A DNA stretch of 64,000 nucleotides from Rhodobacter sp. (GCA_020250445.1 JADCEF010000046.1:3426-67425); one strand, 5' to 3'. Counted from the stretch's first letter, positions 1-64,000 are shown. Notes: a model not told the origin generated them from the letters alone. Numbers and translations are program-made.

Positions 1-4
1 GGAT

Positions 5-1738
5 GTGACCCCGGCGCAGGCCATCCAGGCCCCGCGCTTTTCGGTCGAGCTTTTGCGCAACAACAACGGCATCTCGCTGATCGGGCTGGTGCCTGCGGCC
101 GAAGACGCCCCCGCCCTTGCCGAAGAGGTCGCCGCAGCAACCGACGGGGCGGAAGTGGCCGATATGCTGACCCGCGCCGATTATCCCGCCCCGGAAGGCT
201 GGGACAGGGCGGTCAGCTTTGGCCTGACCGCGCTTGCCATGCTGCCGCAATCCAAGATCTCGATCGACGCAGGCCGCGTTTCGGTCACGGCGATTTCCGG
301 GTCAGAGGCGGAAAAGCGGCGTCTGGAAGCCGAACTTGACCGCGCAAGGCCAGAGGGTCTGGCCGTCAGCGTGACGATATCTGCCCCCCGCCCGGTGCTG
401 ACACCCTTCACGCTGCGGTTCCTCAAGGATGACCGGGGTGCGCGCTTTGATGCCTGCTCGGCCGATACCGAAGCCGCACGCAACCGCATCATCGCCGCAG
501 CCGTGGCCGCAGGACTGACCGGAGAGGCCGATTGCACCATCGGGCTGGGGGTGCCCACGCCGCGCTGGGCAGAGGCCGCCGAGGTTGCCATCCGCGCCGT
601 CGGCGAACTTGGTGCCGGGTCGGTCACCTTCTCGGACGCCGATGTGTCACTGCTGGCCACGCTGGAAACCCCCCAGGCCGCTTTTGACCGCATCGTGGGC
701 GAGCTTGAAGCTGCCCTTCCAGAGGTCTTTTCCCTCAAGGCGACCCTGCCGGAAAAACCGAAGACTTCCGCCCCGGAAGGACCGGCCGAATTCATCGCGA
801 CGCTGTCGGCCGACGGCGCGGTGCAATTGCGCGGGCGCCTGACCGACGAGACGCTGCGCGACGCTGTCGGCAGCTTTGCCGCAGCGCGCTTCGGGGCGGC
901 AGATGTCTATATGGCAACGCGGCTGGATCCCGACCTGCCCGAAGGCTGGGCGGTGCGGGTGCTGACCGGGCTGCAGGCCATGTCCGAGCTGAACGAAGGA
1001 CAGGTAATCGTGCGCGCCGATATTGTAGAGGTGACGGGCGTCACCGCCCTGACCGGGGCACGCGCCGCGATCACCCGCACCCTGTCGGGCGGGCTGGGCC
1101 AGGGTCAGGCCTTTACGGTGGAAGTGCGCTATGACGAGGCGCTTGATCCCCAGGCGGCCCTGCCGACGCCGCAGGAATGCGTGACCGCCCTGAACGGTAT
1201 CCTGAAAAAGCAGAAGATCACCTTTGCGCCCGGATCGGCCGAGATCGAATCTGCGGCACGCGGCACCATGGATGCGCTGGCGGACCAGATGCGAAAATGC
1301 CCCGACATCGCCATGGAAATCGGCGGACACACCGATTCGCAGGGCCGCGACAGCAGCAATCTGGCGCTGAGCCAGGCCCGCGCCGAAGCGGTGCTGCTGG
1401 GCCTGCAGGGTCGTCGTGTGCTGGTCGGGTCGCTGACCGCCGTGGGATACGGCGAAACCCGCCCCCTGGCCGACAACGACAGCCCGTCCGGGCGCGAGGC
1501 CAACCGGCGGATCGAGTTTACCCTGCCCGGACAGGTCGCCGCCACCGCCGCCGGCCCCGCCCCGGCACCGGCCCCCGGATCGCCTGCTGCCGGTGCGTCG
1601 GCCCCGCCTGCGCCCCAGCCTGCGCCCCGGCCGGGGGACACACCCGCAGCAGCGGCCCCCGCGCCCGAAGAGCCTTTCGTTTCTTCTGCACCCGACGAAC
1701 CGACGCGCCGCGCCCGCCAGCGCCCCCAGGCCGAATAA
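5..1738 (+). CDS. OmpA-family (OmpA-C peptidoglycan-binding) protein with BON-like repeats and a Pro/Ala-rich tail; probably 5'-partial
   Basis: C-terminal OmpA motif ITFAPGSAEI...MEIGGHTDSQG...NLALSQARAEAV...GYGETRP...NRRIEF; repeated alpha/beta units upstream; ORF begins at the window edge. Confidence 0.85.
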   Translation: MTPAQAIQAPRFSVELLRNNNGISLIGLVPAAEDAPALAEEVAAATDGAEVADMLTRADYPAPEGWDRAVSFGLTALAMLPQSKISIDAGRVSVTAISGSEAEKRRLEAELDRARPEGLAVSVTISAPRPVLTPFTLRFLKDDRGARFDACSADTEAARNRIIAAAVAAGLTGEADCTIGLGVPTPRWAEAAEVAIRAVGELGAGSVTFSDADVSLLATLETPQAAFDRIVGELEAALPEVFSLKATLPEKPKTSAPEGPAEFIATLSADGAVQLRGRLTDETLRDAVGSFAAARFGAADVYMATRLDPDLPEGWAVRVLTGLQAMSELNEGQVIVRADIVEVTGVTALTGARAAITRTLSGGLGQGQAFTVEVRYDEALDPQAALPTPQECVTALNGILKKQKITFAPGSAEIESAARGTMDALADQMRKCPDIAMEIGGHTDSQGRDSSNLALSQARAEAVLLGLQGRRVLVGSLTAVGYGETRPLADNDSPSGREANRRIEFTLPGQVAATAAGPAPAPAPGSPAAGASAPPAPQPAPRPGDTPAAAAPAPEEPFVSSAPDEPTRRARQRPQAE

Positions 1739-1753
1739 GGATTTGCCCCAGCC

Positions 1754-2080
1754 ATGAACCGGCTTGAATTCATTGTTGCCACGTCGATCATCCTTTTTGC
1801 GGCCTTTGGGCTTGGCTGGTTTTCCTACTGGATCCTCCATCGCTTCAGCCCCATCGGCGCTGCCGACATGAACGAGGTCGACCGTCTGGCCCAGGCCCTG
1901 CACGAGGCCGAAGAAGCCCGCGAACAGGCGCTGATCTACATCGATCAGCGCGAGGAAGAGCTGGCCAACCGGATCGCCCAGACCGAGGCAGAGCTGCGTG
2001 CAGCCATGGACGGTCTGCGCAACGCCCGCCAGGAAGTCGAAGAAATGCGCGCCCACATCGACCGCCTCAACGCGTCCTGA
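1754..2080 (+). CDS. Small membrane-anchored coiled-coil protein
   Basis: N-terminal hydrophobic helix (FIVATSIILFAAFGLGWFSYWIL) followed by E/A/R-rich heptads; 15 nt after the ompA stop. Confidence 0.8.
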   Translation: MNRLEFIVATSIILFAAFGLGWFSYWILHRFSPIGAADMNEVDRLAQALHEAEEAREQALIYIDQREEELANRIAQTEAELRAAMDGLRNARQEVEEMRAHIDRLNAS

Positions 2081-2085
2081 CGCCG

Positions 2086-2155
2086 GACGGGGGGCTGTCT
2101 GCCCCCCGCGGCGCGTGCCGCGCCGTCCCCCCGAGGATACTTCTGAACAGATAAT
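2086..2155 (-). repeat. REP-like intergenic palindrome, copy 1
   Basis: Minus strand reads CTGTTCAGAAGTATCCTCGGGGGG...GGGGGGCAGACAGCCCCCC, the same layout as the copies at 33758 and 54890; lies between convergent genes. Confidence 0.6.
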
Positions 2156-2162
2156 CAGGCTG

Positions 2163-2954
2163 TCAGAAACCGCCCACCAGGGTTTCAACCAGCAGGCTGG
2201 CCGGATCGGCAAGGTCATCGATCACGTCAAAGTGGTGACGCCCCTGTGCCACATGCCAGGGGCAGTCCCAGGCTTCGGACAAAAGCCGGGCCTGCCACAG
2301 GAAGGCAGGCCGTTCCTGCCCGCCGACCCAGACAGTCACCCCGCAGTCGGGGTGCCACCGAAGAAGGGCGGGGCTTTCGGCGGCAACTTCAGCCTCGGTC
2401 AGCTGCAGGGTCTCGTTCATCTTTGTGGCGCGCAGCGGTTCCAGATCCGCCAGCGGGGAAATCGGAACCGACCGGACGACCCGCGCCGCCAGTCCCGTAT
2501 CCAGCACGCCCGCGCAGGCCATGCGTGCGGCAAGGTGGCCGCCCGCCGAATGGCCGGTAACGACGACAGGCCCGGCGCTTTGCGCCGCAACCGCCCCGAG
2601 GGCGGCCGCAATCTCGGCGGTCATTGCCGCAATCCGGGCCTCGGGTGCCAGCGTGTAGGAGGGCATCGCAACGGCCCAGCCGCGCGCCAGGGCTCCGGCG
2701 GCAAGATGCGACCAGCTGCTGCGATCAAAGGCCATCCAGTAGCCGCCATGCACGAAGACGACCGTTCCGCGCGCCGCCCCGCGGGGCCGGAACAGATCAA
2801 GGCGCTGCCGCTCTTTCGGCCCATAGGCCAGCCCGAGCGCTGCCCTTGGACCCATGCCGGTCCGGAACGCCGCCGCCTCTGCCGCCCAGCGGGCAGGATA
2901 GGCGTCTCCCCCCGCGATGAAGGCCCCGTTCGCATAGGCGAGGTCCATATCCAT
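2163..2954 (-). CDS. Alpha/beta hydrolase (arylformamidase/esterase-like)
   Basis: HGGYW oxyanion motif, GHSAGG nucleophile elbow, terminal HHFDV His; start trimmed to MDMDLAYAN. Confidence 0.85.
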   Translation of the reverse strand: MDMDLAYANGAFIAGGDAYPARWAAEAAAFRTGMGPRAALGLAYGPKERQRLDLFRPRGAARGTVVFVHGGYWMAFDRSSWSHLAAGALARGWAVAMPSYTLAPEARIAAMTAEIAAALGAVAAQSAGPVVVTGHSAGGHLAARMACAGVLDTGLAARVVRSVPISPLADLEPLRATKMNETLQLTEAEVAAESPALLRWHPDCGVTVWVGGQERPAFLWQARLLSEAWDCPWHVAQGRHHFDVIDDLADPASLLVETLVGGF

Positions 2955-3061
2955 GCCCGTCTCCGGAAATTGATCCCGAACCTGCCCAAGGTCCCGTCGG
3001 GAACTGGACATTGTCCCCCGGGCCATGTTTTGCATGGCCAGCCGTGAAATGGGAGGCCCGC

Positions 3062-4540
3062 ATGCTTGATGTCGTAACCGATCTGCCGTCACTTCTGAAA
3101 GACCCCACACTGCTGTCGTCGAAGGCGTTTGTCGGCGGCGAGTGGCGGGATGCCGATGACGGATCCACCTTTGCCGTGACGAACCCCGCCCGCGGCGATG
3201 TCATCTGTGCCGTGCCGAACATGAGCCGGGTCGAGACGGCCCGCGCCATCGCCGCCGCCGCTGTGGCGCAAAAGGAATGGGCGGCGCGCACCGGCAAGGA
3301 ACGCGCGCAGATCATGCGCAGGTGGTTCGACCTGATGATGGCCAACCAGGATGACCTGGCACGCATCCTGACCGCCGAAATGGGCAAACCCCTTGCCGAG
3401 GCCAGGGGCGAGATCGCCTATGGCGCGTCCTATATCGAATGGTTCGGCGAAGAGGCAAAGCGCGTCTACGGCGAAACCATCCCCGGCCATATGCGCGACA
3501 AACGCCTGACGGTGATCAGGCAGCCCGTCGGTGTGGTTGCCTCGATCACGCCCTGGAACTTTCCCAATGCGATGATCGCGCGCAAGGCCGCCCCGGCGAT
3601 TGCGGCCGGCTGTGCCTTTGTGGCCCGACCTGCCGCCGAAACGCCGCTGTCGGCGCTGGCGATGGCCGTGCTGGCTGACAGGGCCGGCCTGCCCAGGGGC
3701 ATCCTGTCGGTCATCACCTCAAAGCGCGCATCCGACATCGGCAAGGAATTCTGCGAGAATCCCGCGGTACGCAAGCTGACCTTCACCGGGTCGACCGAGG
3801 TGGGGCGGATCCTGCTGAAGCAGGCCGCAGACCAGGTGATGAAATGCTCGATGGAACTGGGCGGCAATGCCCCCTTCATCGTCTTTGACGACGCCGATCT
3901 GGATGCGGCGGTGGCGGGGGCCATGGCATCCAAGTTCCGCAACAACGGCCAGACCTGCGTCTGCGCCAACCGCATCTACGTGCAGGCCGGCGTTCATGAC
4001 GCCTTCGCGGCAAAGCTTGCGGCAGCCGTCGCCAAACTCAACGTGGGCGATGGCCTGAAGGACGGGATCGACACCGGACCGCTGGTGAACATGGATGCCG
4101 TCGACAAGGTCGAGGAACATATCGCCGACATCCTGACCAAGGGCGGCAGGATCGTGACCGGGGGCAGGCGCCATGTGCTGGGCGGGTCGTTCTTTGAACC
4201 CACGATCATCACCGGCGTGACCCAGGATATGCTGGTCAGCCGCGAAGAAACCTTTGGCCCGCTGGCCCCGCTGTACCGTTTCGAGACCGAGCAAGAGGTG
4301 ATCGCCAGGGCAAATGACACGATCTTCGGCCTTGCGTCGTATTTCTATGCCCGCGACATCGGCCGGATCACCCGCGTTCAGGAAGCGCTGGAATACGGAA
4401 TGGTGGGTGTGAATACCGGTCTGATTTCCACCGAAGTGGCCCCTTTCGGCGGCATCAAGCAATCCGGCCTTGGCCGCGAAGGCTCGCGCCACGGAATGGA
4501 CGACTACACGGAGATGAAATACATCTGCCTGGCGGTGTGA
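3062..4540 (+). CDS. gabD: NAD(P)-dependent succinate-semialdehyde dehydrogenase
   Basis: ALDH motifs ITPWNFP, FTGSTEVG, MELGGNAP, GQTCVC, EETFGP, PFGGIKQSGLGREGS; start trimmed to MLDVVTDL after GGAGG. Confidence 0.92.
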   Translation: MLDVVTDLPSLLKDPTLLSSKAFVGGEWRDADDGSTFAVTNPARGDVICAVPNMSRVETARAIAAAAVAQKEWAARTGKERAQIMRRWFDLMMANQDDLARILTAEMGKPLAEARGEIAYGASYIEWFGEEAKRVYGETIPGHMRDKRLTVIRQPVGVVASITPWNFPNAMIARKAAPAIAAGCAFVARPAAETPLSALAMAVLADRAGLPRGILSVITSKRASDIGKEFCENPAVRKLTFTGSTEVGRILLKQAADQVMKCSMELGGNAPFIVFDDADLDAAVAGAMASKFRNNGQTCVCANRIYVQAGVHDAFAAKLAAAVAKLNVGDGLKDGIDTGPLVNMDAVDKVEEHIADILTKGGRIVTGGRRHVLGGSFFEPTIITGVTQDMLVSREETFGPLAPLYRFETEQEVIARANDTIFGLASYFYARDIGRITRVQEALEYGMVGVNTGLISTEVAPFGGIKQSGLGREGSRHGMDDYTEMKYICLAV

Positions 4541-4643
4541 TCGCGCGGCGCGGCGGCGGGGCAAGGGCAGGCACCGGGGCGGACAGTCTGGTCGCGTCGC
4601 CCGGCCCGGATAAGGATGCCCCTGCGCGAGTTTGCGCGGCGCC

Positions 4644-6089
4644 TTAGCCTGCCGCTGTCTCCTGCTGCGCTTCGGCCGACGGTTCGGGGCCGGCGGCCTG
4701 CGGCAGGCGGATCACCGTGACGCTGCAGGGCGCCTGTGCCACGACCTGGCTGGACACCGACCCCAGATAGCGGCGGGCCGTCGATGCGCCCCGCGCGCCC
4801 ATCAGGATGTGATCAACGTGATTGCGGGTGGCATGATCGATGATGGCGCTGCCCGGTTCGCTGTTCTCCAGGACCGAACAGGTCACCCGCCCCTCGCCCA
4901 GACCCAGGCCCGCCGCCCAGGCCTTGAGCGCGACCAGCCGGGACAGATGAATATTGTTCCCCTCGTCATCCAGCGCCTGATCCAGCCCGATCCGGAGCGT
5001 CTTGATCACGTTGACGCAGGCCACGCGCGCATCCGGCTGGATCACCAGCATCCGCAGCACCGATTGCCGCAGATGCCCTGCCAGCCCTTCCATCTCGGGC
5101 GAAAGATCCACTGCCACCATCAGGATCGGGGCCCTGTCGATCTGCGCCGCCAGGCTTGGCGGTGCGGCAAAGCCCGTCACACGCCGCATCCGGCGCCAGC
5201 GGCGGAACACCGTGGGAAAGGAATCCCGCACCACCTTTCTTGCCCGGTCCGTCAGCACCACCTGCGCCGGATGCTGCAGGTCAAACAGCATCTGCGCGGC
5301 AGACTGGTACCGCGCCGCAGGGTCCGCCTCAAGCGCACGCAGGATGACCTCCTGCAGCCATTCGGGGAAGGCGGGAACCAGCCCGCGCGGCGGCTCGGGG
5401 TCGCGCCACAGGCGTTGCCGCACCTGCCTAAGCCGCTGCGGCGTGCCGAAGGGTTTGCGGCCTGTCGCCAGCTCATAGGTCATGGCACCCAGCGCGAAGA
5501 TGTCGCTGCGCAGATCGTCACGCTGCCGCAGATATTGTTCGGGCGCGATGTAGGGAAAGGTGCCCATCGGGATCTGGAACTCTTCCGCCAGCAGATCGGG
5601 CAGCTCGTCATGCCGCGACAGGCCGAAGTCGATGCAGACGATCTCTCCGGTCGGGCGGCGCAGGAAATTGTCGGGCTTCAGGTCCAGATGCACGACATGC
5701 TGGCGGTGCAGGTCATGCACGGCCCGCACCATCGCCGCCGAAACCTCCACCACCTCGTCCACCGGGCGCGGCGCGGTGCCGAACAGCCCCAGCAGTGACG
5801 CACCGGCGATCCGTTCGGTCACCAGATAGGGCATCACCGCGAAATCGCCCACCGCGATCACCTGCGGCACATGCGGGCCGGTCAGGCGCGGCAGGATCAT
5901 CTGTTCCACCTCGAAGCCCACGATGGTCGGCGCGTCATAGCCATCCAGGATCGTGGGCACCTTCATGACCATCCGCAGCGCGTGATCGGGATGGGTCACA
6001 TCCCAGATGGTGGCGAAGCCGCCCCGGTGAAGGCAGGGTCCCAGCGTAAATCCGTCAATCTGCAAGCCCTGATACGGCCTGGTCTGCAT
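4644..6089 (-). CDS. Hanks-type Ser/Thr protein kinase fused to a C-terminal universal stress protein (UspA) domain
   Basis: Kinase motifs VMKVP, HLDLKPDN, DFGLS, GTFPYIAPEQ, DIFALG; USP motifs ILMVAVDLS, DHILMGARG, LGSVSSQVVAQAPCSVTVIR. Confidence 0.9.
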   Translation of the reverse strand: MQTRPYQGLQIDGFTLGPCLHRGGFATIWDVTHPDHALRMVMKVPTILDGYDAPTIVGFEVEQMILPRLTGPHVPQVIAVGDFAVMPYLVTERIAGASLLGLFGTAPRPVDEVVEVSAAMVRAVHDLHRQHVVHLDLKPDNFLRRPTGEIVCIDFGLSRHDELPDLLAEEFQIPMGTFPYIAPEQYLRQRDDLRSDIFALGAMTYELATGRKPFGTPQRLRQVRQRLWRDPEPPRGLVPAFPEWLQEVILRALEADPAARYQSAAQMLFDLQHPAQVVLTDRARKVVRDSFPTVFRRWRRMRRVTGFAAPPSLAAQIDRAPILMVAVDLSPEMEGLAGHLRQSVLRMLVIQPDARVACVNVIKTLRIGLDQALDDEGNNIHLSRLVALKAWAAGLGLGEGRVTCSVLENSEPGSAIIDHATRNHVDHILMGARGASTARRYLGSVSSQVVAQAPCSVTVIRLPQAAGPEPSAEAQQETAAG

Positions 6090-6091
6090 GG

Positions 6092-6832
6092 TCAGCTTCC
6101 CCTCAGCAATCGCAGCGCCAGCGTTTCCGGCAGGCCGGCCGCGCGCAGCTTTGACGCCGTGGCGGCACAGTCATAGGCCACCCGGCGAAAGGTCAGCACC
6201 TGCAAGGCCGTATCGAACAGGGCGTAGCCCGCCTGCGCCACCCCGTCGCGCGGCTGGCCGACCGATCCCACGACGGCCAGCCAGCGCCGCGACCGCAGCA
6301 AGGGCACCGGCTTGGCCATCGGAAGCCGGTGGCCGCGCACCGTGCCGCGGATATCGCAGGTGAACAGCGCCGGAACATGGACATGGCCGCAGAAAATCAC
6401 CTGCGCCGTGCTGACGCGAAAGCTGGGCATCGCAGAGCGTTCCGAGGTGACATAGATCCACCCGGACGGGTCATTGGCGCTGGCATGGACGAAAAGCACA
6501 TCGTCCAGCATCACCGTCACCGGCAGTGCTGCCAGAAACGCCGCCTGCCCCGCCGTCAGCTGCGGGCGTGTCCAGTCGATTGCGGCCCTTGCGATGGCTG
6601 TCATGCTTTGCGACGGCGTGGCGATGGCGCTGTCATGGTTTCCCTTCACGCATAGCGCGCCCTGAGCGACCAGATCCATCACCCTGTCGACGCACCACCC
6701 CGGGTCGGGGCCATAGCCCACGATATCGCCCAGCACCGCAATCCGGTCCACCTGCCGGGCGGCAAGGTCGGCCAGCACCGCCGCCAAGGCCTCGCGGTTG
6801 CCATGGATATCGGTCAGCAAGGCAATGCGCAT
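6092..6832 (-). CDS. Calcineurin-like metallophosphoesterase (PPP-like)
   Basis: DIHGN, GDIVGYG, GNHD, CGHVH, GSVGQPRDG motifs; start trimmed to MRIALLTD; stop 2 nt before the kinase ATG. Confidence 0.9.
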   Translation of the reverse strand: MRIALLTDIHGNREALAAVLADLAARQVDRIAVLGDIVGYGPDPGWCVDRVMDLVAQGALCVKGNHDSAIATPSQSMTAIARAAIDWTRPQLTAGQAAFLAALPVTVMLDDVLFVHASANDPSGWIYVTSERSAMPSFRVSTAQVIFCGHVHVPALFTCDIRGTVRGHRLPMAKPVPLLRSRRWLAVVGSVGQPRDGVAQAGYALFDTALQVLTFRRVAYDCAATASKLRAAGLPETLALRLLRGS

Positions 6833-6973
6833 GGCTGGGTATCCCACGGGCGTACACCCCACGCTAACGCGGCAGCGATTTGCCGCGCCATGCGCTGGAT
6901 CAAGTGCGAACGTTGCGCCCAGGCCCTGTTTGGGCTACATCCGCTGTTCATCATACCGGCGCAAGGGCCCCCT

Positions 6974-8248
6974 GTGATAGCCGAAATCCTGATCGTCGCT
7001 GCCCTGATCCTGCTCAACGGGGCGCTGGCCATGTCGGAACTTGCGGTCGTCTCGGCCCGCCCGGCCCGGCTGAAGATAATGGCGGACAGCGGCAGCAGCG
7101 GTGCAGCGGCAGCCTTGCGTCTGGCGCAGGATCCGGGGCGCTTTCTGTCTGCGGTTCAGATCGGCATCACCCTGGTCGGCGTGCTGTCCGGGGCATTCTC
7201 GGGTGCCACGCTGGGGGCGCGCCTGTCGGGCTGGCTGTCGGCCCAGGGGCTGGACGCCCGGTGGTCCTACTTGCTGGGCGTGGGGACTGTCGTGGTTCTG
7301 CTGACCTACCTGTCGCTGATCGTGGGCGAGCTGGTACCCAAGCAGATCGCGCTGAAGAACCCCGAAGGCGTCGCAGCGCGCGTTGCCCCGGCGATGACCC
7401 TGATGTCGCGCGTCTCTGCCCCGCTTGTGTGGCTGCTGCACAGTTCGGGCAAGCTGGTGCTGGCGCTGCTGGGACAGTCGGCCGAGGCGCAAAACCGCGT
7501 CACCGATGAAGAGGTGCGCACCCTTCTGGCCGAGGCGCATGAAGGCGGCATCATCGAAACCGAAGAGCAGGAAATGCTGTCGGGCGTCATGCGCCTGGCC
7601 GACCGGTCGGCCCGCGCCCTGATGACCCCGCGCCGCGATGTGGAACTGCTGGATCTCGATGCGGCACCCGAAGACACGCTGGAGGCGATCCGCCGCATCG
7701 CGCGCCCACGCATTCCCGTGCGCAACCCCGACAATGACGAGGTGCTGGGTGTTCTTTACCTGACCGATGCCTTCGCGGCGCTGTCGCGGGGCGAGCCGCT
7801 GGATCTGGCGGCCCTGATGCGCGAGGTGCCCGTGGTGTCGGACCGCGCCGATGCGCTGGATGTGATCGAAATCCTGCGTGCCTCGCCCAATCACATGGCG
7901 CTGGTCTATGATGAATATGGTGCCTTCGAAGGCATCATCACCACCGGCGATATCCTCGAGGCGATCACCGGCACCTTCAAGGAAAGCCTGGCCGAGGAAC
8001 CCGCCCTGCTGCAGCGCGAAGACGGCAGCTATCTGGTGTCGGGCTGGATGCCGGTCGATGAATTCTGCGACAGGCTGTCCTTTCCGCGTGCCCTGGCGGG
8101 AGATTACGAAACCGTCGCGGGCCTGGTCATCAACCACCTGCGCCGCCTGCCCGCCCTGGGCGATGCCTTTACCCTGAACGGCTGGCGGTTCGAGGTGATT
8201 GACCTTGACGACCGGCGCATCGACAAGCTGCTGGTCGCACGGGTCTAA
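6974..8248 (+). CDS. Hemolysin-family HlyC/CorC transporter (DUF21-CBS-CBS-CorC)
   Basis: NGALAMSELAVVS, FLSAVQIGITL, GELVPK, LMTPR, VYDEYG, GDYETVAG, DDRRIDK; GTG start inferred. Confidence 0.9.
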   Translation: MIAEILIVAALILLNGALAMSELAVVSARPARLKIMADSGSSGAAAALRLAQDPGRFLSAVQIGITLVGVLSGAFSGATLGARLSGWLSAQGLDARWSYLLGVGTVVVLLTYLSLIVGELVPKQIALKNPEGVAARVAPAMTLMSRVSAPLVWLLHSSGKLVLALLGQSAEAQNRVTDEEVRTLLAEAHEGGIIETEEQEMLSGVMRLADRSARALMTPRRDVELLDLDAAPEDTLEAIRRIARPRIPVRNPDNDEVLGVLYLTDAFAALSRGEPLDLAALMREVPVVSDRADALDVIEILRASPNHMALVYDEYGAFEGIITTGDILEAITGTFKESLAEEPALLQREDGSYLVSGWMPVDEFCDRLSFPRALAGDYETVAGLVINHLRRLPALGDAFTLNGWRFEVIDLDDRRIDKLLVARV

Positions 8249-8439
8249 GCCATGCCTGCGTCAGCCTGCCGCAAGACATGAACCGGTATGCGCCGGGCAA
8301 GCGGGCGAGACGACCGGGACGGAACCGAACCACCCAAGGGACGTCAATCCAGACCACGGCACCGCGCTGCCCCAGCACCCTGCAGCGCCCCCTGCCTCCC
8401 GCCGGGGTGCCGGAGGCAGGCCAGACCCTTGGGGGCAGG

Positions 8440-8562
8440 TCAGAGATACTGGGGCAGGTGCAGACCGGCGATCAGCAGCGCGAACAGGGTCACCACGCCA
8501 AGGGCGTCTTCGCAAACGGCACGCGGTGAACGGGCAAGAACAGTTCCGGCTTCTTTCAGCAT
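8440..8562 (-). CDS. 40-aa hydrophobic small protein (MLKEAGTVLARSPRAVCEDALGVVTLFALLIAGLHLPQYL)
   Basis: GGAGG RBS a few nt before the ATG; one C-terminal TM helix; LexA box upstream; resembles a recalled Rhodobacteraceae small-protein pattern (DALG...GL.LP). Confidence 0.7.
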   Translation of the reverse strand: MLKEAGTVLARSPRAVCEDALGVVTLFALLIAGLHLPQYL

Positions 8563-8613
8563 GGCATCCTCCGTTGTTGCTTTTTTGTTCTCATATGAGT
8601 CGCCGCAAGTAAA

Positions 8614-8628
8614 GAACTTATTGCGAAC
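8614..8628 (-). promoter_or_regulatory. LexA (SOS) box, alphaproteobacterial type GTTC-N7-GTTC
   Basis: + strand GAAC-TTATTGC-GAAC; a third GAAC follows at N6 spacing; sits in an AT-rich gap between the recG stop and the small ORF. Confidence 0.75.
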
Positions 8629-8644
8629 ATGGCGGAACAAAAAG

Positions 8645-12924
<4,280 letters not shown>

Positions 12925-13635
12925 TCAGGCGCTTGCCGCAACCCTGCGCTGAGATTGCAGACCGGGTTCCCGAAGGACATAGCCGCGCCCCCATACCGTC
13001 TCAATATGGTTATGGCCGCCGGTCGCCTCAGCCAGCTTCTTGCGCAATTTGCAGATGAAGACATCGATGATCTTCAATTCCGGTTCATCCATGCCGCCGT
13101 AAAGATGGTTCAGGAACATTTCCTTGGTCAGCGTTGTCCCCTTGCGCAGCGACAACAGTTCCAACATCTGGTATTCCTTGCCCGTCAGATGAACAAGCTC
13201 GCCGTTCACGTCCACCGTCTTCGCGTCCAGATTGACATTGATCTGTCCGGTCCGGATGATGGATTGGGCGTGGCCCTTGGACCGCCGGATGATGGCATGG
13301 ATGCGCGCGACCAGCTCTTCCCGATGGAAGGGCTTTGTCATGTAATCGTCGGCACCGAACCCAAAACCCTTGAGTTTGCTTTCGGAATCATCCGATCCGG
13401 ACAGGATCAGGATGGGCGTTTCCACACGCGCCAGGCGCAACTGGCGCAGAACCTCGTGGCCGTTCATATCGGGCAGGTTGAGATCCAGAAGGATAAGATC
13501 ATAATCGTACAATTTCGCCAGATCGATGCCTTCTTCGCCAAGGTCCGTGCAGTAAACGTTCAGATTGGCATGCGTCAGCATCAGCTCGATGCTGCGCGAC
13601 GTCGCCGGATCATCTTCCACAAGCAGTACCCGCAT
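12925..13635 (-). CDS. ctrA: Cell-cycle response regulator CtrA
   Basis: MRVLLVEDD...[15 protein letters not shown]...[18 protein letters not shown]...[20 protein letters not shown]...IETVWGRGY. Confidence 0.97.
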
Positions 13636-13678
13636 TCCAAAGCTCCACGTAGGTTGTCTTTTAATGATCCTGACGGCC

Positions 13679-13698
13679 AATGGTTAATCGGACGTTAC
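13679..13698. promoter_or_regulatory. CtrA-binding site in the ctrA promoter
   Basis: TTAA-TCGGACG-TTAC at 13684-13698 (near TTAA-N7-TTAA) and TTAACCAT half-site on the minus strand at 13680-13687. Confidence 0.6.
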
Positions 13699-54023: not shown

Positions 54024-54862
54024 CCCCCTATTACACCCCTACGGGCGGCCTGCCGCCGCAGACCGCCCTTCACACCGGGCGCGCGGTCTTCACCGAAGCC
54101 TACGCGGTGATCCCCAAGGGCGTGTTTTCCGACATCGTCACCAGTTGCCTGCCGGGGTGGAGCAAAACCCGGCTGTGGCTGATCGCCCGCCCGATGACGG
54201 GTTTCAGCGAAACCTTCAGCCAATATGTGATGGAGGTGGCGTCCGGCGGCGGCTCGGATGCGCCGGAAAACGACCCCGGCGCGCAATCGGTGATCTTCGT
54301 CACCGATGGCGTGATCGCGCTGACGCTCGGGGCAGAGACGCATGAACTGGATGCCGGCGGTTATGCCTATATTCCCGCCGGAACACCGTGGCGGCTGCAT
54401 GCCGAAGGCGATGCGCCCGCCCGCTTTCACTGGATCCGCAAGATCTGGGAACCGGCTGCGGGCGTGGACAGGCCCGCGCCTTTTGTCACCAACGAACGCA
54501 CAATCGCCCCCGTCGCCATGCCCGATACCGATGGCCGCTGGGCCACCACGCGCTTTGTCGATCCGGGCGATCCCGCGCATGACATGCATGTCAACATCGT
54601 CACTTTCCTGCCGGGCGGGGTCATTCCCTTTGAGGAGACCCATGTCATGGAACACGGGCTTTACGTGCTGCAGGGCAAGGCCGTCTACCGGCTGAACCGC
54701 GACTGGGTCGAGGTTGAGGCGGGCGATTTCCTGTGGCTGCGCGCCTATTGCCCACAGGCCTGCTATGCCGCCGGTCCCGGCCCGTTCCGCTATCTGCTGT
54801 ACAAGGATGTGAACCGCCACGCCAGGCTGCGCGGCCCCGGCGCCTTTGCCCCGCTGCCATGA
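54020..54862 (+). CDS. allE: (S)-ureidoglycine aminohydrolase (bicupin)
   Basis: HDMHVNIVTF.PG..IPF.ETHVMEHGLYVLQG, GDFLWLRAYCPQ, YLLYKDVNR. Confidence 0.9.
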   Translation: MTPYYTPTGGLPPQTALHTGRAVFTEAYAVIPKGVFSDIVTSCLPGWSKTRLWLIARPMTGFSETFSQYVMEVASGGGSDAPENDPGAQSVIFVTDGVIALTLGAETHELDAGGYAYIPAGTPWRLHAEGDAPARFHWIRKIWEPAAGVDRPAPFVTNERTIAPVAMPDTDGRWATTRFVDPGDPAHDMHVNIVTFLPGGVIPFEETHVMEHGLYVLQGKAVYRLNRDWVEVEAGDFLWLRAYCPQACYAAGPGPFRYLLYKDVNRHARLRGPGAFAPLP

Positions 54863-54889
54863 CCATCCCCTGTCTGCCCGGACCCTGCC

Positions 54890-54940
54890 CATTTTCTGTT
54901 TCCAAATATCCTCCGGGGGTGCGGGGGTGGAAAACCCCCG
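54890..54940 (+). repeat. REP-like intergenic palindrome, copy 3
   Basis: CATTTTCTGTTTCCAAATATCCTCCGGGGGTGCGGGGGTGGAAAACCCCCG. Confidence 0.65.
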
Positions 54941-54968
54941 CCCCGTCCGCCCGGGCCGTGCAACCGTC

Positions 54969-55448
54969 ATGAGGCAAATTCCACCCGAACCGCTGACCGC
55001 CGCCGCTTTCGCCCCTTTCGGCGATGTGCTGGACGCCAGCGGCACACCGGACCGGATGATCAACGCGAGCCTTTGCGCGCGCTATCATGACCGCGCCCAG
55101 ATCGACATTGCCGAAGGCCGCGCCGGGCTTTCGGTGTTTGATGCCGTGGCCCGGTCGCTACCTTACACCTTTGATCTGGTCGAACGCCACCCGCTGGGAT
55201 CGCAGGCCTTTGTGCCGATGACGCAGGCCCCGTTCCTTGTGATCGTCGCGCCGGACGAACAGGGCACCCCCGGCACGCCCCGCGCTTTCCTGACCAATGG
55301 CGCGCAGGGGATCAACCTGCACCGGGGCACCTGGCATGGCGTGCTGACCCCGTTGCGTGCCCCCGGCCTTTTTGCCGTGCTGGACCGCATCGGCGAGGGG
55401 CCGAACCTGCAGGAATACCGCTATCCGCAGCCCTGGACTGTGCAGTAA
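54969..55448 (+). CDS. allA: Ureidoglycolate lyase
   Basis: EPLTAAAFAPFGDV, VERHPLGSQAFVP, GINLHRGTWH, FAVLDRIG. Confidence 0.93.
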   Translation: MRQIPPEPLTAAAFAPFGDVLDASGTPDRMINASLCARYHDRAQIDIAEGRAGLSVFDAVARSLPYTFDLVERHPLGSQAFVPMTQAPFLVIVAPDEQGTPGTPRAFLTNGAQGINLHRGTWHGVLTPLRAPGLFAVLDRIGEGPNLQEYRYPQPWTVQ

Positions 55449-55459
55449 CCCAGGCCGGT

Positions 55460-56428
55460 TCAGCCCATCAGCCGCGCCACATCCAGCATGCGGTTGGAAA
55501 ACCCCCATTCATTGTCATACCAGCCGAAGACCCGCAGCATCCCCTGCGGTGTGACCCGGGTTTCAGGCAGGGCCATGACGATGCTTTCGGGCCGCGCCCG
55601 CAGGTCGCTTGAGACCAGCGGCCGGGCTGTGACCCCGATCACACCGCCCGCCTGCGCAAGAATGCCGGTCACGGCATCCACCGTTGCCCGCCGGTCCGTC
55701 ATGACGCAAAGGTCGATCGCCGAAACCGACGCCACCGGCACGCGCACCGCAGACCCTTCGATGCGCCCCGCGATCTGGGGCAGCACGCTGTCCAGCAGGC
55801 GCTGGGCCGAGGTGGTGGTGGGCACCATCGACAGCGCCGCCGCCCGGCTGCGCGCAAAATCCGCCGCCGGGGCGTCCACCGTGGGCTGACTGCCGGTGTA
55901 GCAGTGGATCGTCACCATCGACCCGGTGACAATGCCGAAGGTCTCGTGCAGCAGCCGCGCCAGCGGGGCCAGCGCATTGGTGGTGCAGGAGGCGTTCGAC
56001 ACGATCCGGTGCGTGCCCAGCTGCGCCTCGTTTGCCCCCAGCACCACCGTCACCCCCGCCGCTGCCGAGGGGCCCGAAACCAGCACGCGCCGCGCCCCGG
56101 CGGACAGGGCGCGGCCCGCAACCCCGGCCCGGTCGGCCCGCCCGGTGCATTCCATCACCACATCCACACCCGACAGGTCCAACACCGACAGATCGGCTTG
56201 GCGGGTCAGCGCAATGCGCCGGCCGTTCAGCACCAAAGCGCCGTCCTCCAGCGCGACCGGGCCCGTCCAGACCCCGAAGATGCTGTCGAATTCGAAAAGG
56301 TAGGCGCACATCTCGGGGGCGGCGATGTCATTGATCCCGACGATGTCGATGTCGGGCCATCCGCCCTGCAGCCAGGCCCGCAGCACCGACCGTCCGATCC
56401 GGCCAAACCCGTTCACCACCACCCGCAT
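55460..56428 (-). CDS. gap: Type I glyceraldehyde-3-phosphate dehydrogenase paralog (divergent)
   Basis: NGFGRIGR, FDSIFG, ECTG, SNASCTTN, RVP...VS, WYDNEWGFSNRM. Confidence 0.85.
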   Translation of the reverse strand: MRVVVNGFGRIGRSVLRAWLQGGWPDIDIVGINDIAAPEMCAYLFEFDSIFGVWTGPVALEDGALVLNGRRIALTRQADLSVLDLSGVDVVMECTGRADRAGVAGRALSAGARRVLVSGPSAAAGVTVVLGANEAQLGTHRIVSNASCTTNALAPLARLLHETFGIVTGSMVTIHCYTGSQPTVDAPAADFARSRAAALSMVPTTTSAQRLLDSVLPQIAGRIEGSAVRVPVASVSAIDLCVMTDRRATVDAVTGILAQAGGVIGVTARPLVSSDLRARPESIVMALPETRVTPQGMLRVFGWYDNEWGFSNRMLDVARLMG

Positions 56429-56880
56429 CGCCCGCCCTTCCCCGAACTATCCTGCGCCTGTCAGATCACGGCGCAAGACGGCCTTCAATGCCGCGCATCA
56501 CGCGTCGGGGCCCGCCGGGCGGATCGGGGGGCAGGGATGCCGGACAAATTGCGGGACGGCGGCACCGGGAATTGCGCCAGGCTTCTGGCGGGTCGTGATA
56601 CCCCGTCCGCGGGCATCGCACGGGCGCAGACGGCGCAGGCTAGCCCGTGGTGCCGCAAGCAGGATGCAAGGTGCCTGTCATGCCGCAAGGCACGTCTTCA
56701 CGTCCGGGTTGCAGCGGCAACAGATCAGGCTGATCCGGAGCAGGGTCAAGCCGGGTCATCAACCCATATCTTGACGATCCGCAGATTCGCGAGGGCATAT
56801 GCAGGGCGTCTTGGTTGACTTGCCGTTCGCCCGGCGCGACCATGTCCCCCCACAGGGGAATCAACGGAACAGGCGGCGCA

Positions 56881-59800
56881 GTGCGCTTTTCGCGACTTCG
56901 GCTCAATGGCTTCAAAAGCTTTGTCGACCCCACGGATCTGGTGATCCACGAGGGGCTGACCGGCGTCGTCGGCCCCAATGGCTGCGGCAAGTCGAACCTG
57001 CTTGAGGCGCTGCGCTGGGTCATGGGCGAAAACCGCCCCACGGCGATGCGCGGCGACGGCATGGAAGACGTGATCTTTGCCGGTGCCGCCACGCGGGGCG
57101 CGCGCAATTTCGCCGAAGTGTCGATCATCATCGACAATGCCGATCGTCTGGCCCCGTCCGGCTTCAACGATCAGGACCAGATCGAGATCGTGCGGCGGAT
57201 CACGCGCGATGCCGGATCGGCCTACAAGGCCAATACCAGGGATGTGCGGGCACGGGACGTGCAGATGCTCTTTGCCGATGCCTCTACCGGCGCACAATCG
57301 CCCGCGCTGGTGCGGCAGGGCCAGATTTCCGAACTGATCAACGCCAAGCCAAAGAACCGCCGCCGCATTCTGGAAGAGGCGGCAGGGATTTCCGGCCTGT
57401 ATCAGCGCCGACACGAGGCAGAGCTGCGGCTGCAGGCGACCGAGACGAACCTGACCCGCGTCGATGACGTGATCGAGGCTTTGGCCCAGCAGCTTGTCAC
57501 GCTGGCACGCCAGGCCCGTCAGGCCGCCCGCTATCGCGAGATCGCAGAACAGTTGCGGCGGGCCGAAGGGATGCTGCTGTACCGCCGCTGGCGCGAGGCC
57601 GATGAGGCGCGGGTCCTGGCAGAGACGGATCTGCGCGCGCGCATCCTGACGGCATCACAGGCAGAGGCCGCCGCCCGCGCGGCCGCCCAGGCGCGCAGCC
57701 TTGCCGAAGATGCGCTGCCGTCAAAGCGCGAGGAAGAGGCAATTGCCTCTGCCGTGCTGCAGCGCCTGACCGTGCAGCGCGACCAGCTTGCCGAGCAGGA
57801 CGCGCAGGCCACACAGCGGATCGCGACCCTGCGCGGGCGGATCGATCAGCTTGGCCGCGATATGGAACGTGAAGCCGGGCTGAACCGCGACGCCGTGGAT
57901 ACCATCGCCCGGCTGGACTGGGAGCAGGCCCAGATCGGCAAGGCGCAGGACGGCCATGACAGGCGGCTTGCCGAAGCCTCTGATCTGGCCAGAGAGGCGG
58001 CTGCGATTCTGTCAGAGCGGGAAGCCGCGCTGGCCGAAGCGACCGAAGACGTGGCGCGTCTTGCCGCCCGGCACCAGTCGGTCCAGCGGCTGCTGGGCGA
58101 CAACCGCACGACCGTGCAAAAGGCGGAAACCGAAGCCGAACGATCACGCGCGGCCGTGATTTCGGCAACCGGGGCGCTGGCGGCGGCCGAAACGGCCTTC
58201 GAAGCGGCGGAAGCCGCGCAGGCTGATGCCGTGGCACTTGCCGCCGAAACCGAAGCGGCACTGGATGCTGCCGAAGACGCCCGGGGCGAAGCCCAGCGGC
58301 GCGAGGCCGAGGCGCGCGCGGCGCGGTCCGAGGCCGAGGGCGAGGCCAACGCCCTGCGCGCCGAAGTTGCCGCCCTTGCCCGTCTGGTGGACCGCGAAAC
58401 GCTGGCGGGGGCGCAGCTGCTTGACCGGGTGACGGTGACGCCCGGCTATGAAAAGGCGCTGGGTGCCGCCCTTGCCGATGACCTGCGCGCCCCCGAAGTG
58501 GACCATGCGGCACGGTCGGGCTGGGCCGTTCTGCCCGACTTTGACGATCCGCAGCCCTTGCCCGAGGGGGCCGTTGCGCTGTCGCAGCACGTGGATGTGC
58601 CTGCGGTGCTGCGGCGGCGCATCAGCCAGATCGGACTTGTCGGGCGCGGGGCCGGCGCGGCGCTTCAGCCCCGCCTGCGGCCCGGCCAGCGTCTGGTCAG
58701 CCTGGACGGCGATCTCTGGCGCTGGGACGGGTTTCGCGCCGCATCGGAAGATGCCCCGTCCGCCGCCGCCCTGCGCCTGCAGCAGATGAACCGGCTGGTT
58801 GCGCTGAAGCGCGATCTTGAAGATGTGGCGGCCCGCGCCGAAGGGGCGCGTCAGGCGCATGAGGCGCTGCACCGGCGCCTGGCCGATCTGGCGCGGGCCG
58901 ACCAGATGGCGCGCGACGCCCGCCGCGCCGCCGATCAGCGGGTGACCGAGGCCAGCCGCGCCCTGGCCCGGGCCGAGGCGGACCGGTCGATTGCGGCAGG
59001 CAAGCTTGATGCGGCCCGTCTGGCCGTGGCCCGCTTTGATGACGAGGCCGGCCTTGCCCGCGCGGCCGTGCGCGAGGCAGAGGCGGCAGCGGCGGCCCTG
59101 CCCGATCTTGCCACCGCCCGCAGCAATGTCGAACAGGTGCGCACCGCCGTGGAAGCCGCCCGCACCGCGATGATGACCCGCCGGTCGGTGCAGGATGAAC
59201 TGCGCCGCGAGGGCGAGGCCCGCGTGAAGCGTAGGCAGGAGATTGCCCGGGAAGTGTCCGGCTGGAAGCACCGCCTGGAAACGGCGGAAACGCGCGGCAC
59301 CGAACTGTCCGAGCGCCGCGCCGAGGCCGAAAAGGCCCTGTCCGAAGCCATGGCGGCCCCCGGGGAAATCGCGATCCGGCGCGATGAGCTGGCCGGGGCG
59401 ATTGACCGGGCCGAGGCGCGCCGCCGCGCCGGTGCGGATGCCCTTGCCCTTGCCGAGGCCGCCCTGCGGGCGGCGCAAACCGCCGAGCGCGATGCCGAAC
59501 GCAGCGGCAGCGAAGCCCGCGAGGCGCGTGCGCGCGCCGAGGCCCGCCTTGATGCGGCGCGGGGCACAGCCGATTATGCCGCCGAACGCATCCGCGAGGA
59601 AACCGAATGCTCGCCCGCCGACCTGCTGGCCAGCCTCAAGGAAGACCCGGGTGCCATGCCCGATGCCGCAGCCCTCGATGCGGATGTCAACCGCCTGAAA
59701 CGCCAGCGCGAAGCGCTGGGGGCCGTGAACCTGCGGGCGGAAGAAGATGCAAAAGGCGTGCAGGCCGAACATGACACGCTGAAGGCCGAGAAAGACGATC

Positions 59801-60336
59801 TGGAAGAGGCGATCAAGAGGCTGCGTTCCGGCATCGCCGGGTTGAACCGCGAAGGGCGCGAACGGCTGCTGACCGCCTTTGAACAGGTGAACGCCAATTT
59901 CGCCACCCTCTTCACCCATCTGTTCGGGGGCGGCGAGGCGCGGCTTGTTCTGGTGGAAAGCGACGATCCGCTGGAGGCCGGCCTTGAAATCATGTGCCAG
60001 CCGCCCGGCAAGAAACTGGCAACCCTGTCGCTGCTGTCGGGGGGCGAGCAAACGCTGACGGCGCTGGCGCTGATCTTTGGCGTGTTCCTGGCCAACCCCG
60101 CGCCGATCTGCGTGCTGGACGAGGTGGACGCCCCGCTGGACGATGCCAACGTCACCCGGTTCTGCGACCTGCTGGATGAAATGACGCGCCGCACCGAAAC
60201 GCGGTTCCTGATCATCACGCACCACGCCGTCACCATGGCGCGGATGGACCGGCTGTTCGGGGTGACGATGGTGGAACAGGGTGTCAGCCAGCTGGTCAGC
60301 GTTGATCTGAAAAAGGCCGAAGCGCTGGTGGCGTGA
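56881..60336 (+). CDS. smc: Chromosome segregation protein SMC
   Basis: LNGFKSF, GPNGCGKSN, long coiled coils, short hinge, LSGGEQ, DEVDAPLDDAN, ITH; GTG start gives 1151 aa. Confidence 0.97.
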   Translation: MRFSRLRLNGFKSFVDPTDLVIHEGLTGVVGPNGCGKSNLLEALRWVMGENRPTAMRGDGMEDVIFAGAATRGARNFAEVSIIIDNADRLAPSGFNDQDQIEIVRRITRDAGSAYKANTRDVRARDVQMLFADASTGAQSPALVRQGQISELINAKPKNRRRILEEAAGISGLYQRRHEAELRLQATETNLTRVDDVIEALAQQLVTLARQARQAARYREIAEQLRRAEGMLLYRRWREADEARVLAETDLRARILTASQAEAAARAAAQARSLAEDALPSKREEEAIASAVLQRLTVQRDQLAEQDAQATQRIATLRGRIDQLGRDMEREAGLNRDAVDTIARLDWEQAQIGKAQDGHDRRLAEASDLAREAAAILSEREAALAEATEDVARLAARHQSVQRLLGDNRTTVQKAETEAERSRAAVISATGALAAAETAFEAAEAAQADAVALAAETEAALDAAEDARGEAQRREAEARAARSEAEGEANALRAEVAALARLVDRETLAGAQLLDRVTVTPGYEKALGAALADDLRAPEVDHAARSGWAVLPDFDDPQPLPEGAVALSQHVDVPAVLRRRISQIGLVGRGAGAALQPRLRPGQRLVSLDGDLWRWDGFRAASEDAPSAAALRLQQMNRLVALKRDLEDVAARAEGARQAHEALHRRLADLARADQMARDARRAADQRVTEASRALARAEADRSIAAGKLDAARLAVARFDDEAGLARAAVREAEAAAAALPDLATARSNVEQVRTAVEAARTAMMTRRSVQDELRREGEARVKRRQEIAREVSGWKHRLETAETRGTELSERRAEAEKALSEAMAAPGEIAIRRDELAGAIDRAEARRRAGADALALAEAALRAAQTAERDAERSGSEAREARARAEARLDAARGTADYAAERIREETECSPADLLASLKEDPGAMPDAAALDADVNRLKRQREALGAVNLRAEEDAKGVQAEHDTLKAEKDDLEEAIKRLRSGIAGLNREGRERLLTAFEQVNANFATLFTHLFGGGEARLVLVESDDPLEAGLEIMCQPPGKKLATLSLLSGGEQTLTALALIFGVFLANPAPICVLDEVDAPLDDANVTRFCDLLDEMTRRTETRFLIITHHAVTMARMDRLFGVTMVEQGVSQLVSVDLKKAEALVA

Positions 60337-60467
60337 TGGTGGACGCCGACTGTTCGGGGTCCTTCGGCTGCAGATCTCCGAAAGAGGCACCCCGGGGCCG
60401 GACACTGTTCTGTGCCAGCCCTGTCCTGCCGGGGCTTGCCCGCAGTGGCGCGGGTTGGTCCGGTCTT

Positions 60468-60753
60468 GGTGCGGGCGTCCCGCCACCGTGGGGGAAACGC
60501 GGGTTGCGTTTCCGGGTCCCGCCCGGAGGGGCGAAAGGACCTTCACCGCTGCAATGGCAGGGGCCATCGCCCCTGCCACAGCGTCCCGCTGACCTCAGGC
60601 CAGCCGCGGGCCAAAGCCCCCGGCCAGCCGCCCGCCCCGCCCACGGCGGGCGCTTCTCGCCCCCCGGGTCGGGCGCTGGCCTCTGTTGGTGCGTGCGTCA
60701 CGGATCTTGGTGGAAACGTTCCGCGCGGGCGGGGAAATGCGGGTCGCGTTTCC
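60468..60753 (+). repeat. Multi-hairpin GC-rich element with a duplicated GGAAAYGC-GGGTY-GCGTTTCC hairpin
   Basis: Hairpins at 60493-60513 and 60733-60753; nested stems 60515-60541; 9-bp stem 60555-60578. Confidence 0.5.
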
Positions 60754-60794
60754 TTCTCCCGGCCGGACCGAACCTTCTTTCGTCTCTGTCATGG

Positions 60795-60985
60795 CTTACT
60801 CCCGCCGAACGTAAGGTGATATCTCAAGATGCCGGGCCAGAACCTCTTCGAAATCCTGCTGCCGTAAAAGCACCTTCTCCTGATATATCGCGCCGAAGTC
60901 TGAAAGTGCCGAACCTGAACGATCCCCGCGGCGGGGATTATAACCGCGATCCTCTGGTGTTCTGAATCTGACGCATGGTACCCAC
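60795..60985 (-). pseudogene. 3' remnant of an unidentified gene
   Basis: Lower-GC stretch with an open minus frame ending ...DFGAIYQEKVLLRQQDFEEVLARHLEISPYVRRE-stop; lacks a start and abuts the IS1380 break. Confidence 0.3.
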
Positions 60986-61016
60986 TAAAGAGGCGAAATT
61001 TTTCGTGCCAGTTCAA

Positions 61017-61475
61017 TCGAACCGCCCCATCTGGGAAGCCGAGGCCGCCTGCGCATCGACAGCCCTGCCGCCGACAACCTGACGCATGACCGGGTCGAGC
61101 GCGAGACGGTCAGCGTCGTTGACGTCCTCGTATCCGGCCAGCCGCCCGAACACCGACTGCCGGAACAACCCTTCAAGACGATGGAACGTGTTCTTGCCCG
61201 GGCGGGTGTCGCGCAATGTTGCTGCTGCAAGATCGGACAGCCCGAGCGCGTCATCAAGCTCGCGCATCACCAGCAGCCCGCCGTCCGAACTGATCTGCGC
61301 GCCCAGGAACTCCACCCGCACCCGGCGGTCGAAATCGACCCGATCTGCCCGCTGCGAGCCCGCACCCTCTGGGTGATCCATAAAGCAAGCTCCCCGCAGC
61401 CATCAATGCCATGATTTATAAACAAAATATCATACTCAGGACAGCGAAATCAGCGGTTTACTTGGGGAATGCGGG
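61017..61475 (-). mobile_element. 5' fragment of an IS1380-family element
   Basis: Transposase N-terminus (61013-61381): FDRRV..EF.GAQISSDGGLL..RELDD, RQSVFGRLAGYEDVNDA.RLA.DP, SASQMGRF, then truncation; terminal repeat CCCGCATTCCCCAAG at 61461-61475. Confidence 0.85.
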
Positions 61476-61606
61476 CTAAGTCTGGCGGTCGTGCAGACCA
61501 CAGACACCGCTCGAGGCAGAAAAGACTTGTCCAAAGAGAAGATTCGGGTGATCTTTCTCATGTATTGGCCCGCTAGTTGGGGAGAGTGTTCGCGGAGGAA
61601 TCTGAG

Positions 61607-61834
61607 ATGAAAGATGAATACATCGGTAAGGAACTAGACAAGCCTGTTTCAGACGGTTCTTCACCGCCTGAAGCGGACAGCGAAATTGTGGATGATGAAG
61701 CTAATGCCTTATGTTGGCTAACAATAAATGGAAACCGCACTTCGTTCAGTCCCGGTGCCCGTGTATGCTGGGGTGGTAACGTAATAATCTGTCAGAGTAA
61801 TGGCCAATGGCATAATTCTAGGAAGAGTTGCTGA
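61607..61834 (+). CDS. 75-aa protein: acidic N-terminus plus 4-Cys/3-Trp domain (DUF1496-like pattern)
   Basis: GGAGGA RBS at 61594-61599; MKDEYIGKELDKPVSDGSSPPEADSEIVDDEANALCWLTINGNRTSFSPGARVCWGGNVIICQSNGQWHNSRKSC. Confidence 0.7.
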   Translation: MKDEYIGKELDKPVSDGSSPPEADSEIVDDEANALCWLTINGNRTSFSPGARVCWGGNVIICQSNGQWHNSRKSC

Positions 61835-61846
61835 AAGGAGAGCGCC

Positions 61847-62188
61847 ATGAAGCCTTTTAGAGCCTTGTTCTTCGTCCTTGTCAGTTCCACATCTGCGTTT
61901 TCTCAGGAGGCAGTACCGACTTGTGCCCAATATGGGTGTCCGGATTGCTCATGCATTGCAGACAATGCTGAGCTGCGTCAGGCGTTAGCCCGGTCGTACT
62001 CAGAGATTCTTGATAGCCTTGTCGAAGCGGGAGTCCCGCCTGAGGCGGTACAAATGAGCATGTCTGGTTACAATGGAATTGAGGTTAACGAGACCATCAC
62101 TCTTGATGATGGAAGAACACTAGGGTGCTGCTGTGGGTGCGGTTCTCCATCATGCAAGTGGACCTTTGCTGTAAAGCAAGCCCAGTAA
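61847..62188 (+). CDS. 113-aa secreted cysteine-rich protein (9 Cys)
   Basis: GGAGAG RBS; Sec-type signal MKPFRALFFVLVSSTSAFS; clusters CAQYGCPDCSC and GCCCGCGSPSC. Confidence 0.75.
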   Translation: MKPFRALFFVLVSSTSAFSQEAVPTCAQYGCPDCSCIADNAELRQALARSYSEILDSLVEAGVPPEAVQMSMSGYNGIEVNETITLDDGRTLGCCCGCGSPSCKWTFAVKQAQ

Positions 62189-62203
62189 TTTCCCTGGTAC
62201 GAG

Positions 62204-62278
62204 CCGACATTCCCCAAGTGGCGTGCTGTCTGACGCCAAGATCGCGTAAATCTTCTCTCTGGACAAGCGCCTTTTGCC
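62204..62278 (-). mobile_element. 3' end stub of a second IS1380-family copy
   Basis: CCGACATTCCCCAAG at 62204-62218 matches the repeat at 61461-61475 in inverted orientation at 13/15; interrupted by ISAs1 at 62279. Confidence 0.65.
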
Positions 62279-63498
62279 CAGGGCAATCGCGTTTGACCTA
62301 TGCGCTTGCTAACTTATTAAGAAGGCTGAGAAGAAACGCATCGCTCCAACCTGCGCGCTTGAGTTTGATCGAGAGCGACCCCTTGGAGGTGTCGCGTCGG
62401 GCGAGGTCGAGGGCGCGGCGGCGCAGGATGGCGATGTTGGCGGGGCCGTGCTCCTTGCGGTTGCGGGCGGCATCTTCCCGGAACGAGACGTCAAGTTGCC
62501 AGTGCAGGGCGTTCTCGATCCCCCAATGGGCGCGGACGGTGGCCATGAAGACCTCGGGTTCGGGCATCCATGACAGGGCGAAGGTGCGGGTTTCGGTCTG
62601 CATTTTGCCATCGGTCTCCCGGCGTGCCTCGATCCGGCCGAAGGCTTGCAAGCCGGGGAAATCATGGTGTTCCGCCAGTCCCTTGGCCGAAACGACCATG
62701 CCCGTCCTGGTCTCCTTGCGACCATGCCCGACCTCCTGCTGCCGCGCGACCGGATGATCCGGCGACACCTTGCCGAAACAGGAGCGGGCGTCAGACAGCA
62801 GCGAGTCCTGGTTGGCCTTCAACGCCAGGCAATAGTCGCCGCCGCCTTCGGTGATCGCTGCAACCGTGCGGCGATTGCAATGCAGCGCGTCCGCCGTCAC
62901 GACCTTGCCCCTGAGCGCGATCAGGCCGAGCACCTCAAGCGCCGCCTCCAGCTCGCCGCCATTGTCGGCGGCAACGGTCGCCAGCGTCAGGCGCAGGCGG
63001 GCGGCGTAGGCCGAGACCATCATTCGGTTCCGCGCGCTCTGCCCCTTGTCGCGCGCGCCCCGGAGCGCCTTGCCATCGATGGCAATCACGTCACCCTCAC
63101 CGAGCAGGGCGGTGATCTGGGCCAGCACCCGCCCGAAAGCAGCGTCCAGCGCCTTCGGATCGATCATCCGGAACACCGTCGAAAAGGTGTCATGCGAGGG
63201 GATGGAATGCCTGAGCTTCAGGAAGTCCCTGAAAACATGCTCTTTTGCCCGACCGAAGTCTGCCATCTCGGCACAGCTGGTTGCCCCGCAGAGCACCGCG
63301 ACGAAGCCCACGACCAGAAGTTCACAAAGGTCGTGACGCGCGTTGTCAGCACGCGGATCGGGGATGTCATCGAAAGCGGCGAGAAAAATGTCCATGCGGG
63401 GAACGGGCTCCAGAAGGGCGATCGCCGCCCAAGAATCCATCCCCACGCAAACCGCAAGACCCCTCAGATCACCTCAAATCCCAAACGCGATTCCCCTG
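62279..63498 (-). mobile_element. ISAs1-family insertion sequence (apparently intact, 1220 bp)
   Basis: 17-bp terminal inverted repeats CAGGGCAATCGCGTTTG / CAAACGCGATTCCCCTG (16/17 match); no flanking duplication. Confidence 0.92.
62298..63395 (-). CDS. ISAs1 transposase
   Basis: DPRADNARHDL, IPSHDTF, IAIDGKALRGA, VVTADALHC, YCLALKANQ, HWGIENALHWQLDVSFREDAAR; start trimmed to MDIFLAAF. Confidence 0.95.
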   Translation of the reverse strand: MDIFLAAFDDIPDPRADNARHDLCELLVVGFVAVLCGATSCAEMADFGRAKEHVFRDFLKLRHSIPSHDTFSTVFRMIDPKALDAAFGRVLAQITALLGEGDVIAIDGKALRGARDKGQSARNRMMVSAYAARLRLTLATVAADNGGELEAALEVLGLIALRGKVVTADALHCNRRTVAAITEGGGDYCLALKANQDSLLSDARSCFGKVSPDHPVARQQEVGHGRKETRTGMVVSAKGLAEHHDFPGLQAFGRIEARRETDGKMQTETRTFALSWMPEPEVFMATVRAHWGIENALHWQLDVSFREDAARNRKEHGPANIAILRRRALDLARRDTSKGSLSIKLKRAGWSDAFLLSLLNKLASA

Positions 63499-63678
63499 TC
63501 GGCCTCTTTCCTGTATCCGGGCAAATCATAAAGCCTTTCTCGCGGAGGAATTTTTAGCCACTTCTCCAGCATGCTTTCCTTTTTCGGTGTCACTTCATTA
63601 CCTCTGTCCAGTCCGGCCCAAGCCTGCGCACACTTGCCCAGTATTCTTCCGAATAAAGCCCGGAGTCTCCCTTTGCCC

Positions 63679-63999
63679 TCACCCTTCGTCATAGCCGCTC
63701 TCTGTGCCGAGATCCGCAGGCAACACCAGAGAAGCCTTACGATATCTGCTGTCATGCCGCGTCACGCCGGTGGCCGTCGCCCGCGCTGGATCGGTTGGCA
63801 GGGCGATCAGGTTGTAGTCGGTGCTGTCCTTGTTCCACAGCCCTTTCGCGACCAGGTTCTTCAAATCCGGGCTGACCAGCGCCGGGTCGGTCGTAGGTAT
63901 CTCCCCCACCCCCATGGCAATCTTGGGGGCGATGTGCTGGACCTGAAACTTATGCCCGTTGATGATGATGTAGTTGACGGAAAGGGTCGCAAAATCCAT
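63679..63999 (-). pseudogene. Truncated AHH/HNH-like nuclease domain ORF at the window edge
   Basis: FQVQHIAP...GLWNKDSTDYNLIALP...GVTRH resembles the AHH pattern (HH.IP...N.I.LP...H.G.H) but stops before the last His motif. Confidence 0.4.
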
Positions 64000-64000
64000 A

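Follow-up and report, generated by a model that had tools for sequence, protein, structure and literature searches.

A Hanks-type kinase fused to a universal stress protein domain is near-obligately paired with a metallophosphoesterase in Proteobacteria and Acidobacteriota

Two adjacent genes of Rhodobacter sp., one for a metallophosphoesterase (MPE) and one for a Hanks-type Ser/Thr kinase with a C-terminal universal stress protein (USP) domain, belong to a gene pair whose near-invariant co-occurrence across many bacteria makes it very likely, judging from comparative sequence data, that the two products act as a single signalling unit. The evidence in hand comprises gene structure, strong purifying selection on intact catalytic residues, co-occurrence of the two genes in nearly every locus and duplication of the pair as a unit. 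All positions are counted in the window, the whole stretch of 64,000 nucleotides that was analysed (GCA_020250445.1 JADCEF010000046.1:3426-67425). That such proteins exist was known before: the kinase–USP fusion was listed in domain surveys of 2005 (PMC1262709) and 2010 (PMC2877116), and both genes of the pair are already annotated, RefSeq orthologues of the kinase being named 'bifunctional serine/threonine-protein kinase/universal stress protein'. The new elements are the near-obligate partnership with the MPE, the classification of the kinase as non-RD and, in Thermomicrobiales, a link between MPE and USP. No functional study of the kinase–USP/MPE pair was found in the searchable literature, in agreement with the sequence-only reading of this DNA, which had picked out the pair as a phospho-signalling module not known to have been characterised functionally.

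USP domains are among the commonest stress-related domains of bacteria and USP signalling is still poorly understood, while bacterial Hanks kinases beyond Firmicutes and Actinobacteria are mostly without known input or partner. The module described here is compact, consisting of two genes with soluble products and no other conserved part, and its hosts include cultivable Rhodobacter, Bradyrhizobium, Azospirillum, Rubrivivax, Roseateles and Shinella, which makes the link between USP, kinase and phosphohydrolase directly testable.

Both genes lie on the minus strand, as open reading frames and sequence show. The MPE gene (6092..6832; 246 aa) runs from an ATG at 6832 to a TGA stop at 6094–6092 and is followed after exactly 2 nt (6090..6091; tga-cc-atg), the distance that the sequence-only reading had claimed, by the kinase–USP gene (4644..6089; 481 aa; ATG at 6089, stop at 4646–4644), a spacing that is consistent with an operon and with translational coupling. 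Since nearly all MPE orthologues are 245–247 aa long with an MRxA N-terminus, ATG 6832 is the likely start, and an alternative GTG at 6862, which would add 10 residues, is less likely. The non-coding region upstream (6833..6980) is shared with a divergent CNNM/TlyC-type gene, and a consensus scan of it returned one sigma-70-like hexamer pair (ATCACA-17-TATGAT, 6978–6950; mean of 0.3 sites in shuffled sequence), a weak candidate that is possibly the operon promoter. The neighbours of the pair in the window are housekeeping genes (gabD, the CNNM transporter, recG and ligA). Contigs from lake metatranscriptomes match portions of both genes, and none of these public matches, all short and of low depth, spans the MPE/kinase junction. 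Neither protein contains a transmembrane-like segment in a Kyte-Doolittle analysis with a 19-residue window, the maximum means being 1.29 for the kinase and 1.97 for the MPE, where the peak corresponds to beta strands in the structure model; hydropathy and the Pfam Usp match thus bear out the earlier description of a kinase without membrane segment and with a C-terminal UspA domain.

In 78 of 80 loci from species genomes of Alpha-, Beta- and Gammaproteobacteria and Acidobacteriota, retrieved by a search built on a 9-sequence alignment, the gene immediately upstream of the kinase–USP gene is a co-oriented MPE gene. One of the two loci without an MPE call has no upstream DNA, and the other (L065) is a genuine exception, with neither an MPE nor a substitute hydrolase nearby. 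The loss first suspected in a further locus, counted among the 78, is only apparent, as a run of Ns in the assembly leaves a partial MPE (L007). The same arrangement recurs in every metagenome locus with enough upstream DNA from the remotest kinase–USP clades (66 of 66), so that the pairing persists down to approximately 35% kinase identity, contrary to the prospect, raised in the sequence-only reading, that the two genes might not be conserved together. Across 77 loci the genes are separated by a median of 3 nt (10 nt or less in 57, overlapping in 12; start codons picked by heuristic). No PP2C phosphatase or other hydrolase takes the place of the MPE in the 146 informative loci, and ORF clustering revealed no third conserved gene common to more than 11 of the 80 loci; the genes common to up to 11 reflect lineage synteny and are housekeeping and lineage-specific.

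Further evidence for a joint history is that the kinase-linked MPEs group as a single clade in a small neighbour-joining (NJ) tree and that kinase and MPE sequence distances correlate across loci (r ~0.75), indicating that the two genes diverge together. Two contigs (L113 and L120) each carry two head-to-head pairs in which every kinase has its own MPE, which suggests partner specificity. Mirror-tree partial correlations with the MPE were 0.42 for the kinase domain and 0.29 for the faster-evolving and noisier USP domain; this test singled out neither domain as the co-evolving partner of the MPE. A 608-aa protein (P0262) in which the N-terminal half of an MPE (only motifs I–IV, with GNHG) is joined directly to a kinase–USP was considered as a natural fusion and set aside, because the GHxH half is missing and the case is single; a deletion, frameshift or assembly artefact is more likely.

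The kinase domain (5262..6062, minus strand; approximately residues 10–276) matches Pkinase (Pfam PF00069) over residues 22–266 (E 7e-24; 85.1 bits, cut-off 31.7) and is PknB-like both by sequence and by its bilobal fold, Foldseek finding PknB at a target TM of 0.85 (E 1e-17) with the AlphaFold model of the kinase–USP protein (pLDDT 80, pTM 0.62). The motifs quoted in the sequence-only reading are all present, namely VMKVP (K43, codon 5961–5963), HLDLKPDN (D136, codon 5682–5684, with K138 and N141), DFG (D154, codon 5628–5630; all three codons on the minus strand) and APE (182–184); other key residues are E62, H134-L135-D136, T177 and the acidic activation segment LPDLLAEEF (163–171). K43, E62, D136, K138, D154, G156, P183-E184 and R260 are invariant in the 80 genome relatives and N141 is retained in 72, and in the alignment conservation of the catalytic residues reaches down to 33% identity. 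Features typical of protein Ser/Thr kinases are the catalytic loop DLKPxN, GT, APE and R260. The kinase thus looks catalytically intact as well as soluble, and is predicted to carry out protein Ser/Thr phosphotransfer.

Two features had gone unremarked in the sequence-only reading: the catalytic loop reads HLD, not HRD, and the glycine loop is only partly canonical. With no Arg before the catalytic Asp, the kinase is classed as non-RD; position 135 is Leu in 71, His in 7 and Phe in 2 of the 80 relatives, and never Arg. P164 and D165 are conserved in all 80, and the kinase alignment, including the wider family, contains no conserved Ser/Thr between DFG and GT. Control through phosphorylation of this acidic activation loop is therefore unlikely. 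In the glycine loop, HRGGFAT (H21-R-G23-G-F-A26), the first Gly is replaced by His and the third by Ala; the central Gly is present in 80 of 80 relatives, the His in 75 and the Ala in 76. The glycine loop of PknB reads GFGGMS and likewise lacks the third Gly, so an incomplete loop does not exclude kinase activity.

The kinase is joined to the USP domain by a linker (5133..5261, minus strand; approximately residues 277–319) that contains a conserved basic helix, TVFRRWRRMRR (291–302 in the AlphaFold model), with R297 conserved in 77 of 80 relatives, and then a low-confidence stretch (pLDDT <50 at 308–317). The USP domain (4704..5132, minus strand; approximately residues 320–462) matches Usp (Pfam PF00582) over residues 323–461 and profile positions 5–141 of 141 (E 1.2e-15; 58.7 bits, cut-off 24). 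It resembles the ATP-binding USPs MJ0577, T. thermophilus 1WJG and Rv1636 in being full-length and in having VAVD (D328) and a motif of the G-x2-G…G-S-V-S type (G431-A-R-G434-x8-G443-S444-V-S446). It differs from them in that this phosphate loop has one residue fewer than the canonical G-2x-G-9x-G(S/T), which appears as a gap in the alignment with 1WJG, and in that the second Gly is poorly conserved, the counts among 80 relatives being 78 for G431, 34 for G434, 80 for G443, 75 for S444 and 71 for D328. Because of the short loop and the second Gly present in only 34 of 80, a nucleotide-sensing role for the domain is uncertain. Position 436 in the loop (S436) is Ser or Thr in 70 of the 80 close relatives, but alignments of the wider kinase–USP family contain no conserved Ser/Thr in activation loop, linker or USP domain.

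The MPE matches Metallophos_2 (PF12850; E 1.3e-16, 61.4 bits against a cut-off of 27) and Metallophos (PF00149; E 3e-14). The metal-binding motifs named in the sequence-only reading were all recovered (DIH with D8 and H10, GD with D36, GNHD at 65–67, GHVH at 150–152), and D8, H10, D36, N65, H66, H116, H150 and H152 are conserved in 73 of 73 relatives; with its metal ligands intact the enzyme looks catalytically competent, in line with the earlier impression of an intact-looking kinase next to a phosphoesterase that has all its ligands. Retention of this order in both families goes far past what chance would give. The AlphaFold model of the MPE (pLDDT 95.9) has a helical insertion following GNHD and, at the C-terminus, a helical hairpin (…AAGLPETL…), and is matched by the structural-genomics entry 3RQZ of Sphaerobacter thermophilus (TM 0.88), Pyrococcus 1NNW/2GJU (0.81) and SapH/Spr1479 of S. 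pneumoniae (3QFM; 0.73), all of the same MPE subfamily. PDB entry 3RQZ is also found with the single sequence (E 2e-40) and with the family profile (E 3.5e-55, residues 1–245), and the MPE and the 3RQZ clade have in common GDxVGYGP, GNHD, GHxH, VGQPRDG and C-terminal AGLPE helices. On sequence and model, the MPE belongs to the 3RQZ/PF1291/SapH clade and would be a binuclear-metal enzyme. The only member of this clade with a named activity is SapH, which its PDB title calls an asymmetric Ap4A hydrolase and phosphodiesterase; the window MPE may share such activity.

The same data do not support the earlier description of the MPE as PPP-like. It shares with the PPP family (lambda phosphatase, E. 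coli PrpA/PrpB, PP1/PP2A) the superfamily fold, six metal-binding residues and a similar spacing of the first three motifs. However, the second PPP signature, GDxVDRG, reads GDIVGYG in the MPE, without the phosphate-binding Arg, and the fold is distant from PP1, PP2A and lambda phosphatase (TM 0.48–0.56). The MPE family profile recovers Ap4A hydrolases, YfcE, the Pnkp phosphatase domain and SbcD from the PDB, and no PPP phosphatase there at E<=0.1. The MPE is thus not a member of the PPP family.

Relatives of the MPE in Thermomicrobiales, of the 3RQZ type and 39–41% identical to it, occur in a different setting. Their gene precedes, and is translationally coupled to, a stand-alone USP gene rather than a kinase gene, followed by two TrkA_N genes; in one lineage the two coupled reading frames share 4 nt. 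No kinase gene was found near this MPE–USP pair in nine loci from five look-ups, which suggests that the MPE partners the USP rather than the kinase. These loci share one synteny block and so amount to only one evolutionary observation; the glycine motif is entirely absent from their USP, which also has no equivalent of S436, and their MPE clade is not sister to the kinase-linked clade in the small NJ tree. Among 16 plasmid-borne MPE regions, three are orthologous MPE and kinase–USP pairs, and the other 13, in diverse contexts, have no USP neighbour. More distant homologues occur in ars operons, zinc-paralogue clusters, polysaccharide loci and haloarchaeal phosphatase clusters, without a USP. 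A general MPE–USP association was therefore dropped, and the link appears limited to the kinase-linked and Thermomicrobiales clades.

We tentatively posit, as a reading of the sequence data to which we give somewhat less than even weight, that kinase and MPE form a coupled writer/eraser operon in which the MPE is the dedicated antagonist of a USP-gated non-RD kinase. The genes would be co-transcribed and translationally coupled and their products would act jointly. The kinase would probably not be switched through activation-loop phosphorylation and would probably be gated by its own C-terminal USP domain, through nucleotide binding or USP-mediated dimerisation. The MPE would most likely strip protein phosphates placed by the kinase, either on separate substrates or on the kinase–USP protein itself, so that an enzyme of the 3RQZ/SapH clade would fill the slot usually taken by a PP2C phosphatase. 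Kinase activity, the direction of regulation, the MPE substrate and the USP ligand are all points that we infer in this proposal. Should the MPE prove to be the phosphatase of the kinase, bacterial kinase antagonists would extend beyond PP2C.

Bacterial Hanks kinases commonly adjoin the genes of their cognate phosphatases, as in the operons of PknB-PstP in M. tuberculosis, PrkC-PrpC in B. subtilis and Stk1-Stp1 in S. aureus, and protein-phosphatase activity can occur in MPE-fold relatives of ApaH and PrpE. The present pair is like the PknB-PstP type in that a PknB-like kinase adjoins a co-oriented metal-dependent phosphohydrolase, an adjacency conserved across lineages. It is unlike that type in that the partner, whose activity on phosphoproteins is putative, is a calcineurin-fold MPE and not PP2C/PPM, and in that the kinase is soluble, without transmembrane segment or PASTA domains, is non-RD, has no activation-loop Thr and carries a USP domain. 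A role of the MPE as cognate protein phosphatase of the kinase, which the sequence-only reading had supposed, is plausible; with a non-RD catalytic loop and no conserved activation-loop acceptor, resetting the kinase is not an obvious job for it. The absence of a conserved Ser/Thr from loop, linker and USP domain likewise leaves the MPE without an evident autophosphorylation site to act on, and because PP2C never replaces the MPE, an argument for functional equivalence of the two is missing. Also to be set against an eraser are the non-PPP character of the MPE in motif, profile and fold, and the Ap4A hydrolase activity named for SapH.

A rival is a nucleotide-based role, which we regard as doubtful: the MPE would not be a protein phosphatase and would hydrolyse the ligand of the USP domain (USP-bound ATP, Ap4A or a cyclic nucleotide), the USP would be a resettable switch gating the fused non-RD kinase, and MPE and USP would be ancestral, with the kinase an output added in Proteobacteria and Acidobacteriota. 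The closest MPE relatives of named activity, which are Ap4A or phosphodiester hydrolases (SapH; the Trypanosoma Ap4A hydrolase 2QJC; YfcE), argue for this, as do the distance from PPP phosphatases, at TM ~0.5 and missed by the family profile, the most part of an ATP-type motif retained by the window USP (D328, G431, G443-S444-V-S446), and the lack of any sign that the kinase needs a phosphatase for activation-loop reset. The Thermomicrobiales MPE beside a stand-alone USP without a kinase also fits, and agrees with the alternative named in the sequence-only reading, a phosphoesterase acting on small nucleotides. Rv1636 binds cAMP, and the ATP-binding USP MJ0577 reportedly hydrolysed ATP only after a factor from soluble extract was added. 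However, the Thermomicrobiales case is one synteny block with a USP devoid of the glycine motif and an MPE that, in the small NJ tree, is not sister to the kinase-linked clade, remoter MPE homologues are found in unrelated surroundings without a USP, and the window USP has the short loop and the second Gly in 34 of 80. Duplicated pairs, moreover, keep their own MPE, which would not obviously be needed for a freely diffusing small molecule. If the MPE does act on a USP ligand, this would reveal how a USP is reset. A variant that we consider unlikely makes the MPE a 'GAP-like' partner that turns over a USP-held nucleotide or removes a nucleotide-derived modification. The USP would then be a timed nucleotide switch and MPE plus USP an old two-part device, persisting beside TrkA-type genes in Thermomicrobiales and wired in Proteobacteria and Acidobacteriota to the output of a constitutively 'on-ready' non-RD kinase; were this true, it would supply a long-missing mechanism for ATP-type USP signalling.

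The USP, fused or stand-alone, could also be a covalently modified substrate from which the MPE removes the modification, be it kinase phosphorylation or self-phosphorylation or self-adenylylation of the USP, with no separate substrate involved. This would reconcile the kinase–MPE pairing with the MPE–USP pairing of Thermomicrobiales, and it accords with the lack of a third conserved gene as a possible substrate and with the Ser/Thr at position 436 in 70 of 80 close relatives. E. coli UspA occurs as a Ser/Thr phosphoprotein, and in vitro UspG modifies itself by phosphorylation and adenylylation. We hold the idea to be improbable, as it is purely inferential, no USP Ser/Thr is conserved across the wider family and the Thermomicrobiales USP lacks an equivalent loop residue. 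Phosphorylation of UspA is cited in the 2005 survey (PMC1262709). That the MPE is an independent housekeeping phosphodiesterase, merely co-expressed with the kinase from a common promoter, would suit a functionally diverse family found in many unrelated contexts, but is made very improbable by how regularly the two genes adjoin across phyla, down to ~35% identity and only a few nucleotides apart, by the single clade of kinase-linked MPEs and by the duplication of whole pairs. Scarcely credible is a kinase-based anti-phage system like PD-T4-6 or Stk2 in which the MPE would be partner or effector: the kinase domain does match PADLOC models (PD-T4-6, E down to 1.3e-47; mad6; PglW), but these matches are limited to the generic kinase domain at about the level of a PknB match, no PADLOC model matches the MPE, the pair is surrounded by housekeeping genes in lineage-specific synteny, and kinase and MPE distances are correlated. 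With only generic kinase matches and no defence-island setting, a defence assignment was rejected.

The joining of a USP to a signalling kinase recurs outside this family. In plant USP-kinases the USP domain is N-terminal. Arabidopsis USP-kinases are cited in PMC1262709, and a USP is joined to KdpD (PMC11018627), which, unlike the protein described here, is a histidine kinase; here the USP domain is C-terminal to a Hanks kinase that has a near-obligate MPE partner.

The metallophosphoesterase (MPE) gene, which runs on the minus strand from an ATG at 6832 to a TGA stop at 6094–6092 (246 aa), is followed after a spacer of 2 nt by the gene for a Hanks kinase with a C-terminal universal stress protein (USP) domain, on the same strand from an ATG at 6089 to a stop at 4646–4644 (481 aa). 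Pfam matched Metallophos_2 and Metallophos to the MPE protein, and Pkinase (residues 22–266) and Usp (residues 323–461) to kinase-USP, all above curated thresholds, and no transmembrane-like segment was found in either protein. All motifs named in the sequence-only reading are present in the window translations of the two genes. We favour the ATG at 6832 over a GTG at 6862 as the MPE start because its orthologues are nearly always 245–247 aa long and begin with MRxA. The nearest database relatives belong to Rhodobacter/Paracoccaceae freshwater genomes. Lake metatranscriptome contigs with 93–99% identity give low-depth coverage of portions of the two genes, possibly as a result of DNA carry-over, and none of the contigs found spans the MPE/kinase-USP junction.

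The two genes constitute a compact operon, are near-obligately paired and have been duplicated as a unit. When one genome for each GTDB species was scanned with a pattern, 80 kinase-USP loci emerged, in Alphaproteobacteria (Rhodobacterales, Hyphomicrobiales, Rhodospirillales and Acetobacterales), Betaproteobacteria (many of them Burkholderiales), Gammaproteobacteria (Pseudoxanthomonas) and Acidobacteriota, and in 78 of them tblastn showed MPE as the immediate upstream neighbour, in the same orientation. One of the two remaining loci (L053) is without upstream DNA, and only L065 represents a true absence. A partial MPE match in Noviherbaspirillum denitrificans (L007, counted among the 78) coincides with a run of Ns (masked or unresolved bases) at about 5800–5830 that interrupts the gene, so that the apparent truncation is an assembly artefact. 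When metagenome contigs were scanned with the most distant full-length kinase-USP representatives (33–40% identical to the window protein), MPE was again directly upstream in all 66 loci whose upstream DNA extends for 800 nt or more. The two-gene module proposed earlier is thus real and conserved, and the refuting observation named alongside it, a lack of joint conservation, clearly does not apply. MPE stop and kinase start lie a median of 3 nt apart, with 57 of 77 loci at 10 nt or less and 12 overlapping. No third gene recurs in more than 11 of the 80, and such recurrence as there is reflects lineage synteny. Two metagenome contigs (L113, 1204–6383; L120, 1043–5485) each contain two complete pairs arranged head to head, each kinase having kept its own MPE. 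Kinase-linked MPEs formed one clade in a small neighbour-joining tree. Among its members is a divergent copy from a Bosea plasmid, which has its kinase-USP partner on the other side of the record origin. One kinase-USP relative of 608 aa (P0262) carries the N-terminal half of MPE (motifs I–IV, with GNHG for GNHD), lacking the GHxH half, in frame with a complete kinase-USP; a deletion could have joined a decayed MPE to the kinase, or the join could be an error of assembly or gene calling.

The MPE metal ligands are all invariant among 73 relatives, and AlphaFold models the protein with very high confidence (pLDDT 95.9). Its nearest structure is the uncharacterised Sphaerobacter thermophilus metallophosphoesterase 3RQZ (E 2e-40 with the single sequence, 3.5e-55 with the profile, TM 0.88), followed by the Pyrococcus proteins 1NNW and 2GJU (TM 0.81) and by SapH of S. 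pneumoniae (TM 0.73), an asymmetric Ap4A hydrolase and phosphodiesterase according to its PDB title. Sequence and predicted fold together assign the protein to the 3RQZ/PF1291/SapH clade. It had been described as PPP-like, which is wrong: PP1, PP2A, calcineurin and lambda phosphatase gave no match to the family profile at E<=0.1 and reached a TM of only about 0.5 against the model, and the GDxVDRG signature of PPP phosphatases is replaced by GDIVGYG. The same profile search does match an Ap4A hydrolase, the Pnkp phosphatase domain, YfcE and SbcD.

By sequence and predicted fold the N-terminal domain of kinase-USP is PknB-like, as evidenced by a phmmer match to PknB (E about 3e-26) and by a Foldseek match to the same kinase (target TM 0.85) using the AlphaFold model (pLDDT 80). 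K43, E62, D136, K138, D154, G156, T177, P183-E184 and R260 are invariant in the 80 relatives from species genomes and N141 is kept in 72; the DLKPxN loop, GT motif and APE are of the protein Ser/Thr kinase type, and the glycine loop retains its central glycine alone. Judged from these alignments, the catalytic residues of both enzymes are under strong purifying selection. The distinction between RD and non-RD kinases bears on control by activation-loop phosphorylation. Since arginine never precedes the catalytic aspartate in the 80 relatives (leucine in 71, histidine in 7, phenylalanine in 2), the family is non-RD. Its activation segment bears an invariant acidic signature, LPDLL(A/D)EE, with P164 and D165 in 80/80, and no Ser/Thr is conserved between DFG and GT, even down to relatives at 33–40% identity, which together with the non-RD character argues against such control. 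The linker to the USP domain holds a conserved basic helix, TVFRRWRRMRR, with R297 in 77/80.

The Pfam Usp match spans the entire profile and the best solved relatives of the domain are ATP-type USPs (1WJG, 3LOQ, 3S3T and TeaD). Aligned to these, the phosphate loop is one residue short of the canonical G-2x-G-9x-G(S/T); G431, G443, S444 and S446 are almost invariant among the 80 relatives and D328 is found in 71, with the second glycine of the motif, G434, in only 34. Nucleotide binding by the domain is plausible but not secure.

Searching with the 3RQZ sequence and examining the loci of five relatives gave nine loci (L081–L089), in all of which MPE precedes a stand-alone USP gene of 145–167 aa and then two TrkA_N (RCK) genes, with no kinase gene in any (e.g. 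L081, 5001–7441). In L087 and L088, from one lineage, MPE and USP share a 4-nt overlap, and the free USPs are without the glycine motif. All nine share the block SecA–GidA–MPE–USP–TrkA–TrkA–GDH–GatB and hence count as a single lineage, which names among the matches point to being Thermomicrobiales; the genes may constitute an MPE-USP unit linked to potassium-transport regulation. With USP neighbours both fused to a kinase and free, the MPE-USP link is seen twice, a hint and not a rule. More distant plasmid homologues occupy unrelated settings with no USP. Some, at 25–31% identity, lie in arsenic-resistance operons (arsR, arsM, arsC, ACR3, arsA) of Rubrobacter, Deinococcus, Flammeovirga, Mucilaginibacter and Pedobacter (loci L098 and L104; plasmid matches H28, H40, H49 and H55), and one is in an Azospirillum polysaccharide locus. 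On cyanobacterial plasmids (L093, L099) they adjoin genes annotated as GTP-binding protein, a second metallophosphatase, folE-II and hemB-II, a set resembling zinc-starvation paralogue clusters. Haloarchaeal plasmids (L091, L101, L103) carry what look like multi-phosphatase islands: Halomicrobium has a PP2C and a SIMPL-domain protein together with three MPEs, Haloplanus combines a SIMPL protein with a dual-specificity phosphatase and an MPE, and Halorubrum pairs a DHH phosphoesterase with an MPE.

We tentatively posit a writer/eraser unit, in which the USP domain would gate the non-RD kinase and MPE would take off the phosphates that the kinase installs; we prefer it because the precedent of kinase-phosphatase operons is strong and duplication is partner-specific. 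The cognate phosphatase of the sequence-only reading thereby survives as one of two live mechanisms. The main rival, which we hold to be rather doubtful, is that MPE acts on a nucleotide ligand of the USP domain, and it draws on the closest characterised relatives of MPE, the Thermomicrobiales MPE-USP pair and a kinase apparently independent of activation-loop phosphorylation. A hybrid in which the USP domain is itself the modified substrate seems unlikely. A distance-correlation test did not discriminate between the two domains as partners: MPE gave a partial r of 0.42 with the kinase domain and 0.29 with the USP domain, which evolves faster. That the two genes are merely co-expressed is very improbable, and that they form an anti-phage defence system even less probable.

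In 2005, Mesorhizobium and Bradyrhizobium were already listed as having the kinase-USP fusion (PMC1262709), and in 2010 it was described as a combination typical of Proteobacteria (PMC2877116); the passages on the fusion in these papers make no mention of a phosphoesterase partner. RefSeq names the orthologues 'metallophosphoesterase family protein' and then 'bifunctional serine/threonine-protein kinase/universal stress protein', and no functional study of the pair was found in the literature searched. The family is widespread, tractable and uncharacterised, and poses a concrete, testable question about USP domain signalling. Its tractable carriers include Rhodobacter sp. CZR27, Bradyrhizobium, Azospirillum brasilense and Rubrivivax benzoatilyticus JA2.

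The pair is flanked by a convergent succinate-semialdehyde-dehydrogenase-like gene (3011–4540, plus strand) and a divergent CNNM/TlyC-type (CBS-domain) transporter gene (mechanical ORF 6803–8248, plus strand), a neighbour not conserved in other lineages. With its mechanical start at 6803 the ORF would run across the start of MPE; translation probably begins near 6960, at the GTG preceding VIAEILIVAALILLNG, which would give about 130 nt of regulatory region in common with the kinase operon. Beyond the transporter gene lie recG and ligA (8645–12849), and right after them ctrA-like genes. Going by the translations only, a response-regulator ORF there (12925–13680, minus strand) resembles CtrA, and a small ORF (13684–14073) directly adjoining it might, at a guess, be SciP/DUF1153-like. 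If both identities hold, 12925–14073 (minus strand) would be the alphaproteobacterial cell-cycle regulator pair.
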